DNA of 42,194 nucleotides from contig CAZJUB010000016.1 of NCBI GenBank assembly GCA_964549075.1, forward strand, positions 1-42,194, written 5' to 3'. A program made the position numbers and the translations under genes. The stretch is from an uncultured archaeon. GTDB taxonomy: Archaea; Asgardarchaeota; Heimdallarchaeia; Heimdallarchaeales; Heimdallarchaeaceae. This document shows, one piece after another, positions 1 to 42,194 of the stretch; position 1 is the first letter of the stretch; each line of letters opens with the position of its first letter. The notes beneath the pieces were generated by a model. That model did not search any database, had not been told where the DNA came from, and saw only the letters and a list, made by a program, of their open reading frames with translations.

Positions 1-867
1 AAGATAAGATTTAATGGTGATAAACTTACACAAATCACTTTCACATACACTCACGGAATTAGAACAGAATGGTGGAATACTGCTTACACAAATAGAGGAA
101 CAGTTGGTGCTGGAAAATTTATACCTGGAACAGATTTAGTTTATTTCACTGCACATAATGGTAATGGTTGGTACAAAGCTTATACATGTAAAAATGACGG
201 AACTGATCAATGGCAATTAATTAGTGGAAACTACTTTGCATTTACTTCAGGAATGTCACCAACAGGAAACAAACTTGTTTGGGGAGATGCTGATTATTGG
301 AATGATCCAACAACTCTGTACGCAAGCAATGTTGACGGTTCAGATGTGGTAAAAATCAAACAATTTACTCACCGTACTTTTCCACTTGTTTTAGCAGATG
401 GATATACAATTATCTGGAGCTGGAACGATGGTAATATCAATGCAATAAATATGGATGGAAGTGATAATCGCATAGTTATTGATGATGAATATAATAATTA
501 TTGGGAAAACTATCATCCTCTCTATGGACAATTATTCTTAATGAGAAGTAACAGAGCAAATGATGGGAATCAACACATCTTTAGTATAGACACTTTTGGA
601 ACTCAAATCACTCAACTAACAGATGGAGAGTATAATGATGAAGGAGCTATGTATTCCTCAAATGGAAGATATATTATGTACCGAAGATTACCAGCTGATT
701 TTGATAAAAATACCAATATTCAACCTTATCCTTATGAATTAGTTATTAAATTACTTGAACCTAAACATTGGCATTGGTGGAATCACTGGAATTGGCAAGA
801 TACATGTAATAATTATATTAGCCTTCTAAATCCAAGTACTCTTCAAAAACGACCAATTTATTTGTGA
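1..867 (+). CDS. TolB/PD40-like beta-propeller protein, 5'-partial
   Basis: Frame is open from base 1 to TGA at 865-867, so it extends upstream of the track start at 253. Repeated motifs LYASNVDGS, INAINMDGS, IFSIDTFGTQITQLT, YSSNGRYIMY. Confidence 0.7.
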   Translation, partial: KIRFNGDKLTQITFTYTHGIRTEWWNTAYTNRGTVGAGKFIPGTDLVYFTAHNGNGWYKAYTCKNDGTDQWQLISGNYFAFTSGMSPTGNKLVWGDADYWNDPTTLYASNVDGSDVVKIKQFTHRTFPLVLADGYTIIWSWNDGNINAINMDGSDNRIVIDDEYNNYWENYHPLYGQLFLMRSNRANDGNQHIFSIDTFGTQITQLTDGEYNDEGAMYSSNGRYIMYRRLPADFDKNTNIQPYPYELVIKLLEPKHWHWWNHWNWQDTCNNYISLLNPSTLQKRPIYL

Positions 868-933
868 ACAACGTTATGCAAAAAATTTCTTTTTTTCTTT
901 TTTTCTTTTATGATTCTTAAGACAAATGCTTTA

Positions 934-1809
934 CTATTTTTTAGACTCATTTCTTACCTGAACGTTAGGTTTATCCAAACCATATGCTTTGCTTAATCTT
1001 TCTCTAAAATCTGCTATAAATCTAGTAGTTGGTCCACCATCAACAGTTGTGTGATCAATATTAAAAGTTATCCACAGATAATCTCGAGGTTCAATTTTGT
1101 TCAGATTCAGTGAACCATCTTCATTCCGATGGTAACCAGGTTTCTTTTCTATTCCTCCAGCGTTAATGGAAATATTTTCTATTGCAATAGGGATAGCAGT
1201 TCCCCCTCCTTTTGCATACATTCCTACAGAAGTTATACCAATTGTTCCAAGAAATTGTCTTCGCCAAAATGGATTATTATAAATGCGGTTCATCAGGAAA
1301 CGTCTAAGAAAACCTGGCATTCGAAGCAACAAATCTGCTGCAGATTCTTCTTCTTTATCTACCATACTGTCATCAGTTTTAGACTTGCCTGACCATAGAA
1401 TATTAGTGATTTCTAAAATTGATTTCTCATTTGCTTTTCTTATAAGTAACTTAGCAGGAACTTTCTTTCCTTTAATATCCTTCTCAACAATACAGGAAAG
1501 ATCTACATCCTCAAAAATAACCATCTTTCTTCTTTTCCATCTTATAGCTTGCATATAAGGGTGATCTAATATCGTTTGAACAAACACATAGGATAAATAC
1601 CCAGTAAAGGAAATTTGGATCCCTTTGTTTTTGAACTCAGCTATTTTCTTAAGAGGTAGAGTAACATCAATCTCACCAACAGCATAAACTTTGAGAGTAT
1701 TATCACCAATAGTGATGAAATCAACAACAATATCTCTATTACGTGAAAAAGGTACAGTGTAATATCTGCCAAACTTAGAGTTTTTCATCCTTTTACTAGC
1801 TTTCATCAT
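934..1809 (-). CDS. Stand-alone 2-oxoacid dehydrogenase E2-like acyltransferase catalytic domain
   Basis: IRKANEKSILEI, GTIGITSVG and active-site-like DHTTVDGG (cf. DHRxxDG). No lipoyl or E3-binding domain. Confidence 0.8.
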   Translation of the reverse strand: MMKASKRMKNSKFGRYYTVPFSRNRDIVVDFITIGDNTLKVYAVGEIDVTLPLKKIAEFKNKGIQISFTGYLSYVFVQTILDHPYMQAIRWKRRKMVIFEDVDLSCIVEKDIKGKKVPAKLLIRKANEKSILEITNILWSGKSKTDDSMVDKEEESAADLLLRMPGFLRRFLMNRIYNNPFWRRQFLGTIGITSVGMYAKGGGTAIPIAIENISINAGGIEKKPGYHRNEDGSLNLNKIEPRDYLWITFNIDHTTVDGGPTTRFIADFRERLSKAYGLDKPNVQVRNESKK

Positions 1810-2017
1810 AAAAGGATTTATTGTTTTAAAGATAAATATTGTGGAATAGCAAGTTGTTAAAAACTTTTACAAAAGTAAGTGAAAGAAGAAAACTTGGACA
1901 AAAATTAAAATGTTTTTCCTAAAATTAATTGGAGTAAGAATTCGATGATTTCAATTGGAATATATTTTTATAATACATCAAAAAAATATTTTTAATAACA
2001 AACAAAGAGGTCATTTT

Positions 2018-4111
2018 ATGAAATTAACAAAATATACCATAACATTAGTTATTATAATAACACTAAGTTTTTCTTTGAATAAGACAGCTTTAAATAGCTC
2101 TGCTAATCAAAAAGTAAATTTTAACAACAACGGATTAACAACAAATGAGCAACAAATCAAAAAATTTCCGGGAGGTGTAAATATTACTTTTGATGATTTA
2201 GCAAGCCAAGCTGATATTGATAATCATTATCCTGGAGTTGAATTCTCACCAGGTTACAAAGCGTGGAACTCTTCACCTAGTCCTACTTATCCTCCAGAAT
2301 CTGGTGAAAATGTTGCTTATACTTATGAAATCAACAATTGGTTTGTTTTTGATATGCCTATTGAGAAGATAGGTTTTTTCATCTCAACAGGACCTGGAAA
2401 TTATAGTTTTGTGGTTACTGCTTATACTAATCAGAGTGTATCAATTGAAGAAAAATCACTTGAAGATCACGTTGCAAATCAATATGTAGAATTTAACTCA
2501 CCTTTAGGCAGAATTTACAACATCTCAGTAAGTGGAGATACAGACTTTAATAATTGGTGGGCTATAGATTCCATTAGTTATCTAAAATTTATTTCTCCTA
2601 CACCAAATATAATAGATTTTGAAGATTTAAACAGTGGAGAATCAGTTACTGGGAAGTATGCTGGAATTTCATTTGAAGTAGGTTATACAGCATGGGATTC
2701 AACCTCATCACCAAAATATCCCCCACATTCAGGAAACATCATTGTTTATACCTATGACCCAACACCTTTCATAATCTTCTCTTTTGAAGTAGAGTTTGTT
2801 TCGTTCTATATCAATATTGGAGATACATATAATATGCAGTTTTCAGCGTATAGTGAAAGTGGATCTTTATTAGATAGAGAATATGTAAGTGGAGAAATCT
2901 TAAATCACTATGTAACCTTAGAGTCAACATATGGTAAAATACAGAATATCACTATAACAGGGAATTCTGGTTTTAATACATATTGGACTATGGATGATTT
3001 ATGTTACAGAGAACATGAATCACTTAATGCCCAATTGATCACAGGTGATGATTTAGCTAATAGAACACGTCTAGGAGACCTATATGAGAATGTAACATTT
3101 TCAGAATATTATGTAACAAATAATGCATCTGAAAGTCCGATTTATCCACCTCAATCTGGAGATTTTAATTTTTATTCTCAAGAAACAGACAATTATATCA
3201 TATTTACTAATCCTGTTTCATATGTTAGCTTTTACATATGTCAATATTTGGATCATAATGATAAAGTAAAGGTGTTTAATTCAGATGATGTATTAGTTAA
3301 AACTGTTGATGTTGAAGCAAATGCCATAAATCAATTTGTAGAGATAACTTCCACTGTTGGTTTGATTCATAGGATATGGATTACGGGAGATACGGGATAT
3401 CCACTCTTATGGGCAATAGATACATTGTACTTTGAAGAATATAGAGAAACCTTTGAATTTACACTAGATTTTGAGAATGTTCCAAGCAATAATCTGAGCA
3501 TATATCCACATATAAATTTCTCAACAGGATATCAAACTTGGATTTCAAGTGGTAGTGTTTATTATCCTCCAGTTTCAGGAATACATGTAGCTTTTAATCA
3601 CAATTTAAATCCTAATGTTACATTTGAAATACCTATTATATTTGCAAGTTTTTATATTTCTACATCTCCCGATGATTATAATTTAGAAGTTTTAGCTTAT
3701 AATTCTAAAGATGAGCTAATTTTCAGAGTAGGTGTAGAACCTGATTCAAGAAGCAAATTCATCGAAATATATTCTGAAGATTCTAATATTTATAGAATAA
3801 TGATTAATGGAACGACTGGTTATGAATCTTATTGGACTTTAGAAAATTTGTATTATAAAGCTGATATTTTTACATATGATTTAGATGAAGATGGACTCTC
3901 ATACTACGAAGAAATGATCTATAACACTGATCCTTTTAACTGGGATTCTGATGGAGATGGTTTTTCTGATGGTGTCGAAGTAGCAGAAGGAACAGATCCA
4001 AATGATCCGTTTGATTACCCAATAGTAGTTCCAGAATATAGAACAATTGCATTAATTGTAATAATTCCATTCTTAGTATCTTTTGGATTATACTTAAAGA
4101 GAAAGAAATAA
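2018..4111 (+). CDS. Cell-surface protein: signal peptide, four ~142-aa repeats, DxDxDG Ca-binding motif, PEF-like sorting tail
   Basis: ATG 2018 follows GAGG and opens a signal peptide (preferred over TTG 1955). Repeats begin near 2183, 2612, 3038 and 3464. C-terminus VVPEY + hydrophobic helix + KRKK. Confidence 0.8.
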   Translation: MKLTKYTITLVIIITLSFSLNKTALNSSANQKVNFNNNGLTTNEQQIKKFPGGVNITFDDLASQADIDNHYPGVEFSPGYKAWNSSPSPTYPPESGENVAYTYEINNWFVFDMPIEKIGFFISTGPGNYSFVVTAYTNQSVSIEEKSLEDHVANQYVEFNSPLGRIYNISVSGDTDFNNWWAIDSISYLKFISPTPNIIDFEDLNSGESVTGKYAGISFEVGYTAWDSTSSPKYPPHSGNIIVYTYDPTPFIIFSFEVEFVSFYINIGDTYNMQFSAYSESGSLLDREYVSGEILNHYVTLESTYGKIQNITITGNSGFNTYWTMDDLCYREHESLNAQLITGDDLANRTRLGDLYENVTFSEYYVTNNASESPIYPPQSGDFNFYSQETDNYIIFTNPVSYVSFYICQYLDHNDKVKVFNSDDVLVKTVDVEANAINQFVEITSTVGLIHRIWITGDTGYPLLWAIDTLYFEEYRETFEFTLDFENVPSNNLSIYPHINFSTGYQTWISSGSVYYPPVSGIHVAFNHNLNPNVTFEIPIIFASFYISTSPDDYNLEVLAYNSKDELIFRVGVEPDSRSKFIEIYSEDSNIYRIMINGTTGYESYWTLENLYYKADIFTYDLDEDGLSYYEEMIYNTDPFNWDSDGDGFSDGVEVAEGTDPNDPFDYPIVVPEYRTIALIVIIPFLVSFGLYLKRKK

Positions 4112-4226
4112 TCCAACTTCTCTCTTTTTTTAAATATCTTTTTTGAAATATCAAATATTGAAATTAGTGCTTAATAAAGTAATAATCCCTAGAATTTTGA
4201 AATATTAAAATAGAAAAGCAAGAGAT

Positions 4227-4787
4227 TTAAGTTCTAATCTCTTCAACCGTTATTGATCTAGCATAGTCAAAGTTAGGAGGATTATTAGTTATTAATGAAT
4301 TTGCACCAGAGGAAGGCCAAATAGACTTCCAATATACACTTATAGTATAAGTTCCTGCTGATAATTCTCCAGTTACATAAGTTATAGTTACATCTGCTGG
4401 AATTTCAGAATAAGATCCAGGAGTAGCTAATTGTCTATAATAAGCAACTTTAGTTGTTCTATTTCCAATTCCGGAAACTGTAAGAGCTATTTCAATTTGA
4501 ATTGCACCTGTCATAGTATCTACAATTGAAAAAACAGCTGGCATGACATAGAGTAGAGATAAGAACGATTTACCACTTGTTGTAATAGATAGCGTTGTTT
4601 GGTTAATAAGCTCAAAAGTATCAACATCATCTAAAATAAATGCTCGATCATCAAATTCCTCATAAGCAAATTGAACAGTTCCACCATCTTTCATATCAGG
4701 ATAAAGAAGTGGAAGAACAAAATAAGTAGTTGGAGCAAGTATTAATATCGAGATTGCAACACTTGCAATAATTTCTTTTACTGCCAT
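4227..4787 (-). CDS. Hypothetical N-terminally anchored beta-rich protein
   Basis: N-terminal hydrophobic helix after ATG 4787 (track start 4823), then a beta-strand-rich domain. Confidence 0.65.
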   Translation of the reverse strand: MAVKEIIASVAISILILAPTTYFVLPLLYPDMKDGGTVQFAYEEFDDRAFILDDVDTFELINQTTLSITTSGKSFLSLLYVMPAVFSIVDTMTGAIQIEIALTVSGIGNRTTKVAYYRQLATPGSYSEIPADVTITYVTGELSAGTYTISVYWKSIWPSSGANSLITNNPPNFDYARSITVEEIRT

Positions 4788-4885
4788 AATTTCACATCTT
4801 TTCTTTTCAGATGTTTTTAACATCTAAAATAGAGATATTCACTTCAGATTATAAAGTATTCTTAAAAAAAAGTGAATCTAGAGAT

Positions 4886-5428
4886 TTAATCTCTATCACA
4901 TAAATCTGTAAGACAACTAATAAAGAAAAAAGCCGTTAAACAATCCCAGAAAATATTACTGGTGTCTCCAGAATATCTATTTCCAGAAGTACAAGTGCTT
5001 CTTCCACGAGAATGAATTCGATTTGAAGTGATCATCATAGGGATAAAAGACACAATCAATAAAATCCCTAAACCGATTTCAATATACAAAAACGTATGAA
5101 AGGTATCTATTCCAAAGAAATCAAAGAAACCAGGATTGAAGTAATATATTAAACCAACTGCAATTATCGCCATGATTACGAGAACAGTTAGTCCTCCAAA
5201 AGAATTTCTGGTTCGTTTCTTAGGGACTCTTCTAACTGATTCTTGATAGCTCTCTGGATCTGTTCCAACCACTTGAACTCTCTGTGTTTTCCCATTATTA
5301 TAGGAGACTGGTAATTTGTCACCTTTGAATTTTAAAATTACATTTTCTAGATCTGCGCCACAGTTGGTGCAATAACGATTATTAGACTTATGTTCTTTAC
5401 CACAAGAAGGACAATAAATTTCAGTCAT
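4886..5428 (-). CDS. Zinc-ribbon membrane protein with Cys-containing hydrophobic C-terminal tail
   Basis: CPSCG...CTNCG at the N-terminus, two TM helices, tail FWDCLTAFFFISCLTDLCDRD. Confidence 0.75.
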   Translation of the reverse strand: MTEIYCPSCGKEHKSNNRYCTNCGADLENVILKFKGDKLPVSYNNGKTQRVQVVGTDPESYQESVRRVPKKRTRNSFGGLTVLVIMAIIAVGLIYYFNPGFFDFFGIDTFHTFLYIEIGLGILLIVSFIPMMITSNRIHSRGRSTCTSGNRYSGDTSNIFWDCLTAFFFISCLTDLCDRD

Positions 5429-5579
5429 ATCAAATCAACATGTTTGTTTTCATTTAATAACAATATGATAGTATTATGTTAAAACAAAGTTAAAAATATT
5501 TCATTTAAAACTTTAGAATTCAAATCATTAATTTTCGCGTATACAGTATGTTTTTTAACTGTTTGGAGGATGTTCAACC

Positions 5580-6608
5580 ATGAAAATTGGTATACTAACC
5601 GGAGGAGGAGACGCTCCAGGACTCAATGCAGTCATTCGAGCCATAGGTAGGAAGGGTATGGATCATTATCAAGATGAATTCATTGGCTTGAAGAATGGTT
5701 GGGCAGGTTTAATGTGTTTAGATTATATCGAGATGGCGCGACAAAACTTCTCTGGTATTCTCCATCTAGGGGGAACAATATTGGGTTCTTCTAGAACTAA
5801 TCCTGAAAAAGAGGAAGGCGGAATTGAACAAGCAATTAAAAACTTCAAAGATTTAGGATTAGATGCTCTGATAGTCATAGGAGGAGATGATACTTTAGGA
5901 GTAGCTCAAAAGCTTTACGAGAGAGGGATTCCTTTAGTCGGTGTGCCAAAAACTATAGATAATGATGTTTGTGGGACCGATATGACTTTTGGTTTTGATA
6001 CTGCAGTTGCAATAGCAACAGAAGCAATAGATAGATTGCATACAACAGCTGAATCTCATCATAGATGTATAGTTGTTGAAGTTATGGGGAGACATTCAGG
6101 ATGGATTGCAACTCATGCAGGAATTGCTGGAGGTGCAGATATTGTACTCATACCAGAAGAATCTTTTAGTCTTGATGATGTTATTGATAAAATACAGAAA
6201 AGGATGAATAGAGGTAAATTCTTCTCTATCGTTGTTGTTTCAGAAGGTTATCAACTTAAAGAAAAAAAATGGGATCATCTCCTTAAAGAAACAGATGATT
6301 TTGGTAACGTTAGATTAGGTGGAATCGGAGATCTAGTTGCAAAAGAAATCGAAAAGCGAATGGGGATCGAATCAAGAGCAGTAGTTTTAGGTCATGTGCA
6401 GAGAGGAGGAACACCAACAGCATTCGATAGAATACTTGGAACAAAATTTGGTATATCAGCTATTGATTATGTTCATCAAGGTAAATTTGGTATGATGACA
6501 TCTTTACAAGGAACTAAAGTAAAACCTGTACCAATTCTAGATGGGATAAAAGAGACTAAAACTGTGGATAAAGAAACTTATGAGATCGCCAAAGTTTTCT
6601 TTGGATAA
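5580..6608 (+). CDS. pfkA: PfkA-family 6-phosphofructokinase, PPi-type signature
   Basis: TGGGDAPGLN, GGDD, PKTIDND, EVMGR and GHVQRGG motifs. GGAGG ribosome-binding site upstream. Confidence 0.93.
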   Translation: MKIGILTGGGDAPGLNAVIRAIGRKGMDHYQDEFIGLKNGWAGLMCLDYIEMARQNFSGILHLGGTILGSSRTNPEKEEGGIEQAIKNFKDLGLDALIVIGGDDTLGVAQKLYERGIPLVGVPKTIDNDVCGTDMTFGFDTAVAIATEAIDRLHTTAESHHRCIVVEVMGRHSGWIATHAGIAGGADIVLIPEESFSLDDVIDKIQKRMNRGKFFSIVVVSEGYQLKEKKWDHLLKETDDFGNVRLGGIGDLVAKEIEKRMGIESRAVVLGHVQRGGTPTAFDRILGTKFGISAIDYVHQGKFGMMTSLQGTKVKPVPILDGIKETKTVDKETYEIAKVFFG

Positions 6609-6674
6609 ATTTTTCACCATACATGTCTTAGTTGTACATAATTTCTAACAATTTGATAGTCCTTTCTTTCATTT

Positions 6675-7073
6675 TTAATTTTTCTTCTTGGTAATAAATC
6701 ATGAGGATTTTTTAAATATAAGAAAAGCTCCACAGGTTAGGAGAATGGCAGCAAACACAATTTCAAGAATAATAAATCATGTTCTACTAAGATCAGAAGC
6801 AATATATGGTAAAATCATAACAATAATTACAAGAAAAGCAAAAATCATTACTATAATTAAAGTAGATTTGGTTTTACTAGTTGTTCGAAAGGTTGGTTTT
6901 TGATTTTCTGAATCTTTGATAATTATTATATGGATATTATAGTGATTTTCTAGAACTAATTCAGATTCCTTTAGTTTTGTAGTTTCATGTTTTAGATTTT
7001 CGCCACAGTGATCACAAAAATAATCATTAGGGATTATTTTTTCTCCGTAATGTGGACAAACAATTTCAAGCAT
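6675..7073 (-). pseudogene. Probably decaying zinc-ribbon membrane protein, paralog of 4886-5428
   Basis: First CxxC is broken (CPHY). The frame continues past TGA 6777-6779 into a second TM helix (FIILEIVFAAILLTCGAFLIF), past a second TGA at 6699-6701, to TAA at 6675-6677. Confidence 0.55.
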
Positions 7074-7136
7074 ATCAACAAATAAAAATTATAGAGAATA
7101 ATAAGTATTGCTGAAAAAATAAAAGTAAGAGAAAGA

Positions 7137-8729
7137 TTATTTTCTCTTCTTCAGATAAATTACTAATCCAGGTATAATTGTCAGGAAAACCACAGCAAAC
7201 CAGCTTATAAAAATATATTCTGAGATTACAGGAGGTACATAAGGATCAGACAATGGATACATATCGAAAACTCCAGCTGCTCCATCTATTGCATAAGTTC
7301 CTGTTCCATTCCAATTTTGCCAATAGTTCCCCTGATTTAATGTAGTGTTGTACCAAGTGTTTCCTGTGTCATCGTATCCATAGCTTGTGCTAGTACATTG
7401 AAGTAACGTATTATGATAGATTCTATTTCCAGTACATAATTCGAATACTATTCCATAGGAGAACTTTTGGAAAGCATTTTGATAAATATCAAAGTTAGTT
7501 ACAGAATTTATAAAATGTATTCCATATTGTCCATCATAAAATTGATTATTTCTAATAAAACCTCCATCAGAACCTGTAGCTGCTATATCTTCTACATTAT
7601 GATACAATGTGTTATTATATATTTTGATATTGTTGCTATAAAAGAAATTTATTGCATAGTGATTATAGCTTATGTTACAAAAACGGATGTCGATATTTGT
7701 ACAAAAATGTAAATTTATAGCAGAATAAAGACTCGTTGCAAAGGAATTCTGTGAACTTATTTGAACATTGGAACAATTTACGAGTATATATTGACTACTT
7801 GCTGTCAAGATATCGGTATCAGTGAGATTTTCTTCGTATTTAATCATTGAACTATCAATATAATTGTTGATAACTTGAAGAGTCAATAAGTCATCCTCAT
7901 TTATATCATAAACTCCAAGACCACACGCATGGAAATTATTACTTATCACACGAGCATAATCAGAGTATCGTATCATAATACCATAGTTAGAACAATCGTT
8001 TACCTGATTATGTCCTATATATGGATCAATAGTTGAATAAGATTCTATACCACGATCACAGGATGTAATAACATTGTATTGTATCACAGTTTCATCCGAA
8101 TCTTCAGCTAAAATTCCATAAGGTACACAAGCGGATGCGTCATTATAGTAAATAAACATATGAATACAATTGGTTACGTAAATAGCTCTGTAACAATCTG
8201 TTATAGTGTTGTTATAAACAAATGATTCACTACAGTTATCAAATCTTATTCCAGCTGTTCCACAATTAGTTATAGTATTGTTCATAGCCTCAGTGTTATT
8301 AGTATCAGTCATTCTAATAGCAATGTCATCATTAGAAATAGTACTGTTCCATACTCTAGCTCTTTGAGGTAGGATATTATCTACATCAATCCCATACGAA
8401 CCACCAGTAATAGTACAATTCCTTATCATAATATAGGTATTCGATCCAACTAGTCCAGTTATATAAATACCAGTTTGACCAGATGAAAGAGCGATATTCA
8501 AGTATTCAATTCTATAAGGATCGTTATAAGTGCCGGAACCTGGTAAATTTAGTGAAATTAATTCAGCATCAGAAGTAATGGAAATAGGTGCATCTACAGT
8601 TATAACATTACCCGGTGATTCAGGATATCCATAATTTTCTGCAGTAATTATCTCTGTTGTTGTTTGAAAGTAAGGTATCAGTATCAACAATGAGATACTT
8701 AAAATAAGTAAACTTTGTTTTATTTTCAA
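7137..8729 (-). CDS. Right-handed parallel beta-helix (NosD-like) surface protein with PEF-like tail
   Basis: LPGSGTYNDPYRIE motif, GIxL/NNTI coil repeats, GNYW, tail VISEY + TM + KKRK. Likely start TTG 8729 after GGTG (track start 8786). Confidence 0.8.
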   Translation of the reverse strand: MKIKQSLLILSISLLILIPYFQTTTEIITAENYGYPESPGNVITVDAPISITSDAELISLNLPGSGTYNDPYRIEYLNIALSSGQTGIYITGLVGSNTYIMIRNCTITGGSYGIDVDNILPQRARVWNSTISNDDIAIRMTDTNNTEAMNNTITNCGTAGIRFDNCSESFVYNNTITDCYRAIYVTNCIHMFIYYNDASACVPYGILAEDSDETVIQYNVITSCDRGIESYSTIDPYIGHNQVNDCSNYGIMIRYSDYARVISNNFHACGLGVYDINEDDLLTLQVINNYIDSSMIKYEENLTDTDILTASSQYILVNCSNVQISSQNSFATSLYSAINLHFCTNIDIRFCNISYNHYAINFFYSNNIKIYNNTLYHNVEDIAATGSDGGFIRNNQFYDGQYGIHFINSVTNFDIYQNAFQKFSYGIVFELCTGNRIYHNTLLQCTSTSYGYDDTGNTWYNTTLNQGNYWQNWNGTGTYAIDGAAGVFDMYPLSDPYVPPVISEYIFISWFAVVFLTIIPGLVIYLKKRK

Positions 8730-8860
8730 ATAAACACCAATTATAGTTTTATTAGAATTAAACTTATAAATGTTGTAGGTGAGCATTACATAATCTTTGA
8801 GTTTGAAAGAATCACTTACATATAATGTTACATTTAAAATATAGCTTTTTCATTTGATTA

Positions 8861-9484
8861 ATGATGAGCTTACTTTGTCAAGTTTGTGGAGAAAGAATCA
8901 AGATACCGAAAAAGCAGAAAAGAAGCTTCTTTCCAAGATCTAATATGATTTCCACTAAATATTGTTCAATCAGGTGTCAAGTATCAAGTTACAGGTATTT
9001 CCTGTTAGGGATAGGAATTTTCTTTTTAGCAACTTATCTTGGGATAAGTATTCCACTTTTTAGGAACGACTCAGATCTCTGGATACTGTTTGTTGCAATG
9101 TTTCCAGTGATGGTAATGGGTCTGATTGGATTAATAGCTGGTTTGATTACTCTAGTAATTCATAAAAGTATTATAAAACGAGTTAAGCAAAAAAGGTTCT
9201 ATTGTTATTTTTGTGGGTATGATATAACATATTCAAGTAAAGGAGGTTCGTTGGTTTGTAACAGTTGTGGGAATAAAGTACTATATTGTAATTTCTGCTC
9301 AAAAATCATAAACCCAAATGAGGACATAGCAGTAATCAAGCCATGTAATCATGTTTTCCATAAAGGAGAATTGTTAGACTATGTGGAAGAGAGCTATACT
9401 TGTCCAAAATGTCAAGGAGAAATAAAAGAATTAGCTTTCAAAATTGAGAAAGATGATGAAGAATTTTGGGTAAAAGCAAAATAG
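8861..9484 (+). CDS. Membrane-anchored RING-H2-like protein, putative E3 ubiquitin ligase
   Basis: N-terminal CxxC...CSxxC, two TM helices, CxxC...CxxC ribbon, then CNFC-x15-CNHVFHKGE-x10-CPKC. Confidence 0.7.
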   Translation: MMSLLCQVCGERIKIPKKQKRSFFPRSNMISTKYCSIRCQVSSYRYFLLGIGIFFLATYLGISIPLFRNDSDLWILFVAMFPVMVMGLIGLIAGLITLVIHKSIIKRVKQKRFYCYFCGYDITYSSKGGSLVCNSCGNKVLYCNFCSKIINPNEDIAVIKPCNHVFHKGELLDYVEESYTCPKCQGEIKELAFKIEKDDEEFWVKAK

Positions 9485-9505
9485 AAAAAGGAGAGGAGAA
9501 GAAAG

Positions 9506-11119
9506 TTATTTTCTCCTTGATCCAATAACAACTAAGGAAAGTAGAGTTAGTAAACTAACAATAGAAATCATTGTTGTAGAGATAGTAAATTCTGGGATGA
9601 CATAAATACCTCCTAAGGGATATAAGTCCTGACTTCCTGCGCTACCATAAATGTCATACGGTCCAGATACCCAGGAGTCCCAGTAGTTGCCTTCTTGGAG
9701 AGTCTCGTTGTACCAGAAATTGTCTATACCTTGGTCGACACCATAACTAGAATAGAAAGATGAACAATTGATGAAGTTGTTGTGATAAATATAGTTATCT
9801 TCAGTCTCATAGTCTAAGGAAATTGCATACAGATACATATTTCCAAAGTGATTCTCAATAATTGTTATATTGTTTGAGTAGTCATTTACAGCAATACCAG
9901 CATATAAAATATCATGAAAATTATTGTACTGAATTAAACCTTTACTTGAGCTGAAAGTTGACATTCCTCCAATCATTTCATCTCCAGTAAAGCTACACCC
10001 TATTATCTTGAAGTCTTCTGAATTAAAGAATGCTAATGCAACTCCAGTGTCTATAAAGTTACAATTTTGAATAATGACAGATTTGCTAAAGTGTACTAAA
10101 ATGTTAACAGTAGTATGTTGTGCAAAATCGTTATGTCCATTAATCATGATATTGGTACAATTAACTAAAATTATCTCTGGTCTAGGTGTTGCAGAAAATG
10201 TAAAATCTACAAGATTTTCTCCGTAGAATAGTATTTCACCATTAACTGTGTTATCCCATTGTACATCTAAAGAAAGCAAATCTTCTACATCATCATCGTA
10301 AACCCCTAAATCACAGTTTACAAAGGTATTAAGTTCTACAAAAGTGTTTGGAGAGTCCCAAATAGAAATGCCATGTTCAACATTATCAAAACAGCTGTTT
10401 AAACCTGCATATCCATCTGTACAATTTTCAAAATAAATCCCATTAGCTACTGCGCCATTAGCTATACAATTCTGAACAGCAACATCCCAAGAATCTTCCA
10501 CATGAAAACAATCATCATAACCAGAATCATAAGCTTCGCACCAAAACATATCAGCACTGTAACTACTTTTAATCTCAAAACCTCTATCACAGTTATAAGC
10601 TTCGTTGTACATATAAAGTATGTCACTAGCATTATCAGCTTCAAATCCAGCAGATACACAGTCATAAGCGAGACAATCTCTAACATAAGCACCTAGGGAA
10701 TTGATAATACCTAGTCCGGTAGCACTTAGATTGAAAGTACAATTTTTAACAGTAGCAGTATCTGGAGCTACATCTTCTATACAAACATCATATCGATTCG
10801 CTCGAACAGTACAGTTGACTAATTGAAAGTAGTCAGTGGTCCCATGGATATATATACCAATATCAGCTGTTGGATCATAAACATCTTTGTCTCTAATTAT
10901 CCAAGGTTCAAGTTCTGAACCGTCTCCACTTATAGCATATAAAGTAAACTCAGTATTGCTAGAAATTTCAAAATCTTCAATCGAATTAACTGGTATTGTT
11001 ACAAGGCTAGCATCATTCACATGTTGAAAACTTGTTGTAGTATTTGAATTATAGAGTGTTAGAATCAATAGTAATAAACAAAACAATATAAGAACATCTT
11101 TTCTTTTCATAGAATTCAC
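9506..11119 (-). CDS. Right-handed parallel beta-helix (NosD-like) surface protein with IPEF tail
   Basis: Signal peptide, SGDGSELEPWII, beta-helix repeats, WYNETLQEGNYW, tail VIPEF + TM + SRRK. Confidence 0.8.
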   Translation of the reverse strand: MNSMKRKDVLILFCLLLLILTLYNSNTTTSFQHVNDASLVTIPVNSIEDFEISSNTEFTLYAISGDGSELEPWIIRDKDVYDPTADIGIYIHGTTDYFQLVNCTVRANRYDVCIEDVAPDTATVKNCTFNLSATGLGIINSLGAYVRDCLAYDCVSAGFEADNASDILYMYNEAYNCDRGFEIKSSYSADMFWCEAYDSGYDDCFHVEDSWDVAVQNCIANGAVANGIYFENCTDGYAGLNSCFDNVEHGISIWDSPNTFVELNTFVNCDLGVYDDDVEDLLSLDVQWDNTVNGEILFYGENLVDFTFSATPRPEIILVNCTNIMINGHNDFAQHTTVNILVHFSKSVIIQNCNFIDTGVALAFFNSEDFKIIGCSFTGDEMIGGMSTFSSSKGLIQYNNFHDILYAGIAVNDYSNNITIIENHFGNMYLYAISLDYETEDNYIYHNNFINCSSFYSSYGVDQGIDNFWYNETLQEGNYWDSWVSGPYDIYGSAGSQDLYPLGGIYVIPEFTISTTMISIVSLLTLLSLVVIGSRRK

Positions 11120-11265
11120 CTAGTTCTATACAACTAGTATATCTTATAAACTTTAACTACAGCCTTACATGTAAAAGGAGCAAAGAAAGGAATTAAGTAA
11201 TATTTTCGTTTTTTATGCAAATAGTTTAATTATAAGTGATTCATAATCGTTTATTTGATGTTTAT

Positions 11266-12957
11266 ATGAAAAGGAAGGCAATCTTTTCGATCTCAATTAC
11301 TGCAGTATTATTGCTCTCATTTATAACAATTCATTCTGTTAATACAAAAATACCTTCTGCTGAGTTAGACAAGGAATTGAATTCCTATATAACTCATGAA
11401 CCTATGGTTATAACCTCTGATGCTGATTTCGGTGCAGGTGGTTATGGTCTTCCAGGAGATGGTTCAGCTGGTACTCCATATTTGATAGAGAATCTAAACA
11501 TTACTAATAAAGTAGGTTCTTATGGAGTTTACATCGAAAATGTGACGAAGTATTTTGAGATTAGAAATTGCTACATACAAGCGGAATATCCAATCTACAT
11601 TGAGAGTATTACATCAAATTTCGTTCTAATTTATAATAATACCATACAAATGTTATCAGGTGTTACTCCAACTGGAATTTATATTTCAAGTAGTAGCCAT
11701 TTTGAAATTTCTTATAATGAATTCTATGGAGGAGGAACTTCAGGAATCTATGCTGAATATTGCAGTTCTTTCTTAATTAATCATAATTATTTTACATTAT
11801 TCTGGAATTGTATGGATATACATAATTGTCTTGATTGGGATGTGTTCAACAACGTTTTTGATTATAATGATGGAGATCAATACGTTGATTCCAGTTATTT
11901 CACTTTTTATAATAATACATGGATAGACAACAATAATGGCCTTTACTTAGGAGTGTGTTCGGATTTCAATATAACAGGTAATTTTTTCATCGAAAATGAT
12001 TATTTTGCAGTTACAGTATATGCATGTTTATCTATAAATTTTATCTATCATAATTGGTTCTTGAACAATAATCTAGCAAGTTCAATAGAGTCACAAGCTT
12101 CTGATAATACAGGAGTAATTTGGCATTATGGTAGTATAGGTAACTTCTGGTTAGATTATAGTGGTGAAGGAAAATATTGGATCTTTGAAGATGTATATGA
12201 TCCTGTTCCCATTTGGGATTCAGATTCTGATGGATTAAATGAATATGATGAAATATATGTGTATGGTACTGATGAATACGATTATGATAGCGATAATGAT
12301 CTGCTTCCTGATGGATATGAGGTAGAACAAGGGCTCGATCCTCTATTAGACGATGCTAAACTTGATCCAGATACTGATGGGCTTATTAATCTGGATGAAT
12401 ACAAATTCGGAACTCAATGCCAGGATTGGGATACCGACGGGGATGCTATGTCTGACGGATATGAAGTTTTTCATTCTCTTAATCCTTTATTTGATGATGC
12501 TTCATTAGATTTTGATGGAGATGGGCTAACGAATCTTCAAGAATATAATTTAGGAACAAAAGCAAATAATTACGATTCTGACATGGACGGGATGAGTGAT
12601 TATTGGGAAAATGAAAATGGACTCAATCCTCTTGTAAATGATGCTTGGATGGATCTTGACAATGATGGTTTGAATAACTTCTTAGAATACATCTATAATT
12701 GCAACCCTAATGATGAAGATAGCGATAATGATAGCTACAAAGATGGGGAAGAGATTCTTCAAGGAACAAATCCTAATGATCCAGAAGATTTTCCTTCAAC
12801 AACTTACCAACCCACTACAACAGAATCAACCTATTATTGGATTGGAGGATTATTTGCTCTTATAGTAGTAACAAGCTTACCTATTATCATACAAAGAATA
12901 AGAATAAACAAACTACGCGAATTAGTAAAAGAGTATTTTCCAAGAATGAAATTCTAA
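11266..12957 (+). CDS. Beta-helix surface protein with DxDxDG (TSP3-like Ca-binding) repeats and C-terminal TM anchor
   Basis: LPGDGSAGTPYLIE, GNFW, about eight DxDxDG units, S/T linker and TM helix. ATG 11266 opens the signal peptide (track start 11236). Confidence 0.8.
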   Translation: MKRKAIFSISITAVLLLSFITIHSVNTKIPSAELDKELNSYITHEPMVITSDADFGAGGYGLPGDGSAGTPYLIENLNITNKVGSYGVYIENVTKYFEIRNCYIQAEYPIYIESITSNFVLIYNNTIQMLSGVTPTGIYISSSSHFEISYNEFYGGGTSGIYAEYCSSFLINHNYFTLFWNCMDIHNCLDWDVFNNVFDYNDGDQYVDSSYFTFYNNTWIDNNNGLYLGVCSDFNITGNFFIENDYFAVTVYACLSINFIYHNWFLNNNLASSIESQASDNTGVIWHYGSIGNFWLDYSGEGKYWIFEDVYDPVPIWDSDSDGLNEYDEIYVYGTDEYDYDSDNDLLPDGYEVEQGLDPLLDDAKLDPDTDGLINLDEYKFGTQCQDWDTDGDAMSDGYEVFHSLNPLFDDASLDFDGDGLTNLQEYNLGTKANNYDSDMDGMSDYWENENGLNPLVNDAWMDLDNDGLNNFLEYIYNCNPNDEDSDNDSYKDGEEILQGTNPNDPEDFPSTTYQPTTTESTYYWIGGLFALIVVTSLPIIIQRIRINKLRELVKEYFPRMKF

Positions 12958-13010
12958 AAACAACTAAGAAGGATTGAATTCCTTCACATTTTCTTTTATC
13001 TCAAACTATC

Positions 13011-13328
13011 TTATCTGCAATCTCCACTATTACAGTTCGGACCGCAACACATCCAGAAGAATAAGATTCCAAAGAGTACATCCCAAAATCCTCGACCTCC
13101 TCCTCCTTGTGGTCGCTCATCATAATAATCATCTGTTCTATATTGTTGATAGGACGGCTGTGATTGTGTTGGACCGCTTTGAGCTGTAGTTTGATATCTG
13201 ATAGGTAATTGCTTGTCTTTATATTGTAGAATTAACTCTTCTAAATCAGTACCACAGTTCTCGCAATAGCGACCAGAAGCTGTGTGTTTTTGACCGCAGT
13301 TTGGGCAAAAAATTACATCATCACTCAT
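13011..13328 (-). CDS. Zinc-ribbon tail-anchored protein with Q/P-rich linker and Cys-rich tail
   Basis: CPNCG...CENCG, segment DLEELILQYKDKQLPIRY shared with the 4886 gene, tail GFWDVLFGILFFWMCCGPNC. Confidence 0.75.
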   Translation of the reverse strand: MSDDVIFCPNCGQKHTASGRYCENCGTDLEELILQYKDKQLPIRYQTTAQSGPTQSQPSYQQYRTDDYYDERPQGGGGRGFWDVLFGILFFWMCCGPNCNSGDCR

Positions 13329-13503
13329 ATGAGCTACTTTAGGCTTTCACATATATAAATTTAAAGAAAAGGAAATAGGGAAAGAGATTATTTTTTCTTT
13401 CTAAAAATTGGTAAAATGATCAAGGTCATTTATTGAAGATGTACTCTAAAAAATGTATCTGAGCAAAAATTTACATATTTGATAAAAAATCTACTAGGTA
13501 TAA

Positions 13504-14145
13504 ATGTCTTCCAAAACTGAATTCGAGAAATTTTCTCGAGAAATGGCTCACATTCCAATTTATTTAAGTGATTTATCTTTGGATCAGATACTTGAACAAC
13601 CTCTATTTATTCAAATGAAAAAATATGCTCAATTACAATTCACTGATGTTTACAAATTTATTTATCAAGGTAGTTGTGGGTGGGCTCACCTTTCGAAATT
13701 AGGAGATAATACACACATTAAACATTATTTAGCTGAAGAACTAGTAGCTGCTACTGAAACTAAAGACTTTGATGAATTACTAGAGACTCTAGATCTGAAA
13801 TCAGGATTAGGAAGAGTCAACCTTAGATCATGGAAAGAGCAATTTGGTGATGATATAGAGCTACTGTGGAAGTTGATGTTAAGAGCACAGAAAAATAGCC
13901 CTACAACTATGGATCTTTTTATTGAGAGATGGGGAGAGTTTTCGGAATGGATTCATCAGAAGGTGATCACTTACCCTGTTGAAGCAGAAAAATTAGTCAT
14001 AGAGTGGCTTGAATTAGTCAATACAATTGCTTCAGAAATAACGGAGCCAATAGAACTCCCAATGGTATCTCACTCTCTTATGTATAAAAGGTATTATTCT
14101 CCTTCATACAGAATAATAATGGAAGAAGATCTTTTTCCAGTTTAA
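13504..14145 (+). CDS. Conserved hypothetical protein
   Basis: DVYKFIYQG...H, RVNLR and HS...Y...YSPSYR motifs resemble an uncharacterised prokaryotic family. Confidence 0.65.
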   Translation: MSSKTEFEKFSREMAHIPIYLSDLSLDQILEQPLFIQMKKYAQLQFTDVYKFIYQGSCGWAHLSKLGDNTHIKHYLAEELVAATETKDFDELLETLDLKSGLGRVNLRSWKEQFGDDIELLWKLMLRAQKNSPTTMDLFIERWGEFSEWIHQKVITYPVEAEKLVIEWLELVNTIASEITEPIELPMVSHSLMYKRYYSPSYRIIMEEDLFPV

Positions 14146-14149
14146 AAAT

Positions 14150-14914
14150 TCAGAATAGATATGGAATAATTGCCTTTCTCTTCTCTGGATACTCTTCAAA
14201 TGTTTCTTTATACCATTTATGATGAGATCTTGCTCTAGGAACCAAATTAGCAATGGTCCAGAAGGCAAATAACAATCCAGCAAAATTCCAAACCATCGAT
14301 GCCCATCCAATCCAAATCAGTATTTCTCCTAGATAATTAGGGCTCGAAACAAACTTGTACATTCCTCCAAAAGGAATTTTATACCCATTTTCTCCTGGTT
14401 TGCGTAATTCTCTTAGTACCAAATCAGAATGACGATTTATAATATATCCTACAATGAAAATTATAACTCCGATAATAAATCGTGGATCCTTTAACCAGGA
14501 AGGAGTATATGCTGTGGGAGCAGCAAAATGAAAAATCCATCTTGCTTGAAGGTAAGTATTAGAAATTTGGAAAATCATTCCAAAAAACATTATTAAGATA
14601 GGCATTCGTTTTTTTGTTCGCAAGAAAAATGGAAAAATTAAATCTCTTTGAACATAATGTAATAACCAGAGAACAAAAAGTACGATAGGAACCAATTCTA
14701 TTTTGCGATCACTTATACCAAATAAGACTGAAAAGATAATTACCGCAGGAGATTCCATTATGATCCATCCCCATTTGGAATTAATTGAAGGTCCCCATCC
14801 CCTCCTTACATGACGTCCATAAGGAGCACTGATAAAGAACAATAAAATAAACATAGCTAGAGCTACTATCGCTGATGCGATTAGTAAACCCCAATAAATG
14901 TTAAGTTCTTCCAT
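14150..14914 (-). CDS. Steroid 5-alpha-reductase family (SRD5A/DET2-like) membrane reductase
   Basis: APYGR, WIIMESPA, HY, GYKIPFGG..KFVSSPNYLGE, HHKWY and RKAIIPY motifs. Confidence 0.9.
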   Translation of the reverse strand: MEELNIYWGLLIASAIVALAMFILLFFISAPYGRHVRRGWGPSINSKWGWIIMESPAVIIFSVLFGISDRKIELVPIVLFVLWLLHYVQRDLIFPFFLRTKKRMPILIMFFGMIFQISNTYLQARWIFHFAAPTAYTPSWLKDPRFIIGVIIFIVGYIINRHSDLVLRELRKPGENGYKIPFGGMYKFVSSPNYLGEILIWIGWASMVWNFAGLLFAFWTIANLVPRARSHHKWYKETFEEYPEKRKAIIPYLF

Positions 14915-15021
14915 TGGATTTTAACAGAATATGCCTTTTTTAAAACTTTTCCCCTAGGCTATCGAGAAATAAGTTTAAAATAAAACTAGCATGTTTTACA
15001 CTTAAAGGATTGAATTCTTAA

Positions 15022-16251
15022 ATGCCTTCTGAAGAACAGTTAAAAGTTTCAGCAAAACTTTTTTGGAATGTTCAATTTATTTACGAGTTAGAATTAGCTA
15101 AGAAGGAATTAGAAGCATTTAACATCAGATATAAGTTAAATAATAATCTCAGAGATATTGACATATCTTTTGTACCTGATGGAACTGAATTTCTTGAGAG
15201 ATCAGCTTATTTTGAAGAACTAGGCGGGAAATCATCATTATATTCTAAAATCACTAAAGCTAATGTTACTAGATCTCTTAATCAATATCTAACACATTGG
15301 ATTTACCCTTATAAAGGCAAATATCACCCTCAAATGATTAGAGCTTTACTTAACATCATGCGAATCCAACCTGGGGAAAGCATTTTAGATCCATTTATTG
15401 GTAGTGGTACAACAGCAGTAGAAGCGCAATTATTGGGGATAAATTGTAAAGGCATAGATATCTCAGAAGTTTGTACTAGAGTAACTCAAGTAAAAACACA
15501 AGCACACGAAAATTTGGAAAAAATAAGTAAAATATTTGAAACAAATTTCGGTGATTTGAAAAAGAAGATACAACAAAAAGCAACAGATGAAGAAGAGATA
15601 AGTAAAATAGAAAGTATGATAGAAGAAATAGACAACTCAAACGTTTATAATTTCTTCAAAGTTGCAAGTTTAATTGCTCATAGCGATAGAGCAAGAAGAA
15701 AGAAAAAAAGTTTCACTGTTTCTTTTCTAAAGAATGTTGAGAAGATGGTTGTATCATTAAAAGATTATCAGAAAATCATCTCTGAGTATAACCTCAAACT
15801 TGGAAATGTTTCAATAGAGAAAGGTGATGCAAAGCAACTTCAACTCCAACCTAACTCAATTGATGGTATAATTTGCTCTCCTCCTTACTCTATAGCTTTA
15901 AATTATGTAGAAAATGATAAACATGCACTAGATGCTTTAGGTTTTGATCCCAACGTAATTAAAGAGGAGTTTATAGGAGTTAGAGGGACAGGAAAAACAA
16001 AAATAGAGCTATACAATCAAGATTTAATCCAAAGCTATAAAGAAATGGACAGAGTACTCAAGGCAGGTAAATATTGTTCAATAGTCATAGGAAATGCAAC
16101 TGTTGATAAAAAAGAAGTAAACACAGTTGAATATACGATAGATATTTTTCAAAATATGGGATATACGCTCGAGGAAAATATAGATAAAATAATTTTTGGT
16201 TTGTATAATGTTATGCAAAAAGAAAACATACTAGTGTTCAAAAAACCTTGA
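15022..16251 (+). CDS. SAM-dependent amino-methyltransferase, probably DNA N4-cytosine
   Basis: THWIYPYKGKYHPQ, SAM motif DPFIGSGTT, catalytic SPPY, RVLKAGK. Confidence 0.75.
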   Translation: MPSEEQLKVSAKLFWNVQFIYELELAKKELEAFNIRYKLNNNLRDIDISFVPDGTEFLERSAYFEELGGKSSLYSKITKANVTRSLNQYLTHWIYPYKGKYHPQMIRALLNIMRIQPGESILDPFIGSGTTAVEAQLLGINCKGIDISEVCTRVTQVKTQAHENLEKISKIFETNFGDLKKKIQQKATDEEEISKIESMIEEIDNSNVYNFFKVASLIAHSDRARRKKKSFTVSFLKNVEKMVVSLKDYQKIISEYNLKLGNVSIEKGDAKQLQLQPNSIDGIICSPPYSIALNYVENDKHALDALGFDPNVIKEEFIGVRGTGKTKIELYNQDLIQSYKEMDRVLKAGKYCSIVIGNATVDKKEVNTVEYTIDIFQNMGYTLEENIDKIIFGLYNVMQKENILVFKKP

Positions 16252-16254
16252 GAA

Positions 16255-17340
16255 CTATTTGCGAATTCTAGAATAAGTATCTACAATTAGACATGTTAGC
16301 TCAGATAGCAAGATACCTGGTAAATCGATGTTTTTGGATTGAAAGATATCTATTAATGCTGTTAGAATCGTTTTCTGATTGATTTCTAGACCTATTAAAG
16401 AATTTTGGATATCTTTTAAGATATAGGGAGGAGAAAGCGAAAAATCTCCTGATATCACAATATCAGCTATCTTATTTTCATCAAAATAGACAAAAAGCTG
16501 TACTAAACCACCTTGAAATTTTTTCTCAGTATAAGAAAAATATGTATCACTTTTGATTTTTTGTTGAAATAACTCTTCTTTGTCTTTTTCAACATAATAA
16601 AGCCAGTCTTCTTGTTGATACATATATTTAATTTCATCAATTTTCTTCTTTTCTTCCTCTGTAAGATCTGATTCATAGAATTGAATATCTAAGTTTTTTT
16701 GAAAATTAAAAAGGTATTTTTGCATGACTTCTTCTTTACTTGGAATTTCTTTTAAGAAATATTCAAAACTACCCATTCTTTCAACCAAGGACTTAGCAAT
16801 TTTATCTCGGAATTTCTCATTTGGAACTTTAAGAATCTTTGACATATGTTCTGCTGGAAAACTAAAAATAAAATTTCCCACTAAAACTCTTGATCTGTCA
16901 TAAGATACAGCTCCATTTCCACTTATTTTCTTACCTTCAGCTACTATATCATTAATTGGAGAATAAAGAGCTGGAATACCAAAATCATTAAATGTTTTTA
17001 CGGTTGGAGTTAGGAAAAATTGGTAGAAATCTTTTAGATTTTGATTATAATCTTGTTTATCACATATAATCTGATAAAACAATTGATTACTGTCAAGATA
17101 AACTGAACCACCACCAGTACCTCTTCTAACCAAAGGAAGTTTTGTAGCTTTAATATAATCGAGTTCAACAGATTGTTCTATTACTTGATGTAAACCAACA
17201 CAAACAAGCGGTTGATCTGGCCAGGTGATTATAAGGGTATTAGGTGTCTGATACTCATTTTTAACAAGAGCTAAAGCGTGATAGATTGCTTGTGTATCTA
17301 ACCAATTCTGTTCTCCAAGATTTACTAAACGCCATTCCAT
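16255..17340 (-). CDS. lplA: Lipoate-protein ligase A with C-terminal domain
   Basis: RRGTGGGSVYLD, NDI...GKKISGNG and C-terminal ISGDF. Confidence 0.88.
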   Translation of the reverse strand: MEWRLVNLGEQNWLDTQAIYHALALVKNEYQTPNTLIITWPDQPLVCVGLHQVIEQSVELDYIKATKLPLVRRGTGGGSVYLDSNQLFYQIICDKQDYNQNLKDFYQFFLTPTVKTFNDFGIPALYSPINDIVAEGKKISGNGAVSYDRSRVLVGNFIFSFPAEHMSKILKVPNEKFRDKIAKSLVERMGSFEYFLKEIPSKEEVMQKYLFNFQKNLDIQFYESDLTEEEKKKIDEIKYMYQQEDWLYYVEKDKEELFQQKIKSDTYFSYTEKKFQGGLVQLFVYFDENKIADIVISGDFSLSPPYILKDIQNSLIGLEINQKTILTALIDIFQSKNIDLPGILLSELTCLIVDTYSRIRK

Positions 17341-17364
17341 CGAGCATCTTCCAATAAGATGAAA

Positions 17365-18069
17365 TCAATTGACTGTAACCCAATCTTTCTCGTTAGATAA
17401 GAAGAATATTACTAGATCGTCGTCGTTAATATACAACAGTCTAGAAAACTGAGTTGTTTTTTGTACACCATTAATTTCTATGTTAGCATTAAAATGAACG
17501 ATAATTTCATATTCAATCGTTTCTGCTAAATAAAGCTGTTCAAGAGTGTTGTTTATACTAGGTGAAGGATAATTTGGTTGACTGTAGTGAGATGCATTCC
17601 AATCTTCAATATTCCACATCCAACTTAAGAAAGTTCCATTAGAATTACCGAAAAGATTGGCATAAGAATTCTTTGCACCATCAGCTGTTACAGGGGCAGT
17701 TTGAATTGTCATCTCTAATTCAAAAACATGAACCTTATCACTTAAACCATCATAATCTAGAATAGAAAAGTTTTCCATAAATTTCGTTTCTTCTATAATT
17801 AATTGAGATATGTTATTGATATAGCTTAGTTGCGGTAATCCCGATATTGTTATCCAATAATCAGGTGAGCTACCATTAATATTAGCAGTTGAATTAATTA
17901 GATTTACACTATTAAGATCCCCATCAATTGTATTAATTATTATCGAACTATTAAACTGATCAATACTAGGAGGTGCAGTAGTTACTGAAATTAGAATTAT
18001 AGGTAAACCTAGTAAACAAAAACCAAATAATACAAGGAATACATTGAACATTCCATTACCATTAGCCAT
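17365..18069 (-). CDS. Hypothetical membrane-anchored or secreted protein
   Basis: N-terminal hydrophobic helix and many N-x-S/T sequons. Confidence 0.65.
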   Translation of the reverse strand: MANGNGMFNVFLVLFGFCLLGLPIILISVTTAPPSIDQFNSSIIINTIDGDLNSVNLINSTANINGSSPDYWITISGLPQLSYINNISQLIIEETKFMENFSILDYDGLSDKVHVFELEMTIQTAPVTADGAKNSYANLFGNSNGTFLSWMWNIEDWNASHYSQPNYPSPSINNTLEQLYLAETIEYEIIVHFNANIEINGVQKTTQFSRLLYINDDDLVIFFLSNEKDWVTVN

Positions 18070-18126
18070 ATTTGTGAAAAGGTAAGAACATTATTTATAG
18101 GTTTTGAAATAAAAATAAAAGAAGGA

Positions 18127-19422
18127 TTATTTTTTACTCTTTATTCTCTTTGTATACACCAAATATGATGGATAGACAATTGCAAATAAACCTAAAGTAC
18201 CAATAACAAAGTAAGTTCCTAAATTCATAAAGAGACCATAATCACCTATGAAATTATTTGTCCAAGTATTTCCATCTGCTGAAAAAGCAAAAGCTACACT
18301 AGGATATCCCTTTCCTCCGAATCTATCTCCTCTTCCAACAATGAAAGTTAGGAATAATCTACCTTCATATACTGTCAAACTAGGTTCTCGACGGTAATAA
18401 CCATCAAAATTACTTTGGCTTTTAATTATCAAATGATTTTGTCTGGTGCCAGTGACTTCTTCTAAACCAAGGAGTCCTTGAGTGACTTGGAAAGATACTC
18501 CCCACAAAAATGTTTCTGATTTAATAATACCTTGAGCTTGATTAACTACATCTGTTAAATTGTCTTGAGCAATTACAAAAAAACTATTTGACCAAAAGGT
18601 AACTGTGGGTTTCAAAACTGTTATGGCGTTATATGGTGGATCAATTGAAGCTATTAAACTGACAGTGTTGTAGGTTGCTCCTAGCTCTTCAAAATGAACT
18701 GAACTTGTCAGACCTTGTTCTTCAGTGTAAATAACAAGAAGTTTATTATTATAGGTGTAAAACTCAAAATCCTTTCCAAAACCACTTGACACATAGTAAG
18801 TATTTGTAACTTCTAATGAATCAGGATTGATTTCTAGAACATCACTTACTGTAACAAAGTATATATCTCCACTAACATTTACTTCTTGTTCATATCCATA
18901 AGCTAGAACTAACTTATTTCCATAGTTAATCGCATCAAAATTAAAGTAAGTATCTTCTGAATATACTACTGAAGTGTTGTAAACTATTGTTGGTTCGCTC
19001 CAACTAACACCATTATTGTCTGAAGTCAATGCTAGAAATGTCACATTGTGTGATGTCATGTCTTCAGCACCTAAGAACAAGTAGCAAATTCCATTTAAAA
19101 TCACTACATCAGTCTGATTAGTATAAAATGTAGTCCCGTTGAAATCAAAAGTTTGATCTATGATTACTGTATCGTTTATTTCTTCAATTTGAAATTCTGT
19201 TGGAAGCTTCCTCATGGTTCTAGATTTAATGTCTTGAGAAATAGATTGTTCATTTGATATAGTATCTTGGATAAAAACCATCACATACTCACCACTATTT
19301 GCTTCAGAAGTTACTGGTCCATAATCGGAATATGTAATAATTGCAGAACTATAATTTGGAATTGAAGTAAACATTATAGAAAATACAATAACAAAAACTA
19401 CCCATTCTTTCTTAACATTCAT
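18127..19422 (-). CDS. Secreted Asp-box/sialidase-like propeller protein with C-terminal TM anchor
   Basis: Signal peptide, SDNNGVSWSEP and SADGNTW Asp-box-like motifs, TM helix + basic tail. Confidence 0.6.
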   Translation of the reverse strand: MNVKKEWVVFVIVFSIMFTSIPNYSSAIITYSDYGPVTSEANSGEYVMVFIQDTISNEQSISQDIKSRTMRKLPTEFQIEEINDTVIIDQTFDFNGTTFYTNQTDVVILNGICYLFLGAEDMTSHNVTFLALTSDNNGVSWSEPTIVYNTSVVYSEDTYFNFDAINYGNKLVLAYGYEQEVNVSGDIYFVTVSDVLEINPDSLEVTNTYYVSSGFGKDFEFYTYNNKLLVIYTEEQGLTSSVHFEELGATYNTVSLIASIDPPYNAITVLKPTVTFWSNSFFVIAQDNLTDVVNQAQGIIKSETFLWGVSFQVTQGLLGLEEVTGTRQNHLIIKSQSNFDGYYRREPSLTVYEGRLFLTFIVGRGDRFGGKGYPSVAFAFSADGNTWTNNFIGDYGLFMNLGTYFVIGTLGLFAIVYPSYLVYTKRIKSKK

Positions 19423-19516
19423 TTAGGAGACTCCTGTTTTTTTTCTCTTTGCAAAACATAGTTGAGGAATATATAAATGTTGCCAAGAGAGGTTAGTTGA
19501 CACCTACATATCACCT

Positions 19517-20032
19517 CTAATCTAATTCTAAAGAACTGCGAATTGTTCTCAGTTCTTGCATTGTTTTTCCTTTAGTATCTTTATCTGTAGTAGAAATATC
19601 AAGTAAAACAAGAAAATCATTATGTCTGAAGGCAATTAACTCGAAAATTCCTTTAGTATGCTCTTTTAAATTATCCCATAATCCTGAGAGAAAATGTGTC
19701 TCTTTGTCCTTGAAATCGGTTATATAATACTCACTTACCTTCATAATATCACCGACATAATATTTGTCAACTAAACGAGAGCGTAATCCAGTCAGATAAT
19801 CTAAAGTCAATGATTTTTCAGTGCAAGGTTGCCAATAGATAAAAAATAATCTGTTAGGTTTCAACCTAATAAAAGGTAAAAAAGTGGTATAATCAAGCCC
19901 TGGAAGCAAGTGTGGAAAATAATCCGAAGGAAAATTTATAGAACCAATATAGTCTATGAATGTTTTCTTCTGTTTATTTGCTAAATCCAGAGATATACTT
20001 ATCATTATAACATTTAAAGTTGAAACACTCAT
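19517..20032 (-). CDS. Hypothetical protein
   Basis: 171-aa ORF filling the space between genes. No confident motif. Confidence 0.6.
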   Translation of the reverse strand: MSVSTLNVIMISISLDLANKQKKTFIDYIGSINFPSDYFPHLLPGLDYTTFLPFIRLKPNRLFFIYWQPCTEKSLTLDYLTGLRSRLVDKYYVGDIMKVSEYYITDFKDKETHFLSGLWDNLKEHTKGIFELIAFRHNDFLVLLDISTTDKDTKGKTMQELRTIRSSLELD

Positions 20033-20165
20033 ATAGCTTACGTAAGATGTGTTAGATTATTGTTTTGACATTGAAGAACATTAATAAATGTCTAAAAAAT
20101 CAAATAAAATTTCTTAATTTTAAGAGAAAATTTTATATTATATTTTTTGTAAACCTAGAAGTTGT

Positions 20166-22118
20166 ATGAATGATATGAGTATAAAAAACAGGACAGAATC
20201 TTATGATGTTTTTGAAGGGATTTCTATATTAGTCATTTTCCTCTATCTAGTAAATGGATCCTGGTGGATATCTACAACTAATAGAGTAGCAATTTTTTTC
20301 TACAGTGGGAACTTTTATTTAGGGAGTGCATTTATATTCATTCCAATTCTAATTTTAGGTATTTCACGTGTTAAAAAATCAGTATTTCAAGACGATACTA
20401 TTAGAAATCAGTTTGTAGGTATTTGTTTAATAATTGCAGGATTTTTATACTTGGTTTCTTCAGGTATCTATACGACTATTGTTTATGAATACAATTATAG
20501 TAATTATGACCTTATTAATAATTTAGCTATTTCAAATATAGTTATACAATATGTTGGTAATGCAGCTTTGTTTAGTTCACTGTTAGGCATTAGAAATGTT
20601 GAAAATCGCTCTAACTTTGTTTCTATCTTGGCTAGATTGAGATATTTATTGTTGATGTTTTTTATACTTGTTTCACTTAACTTCCTGTTCAATGTACTAA
20701 TATTTTCTGAAGCAATTGAAATTGAATACCTAACTTACTCGATAATCCTTTCAATTTTCATAGCATTGCAAAGAATAACTATGGCGATTTTCTTAGTTAT
20801 GTTTTGTTTCTTACAACTTGTTCAATCCAAAGATAATCTAATTTACAGATGTGGAAGAATAAGTGCAATAGTCTTCGTAAGTTCAGCAATAGTTAATCAA
20901 GTACTCATAAATATAAACAAATTTGCTTTAGATTCAGGATACTATTATTATATGGGAAGTTTATCACCTTTCCATCCTTTAAGTAACATTGTACAAATTA
21001 TCAATACTATTCAAACAATATCTCTGTATCTAACTTTAATTGTTATCGGAATTCAACTGATATGTTCATCAATCCAAGAAAAGTCTTTAAGATCCTTTAA
21101 CTTCAGTTCTTTAGCTAATGATCTGTTTAAAGGCTCTATTTTTGTTCTATTAGTATTTTTCATTATTGAAAACAATTATTTCTACAGTAAACCAAAATCT
21201 GTAATACTAGGAGTCTTTTTAACAATTTATCTAAATGAATTTACAGGACTTCCTCTTGATGCTATTCAGTCACTCTATTCAGCCTGTTATCTTATTGGTA
21301 CAATTCTAGTAGTACTAATTATAATCAGGAAGCATTTTAACAAGGAGTATAGAGATATTCAAGAACATAATAAAATTAATTTAAATGGTCCCATGGTATC
21401 TTCAGTGGTTTTTATTTCTCTTAGTATGGCATCGAATTTCATTTTCAGGATGATAATTTATGGATCTGGTTATCTCGATGATATAACTATCTTTGCTTGT
21501 CTTACAGTGGTTAAAGGATTTGAAGTGCTTACACTAATTATTCTAGGATCAATTTTCATAAATGACGAATTTAAAAGATATTTTTCGAAGTTTATAGGAG
21601 ATAGAAGTAAACTTCTGACTCTAATAGGTACTTCTTTGATATTACAAAGTATTGCAGGAGTAGGCACAATATTGGAGAATTATTATAATCTTATAGCTTA
21701 TGGAAATACAGATGAAATCTCATATGCAGTGATTTCTAACATTACAATGTTATTATACGAAATTTCAACAATATTAATACTTGTATGTACAGTTTTACTT
21801 CTACTTGATTCAGTAAGAAATAAACAGATTTTACATAAGATTAGCAAGATTCTTGGAATAATGTTAATAGTTGTTCTTTCAGTGTTCAAGTTAATAACAA
21901 TTATAGGTGGTATTGTGCCAGAAATGGAATTTTTAGAAGTTTTAATAGAACCAGAATTTGTAACAGCAGCAGGTGTTTTTGATGGTTTTGCAGTTATTAT
22001 CTTGTTTTATATATTAATGATAATAGGTTATGGAATCATATCTAAATTATTTGCAAAATCTAATATAAGTGCAGATATCTTACATACTGAGGAAAGAATT
22101 TCAGAATTCCGATACTAG
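20166..22118 (+). CDS. Polytopic membrane protein of unknown function
   Basis: 650 aa with many hydrophobic helices and no recognised transporter motif. Confidence 0.7.
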   Translation: MNDMSIKNRTESYDVFEGISILVIFLYLVNGSWWISTTNRVAIFFYSGNFYLGSAFIFIPILILGISRVKKSVFQDDTIRNQFVGICLIIAGFLYLVSSGIYTTIVYEYNYSNYDLINNLAISNIVIQYVGNAALFSSLLGIRNVENRSNFVSILARLRYLLLMFFILVSLNFLFNVLIFSEAIEIEYLTYSIILSIFIALQRITMAIFLVMFCFLQLVQSKDNLIYRCGRISAIVFVSSAIVNQVLININKFALDSGYYYYMGSLSPFHPLSNIVQIINTIQTISLYLTLIVIGIQLICSSIQEKSLRSFNFSSLANDLFKGSIFVLLVFFIIENNYFYSKPKSVILGVFLTIYLNEFTGLPLDAIQSLYSACYLIGTILVVLIIIRKHFNKEYRDIQEHNKINLNGPMVSSVVFISLSMASNFIFRMIIYGSGYLDDITIFACLTVVKGFEVLTLIILGSIFINDEFKRYFSKFIGDRSKLLTLIGTSLILQSIAGVGTILENYYNLIAYGNTDEISYAVISNITMLLYEISTILILVCTVLLLLDSVRNKQILHKISKILGIMLIVVLSVFKLITIIGGIVPEMEFLEVLIEPEFVTAAGVFDGFAVIILFYILMIIGYGIISKLFAKSNISADILHTEERISEFRY

Positions 22119-24463
22119 TCCTTTTGTTTGTTTTTAACAAAAGGATTTTTGTATCTTTTTAATAAAAGAGAATTTGTAACTACTGAGACAGATGATAGCG
22201 CCATTGCTAAACCTGCGACAACAGCTGGTAATAGAAATCCTGCAGGCACTAAGATTCCAGCTGCGATTGGTATACCTATCGAATTATATAATAATGCCCA
22301 AAATAAACCCATTTTCACTCTCTGGATTGTTTTTTGACTTAAATCGATAATAGTAACTGCATCTCTTAAATCATCTTTTACAAGTACAATATCACCAGCT
22401 TCAATTGCTACATCAGTACCTGAACCAACAGCTACACCCACATCTGCTTGTGCCAAAGCAGGAGCATCATTAATGCCATCACCCTGATACAGTACAATAT
22501 GATTATCTTGTTGATATTTCTTTACAACATCTACTTTCTGGTCTGGGAGAACTTCCGCATGAATTTCATCTATACCCACTTGTTGTCCTACAGCTTTTGC
22601 TGCTCTCAAATTATCTCCACTGACCATAACCACTTTGATCCCCATATGTTTTAGAGCCTCTACAGCTTCTTTTGAGGTAGGTTTGATAGTATCAGAAATA
22701 GCTAAAACACCAATAATTTTCTTACTATCTAAAATCATCATAACAGTTTTACCTTCTTGCTCTAATCTTTCCATCTGGGACTCGATTTTATCATAAACTT
22801 TAACTTTCATTAACTCAGCAATCCTACGATTCCCAACGAGATATTGAGTGTTTTTAATCATAGCTTCTATTCCTTTACCAGGATAAGCTTTGAAATCAGA
22901 AATTTCTTGAACTGCAATTCCTTCTTCTTCAGTTTTTTGAACTATCGCTTTTGCAATTGAATGTTCAGATCCTTTCTCTAAAGAGCCAGCAATTTGTAAG
23001 ATATCTTTATCATCGAAATTTTCATCGAAAGAGAGAACATCAGTTACCTGCGGTCTTCCTTCAGTAATTGTTCCTGTTTTGTCCATCAGAACTGCACTAG
23101 TTTTTCTGGCTATTTCTAATGAATCTCCGCTTCTTATTAAAATACCATTTTTAGCACCTATTCCGGTTCCAACCATAATAGCAGTTGGTGTTGCTAAACC
23201 TAAAGCACAGGGACAAGATATGACCACAACAGTTATTCCAATTAAGAAAGCAAAAAGAAATGGTGAGGAAATACCAGCAGCGATATTTTGAGGGAGATTT
23301 GCAAGAGAGACTACGTTGGTTTTTAACAGTGAATACCAGATGATAAATGCGATTAAAGCTATAATTAACACTGCAGGAACAAACCATGCTGAAATCTTAT
23401 CAGCTAATTTTTGTATTGGTATTTTTGATGTTTGAGCTTCATCAACCATCTTAATAATTTGATTTAAAGTAGTATCAGCTCCTACTCTTGTTGTTTTCAT
23501 TTTAAGAAAACCATTTTCGTTAATGGTACCACCTGTTAGAGCTGCACCTTTTTCTTTGAAGACTGGAACACTCTCTCCTGTAATCATACTTTCATTCAAA
23601 TATGATTGACCTTCGATAACTATTCCATCTACAGGAATACTATCTCCAGGTTTGATAAGACAGATATCATCTACTTTAACATCATCAATAGGCACTTCTA
23701 GCTCTTTACCATCCTTTTCAATAATTGCAGTATCAGGTCGAAGCTCTATGAGTTTTTTTATAGCCTCTGATGTTCTGCCTTTGGCTATTTCTTCAAGATA
23801 TTTTCCTAGAAATATGAATGTTAGTAGTAGTGCTGAAGTTTCAAAGAAAACAGCTCCTTCATATAATACGTTAAAGTAACTATAAATCATAGCAAATAAG
23901 CTGTAAAAATAAGCTGCACTTGTTCCCAGAACAATAAGAACATCCATTGAAGCACTTTTATTAATTACACTTTTCCAAGCTGCTTTGTAAAAAGTAAAGG
24001 CAATTATAAATTGGATAGGTGTAGTAAGTAGTAATTGAAGAAAATTAGATAAAAGCATACCAGTAAAGATTTCTTTAGTCATTAACCAATGACTGAAAAT
24101 AGGAAACCAAGATCTAAATGGTTCCATATGTCCCATAGCAAAAATGAAAACAGGTAAAGCAAGAATTAAACTTGCATAAAATCTATTTCGCATATCTTTT
24201 AATTGTTTATTTTGCATGAAAGAAAGTTGATCGACATCAAATGATGCTTTATAACCAGCTTTTTCGATTGCTTTTATAATTGATTTATCTTTGACTAATG
24301 AAGCATTGTAGAGTAATTTAGCATTATGACTAACAAGATTTACAGAAGCTGATTCTACACCATCAACAGAGGTCAACGCCTTCTCAACTCTAGTAACGCA
24401 AGCTGCACAATGCATTCCTTCAACCGAAATAGTTCTCTTCTCCAACTCTTCAGCCATTTTCAA
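22115..24463 (-). CDS. copA: Cu(I)-translocating P1B-type ATPase
   Basis: GMHCAAC HMA domain, TGES, CPC, DKTGT, GDGINDAP, YN and MALSS motifs. Confidence 0.95.
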   Translation of the reverse strand: MKMAEELEKRTISVEGMHCAACVTRVEKALTSVDGVESASVNLVSHNAKLLYNASLVKDKSIIKAIEKAGYKASFDVDQLSFMQNKQLKDMRNRFYASLILALPVFIFAMGHMEPFRSWFPIFSHWLMTKEIFTGMLLSNFLQLLLTTPIQFIIAFTFYKAAWKSVINKSASMDVLIVLGTSAAYFYSLFAMIYSYFNVLYEGAVFFETSALLLTFIFLGKYLEEIAKGRTSEAIKKLIELRPDTAIIEKDGKELEVPIDDVKVDDICLIKPGDSIPVDGIVIEGQSYLNESMITGESVPVFKEKGAALTGGTINENGFLKMKTTRVGADTTLNQIIKMVDEAQTSKIPIQKLADKISAWFVPAVLIIALIAFIIWYSLLKTNVVSLANLPQNIAAGISSPFLFAFLIGITVVVISCPCALGLATPTAIMVGTGIGAKNGILIRSGDSLEIARKTSAVLMDKTGTITEGRPQVTDVLSFDENFDDKDILQIAGSLEKGSEHSIAKAIVQKTEEEGIAVQEISDFKAYPGKGIEAMIKNTQYLVGNRRIAELMKVKVYDKIESQMERLEQEGKTVMMILDSKKIIGVLAISDTIKPTSKEAVEALKHMGIKVVMVSGDNLRAAKAVGQQVGIDEIHAEVLPDQKVDVVKKYQQDNHIVLYQGDGINDAPALAQADVGVAVGSGTDVAIEAGDIVLVKDDLRDAVTIIDLSQKTIQRVKMGLFWALLYNSIGIPIAAGILVPAGFLLPAVVAGLAMALSSVSVVTNSLLLKRYKNPFVKNKQKD

Positions 24464-24499
24464 ACCTTTATCCTATTTGTACTTCTGTCAATTATTGTT

Positions 24500-24712
24500 T
24501 TAAGCAACAGTTGCTTTATAACCTGATTCTTCTACTGCTTTTATTAATTGTTTAACTTCTACTTTTCCTTCTTTGTAAAGGACTTTTGCTTTATTAGTCT
24601 CAAGATTTACTTCGACTTCCTTAACGCCTTTAACATCCTTCAAAGCGTTAGCAACAGTCATTTGACAATGACCACAAGTCATACCTTCAATGTTAAGAAT
24701 AATTTCACTCAT
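24500..24712 (-). CDS. copZ: Copper chaperone
   Basis: GMTCGHC HMA domain directly upstream of copA. ATG 24712 (track start 24721). Confidence 0.9.
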   Translation of the reverse strand: MSEIILNIEGMTCGHCQMTVANALKDVKGVKEVEVNLETNKAKVLYKEGKVEVKQLIKAVEESGYKATVA

Positions 24713-24841
24713 AATAATCAAATAACAGTACTAAAAAGAGATATTTAATATCTCGCCTTGAACAAAAAAATAAGACAAATTTTGAAAAAAGCCTAGTTTT
24801 AAAGGGACGGATTCAAACAATTCTATTTGAGGTAATGAAAA

Positions 24842-25756
24842 ATGTCAGATCTTATCAAAGTAGCAGCAGCACAAGTCGCACCAGTGTATCTTGATATTGT
24901 TAAAACTGTGGAAAAAGCTATAACAATAATAAAAGAAGCTGCAAAGAATAAAGCAAAATTAATAGTTTTTCCAGAAGCATTCGTTCCAGGTTATCCTGAT
25001 TGGGTTTGGGTGGTTCCTAGTTATAAATCAACTATTCTTAATAAGCTCTATACAAATTTAGTAGAAAATAGTATCTCAATACCAGATAAATATACAGAAC
25101 AATTATCTCAAGCAGCAAAAGAAGCTAATATTCATGTAATGATAGGAATTCAAGAGAAGAATTCAGAGGCAAGCAGTAGTAGTATTTACAACTCAATACT
25201 CTATATTGATGATAAGGGAAAAATTGGAGGAAAACATAGAAAACTTGTGCCAACTGGAGCTGAAAGATTAGTATGGGCACAAGGAGATGGAAGTACTTTA
25301 CAAGTTTTCAACACTTCAATAGGAAAAATAGGGGGATTGATCTGCTGGGAGAACTTTATGCCTTTAGCTCGAAACGCGATGTATGTTGAAGGAGCTCAGA
25401 TTCTTGTCGCTCCAACATGGGATAAGAGTGAGAAATGGTTACAAAGCATGCAGTATATAGCTCGAGAAGGAGGTTTGTTTGTAATAAGTTGTTGTACTCC
25501 TTTGAATAAAGAAAATATTCCTATCGAATTAGGTTTCAAAGAATTTTACCCAGATGATCGTGAATGGATAAATATAGGAAACAGCTGTATCATCAATCCT
25601 AAAGGAGAGATAATAGCTGGACCACTTAAAGCTGAAGAAGGCATACTTTATGCAAAATTAGATCTAAGAGAGATAAGTGCTTCAAAAAGGCTTTTTGATG
25701 TAACAGGACATTATGCAAGGCCTGATGTTTTTAATTTCAATGTGGATCACGATTAA
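24842..25756 (+). CDS. Nitrilase (carbon-nitrogen hydrolase, branch 1-like)
   Basis: FPEAF, HRKLVPT and ICWEN catalytic E-K-C triad. GHYARPDVF tail. Confidence 0.92.
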   Translation: MSDLIKVAAAQVAPVYLDIVKTVEKAITIIKEAAKNKAKLIVFPEAFVPGYPDWVWVVPSYKSTILNKLYTNLVENSISIPDKYTEQLSQAAKEANIHVMIGIQEKNSEASSSSIYNSILYIDDKGKIGGKHRKLVPTGAERLVWAQGDGSTLQVFNTSIGKIGGLICWENFMPLARNAMYVEGAQILVAPTWDKSEKWLQSMQYIAREGGLFVISCCTPLNKENIPIELGFKEFYPDDREWINIGNSCIINPKGEIIAGPLKAEEGILYAKLDLREISASKRLFDVTGHYARPDVFNFNVDHD

Positions 25757-25797
25757 CATATACTTCCTAAATTTAGTAATTAATATAACAAAATGAT

Positions 25798-26007
25798 TTA
25801 GACAAGCATAGCTGAGAAACCTAAAGCGACAATAATAGCTTTTATTTTGTTTTTAGTTATTTTATTTGGATCTATCTCTACAATAGCTCGTTTTTCTTTT
25901 AAGCTAATTTCGGATGAATCCACTCCTGATGTAAACCCTAGTGCTAGACCAATTTTTCTTGCACATTTAGCACAATGTATATCAGGAATATCGTAAACAC
26001 ATTGCAT
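25798..26007 (-). CDS. Second stand-alone HMA-domain protein
   Basis: DIHCAKC motif in a 69-aa HMA-like pattern ending ALGF. Confidence 0.75.
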   Translation of the reverse strand: MQCVYDIPDIHCAKCARKIGLALGFTSGVDSSEISLKEKRAIVEIDPNKITKNKIKAIIVALGFSAMLV

Positions 26008-26117
26008 TTAATCCACTTCAAGATTATCATTGTGTGCACCCTTTTTAAAGTAAGTGTTGTACAATTCTTGAGGAGAATTACAAAAGAAATTTAAAGTATA
26101 GGAAAATCCAGAAATCT

Positions 26118-27410
26118 ATGCAAAGGAAGCTTACTTCTAGAACCATGATTTCTATAGCATTACTAACGTTTGCTGGAGAAATTGCTTGGGGAGTTGAAAA
26201 TCAGTACTTTAACGTTTTTATGTATAACGAAATAGCTCCTAATCCAACCTATATCTCTTGGATGGTTGCAATGAGTGCGATAACTGCAACATTTACAGCT
26301 ATTTTCTTAGGAGCTCTCTCAGATAAAATTGGTAAAAGGAGAGTATTCTTTATTGTTGGTTTACCCCTTTGGGCTATAACAACAGCTATTTTCCCTCTTT
26401 CTGGATATCTAAAACCAATAATTCTTGCAGTTTCGATAGCAATACTATTTGATTGTTTAATGACGTTCTTTGGTTCGATGTCTAATGATGCATCTTTAAA
26501 AGCATATTCAGTCGATGTTACAACTCTAGATAATAGAGGAAAGCTAAGTGCTTTAATCGAAGTTGCTATGTTAGTAGCTACTTTAGTAGTTTACGGAACT
26601 TCAGGTTTAATCATTGATAAGTTAGGTTACTTTTCTTTATTCTACATAATTGGTGGTGTAGTAGGAGTATTAGGAACATTAGGAGCATTTTTAGCAAAAG
26701 ATCCTGATATTAAACCTACAAAAACAAGTTATTGGCAAAATTTGAAATCTACTTTCAAAATCGATGAATTAAAACAAAATAAAAGTGCTTTACTAGTATT
26801 TTTAGGAATAATGTTTAGAGGAATTGCCTTTAACGTTTTCTTCCCTTATTTAATTATCTACTTACAACACTATCTAAAATTCTCTATAACTCAATCTAGT
26901 ATAATTGTATTTATAGCCATATTAGTGGCGATACTAGGAGCTATACCAGTTGGATTTATTGTGGATAAAATAGGCAGAAAAATAATAGCTTTTATAGCTA
27001 TTCTAGTTGAAGCAATTGCATTAATCCTTTTTGCGATACCAAAGAGTAATGATTTTTTTATTATTTTAACTATTATAGGCTCATTTATGATGTTAGCTAT
27101 GATGCTTTGGGACATATCAGTTAATACTTGGGTAAAAGACCTATTTCCTGAAGAAAAACGTGGGCAATTCGCAGGATTATTCATGATATTTTTTGTTCTA
27201 ATTCCAATGATTATAGGTCCATTTATTGGTAGTTCAATTGCAAAAACAACAGGTCAAACTTTTATCGATCCCGAGACTGGACAAGAGGGATTTATACCTC
27301 CACCTTTACTATTCATTATAGCAGGGATATTAATGTTGCCTTCAGCTATTCCTTTATTCTGGGCTAAAGATTTGAAAAAGGAAAAAAACAATCTAAAAGA
27401 AACGGTTTAA
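26118..27410 (+). CDS. MFS transporter, probable sugar/glycoside permease
   Basis: GALSDKIGKRR and GFIVDKIGRK motif A copies, about 12 TMs, convergent with a GH2 gene. Confidence 0.88.
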   Translation: MQRKLTSRTMISIALLTFAGEIAWGVENQYFNVFMYNEIAPNPTYISWMVAMSAITATFTAIFLGALSDKIGKRRVFFIVGLPLWAITTAIFPLSGYLKPIILAVSIAILFDCLMTFFGSMSNDASLKAYSVDVTTLDNRGKLSALIEVAMLVATLVVYGTSGLIIDKLGYFSLFYIIGGVVGVLGTLGAFLAKDPDIKPTKTSYWQNLKSTFKIDELKQNKSALLVFLGIMFRGIAFNVFFPYLIIYLQHYLKFSITQSSIIVFIAILVAILGAIPVGFIVDKIGRKIIAFIAILVEAIALILFAIPKSNDFFIILTIIGSFMMLAMMLWDISVNTWVKDLFPEEKRGQFAGLFMIFFVLIPMIIGPFIGSSIAKTTGQTFIDPETGQEGFIPPPLLFIIAGILMLPSAIPLFWAKDLKKEKNNLKETV

Positions 27411-29200
27411 TCTTTTTTCTCATCATCTTTAATTAGCTTTTTTGCAAAATCTTGTGCTTTGATAAAATCAATTTTGGGAACTTTCCTATCATAAGTAATT
27501 AAACCATTAATTTCTCTTTCAACATCAACAAGCTGTGTATAAATAGCAGCACTCAATCCCTTATATTTTAAAACTGATGTTTCAGTTAAAATCTCTGAAT
27601 AACTAGATTTTAACTCTTCATTTGTGTTAAATTCTTTATAAGCCCAACTTTTTTCAGAATTCCAGATATGTCCATTTATTTTTAGTCCTAAACCTCCGAA
27701 CTCCCCTAAAACAGCTACTCTGTTAGTCTCTATTGGAGGTATAGCTGGACCTACATATTTGTGAATATCTCTGATATCACCTGTTTTTTTATCAACCCAT
27801 CCACTAATACTGTCAATTAATCTAGAATTATCAAGAGTACGAATAAAATCTGTAACTTGTTTGGTTTCAAACTGCCCCCAAGCTTCGTTAAATGGTACCC
27901 AAACAATAACTGAAGGATGGTTGTAAAGAAAATCAATCATCTCTTTGAGTTCAGAATAATATTGTTTTCTAACAGATTTCTTATATCTACCATACTTAGA
28001 ACTAAGTTTTTCACCTAATAAAAAACCGATAGCACCTGCCCAAAAACTACCACCATTTGGCATATCTTGCCAAACGAGTATGCCTAATTTATCACAATGA
28101 TAATACCATCTCGAAGGTTCAACTTTAACATGTTTTCGAATCATGTTAAAGCCAAATTTCAGAGCTAGTTCAATATCATATTTCAGAGCTTCATCTGTTG
28201 GAGCAGTATATAATCCATCAGGCCAATATCCTTGATCTAAAACTCCATATTGGAATAAAATAGTATTGTTCAGAGCAAGTCTTGGAAAACCGGATTTGTC
28301 ATTCATAATACTTATTTTTCTCATTCCAAAGTAACTCTCGACTTTATCAATCGTCTCATTTTTTCGCTTAAGCTCTATAAACAAATCGTAAAGAAAAGGA
28401 TTTTCAAGGCTCCACAATCTTTGATTTGGAATATCTATAACAAAAGGACCTTCGTCCTCGAAAATTGCCTTTGTAACTAATTTTCCTTTAGATTTGATGT
28501 TAACGATTATTTCATCTGTGCCCTTAAAATTGTTAAAAATCGGTTTGATATTCAACTTGGAATTATCTATATCTGGAACTAGAAAAATTCTGTCTATTCG
28601 AGATCTTGGAACAGGTTCCAACCACACTGTACCCCAAATACCTGAAACAGCTGTATAGAAAATTAATTTCGGATTTAGTCTCTGTTTACCTCTCTCTTGT
28701 CTCCCTTTGTTAGTAGGATCCCATACTGAGACAATAATCTCATTTTCTCCTCGGAATTTTATGTATCTTGAAACCTCAAAAGAAAAAGGAACATATCCTC
28801 CTCTATGTTCTCCAACATATTCTCCATTTACCCAAATCTTTGTATCCCAATCAACAGCTCCAAAATGTAGAATAATATCTTGTTCCTTCCATGCATCTGG
28901 TATATCAAAAATTCGACGATACCAAATTATCTGATTAGGTTTTAGTTTTCGTTTAACACCAGATAACGCCGATTCGACAGCAAAAGGAACAAGGATCTTT
29001 CCTTCATAATTTTCTGGTTTAGAACTAGCTTTTGATAGGATGCTGTAATCCCATAAACCATTAAGATTCAACCAGGTTCCTCTCTTAAATTGTGGTCGAG
29101 GATAGTCTGGTATAGGTGATTCTGGATTCACATCATCACACCATTGAGTAGCAAGTACTCCTTGAACTATCTCCCAGGTGTATTTCAACTCGTTTGACAT
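27407..29200 (-). CDS. Glycoside hydrolase family 2
   Basis: YPRPQ, LNLNGLW, HFGAVD, LDQGYWPDG, RKHVKVE, FNEAWG and GEFGG motifs. Confidence 0.92.
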   Translation of the reverse strand: MSNELKYTWEIVQGVLATQWCDDVNPESPIPDYPRPQFKRGTWLNLNGLWDYSILSKASSKPENYEGKILVPFAVESALSGVKRKLKPNQIIWYRRIFDIPDAWKEQDIILHFGAVDWDTKIWVNGEYVGEHRGGYVPFSFEVSRYIKFRGENEIIVSVWDPTNKGRQERGKQRLNPKLIFYTAVSGIWGTVWLEPVPRSRIDRIFLVPDIDNSKLNIKPIFNNFKGTDEIIVNIKSKGKLVTKAIFEDEGPFVIDIPNQRLWSLENPFLYDLFIELKRKNETIDKVESYFGMRKISIMNDKSGFPRLALNNTILFQYGVLDQGYWPDGLYTAPTDEALKYDIELALKFGFNMIRKHVKVEPSRWYYHCDKLGILVWQDMPNGGSFWAGAIGFLLGEKLSSKYGRYKKSVRKQYYSELKEMIDFLYNHPSVIVWVPFNEAWGQFETKQVTDFIRTLDNSRLIDSISGWVDKKTGDIRDIHKYVGPAIPPIETNRVAVLGEFGGLGLKINGHIWNSEKSWAYKEFNTNEELKSSYSEILTETSVLKYKGLSAAIYTQLVDVEREINGLITYDRKVPKIDFIKAQDFAKKLIKDDEKKD

Positions 29201-29279
29201 TAAGTAAAAAGTAATATGTATATAGAAAAATTTTGTGGAAATTAAAAGAGAGTTTAGTTAACTTAAAAAATAAATCACT

Positions 29280-30056
29280 TTATTCTTCTAATTCATATGA
29301 AAAATCTAAATTACCTGTAAAAATGTTAACAAATTGATTACTTCGTTTTTCTTCAGGTACTTTTTCACTGTCCATCTCTTCTTTAATCTCTTCTTTTAAT
29401 TCTTCAAGTTGTTTAATAAAACTAAATATTAGTTCATTTATTTTGAACATATGTTTCCATTTACTAATCTTCAGCTGATTGACATAAATACTAATATCCA
29501 TAGGTGACAAATTAGTCTTTTTAATAAGCGCTTCTTTATCTTCTTCCTCATCGTAGATTTTCTTATATTCATTTATCTTATTTATAGCTTCATTTATCAT
29601 AACATTTTGAAGATTGGAAACAAAGTAGAAGTATTTTGCTGTTACTGATATTTCCTCAAGTTTTCCTTCTGAAATTATTCTTTCTACAACATAAGATGCT
29701 AAGTCCTTTTCAGAGAATTTATCTAGATCACCTAGATCGCTTGAGATTTTTTCAACTTGTTCATCTAAAGTATGCATATATTCGTCATAAATTTGTTTTA
29801 CAGCAGGTGACAATTTGTAATACTTCCCCCAACTATCTTCAGATTTTTCACTATCAAACACTATAATACCTTTATCTTTTAGTTTTCTAATATATCTCAG
29901 AGTAGTGCTTTCAGGTTTATTGAGCATTACAGCTAGTTTCTTTAGATTAAGTGATTCATACCAATTTAGAGCTGTTACAATCCCATATTCTATTTCATCT
30001 GAAACCAAAGTAAAATATTGCTGTTTGATTCTCTCGTATTCTTTGGTTTTACTCAT
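29280..30056 (-). CDS. Winged helix-turn-helix transcriptional regulator with helical C-terminal domain
   Basis: LNLKKLAVMLNKPESTTLRYIRKLKDKGII followed by wing KYYKLS. Divergent from the small-ORF/MFS units. Confidence 0.8.
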   Translation of the reverse strand: MSKTKEYERIKQQYFTLVSDEIEYGIVTALNWYESLNLKKLAVMLNKPESTTLRYIRKLKDKGIIVFDSEKSEDSWGKYYKLSPAVKQIYDEYMHTLDEQVEKISSDLGDLDKFSEKDLASYVVERIISEGKLEEISVTAKYFYFVSNLQNVMINEAINKINEYKKIYDEEEDKEALIKKTNLSPMDISIYVNQLKISKWKHMFKINELIFSFIKQLEELKEEIKEEMDSEKVPEEKRSNQFVNIFTGNLDFSYELEE

Positions 30057-30087
30057 GTTTATTCACAAAGAACAACATATCAAACCA

Positions 30088-30209
30088 CTTAAAAAGTTTT
30101 TCCATTATGAAAGAAATTTCAAATTGACAGAAAAGTTTATAAGTCAAAGAATACACAAATATTTCAGAAAGGAATTAATTTCATATTGAAAGAAATTCAA
30201 AAATGGAGG
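30088..30209. promoter_or_regulatory. Divergent promoter with TATA box and repeated palindromic operator-like sites
   Basis: Purine-rich BRE-like stretch + TTTATAA at 30136-30142, TGAAAGAAATTTCA at 30108-30121, TTGAAAGAAATTCAA at 30186-30200, GGAGG at 30205-30209. Confidence 0.55.
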
Positions 30210-30218
30210 AAACAAAAA

Positions 30219-30329
30219 ATGAAAACAAACACAAACACAAACACAAGAAAAATCCAAACTGATAAAGTTGAATACTGGTCTGTTGGAGGACAATTCTGCG
30301 TATCAATTGCAAATAAAGTAAGAAAGTAA
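30219..30329 (+). CDS. Unannotated small protein / leader peptide 1 (36 aa, YWSVGG motif)
   Basis: MKTNTNTNTRKIQTDKVEYWSVGGQFCVSIANKVRK*. GGAGG 9 nt upstream, ends 21 nt before the MFS start, paralog at 31966. Confidence 0.8.
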   Translation: MKTNTNTNTRKIQTDKVEYWSVGGQFCVSIANKVRK

Positions 30330-30350
30330 AGCTGAAAGGAAGCAATAACA

Positions 30351-31760
30351 ATGGTAACAGAAGTAGAAACAACTGATAAAGTAGAAAAAAAACCGAATGC
30401 ATTAAGTCTCCTCAAGAATAGAGACTTCTCTGCTATTTTTATTGGAGGTTTTATCTCGAATCTTGGAATTTGGTTTACTCAAATAGCAGTCTTATTTTAT
30501 GCATTAACACTAGTATCACATTTACCTCAAGAAGAAGCAACACAAGAAGTAGCACTATTAACAACTTTTGCATTATTACCAATGTTAATACTAGGTCCTC
30601 TTGGAGGAGTAATTGCAGATAAATATGATAGGAAGAAGATTATGATTATTTCTGACTTGCTAGGTGTATGTGTGACAACAAGTCTTGTATTTGCCAATGA
30701 AATGTGGCATCTATATTTGCTTCTAACCTTAAGTTCATCGATTAGACAATTCTTCTATCCAGCTAGAACAGCAGCATTACCTATGATGGTCAAGAAAGAT
30801 CGACTACTTTCTGCTAATGGATTTATACAAACAACAAATCAATTATCAAGGATGCTAGGACCTGTAACAGCGGGATTCGTTATAGCAGCAGCAGGGTATC
30901 AAGCTGCATTCATTATCGATGCAGTTTCATATGCCATATCAGCAATTATGATATTGACTATCAGACATAATCTTAAAGCACCTCAACAAGAAGAAAAAGT
31001 GAGTGTTAAGAGTGTATTTGTAGGAATGAGAGATGGTGCAAAAATTACATTTACAGACAAAATAATAAAATTTGTAGTAATCAGCTTTGCAATTACAATT
31101 TTCGCATTGGGTGCCATAGATCCAGTAGCTGTCCCATATCTAAATTTTGTTTTTGGATTAGGTGAAAAAGATTTAGGAATGATGATGACTTTCTCAGCTT
31201 TAAGTGGAGTTATAGCAGCAATTGGATTGTCAATTAAAGGAAAACTAAATAAAAAACTAGCTTTCATGTCTTACGCTATACTTGCATTAGGTATTAGTGT
31301 AGCTTTATTGGCACTTGCACCTTTCATGGCAGGACCAGTAGTATGGTTATACATGGGTATGGCTCTAATAGGGTTCACAAATGTAGGATTTAATGTCCCC
31401 TTCTCAACCCTTCTTCAAAGAATTGTAAAGAATGAAGATCTTGGTAAAGTTAGTGGTATAATAGACACTTTTATGACAGGAGCCTCGCTCTTAGCTTCAG
31501 TTCTAGCAGCAACTCTTGCAAAGTATATTAGCATTAGTCTTTTACTTGGTATAGTCGCTTCTACTATACTCGCATCAGGAATAATCTTCGTAATTGTGAC
31601 AAGAATAAGGAAAATGGATCAAACTGCTTTAAGAAGAGAAGAAGAAATGATGGCTTTAGAAGACATAAAGGAGAGGAAAATTGAGAAAAATAAAGCAGTT
31701 GTTTCTTTTGAAACTGAATCAAAACAAGAATATCCAAATTTGAATCCTTCATTAGAATAA
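30351..31760 (+). CDS. MFS transporter, MefA/DHA3-like efflux family (paralog 1)
   Basis: GVIADKYDRKKIM, FFYPARTA, LLSANG, GP..AG, DAVSY and LGKVSG motifs. Confidence 0.9.
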   Translation: MVTEVETTDKVEKKPNALSLLKNRDFSAIFIGGFISNLGIWFTQIAVLFYALTLVSHLPQEEATQEVALLTTFALLPMLILGPLGGVIADKYDRKKIMIISDLLGVCVTTSLVFANEMWHLYLLLTLSSSIRQFFYPARTAALPMMVKKDRLLSANGFIQTTNQLSRMLGPVTAGFVIAAAGYQAAFIIDAVSYAISAIMILTIRHNLKAPQQEEKVSVKSVFVGMRDGAKITFTDKIIKFVVISFAITIFALGAIDPVAVPYLNFVFGLGEKDLGMMMTFSALSGVIAAIGLSIKGKLNKKLAFMSYAILALGISVALLALAPFMAGPVVWLYMGMALIGFTNVGFNVPFSTLLQRIVKNEDLGKVSGIIDTFMTGASLLASVLAATLAKYISISLLLGIVASTILASGIIFVIVTRIRKMDQTALRREEEMMALEDIKERKIEKNKAVVSFETESKQEYPNLNPSLE

Positions 31761-31780
31761 CCTCTCTCTTTCTTTTTTTC
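31761..31780 (+). terminator. Pyrimidine/oligo-T tract, archaeal-type terminator
   Basis: CCTCTCTCTTTCTTTTTTTC immediately after the MFS stop codon. Confidence 0.5.
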
Positions 31781-31965
31781 AGCTTTAACTTTTCAGCTTA
31801 AGCTATTCACTTTTCACTTGAAGTATTCTACTTAAAAATTGACTAATTCAAAGATTCCATTTCTCGCTTAAACTTGAGTTTCAGCCTCTTAAACTTGTAA
31901 TTTTTAAAATTCCTTAATAAAGGTGTGTTTTACTGTAGTTCATCAAACAAGGAGAACTGAAAAAA

Positions 31966-32088
31966 ATGAAAACAATCTCAAAATCAAAGAAAAACCTAAA
32001 CGAAAAAATTGACTATTGGTCAGTTGGTGGTCACTTCTTCTCATCACTCTCAAATAAGGTGACCAGTAATAGTTCAATTAGAAAATAA
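31966..32088 (+). CDS. Unannotated small protein / leader peptide 2 (40 aa, YWSVGG motif)
   Basis: MKTISKSKKNLNEKIDYWSVGGHFFSSLSNKVTSNSSIRK*. AAGGAG at 31949-31954, ends 10 nt before the MFS start. Confidence 0.8.
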   Translation: MKTISKSKKNLNEKIDYWSVGGHFFSSLSNKVTSNSSIRK

Positions 32089-32098
32089 AGGTGTAATA

Positions 32099-33553
32099 AT
32101 GAAATACGAAGAGGCGGAAACTGAAATTCAAGATGATTTCCAAGCAAAACAGAAGAAATCCAATCCTCTTACTCTGCTGAGGAATTGGAACTTTTCTGCA
32201 TTATTTATTGGTGGATTTATTAATAATGTTGGATCTTATTTTACTACTGTTGCAATAATTTTCTTAGGTTTAGTATTTACTAGTGGATTACCTGAAAATG
32301 AAGCAACAAGAGAAATTGCTCTTATGACAACATTCACTTTGGCACCTATGTTAGTTTTAGGACCAATTGCAGGAGTACTTGCTGATAAATTTGATCGTAA
32401 GAAAGTAATGGTAATCGCTGATTTTCTAGGAGCTGGTGCTGCTTTTAGTTTGATATTCGCGACACAAATGTGGCATTTATATTTGTTCGCTCTCTTCAAT
32501 TCATCTGTTAGACAATTCTTTTATCCTGCTAAAACAGCCAGCATTCCTAGATTGGTAAAACAAGACCAACTACTCACCGCTAACGGTTTCATTCAGACTA
32601 CCAGTCAGTTATCTAGATTAATTGGACCTTTATTAGCAGGTTTTCTAATTGCCGCTTTTGGATTCGACTTAGCTTTCATTATTGATGGTTGTTCTTATGT
32701 GATTTCAGCTGTCTTACTTATTACTATCAGAACAAATCTTAAACCAACAAAAACAGAAGAGAAACTTACACTTCGAAGTGTTGGGACTGGATTAAAAGAA
32801 GGCTTTCAGTTAGCATTTACAGACAAGATAATAACCTTCGTAATCATACTATTCTCCTTTACAATACTCATGATAGGAATGGTAGATCCTCTAATTGTGC
32901 CTTATATGAATTTCCAATTTGGCGTAGGAGAAGAGGAATTTGGTATGATGATGAGTTTTGCAGCTATTAGTGGATTAATACTTGCAGTAGCTCTATCTAT
33001 AAAGGGACACATTAAGAAAAAGTTAACTTTTATGACTGTAACAATCTTAATAGCTAGTTTCTGCCTTGCTTTTCTTGGATTAGCTCCCTTTTTACCAGGA
33101 GGTGTAGCATGGATTTGGACAGGGATGATCTTAGTTGGTTGTATTAATGTAGGATTTAACCTGCCCTTTGCTACCCTCATTCAAAGAATTATTCCTGATA
33201 AAGACTTAGGAAAAATTTCTGGAGTTGTGGATACTGTTATTACAGGTGCATCAGTGACCGCATCAGGTATTGCAGCTGCTTTAGCTGGGGTAATTTCAAC
33301 CAGTTGGATATTTATTATCTTAACCATAGCTATTGCACTTGGTGGTGTAGTAGGATTAGTAATTATAAAATACATGAATCTTGAAAAGATTGCTCAACTC
33401 CGCGAAGAGAAAATGAAAGCAATCAAAGAAAGAGAAGAAGTAGATAAGGAAACTAGAGAGGAAATTATTGATTTTGAGAAACAGGTACAGCTCACCTTAG
33501 AAGAACTAAAATCTGAGGAACCTTTAAAGGCACCTCACCCCTCTCTAGATTAA
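32099..33553 (+). CDS. MFS transporter, MefA/DHA3-like efflux family (paralog 2)
   Basis: Collinear paralog of 30351-31760 (ADKFDRKKVM, RQFFYPA, ANGFIQTT, DLGKISG). Confidence 0.9.
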   Translation: MKYEEAETEIQDDFQAKQKKSNPLTLLRNWNFSALFIGGFINNVGSYFTTVAIIFLGLVFTSGLPENEATREIALMTTFTLAPMLVLGPIAGVLADKFDRKKVMVIADFLGAGAAFSLIFATQMWHLYLFALFNSSVRQFFYPAKTASIPRLVKQDQLLTANGFIQTTSQLSRLIGPLLAGFLIAAFGFDLAFIIDGCSYVISAVLLITIRTNLKPTKTEEKLTLRSVGTGLKEGFQLAFTDKIITFVIILFSFTILMIGMVDPLIVPYMNFQFGVGEEEFGMMMSFAAISGLILAVALSIKGHIKKKLTFMTVTILIASFCLAFLGLAPFLPGGVAWIWTGMILVGCINVGFNLPFATLIQRIIPDKDLGKISGVVDTVITGASVTASGIAAALAGVISTSWIFIILTIAIALGGVVGLVIIKYMNLEKIAQLREEKMKAIKEREEVDKETREEIIDFEKQVQLTLEELKSEEPLKAPHPSLD

Positions 33554-33602
33554 TTCCTTTTCTTCTTCTTTATACTACTTTTTAAGAAATGAAGTAAGGT
33601 GG

Positions 33603-34421
33603 TTATTTCTTATACGAACTAAATGAGTAAGAAATAACGCCTTTAGGACAGGTATCTGCACAAGTACCACATAAGATGCATTCTCTATGCTCAATTTTTC
33701 CAGCTAGAACCATTTTTTCAACTGGAAGACTCATTGGACATTCTTTATCACATCGATGACATTCAACACATGCATCTTTGTTAACTTTTAACCTAAGGGA
33801 AGGTACCTTAAGGAAATTACTCAACCATCGCCCTAGAATCATGAAAGGAGCCATCCAACAGACATGATGACAGAAAGATCTCTTACCAACTGCTAAAGCT
33901 AGTACTAAAACTAGTGCAATAACAAAATAATAGATAACATATGATCCATCAAAATTTCCTTCTCGGTCAAATACAGATAATGACATATACCACTTTTCTG
34001 TTGTTCCATGGAAGAAATCAACACCGGTTATCCCATTTCCAAAGATAAAAGGATTAATTATTACAAAAGTTATCCAAGGTATCCAAATTATCCATTTAAC
34101 AAAAAAAGTCTTAGCCTTGACTCTTTTGTTATTTTTCTTGATACTTATAATTGTATCTTGCATTCCTGCCATAGGACAAATCCAAGCACAATATGCTCTA
34201 CCTAAAAATAGTGACTGTATAAACAATCCTCCAAATACCAGTAAACTCCCTGCTATTACCCCATCTAAACCTCCTTGTATTGGCATATAGGGTGATAAAT
34301 AATAGAATATAACCGGAAATAGAAGGAATGAAATAAATGCAATTGTTTTACGCAAACCTTGTCTTTTTGGATGTTTTCTAAATGTTTTTAATTCAGTTGT
34401 TTTTGCTGATGTTGTTACCAT
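33603..34421 (-). CDS. Membrane 4Fe-4S-binding protein (NapH/YccM-like)
   Basis: GRAYCAWICP, FCHHVCW and two CxxCxxCxxxCP ferredoxin motifs. Confidence 0.85.
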   Translation of the reverse strand: MVTTSAKTTELKTFRKHPKRQGLRKTIAFISFLLFPVIFYYLSPYMPIQGGLDGVIAGSLLVFGGLFIQSLFLGRAYCAWICPMAGMQDTIISIKKNNKRVKAKTFFVKWIIWIPWITFVIINPFIFGNGITGVDFFHGTTEKWYMSLSVFDREGNFDGSYVIYYFVIALVLVLALAVGKRSFCHHVCWMAPFMILGRWLSNFLKVPSLRLKVNKDACVECHRCDKECPMSLPVEKMVLAGKIEHRECILCGTCADTCPKGVISYSFSSYKK

Positions 34422-34447
34422 TTTATTCCACCATGGGTATAATTTGT

Positions 34448-34511
34448 ATATTTTATTTTAAAATATTATATATAAAAAGGTTATTATTATAAATTAAAAT
34501 ATTATATATAA
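34448..34511. repeat. 18-bp direct repeat plus inverted repeat in the divergent promoter
   Basis: TTAAAATATTATATATAA at 34458-34475 and 34494-34511. ATATTTTA-N3-TAAAATAT at 34448-34466. Confidence 0.6.
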
Positions 34512-34567
34512 TAACATATTTATATGAGTTCAGCTTAGGTAAATAAACATAATTAGGTTGAGAAATA

Positions 34568-35149
34568 ATGCCAAGAGTAGCTAAAGAGTCAGTAGATAGG
34601 TACGCAATTTTAGGAATGTTAAGTCATGAACCTAAACATGGTTACGATTTAAGAGAAGAGATAACTCAAACTATAGGAATGTTTTGGCCTGAAATAAATT
34701 ATAGTAAAATATATCCTACTTTGAAGAAACTAGAAAATGAATATCTTGTTGAAATGAAAGAAGTAAAAGATCCAGAAGGAAAAAGACCATCACGAAAGAT
34801 GTACTATATAACCAAAGGAGGGAAAGAAGCTCTACAAGAGTGGATAGCTGATCCAACAACCTCCACAGATACTAATAATATGTTTACTATACTTCAAGAA
34901 ACAATGCTCAAGGTTTATTTTGGTGCTGAAATAGGAACAGAGGAAATTATACATGTTCTAGAGGATTTTAAGAAGAAAATTACTCAAAGTGAGAAAATAT
35001 TAGGTTTTGCTCAGAAGAATTTAGTAGAACATTTAGATATGATGAAAGACCATCACTTTTACTTGTTAACGGTAGAATTAGGCATAGAATTTTCCAAGCT
35101 AGTGAAAAAATGGGCTGATAATTCTATGAAAAAACTTGAAGAGTTATAA
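34568..35149 (+). CDS. PadR-family transcriptional regulator
   Basis: AILGMLSHEPKHGYDL, IYPTLKKLE, RKMYYITKGGK..L..W. Confidence 0.92.
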   Translation: MPRVAKESVDRYAILGMLSHEPKHGYDLREEITQTIGMFWPEINYSKIYPTLKKLENEYLVEMKEVKDPEGKRPSRKMYYITKGGKEALQEWIADPTTSTDTNNMFTILQETMLKVYFGAEIGTEEIIHVLEDFKKKITQSEKILGFAQKNLVEHLDMMKDHHFYLLTVELGIEFSKLVKKWADNSMKKLEEL

Positions 35150-35155
35150 GGTTCC

Positions 35156-35611
35156 TTACTTTAGCTTCTTGATGATTCCACAATATCCGCAATTTGGACA
35201 GAAACGATGAGTTTTACTATAGCTTCCACCACATCTAGGGCAAAATGAAGCAGTTTCTTCATCTAATTTAACTTGACCTTTATATTTCTGTTTTCCAAAA
35301 GTATCAATCTGTGTTATTGGTACATCTACTTCTTCTAAATCTTGTTCAAAATTTAAATCTATATTATTATTTAATTTTCTTGTTTTAAAATAGAATGAAA
35401 CAACTAGATAGATTATTATTAGGGAGCCAATACTTGCATAAAAAATGAAATCTGTCCAACTAACAGTTTCAGTTATTGGTACAAATACACCTAATATTAT
35501 TCCTCCAGAAACGATTAACATTGATAGAAAAGATAATTTGAACACTTCAGTTCTAACTTTTTTCTTAACTTCTGAATCTGGAAGCATCAATTTTTCTACT
35601 TTAACAGACAC
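35156..35611 (-). CDS. Two-TM membrane protein with C-terminal zinc ribbon
   Basis: Two hydrophobic helices, FCPRCG...FCPNCG, GTG start. Confidence 0.7.
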   Translation of the reverse strand: MSVKVEKLMLPDSEVKKKVRTEVFKLSFLSMLIVSGGIILGVFVPITETVSWTDFIFYASIGSLIIIYLVVSFYFKTRKLNNNIDLNFEQDLEEVDVPITQIDTFGKQKYKGQVKLDEETASFCPRCGGSYSKTHRFCPNCGYCGIIKKLK

Positions 35612-35640
35612 TTAAGAATTTTTACTTATCTTAGTTTTTA

Positions 35641-35707
35641 ATTCTAATAATTAGAAAGATTTCTATTTTGATTCTAATAATTAAAAAGACCTCAAAAGAG
35701 TTATAAG
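35641..35707. promoter_or_regulatory. Tandem palindromic operator-like sites upstream of a TATA box
   Basis: ATTCTAATAATTA(G/A)AAAGA at 35641-35659 and 35671-35689. Core TTCTAAT-A-ATTAGAA is palindromic. TTATAA at 35701-35706. Confidence 0.55.
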
Positions 35708-35728
35708 CCTTCTAAGAGAACTGTTTCT

Positions 35729-37543
35729 TTGAAGAGGATGAGAAATAAAGTATGTGTACTCTTACTTGTTTTTTGTTTGTTGATTTTACCATCATATGCA
35801 ATTAAAGCTGAAACTAGCGAGATTCCACAAATTTTCTCACTTTCCATATTAGCTCCAGATTCAAATGAAAAATTAGATTATATAGGAATGCTATTAGAAA
35901 ACCAATTACCAGAAATAGGGATAGGAGTTAATCATTACTCCATAGCAAGTTGGAATAATATAGCTCCTCGAACTTGGGCATATCCATATAGTGAATATGA
36001 TTATATCCCGACTTATGCTGAAGGAGGTTATGATATATTAGTTTTTGAAAGAAATTGGGATATAGATTGGGATCCTATTGGTATATACGATACAGGTTTC
36101 TGGACTCCAAGAATGATAACTAATTTTTATCAATATTGTAATCCCGTTTATGATAATCTTTTGATTTATTATTTAAGTGAGCTTAACCAAGAAGAGCACA
36201 ACAATTACGGTAAACAAATGCAAGAGATCCTCTATGAGGATTTATCGAGTATTGCAATAATTTATCCTAGAGCACTTTATGGCTTTAAAGAAGGATTAGT
36301 AGGGATTGATGCACAATTATTGAATGTAGGTAGAGAAAGATATGAATAGTGGGATGATCCAGATGACCACATCATCAAATATGCTGTTCCAACCAGATTA
36401 GAAGGGAACAATTCATTCATTCAGGAAAGTCCGTTTGATAAGATATGGATGCAAGGAATTTATGGTAGTTTATATCAGAGAGAACAGCAAACAAAATTAT
36501 GGATTCCACAAATTGCAACAAACATAACCTTTAGCGAAGACAAACGTGATATAACAATAACATTAGATCCTAATGCTAAATTCAGTGATGGAAGTCAAGT
36601 TTTAGCTGAGGATGTTGAATATTCGTATGAATTACAACAAACAATATCTGTAATGTCCATTTCCTTTGCATATTACAATAATTGGTTAGGAACTAAAAAT
36701 TCAGTATCAAGTGTTGGTTCGAATATTGTAACTTTTAATCTAACAGACACAAACGCTTATATCTATGATTTTCTTTCTTGTGGAATAATTGATAAAAGCG
36801 CTGTTCAGCCAATTATATCGACGTATGGATATAATATTTTTAATGAAGCACCTTTCACAGGAAACGTGAGTGATGTTTTAGTAAAATCTTGTGGACCGTT
36901 TATGCTAGATACATATAATCAGACTGAAGGTACAATAAAATTAACCCCTAATCCTTACTATGGTGATATGTTAAGTTGTTCGTCTCCCTTATTAGATGAA
37001 TTACAATTTGTATATGTTCCAGGAAAAGATACAGCTCTTTCTGAGTTAATTGTAGGTAGTGTAGATATAATAGACGCATGTTATAATCCATTTTTAACCG
37101 ACCTTGAACCAGCAGGTATAGAAGGAATTCCTGTAAAAACACCTCAATACATTGAATTAGTCATTAATATGAGACATCCAGTTTTTGGTACTGGAGAATT
37201 GACACCTCCTGGAACACCTGAAGCAGCTAAATATGTACGTAAGGCAATAAGTCATATTATACCTCGTACAATACTTGCAAACCAAATTTGTGAAGGATTA
37301 GCTGTTCCAGCTGCGTCTCCTTGCCCCGATTTGTCTCCTGTTCATGATGACGTTTTAGAACCTTATACTTACGATATTAAATTAGCTCAGGAATATATGG
37401 ATTTCAACTGGAAAACTGTAACCTCTCCAACGCCTTCAAACACAAATGGTACAAACACTATAGGAGAACCATGGATTATAGTTGTATCTTTGATGAGTAT
37501 TTTAGGATTAATTTTTACTCAAAAAAACAGGAAGAATAGATAA
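35729..37543 (+). pseudogene. ABC transporter substrate-binding protein (family 5, DppA/OppA-like) interrupted by one in-frame TAG
   Basis: The two track ORFs share a frame and are joined by 33 sense codons (RYE*WDDPDDHIIKYAVP...). FSDG..V.AEDV.YS, GPF and VRKAIS motifs, signal peptide and C-terminal TM. Confidence 0.75.
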
Positions 37544-37802
37544 TGATGAAAAAGAAAAGATTGTTTGGTATGATATCTTTTCTATTTATAGTTTGTTTAC
37601 CAATTGCATTTTCAGCAACAAATTATGAAGTTCAACAAGCTTTTTCTTTAGCTTTACTATCACCAAATACAAGTTCAACCAGATGCCAATGTATGAACAT
37701 CATAATGGTTCATACTTAGGAATCATTTTAATCGCGATTTTAGTACTGCTAGGAGTTGCAGTTGTAACTATTATTTTAGCATCAAAATCAATGAAAAAAT
37801 AA
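37543..37802 (+). pseudogene. Internally deleted remnant of a second substrate-binding protein paralog
   Basis: Signal peptide + QAFSLALLSPNTS (cf. QIFSLSILAPDSN upstream) ending TAG 37717-37719. A shifted frame gives anchor YLGIILIAILVLLGVAVVTIILASKSMKK* ending 37802. Confidence 0.6.
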
Positions 37803-37856
37803 GAGAGAGTACTTAAACAAAAAATAAAATTAAGAATGAAGAAACACTATGGTTTC

Positions 37857-38021
37857 TTATTCATAAGGTTCAAAATCAGATTTTTCTGCTCCGCACTCTG
37901 GACAAACCCAGTCATCTGGTACATCTTCAAAAGCTGTTCCAGGAGCCACTCCAGCGTCTGGATCACCTATCTCTGGATCATATACATATCCACAAAGTGT
38001 GCAAATCCATTTACCACTCAT
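37857..38021 (-). CDS. Rubredoxin (54 aa, missing from the ORF track)
   Basis: [58 protein letters not shown] upstream. Confidence 0.97.
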
Positions 38022-38193
38022 TTTTAATCCTCTTTATAGATTTTAGGTATCCTTTTTTTGTAAGCTTTATATGTTTTACTCACTTAGCTATTCTTTCAGT
38101 CTACCTTGCTAAATTAGAATCTTACCTGCTTTACTATAACAATAATCAATTCTAATTGTAAAAAATGTGGTTTTACTAACAAAAATAATTATT

Positions 38194-41163
38194 TTACTCG
38201 AAATCAAAATCCTCTAATTCTTCATCTTTAGGTTTGAACTCTTCAATCTGAGGATTGAGGGGTTCTTCTTCAACATCTAGTGTTATTGATTCATCTTCTA
38301 AAAGTATATCATTGTCGTTGTCATTGACTATTTCCTCTTCGTCTTCTTCCTCTTCTTCTTTCTCTGAATCTTCTTTATTCTCTTCTTCAGTTTCAGCAAT
38401 TTTTTCTGGTTCAGGTATAATATCTTCTTCCTCTTCCTCTACTATTTCATCAGCTTTTTCTAGAATTTTTTCGACTTTTTCTTTTATGTCGATTGCTTCT
38501 TTTATTTCATGTATTGCTTTCTTCCCAGGAACTGGAATTGACATTTCCTCTATTTTTAACTCTATTTCCTTTTTCCCCTTTTCAGCTTGTTCCAGCTCTT
38601 TTTCTTTACGCTCTAATTCGTCTGAATCTAAGACTATTTCTTCGTCCATCTCTTCATATTCACTGATTTCTTCAAGGTCCTCTTCAATAGTTTTGAGTTG
38701 ACCATCCAATTCAAGAGCGTTATCTGTATTTAAATCAATAACATCATCTGGATTTTCCTCGATTGCTACACTCATATCAGCTAAATCTTCTACCCTAAGA
38801 GGAAGTTCATGTTCAAAACCTTCCATCTCCACTTCATCACCTGTTAATGTAACTTCATCTGCTTCTAAAGCTACAGTCTCAGTTTGCGTTAAATCAAAGG
38901 TTTCATAGGAGGATTTTGCTATAGGAATACCATATGTTTCGATATAAGCCAATAAAGTAGGATCTTTCCTTTTGAGTAAAGTATCTATTTTTTGAAGCTC
39001 CATATCGACTTTCTCGATAATTTGAAGTTCATTTTCAAGTTCTTCCTTCTCAAGCATATCTTCTAGTTCATCTTCTACTCGTTCAAGCATCTCTCCTAAT
39101 TCTTTCAGACTTCTATCAAGATCTAATTTCTCTGTTTTTGCTCTCTCTTCTAATATACCTTCTTGCAGGAAGTAAACATTAGTAACTCTATCTAGAACTT
39201 CATAATGAGTATCACGAGCCCCTAAAGGTTCAATTTTAGGCATAAGTTTTCTCAGCGATTCAACATATTTATTGAATTGATTCTTAAGATTGAAAGTAAT
39301 CTTTTCAGTTATAGCTATAATGATATAATCTCCAACCATATCAATTAGTAAATCTCGTCCATGTTGGCTAACTTCAGTAAGAATTAAATCTTCTTCTAAA
39401 ACACTTTGTGAGAAGATATTAATTGCAGCTACTAACATTGGTACCAGAGAAGCTTCATCTTTATATTCATGCTTGGTAGTGAAACGGTATTTCATAACAG
39501 CTGTATCAGCTTCTACAATTGCTAAACCATACAGTTTTGATGCAACTAGTTTTGGAGCTTTAACAAACTTGAATCCTTGATATTTCTTTAGTGTTTCAGA
39601 CATTTTGTCAGTTTGCTGAAAGCCTTTTTCTTCTAATATTTCAGCGAATTTTCCTATTTTCTTATCCTTATCAATCTCGTTTAAGAGATCTTGAGAATCT
39701 CGTAAAACCTTTGTATAATTGAATCTTTTAGCTAGATCATTAGCATCGGTGAGAGCTTCAATAGCCTTATCTGTTTTCCCTCCGTGTATAAGTAACAATC
39801 CTTTTAGTAATTGAATGTCACACATTAGTTTAGGAATAAACTGCTCTTCTGACAAGTAAGTGAGATTATTAAGATAGCTTAAAACAGCTGAATAGTCGTT
39901 TAATTCATTGTTTTCATTGAATCTATCGAGATGCAATCCTGCTAGTTCAAACTGAGCTTTAATAAGAAATTCAACATTATTCATATCAGAAGCAGCTTTA
40001 TTTGAGATTTGTAAAGCCTCTATTGCTTCATCTATTTTTCCTTGTTTTTTGTATAACATTCCTTCATAATAGTAAATATTAGGTTTAACTCTCAATTCTC
40101 CTACTTCATCTAAACGCTGTTTACATATCATTAAAGATGATTCAGCTAGTTCAAAATTTGAACGTTCAATAGCTATCCAAGTGGATAATAAATAAGGTTG
40201 TATAAGATTCAAATCATATTCTGATTCTAATTGAAGAGCAACATCCAACATCTCTTTAGCTTCTTCATAATTCTCAAGTAATAAGCTAAGTTCTGCAATG
40301 TTGGTAGCACTTACAGCTTTTGCCCTGGGATTTTTCGATACTAGTTGATGAATTTGTCTTAACAATCTAATAGAACGTTCATAATCTCCTCTAGCAATCT
40401 CAAGTTTTGCAGAATTGTTTAGAAGGCTTGCTCTATCAGCTGCAAGTCCTGTTTCTTCTGTTGGGATAATTGCAGCATTCAACATCTTCTGTGCTTTTTT
40501 AAACTCACCTTTGTTAATGAAAACGTTAGTAATAAGATTTAGAGCTACAGATTGGAAGTAGGGATCATTTTGTTGTACTGCACTTTGCAAAACATTCCTT
40601 GCTAGATCTTCTACTTTACTAAAGTTATTTACTAATAAGAAAGCTTGCGCAGCTAAAGTGTAAATGAGAAAAGTGTATAGTTGTCCCTCAAAAATATCTG
40701 GATATAATTCAGCATGGCTTTCAATTTCTTCAACTGTTGTAAGTGCCATAGGATAGTTTTGCTCACCATAAAGGAGTAAAAACTCCAATCCACCTGTTAT
40801 AAACATATGTAATGGAGAATTTAGAGAATCATCATATTTTTGCTGAAATTGAAGTTTTAGACTTACTATTTTATTTGTTTGATTTAGTCTTGAAAATGCG
40901 TATGCTCTATATAAAAAGAATTCTGGTTTTGTGAGATTTTCCGTAAGATCTAATACAGATTTAAAATCTCGTGTACATATAGCAATATCAACTACTAAAT
41001 CTCTAACTTCAGTACTTACTTCATTATTTAAAGCAAAATTAACACATTTTTTTGTAAAGGCATTTAAAGGTTTTTTATTTGTGTCTGAAATAGAATCTAT
41101 TATTGTTTGTATAGGTTCTTCTTCAAAAGCTTTTGAATGTCGTTTACTGAAAGGACTGTACAT
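38194..41163 (-). CDS. TPR-repeat protein with longin-like domain, coiled coil and long acidic tail
   Basis: Helical repeats over about aa 1-500, a longin-like pattern at about aa 540-665, then a Glu/Asp-rich C-terminal third. Confidence 0.75.
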   Translation of the reverse strand: MYSPFSKRHSKAFEEEPIQTIIDSISDTNKKPLNAFTKKCVNFALNNEVSTEVRDLVVDIAICTRDFKSVLDLTENLTKPEFFLYRAYAFSRLNQTNKIVSLKLQFQQKYDDSLNSPLHMFITGGLEFLLLYGEQNYPMALTTVEEIESHAELYPDIFEGQLYTFLIYTLAAQAFLLVNNFSKVEDLARNVLQSAVQQNDPYFQSVALNLITNVFINKGEFKKAQKMLNAAIIPTEETGLAADRASLLNNSAKLEIARGDYERSIRLLRQIHQLVSKNPRAKAVSATNIAELSLLLENYEEAKEMLDVALQLESEYDLNLIQPYLLSTWIAIERSNFELAESSLMICKQRLDEVGELRVKPNIYYYEGMLYKKQGKIDEAIEALQISNKAASDMNNVEFLIKAQFELAGLHLDRFNENNELNDYSAVLSYLNNLTYLSEEQFIPKLMCDIQLLKGLLLIHGGKTDKAIEALTDANDLAKRFNYTKVLRDSQDLLNEIDKDKKIGKFAEILEEKGFQQTDKMSETLKKYQGFKFVKAPKLVASKLYGLAIVEADTAVMKYRFTTKHEYKDEASLVPMLVAAINIFSQSVLEEDLILTEVSQHGRDLLIDMVGDYIIIAITEKITFNLKNQFNKYVESLRKLMPKIEPLGARDTHYEVLDRVTNVYFLQEGILEERAKTEKLDLDRSLKELGEMLERVEDELEDMLEKEELENELQIIEKVDMELQKIDTLLKRKDPTLLAYIETYGIPIAKSSYETFDLTQTETVALEADEVTLTGDEVEMEGFEHELPLRVEDLADMSVAIEENPDDVIDLNTDNALELDGQLKTIEEDLEEISEYEEMDEEIVLDSDELERKEKELEQAEKGKKEIELKIEEMSIPVPGKKAIHEIKEAIDIKEKVEKILEKADEIVEEEEEDIIPEPEKIAETEEENKEDSEKEEEEEDEEEIVNDNDNDILLEDESITLDVEEEPLNPQIEEFKPKDEELEDFDFE

Positions 41164-41301
41164 CTAGATACCTCTTATACCCTAATGTAGATTAGTCTAT
41201 GAACTTATATACCAATGTAAGACTAGCGAATTCTAATATTTATGTATTAAAAAAGAATATTTAAACATTCATTTAGCAACGGTACTTTTTAAATTAAAAA
41301 A

Positions 41302-42165
41302 TCAATAATTCATACTTTCTGGGAGAGGAGTTTCAACAGTTTTTCCATTTCTTTTTTTATGAAGAAATTTTTGCATTATTATTGGAATCATAATGGCTAT
41401 AGGATAAGCTAATGTGACAACAGGGAAAGTCCAAGGTAGAATTTTTCCTGCTGCATCGTAAATAACTCCACCTATTGTTGTTCCTAGAGCACGTGTAAGT
41501 CTTCTCCCTGCTGAAACAAATCCCGTTGAAGAACCTCTATATTTTGGAGGAAGCCAACTATAAAAGAAAGAGTTCCATGCAGGTCTCGACATATTAGCTG
41601 AAGAGCTTCTAAGAACAAAGAAGGTAGAACCTAAAATCAGACCTGGACTTAAAGCTAGTCCTAATGCTAATGCTGGAACTGCGAAATGCAATATTGCTAG
41701 TATCTTCTCATTTCCAATCTTTTTACTCAGAGGTACAATAGCTAAACTACCAAATGCTATACCAGCGTTGGAAAGTGCGAGTATTATAGCCCATTCCATA
41801 TCACTCGCTCCAAGATCTTCTATCATATATTTACGTATAAAAGGGATAGCTACTCCAGACGTAAAACCGATTATTGATTCACAGAAAAAGAATGCTACAA
41901 GTTGAAAACCTATAGGTTTTTTACTCTCATTTTCATAATTTTTCCAATCCTCTCCTTTGGAAAGATTACCAGCTTCTTCTTTAGAAGTATCAGGAACAGG
42001 AAATCTGAATGTTAAGAACATAGTAACAATCAAAAAAATAGCAATAAACAGTATTATATTCATATAAGGGGACTTGTCTGCAATTAAATTAAAATAACCA
42101 ATATTTGATCCATTCAGATAAACAAATTTAGCATAATGTGTTCTAAAATTATCATAGATAGTCAA
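41302..42165 (-). CDS. MFS transporter C-terminal half (5' part outside the window or interrupted)
   Basis: PLSKKIGNEK and LPPKYRG motifs, 6-7 TMs. In-frame TGA at 42172-42174 just upstream. Confidence 0.7.
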   Translation of the reverse strand: MTIYDNFRTHYAKFVYLNGSNIGYFNLIADKSPYMNIILFIAIFLIVTMFLTFRFPVPDTSKEEAGNLSKGEDWKNYENESKKPIGFQLVAFFFCESIIGFTSGVAIPFIRKYMIEDLGASDMEWAIILALSNAGIAFGSLAIVPLSKKIGNEKILAILHFAVPALALGLALSPGLILGSTFFVLRSSSANMSRPAWNSFFYSWLPPKYRGSSTGFVSAGRRLTRALGTTIGGVIYDAAGKILPWTFPVVTLAYPIAIMIPIIMQKFLHKKRNGKTVETPLPESMNY

Positions 42166-42194
42166 ATAAAATCAACCTAATAGATGTGGTATGA

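What the first reader, a model, noticed from the sequence alone, without database searches (positions are those of the whole stretch)
30219..33553. Duplicated small-ORF + MFS module: two unannotated YWSVGG peptides, each heading a MefA-like transporter
Seen: both paralogous MFS genes are immediately preceded by a short ORF with its own ribosome-binding site (30219-30329, 36 aa; 31966-32088, 40 aa). Both start MKT, have a basic variable N-terminus, share the core DKVEYWSVGGQFCVSIANKV / EKIDYWSVGGHFFSSLSNKV, and end RK. Identical residues use different codons (Y tac/tat, S tct/tca, G gga/ggt twice, K aaa/aag, V gta/gtg) while flanking DNA has diverged, which points to selection on the peptide rather than on the DNA. 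Known: bacterial mef/msr and erm genes are controlled by ribosome-stalling leader peptides, and small proteins such as AcrZ and MgtS modulate transporters. Inference: this is an archaeal ligand-sensing leader peptide, a transporter-accessory protein, or an exported peptide. I know of no described family with this motif.
Basis: partly seen in the sequence, partly recalled or inferred. Interest (0 to 1): 0.88.

Follow-up and report, generated by a model that had tools for sequence, protein, structure and literature searches.

The report
Leader peptides overprinting a regulatory box
Two tiny genes in front of two efflux-pump-like transporter genes of a Heimdall archaeon look like real, conserved small genes, but much of their striking similarity comes from a DNA control element that they overlap and that also sits, untranslated, in front of many other genes.

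Summary
pepA (30219-30329, 36 aa) and pepB (31966-32088, 40 aa) exist, resemble each other (BLASTP E 2e-10), and each precedes one of two DHA3-type MFS paralogues.

The conserved core of pepB is not only a peptide. It coincides with a DNA box, TGGTCA-N5-TGGTCAC-N24-GTGACCA. A model of this box matches 44 of 83 genomes of the class, 1-7 matches each. Of 84 distinct sites read, 66 lie before non-MFS genes, and 63 of those 66 have no usable ORF (stops or no start).

The peptide is still real:
- 15 of 18 MFS-linked boxes carry an ORF, with the ATG 21-22 codons upstream in 14 of them.
- Their stop codons abut or overlap the MFS start.
- Box-less paralogues, including pepA, keep the YW[SL]-x-x-G[HQ] motif through synonymous changes (dN 0.028, dS 0.47 in the closest pair).

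Best reading: the box is a promoter/operator of a small regulon. In MFS loci it is overprinted by a translated small cistron that is translationally coupled to the pump. Whether the peptide acts in cis as a leader or in trans is open. The transporters are DHA3 members, not Mef(A).

The parts
29280..30056 (-). 258-aa winged-helix protein, divergent from pepA/MFS-A
   Evidence: Pfam HTH_24 E 5.4e-7. The same divergent pairing with an MFS-A orthologue is seen in G006, G010, G021 and G004, and with pep+MFS in G045. Its family is patchy across the class (f1 20/30, f3 8/12, f5 7/22, f7 7/12), so it does not track the box.
30130..30143 (+). GAAAAGTTTATAAG: BRE/TATA-like promoter of the pepA-MFS-A unit (inferred)
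   Evidence: Conserved in the wHTH/MFS-A intergenic regions of G006, G010, G021, G004 and G045. Resembles the RAAA-N-TTAAAAA pattern seen by eye upstream of tRNA genes of this genome.
30179..30191 (.). Palindrome TTTCATATTGAAA in the pepA leader (TTCCAATTTGGAA in relatives); possible operator of the wHTH protein (inferred)
   Evidence: Read from the aligned intergenic regions.
30219..30329 (+). pepA, 36 aa, box-less member of the peptide family
   Evidence: The box model gives no match here even at E 10 with filters off. Found only in this species: four relatives with the wHTH/MFS-A pair have a ~150-nt intergenic region without it, and the peptide profile found no pepA-like match in other genomes of the order. 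Strain variants carry in-frame indels (+3, -6). The exact sequence is in public protein collections.
30351..31760 (+). MFS-A, DHA3-type major facilitator (469 aa)
   Evidence: Pfam MFS_1 4.9e-44 and MFS_3 1.2e-25. TIGR00900 5.4e-64, below its curated cut-off. Clade A in the tree.
31901..31909 (+). TTTTTAAAA: TATA-like box of a conserved promoter upstream of pepB (inferred)
   Evidence: The block GATTTTTAAAAyTCCTTAATAAA is near-invariant (1-2 substitutions in G001 and G006) in 11 of 11 pepB loci aligned.
31966..32088 (+). pepB, 40 aa, box-bearing member of the peptide family
   Evidence: Orthologues with intact ATG and frame in 10 other genomes of the genus. A 3-nt indel separates the two orthologue groups. 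AF2 gives a beta-hairpin at residues 17-20/23-26, pLDDT 73-78 there, with disordered tails.
32017..32022 (.). Distal half-site TGGTCA (codons W-S of pepB)
   Evidence: At other loci this site is sometimes the exact reverse complement TGACCA: 4 of 43 rows in the alignment, plus the G000 C17 copy.
32028..32065 (.). Box core TGGTCAC-N24-GTGACCA (codons G-H ... V-T of pepB)
   Evidence: The pattern allowed spacers of 20-32, yet all 38 places found in 20 of 31 family genomes have exactly 24. The reversed-pattern control gave 0 in 29 of the 31 genomes and 1 per strand in the other two. The model R1 scores 85.2 bits here.
32078..32081 (+). TTAG, a conserved (T/A)TAG about 13-16 nt after the right arm; candidate transcription start of the box promoter (inferred)
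   Evidence: Alignments. The distance from box to TAG is constant, while TAG to start codon varies from about 11 to 28 nt between gene classes.
32086..32093 (+). pepB stop TAA overlapping the MFS-B Shine-Dalgarno (TAAAGGTG), 10 nt before the MFS-B ATG
   Evidence: Comparable coupling elsewhere: ATGA overlap in G045/G046, stop inside AGGTGA in G017, and 2-7 nt gaps in G004, L175 and L176.
32099..33553 (+). MFS-B, DHA3-type major facilitator (484 aa)
   Evidence: Pfam MFS_1 1.5e-43 and MFS_3 8e-23. TIGR00900 1.8e-57. Clade B. Contigs from an RNA library cover 32043-32835 in three pieces.

Best explanation
Two layers are superimposed.

(1) A DNA box. The box is TGGTCA-N5-TGGTCAC-N24-GTGACCA, followed about 13-16 nt later by (T/A)TAG. 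It is a family-wide cis-regulatory element of Heimdallarchaeaceae-like archaea. It is most likely a core promoter whose TATA-like box lies in the 3' part of the 24-nt spacer, flanked by half-sites for an unidentified sequence-specific regulator. It heads a small regulon:
- a ~100-135-aa helical protein with exactly the same phyletic range as the box;
- several ~33-43-aa basic small proteins;
- a GNAT-fusion protein, a TldD/PmbA peptidase and an alpha/beta hydrolase;
- DHA3 MFS pumps.

(2) A small ORF written over the box in MFS loci. This 35-45-codon ORF ('pep') has a basic tail, then a Y-W-[SL]-x-x-G-[HQ] beta-hairpin. Its W-S, G-H and V-T codons are the three half-sites. The ORF has its own upstream promoter and Shine-Dalgarno. 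Its stop abuts or overlaps the MFS start, so pump translation is probably coupled to it by termination-reinitiation.

Where the box has decayed, the peptide is still kept by purifying selection. This applies to pepA here and to the MFS-proximal second peptides of clade D. So the peptide has acquired a function of its own.

Inferred, not shown: the peptide works mainly in cis as a regulatory leader cistron that gates translation of a dispensable, inducible efflux pump, while the box regulator controls transcription.

In the window, pepB is a box-bearing leader of MFS-B. pepA is a box-less leader of MFS-A, driven by the promoter shared with the divergent wHTH gene.
For: Evidence that the box is a nucleic-acid element:
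- 38 places in 20 of 31 family genomes, all with a 24-nt spacer, and controls near 0.
- The model matches 44 of 83 class genomes: f1 30/30, f7 11/12, f5 2/22, and 0/18 in f2, f3, f4 and f6.
- 63 of 66 boxes before non-MFS genes have no usable ORF in the peptide frame.
- Gly-His is always GGT CAC in box-bearing ORFs, although the genome prefers GGA and CAT.
- Entropy by codon position inside the box is flat: 9.36/8.92/8.31 over 14 ORF copies.

Evidence for DNA rather than RNA:
- 0 compensatory pairs, and 12 of 301 cells are simply unpaired.
- The distal site flips to its exact reverse complement.
- Fold z-scores are -0.83, +0.56, -1.81 and -0.17, with different structures each time.
- Rfam gives nothing.

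Evidence for a promoter reading:
- An A/T run of 7 or more in the 3' spacer in 44 of 64 forward non-ORF boxes, against 4 of 14 ORF boxes.
- It resembles the TTAAAAA boxes upstream of this genome's tRNAs.
- Box-to-TAG spacing is constant while TAG-to-ATG spacing varies.

Evidence for co-distribution: the 113-aa protein is found in f1 30/30, f7 12/12 and 0/40 elsewhere.

Evidence that the peptide is real:
- 15 of 18 MFS-linked boxes carry an ATG-started ORF, against 3 of 66 others. The ATG sits 21-22 codons before Gly in 14 of the 15 (Fisher 4e-11, but the sites are not independent).
- A conserved promoter-like block and SD lie upstream of pepB.
- An in-frame 3-nt indel separates orthologue groups, and strains show in-frame indels in pepA.
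- Stop-start coupling, including ATGA overlaps.
- Box-less peptides are under purifying selection. G021 vs L174: dN 0.028, dS 0.468. In all 10 pairs, residue identity exceeds random placement of the same number of changes at P <= 0.022 (7 pairs at 0 of 5000, two more at 0.0002).
- pep43 vs pep45: P 5e-5.
- Eleven library proteins match at E <= 0.001 and nine are small family members (36-59 aa). Six of the nine are sequences not seen at the loci above, and four of these six carry G-Q.
- An RNA-library contig reaches 56 nt upstream of the MFS-B ATG, into pepB.
Against: - No transcription start, ribosome occupancy or protein data exist. The RNA contigs are about 4x deep, cannot give ends, and may contain DNA.
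- In pepB itself the DNA constraint masks any peptide signal.
- In its N-terminal 16 codons most differences between orthologues change the residue. Reading G000 against G020 in the alignment gives about 6 replacements to 1 silent change.
- The pepA-pepB evidence is marginal (P 0.052 and 0.014), and pepA is confined to one species.
- The peptide is dispensable. MFS-A has none in G006, G010, G021 and G004, G043's MFS has a box without an ORF, and box-bearing ORFs are broken in 3 of 18 sites.
- No predicted mRNA structure links pep translation to exposure of the MFS Shine-Dalgarno, so the classical attenuation logic is not seen.
- The spacer lacks the purine-rich BRE seen at canonical promoters of this genome, and the regulator is unidentified.
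- The 113-aa protein gave only a low-confidence all-helical model (pLDDT 48).
Confidence: 0.5

Rival explanations
1. The peptide is a trans-acting small protein. It is made in step with the pump through coupling, and it binds and modulates its cognate MFS or another member of the box regulon, as SgrT, MgtS or AcrZ do for bacterial transporters.
For: Purifying selection acts over the whole length of the box-less peptides, including the RKIE.E and VSKV ends. A folded aromatic beta-hairpin is predicted. Each MFS clade (A, B, C, D, F) has its own peptide type, as expected if peptide and pump co-evolve. The regulon encodes other free-standing small basic proteins that are clearly protein-selected, with Gly codons GGT/GGA/GGG all used.
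Against: There is no hydrophobic segment, unlike most transporter-bound small proteins. Orthologous pumps work without it in several genomes. There is no evidence of contact.
Confidence: 0.22
2. The ORFs over the box are fortuitous. Only the DNA box matters, and pepA and pepB are untranslated or their products are functionless.
For: Most boxes are non-coding. There is no codon periodicity in the box part. The pepB N-terminus evolves almost freely. pepA occurs in one species. Three MFS-linked ORFs are broken while their boxes stay perfect or nearly so.
Against: 15 of 18 against 3 of 66 sites carry an ORF, with a fixed ATG position. There are SDs and stop-start overlaps. Indels are in-frame. Selection is strong on box-less homologues, which cannot be explained by the box. 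pepA keeps the motif although the box model no longer detects it.
Confidence: 0.12
3. The box acts as RNA: a 5'-UTR hairpin (GGUCAC/GUGACC) or a riboswitch-like or protein-bound element that controls translation of the downstream gene. In MFS loci it is melted by ribosomes translating pep.
For: The box lies within transcribed sequence in the pep loci: promoters sit upstream of pep, and an RNA-library contig starts inside the box. In pepB the arms extend to 9 bp in the MFE fold. Many boxes abut the 3' end of the upstream gene, with little room for another promoter.
Against: There are no compensatory changes, and all departures are mismatches. RNAalifold finds no consensus fold. Fold energies are not better than shuffles. 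Half-site flips destroy the pairing. The spacer carries a TATA-like box at promoter distance from a conserved TAG. Rfam gives no match.
Confidence: 0.08
4. The peptide is a precursor of an exported or modified peptide (RiPP-like) and the MFS is its exporter.
For: A small ORF next to an exporter. A TldD/PmbA peptidase is a box-regulated gene in one genome.
Against: No modification enzymes lie in the window around the module. No NCBIfam precursor family matches. The conserved part is central and the ends are variable, unlike a leader-core layout. MFS orthologues exist without the peptide.
Confidence: 0.03

Closest known systems
Bacterial leader peptides of resistance and efflux genes (ErmCL/ErmBL, MsrDL of the mef(A)/msr(D) operon, the tet(L), cmlA and bmrCD leaders). 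Named from my own knowledge, not from a call.
   Same: A short ORF with its own ribosome-binding site lies immediately upstream of, and is translationally linked to, an inducible efflux-type gene. The peptide sequence is conserved.
   Different: The domain is Archaea. The ORFs are 35-45 codons rather than about 6-20. No alternative mRNA structure sequesters the downstream SD. The ORF overlaps a DNA box that also exists without any ORF. No drug or ligand is known. The pumps are not Mef(A).
Arrest peptides such as TnaC and SecM (recalled)
   Same: A conserved Trp and a short invariant motif in an otherwise variable small ORF that controls a downstream gene.
   Different: The distance from Trp to the stop codon varies from 16 to 26 residues between pep types, whereas arrest peptides keep it fixed. 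Stalling is untested.
Small proteins that modulate transporters (AcrZ, MgtS, KdpF, SgrT) (recalled)
   Same: A protein of 50 aa or less, encoded with or near a transporter and co-evolving with it.
   Different: pep has no transmembrane segment. It is absent from orthologous pumps in several genomes.
Archaeal promoters with regulator sites around BRE/TATA, for example the TrmB-family TATCAC-N5-GTGATA motif of Thermococcales (recalled)
   Same: Hexamer or heptamer inverted repeats next to the TATA box, repeated before the genes of a regulon. Some copies here form a 7-5-7 palindrome (GTGACCA-N5-TGGTCAC).
   Different: The main pair is 24 nt apart and brackets the TATA-like box. The regulator is unknown. 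In one gene class the box is inside a coding frame.
Translational coupling by termination-reinitiation in archaeal operons (recalled)
   Same: ATGA overlaps and gaps of 2-10 nt between the pep stop and the MFS start.
   Different: Here the upstream cistron is a 35-45-codon ORF with no known function of its own.

Membership tests
Ribosome-stalling leader peptides of resistance genes (Erm/Msr/Mef type) | Short upstream ORF with its own SD, co-transcribed with the regulated gene | tested here: met
   SD plus ATG for pepA and pepB. Conserved promoter-like blocks lie upstream of pep, not between pep and the MFS. Co-transcription itself is not shown.
Ribosome-stalling leader peptides of resistance genes (Erm/Msr/Mef type) | Alternative mRNA structure that hides the downstream SD or start and is opened by a stalled ribosome | tested here: not met
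   In the MFE folds the MFS SD is unpaired for pepB. z-scores are -0.83 (pepB) and +0.56 (pepA). There is no consensus structure or covariation.
Ribosome-stalling leader peptides of resistance genes (Erm/Msr/Mef type) | Ligand-dependent ribosome arrest on the leader | not testable with these tools
   Needs toeprinting or ribosome profiling.
Mef(A)/Mef macrolide efflux pumps | Score above the NCBIfam curated cut-off for Mef(A)/(B)/(C) | tested here: not met
   NF000245 scores 71.7 and 55.8 bits against a cut-off of 675. NF000051 scores 72.1 and 69.5 against 800.
DHA3 / MFS_3 major facilitators (TC 2.A.1.21, TIGR00900, PF05977) | Full-length match to the family profiles | tested here: met
   PF05977 scores 90.4 and 81.1 bits (cut-off 27). 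PF07690 scores 151.1 and 149.5 (cut-off 33.4). TIGR00900 scores 216.8 and 195.4 bits, below its subfamily cut-off of 319.6.
Membrane-embedded small transporter subunits (AcrZ/KdpF/MgtS type) | A single hydrophobic transmembrane helix | tested here: not met
   The sequences are polar and basic with one aromatic beta-hairpin.
Structured cis-regulatory RNA (riboswitch or leader RNA) | Conserved base pairs supported by compensatory changes, or membership of an Rfam family | tested here: not met
   0 of 7 pairs have a double change. Rfam gives 0 matches at E <= 1 in 8 loci.
Archaeal promoter with flanking operator half-sites | TATA-like box about 26-28 nt upstream of a transcription start, repeated before several genes | tested here: inconclusive
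   The TATA-like run and the constant distance to a conserved TAG are seen. By my count on the L045 copy the TATA-like box is centred about 28 nt before the A of TAG. No transcription start data are available.
Archaeal promoter with flanking operator half-sites | A cognate DNA-binding regulator | not testable with these tools
   The neighbouring wHTH family does not track the box. A 113-aa protein does, but its fold prediction is poor.

The most novel reading that the evidence does not exclude
A small protein-coding gene was born by overprinting a promoter/operator box. Its invariant residues (W-S, G-H, V-T) were dictated by regulator half-sites. It later became independent of the box (pepA and the clade-D second peptides). 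It now works as an archaeal nascent-peptide sensor that gates translation of an efflux pump. That would be the first leader-peptide control of a transporter described in Archaea, in the lineage closest to eukaryotes.
Probability: 0.15. Interest if true: 0.85.

Novelty: new variant of a known kind. Interest (0 to 1): 0.62.

Why it matters
Gene regulation in Asgard archaea is almost unknown, because few are cultured. This locus gives three concrete, testable things:

1. A sequence-defined regulatory box with a small regulon. It is shared by two families of Heimdallarchaeia, and one protein has an identical phyletic pattern and is a candidate partner.
2. A family of 35-45-aa proteins under purifying selection that always sit in front of, and are coupled to, DHA3 efflux-type pumps.
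3. A clean natural example of dual coding. The same bases serve as regulator half-sites and as the invariant codons of a peptide, with intermediates that have lost either layer: a box without an ORF, and an ORF without a box.

It is also a caution for sequence-only reading. Conserved 'amino acids' can be the shadow of a DNA element. My full-text searches for the box sequence with 'archaea', for archaeal leader peptides of efflux genes, and for small ORFs in Asgard archaea returned nothing on this in the listings I saw. I read only the listings and abstract openings, and supplements were not seen.

Tried and rejected
- Complex prediction of MFS-B with pepB, each given as an alignment: score 0.01, no verdict. 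It counts neither for nor against binding.
- Structure of the 113-aa box-associated protein: pLDDT 48, all-helical, too poor for a fold search. A PDB profile search hit only designed helical repeats.
- Word-indexed protein search with pepB found no candidate. With a 40-aa 'MAEK' small protein it found one 98%-identical sequence.
- ESM Atlas look-up of pepB: recognition 1887, below the useful range, and only unnamed clusters.
- Profile-profile comparison of the pep family with the 40-aa 'MAEK' family: probability 3%, so homology is not supported. My idea that their shared G-[QH] was another TGGTCA half-site was rejected, because the MAEK Gly codon varies among GGT, GGA and GGG.
- The divergent wHTH as the box regulator was rejected on phyletic pattern.
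- Genome-contig scan with MFS-B: only 2 close relatives and 2 weak actinobacterial hits. Useful only for the organism label.
- RNA run X15 gave contigs over 32043-32835 only. The parts without cover, and the contig ends, say nothing about transcript ends.
- The two large proteins that matched the pep profile were not followed up. P0004 is a 463-aa repeat protein that I take to be a spurious reading frame. P0011 is a 561-aa protein with repeated EVWSFDGHS units that I take to be beta-propeller blades. I treat both as motif-level resemblance, not kin.

Full report
**What is there.** A 258-aa winged-helix gene lies on the minus strand (29280-30056). On the plus strand follow pepA (30219-30329, 36 aa), MFS-A (30351-31760), pepB (31966-32088, 40 aa) and MFS-B (32099-33553). 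Both transporters match Pfam MFS_1 and MFS_3 above cut-off. Their best NCBIfam match is the DHA3 subfamily model TIGR00900. The Mef(A)/(B)/(C) models score about a tenth of their cut-offs, so 'MefA-like' means only 'same superfamily branch'. The two pumps are 51% identical. The peptides align over 30 residues with 14 identities (E 2e-10). Neither peptide matches Pfam or NCBIfam. Close relatives of MFS-B come from records titled Candidatus Heimdallarchaeota archaeon. Annotated peptide homologues come from Candidatus Heimdallarchaeaceae MAGs.

**Relatives of the peptides.** A profile of the two peptides found full-length, open, ATG-started orthologues of pepB directly upstream of an MFS-B orthologue in 10 other genomes of the genus (E 1e-13 to 1e-22). 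More distant versions sit in front of other MFS paralogues:
- G008 and G017 (clade C);
- G021 and G004 (clade D, two peptides in tandem);
- G045 and G046, in another genus (clade F).

No match at E <= 0.01 was found outside family f1 in the 47 genomes of the order.

pepA has no orthologue. In G006, G010, G021 and G004 the conserved wHTH/MFS-A leader runs straight into the MFS-A start codon. In the window the same leader runs into the pepA start. In G045 it runs into a box-bearing peptide followed by the MFS. On the MFS tree the window's MFS-A is nested among peptide-less orthologues. So pepA was either retained here and lost at least twice, or gained once.

**The turn: the core is a DNA box.** The weaker profile hits were not ORFs. 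The 'residues' W-S-x-x-G-H-F-F-S...V-T recur with in-frame stops and no start codon upstream of unrelated genes. The underlying DNA is TGGTCA-N5-TGGTCAC-N24-GTGACCA.
- A pattern search that allowed spacers of 20-32 nt found 38 places in 20 of 31 family genomes. Every one had a 24-nt spacer. The reversed-pattern control gave 0 in 29 of the 31 genomes and 1 per strand in the other two.
- A covariance model built from 43 copies matched 44 of 83 genomes of the class: f1 30/30, f7 11/12, f5 2/22 (weak), and 0/18 in f2, f3, f4 and f6. There are 1-7 matches per genome.
- The window's own genome has three: inside pepB (85 bits), on contig C17, and a weaker one on contig C4.

I read 84 distinct sites. 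66 precede genes other than MFS pumps:
- a ~100-135-aa helical protein;
- free-standing basic proteins of 33-43 aa, each with its own SD;
- a GNAT-fusion protein;
- a TldD/PmbA peptidase;
- an alpha/beta hydrolase.

63 of these 66 have no usable ORF in the peptide frame.

**DNA or RNA?** The evidence favours DNA.
- The arms show no compensatory change. 0 of 7 pairs vary on both sides, and the 12 departing cells of 301 are plain mismatches. The set was selected for near-perfect arms, so this is weak evidence.
- RNAalifold finds no consensus fold.
- Four representative leaders fold no better than shuffles, and each folds differently.
- Rfam has nothing.
- The distal half-site is sometimes replaced by its exact reverse complement. 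This creates a 7-5-7 palindrome with the proximal site and abolishes any pairing with the right arm.
- The 3' part of the spacer is a TATA-like run (TTAAAAT, ATATATAG, TTATAAAG). It resembles the TTAAAAA boxes I see upstream of this genome's tRNA genes. A run of 7 or more A/T is present in 44 of 64 forward non-ORF boxes (I dropped 8 reverse-strand duplicate rows from its 72).
- A conserved (T/A)TAG follows the right arm by about 13-16 nt, while the distance from there to the start codon differs between gene classes. This is the geometry of an archaeal core promoter bracketed by regulator half-sites.

These points do not prove the promoter reading. No transcription starts are available, and the spacer lacks the purine-rich BRE of this genome's canonical promoters.

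The neighbouring wHTH family is patchily spread over families with and without the box. The 113-aa helical protein has exactly the box's range (f1 30/30, f7 12/12, 0/40 elsewhere). Its gene is preceded by a box at 16 of the sites read, in 15 genomes. It is either the regulator or the core target. Its predicted structure was too poor to tell.

**Is the peptide then an illusion?** No, but the evidence lies mostly outside pepB.

Inside the box, ORF-bearing copies show no codon periodicity (entropy by codon position 9.36/8.92/8.31). They always use GGT CAC and GTG ACC, although the genome prefers GGA and CAT. So pepB's core is held by the DNA.

Five observations argue that the ORF is real.
1. *Association.* 15 of 18 MFS-linked boxes carry an ATG-started frame open through the right arm, against 3 of 66 others. 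In 14 of the 15 the ATG lies 21-22 codons before the Gly. The Fisher P is 4e-11, but the 15 fall into only about four lineages.
2. *Expression signals.* A near-invariant TATA-like block and an SD precede pepB in all 11 loci aligned, and the two orthologue groups differ by a 3-nt indel. pepA and the G045 peptide are fed by the wHTH/MFS promoter. Strain variants of pepA carry +3 and -6 nt indels.
3. *Coupling.* The pepB stop overlaps the MFS-B SD (TAAAGGTG). The G045/G046 peptides end in ATGA overlaps with the MFS start. Other gaps are 2-10 nt.
4. *Box-less copies.* pepA is no longer detected by the box model even at E 10 with filters off, yet it keeps the peptide. In clade D the MFS-proximal second peptide has lost the half-sites through synonymous changes (TCT, GGA CAT, GGG CAA) and evolves as a protein:
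   - G021 vs L174: dN 0.028, dS 0.468.
   - In all 10 pairs among five loci the residue identity exceeds that given by random placement of the same number of base changes (P <= 0.022; 7 pairs at 0 of 5000, two more at 0.0002).
   - The tandem pair pep43/pep45 gives P 5e-5.
   - For pepA/pepB the same test is marginal (P 0.052; third-position excess P 0.014).
5. *Breadth.* A profile search of 1.84 billion representatives returned eleven proteins at E <= 0.001. Nine are small family members of 36-59 aa. Six of the nine are sequences not seen at the loci above, and four of these six carry G-Q instead of G-H.

Conversely, when one layer is lost in the box-bearing position it is the ORF that goes, not the box. 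There is a stop in G004, no start in G043 and a 1-nt frameshift in metagenome locus L175, each with a perfect or one-mismatch box.

AF2 predicts only a YWSV-GG-HFFS beta-hairpin with disordered basic tails, and no membrane segment.

**How it most likely works.**
- *Shown:* a sequence-specific box heads a regulon, and in pump loci the box lies inside a small ORF that is conserved, selected where it can be measured, and abuts the pump's start.
- *Inferred:* the box is a promoter/operator bound by an unidentified regulator. In pep loci the TATA-like run is weakened, since a TAA would break the frame (4 of 14 against 44 of 64 with a long A/T run). An upstream promoter has taken over, leaving the half-sites as an operator inside the transcribed leader.
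- *Inferred:* pump translation depends on pep translation by termination-reinitiation.
- *Open:* whether the conserved hairpin acts in the ribosome (leader or arrest logic) or after release (small-protein regulator). Orthologous pumps do without the peptide, which favours a regulatory add-on over an obligatory subunit. The absence of any SD-sequestering structure, and the variable distance from Trp to the stop (16-26 residues), argue against a classical Erm- or TnaC-type mechanism.

An RNA-library contig that begins at 32043, inside the box and 56 nt upstream of the MFS-B ATG, fits read-through from the pepB promoter. It is shallow, and contig ends are not transcript ends.

**Verdict.** The reasoning 'peptide, not DNA' is wrong for pepB and right for pepA-type copies. 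What is new is the combination: a family-wide regulatory box of Heimdallarchaeia, its small-protein-rich regulon, and a peptide family that appears to have arisen on top of the box and outlived it. I found nothing on it in the paper listings I saw (listings and abstract openings only). Function remains inferred throughout.

Noticed in passing
G000 contig C17:33038-33160 (-), = L171:1478-1600; box at C17:33161-33236: A free-standing 40-aa basic protein (MAEK...RKVEKK...YFNGQ..IF type) with its own SD, directly after a non-coding box and followed by a convergent flavodoxin gene. Homologues of 39-43 aa occur in many genomes of the genus. Their codon variation is typical of real proteins (Gly codon GGT, GGA or GGG). 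Only one near-identical sequence exists in the 5.8-billion-cluster protein collection.
   Followed up: partly
G000 contig C4:23393-23731 (+), box at C4:23300-23375 (L170): A 113-aa all-helical protein with an acidic tail (PEEIREIL..V.SEVPALIKNIF...YGKGI...G[LI]PE). Its phyletic pattern in the class (f1 30/30, f7 12/12, 0/40 elsewhere) equals that of the box, and a box usually precedes its gene. It is a candidate regulator or core target. No Pfam family matches, and the AF2 model is poor.
   Followed up: partly
window 30085-30200: The wHTH/MFS-A intergenic region carries conserved palindromes (TTCCATTATGAAA and TTTCATATTGAAA here; TTCCAATTTGGAA in relatives) around a canonical GAAA-N-TTTATAA promoter. 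These are probably the operator sites of the divergent 258-aa wHTH protein.
   Followed up: no
window 30225-30246: The N-terminus of pepA is encoded by an (ACAAAC)3 hexanucleotide repeat (TNTNTN). Strains in other metagenome runs differ here by -6 nt, and by +3 nt next to the start codon.
   Followed up: partly
L072 (G001:C12), about 230-530 nt upstream of its pepB: A 104-residue fragment of the wHTH gene (residues 153-256, 48% identity) remains upstream of pepB in a genome that lacks MFS-A at this locus. It is a relic of a deletion of the wHTH/MFS-A unit.
   Followed up: no
window 27407-29200 (-) and the loci of G001, G023, G008, G017: A ~595-aa protein whose N-terminus I recognise by eye as GH2-like glycosidase (not scanned against Pfam) recurs next to the pep-MFS module in several genomes. 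A CopA-like heavy-metal ATPase lies nearby in G001, G023, G009 and G008.
   Followed up: no
L134, L135, L137, L143, L150 (family f7 genomes): In the second family the box precedes 33-aa basic proteins ending in ..IIIFR or ..RIEFR. This is another unannotated small-protein family.
   Followed up: no
L176 (metagenome contig), about 1840-2040: A box-less peptide plus MFS in which the sequence upstream of the conserved ATTAGAAAAAACTAAGGTG leader is replaced by unrelated genes. The box has been lost by rearrangement while the peptide and the coupling remain.
   Followed up: partly
P0004 and P0011: Two large proteins match the peptide profile four times each. One is a 463-aa, Ala/Arg/Gly-rich protein made of four copies of a long repeat, which I take to be a spurious frame. 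The other is a 561-aa protein whose repeats read EVWSFDGHS, which I take to be beta-propeller blades. The peptide's hairpin resembles such a blade hairpin at motif level only.
   Followed up: no
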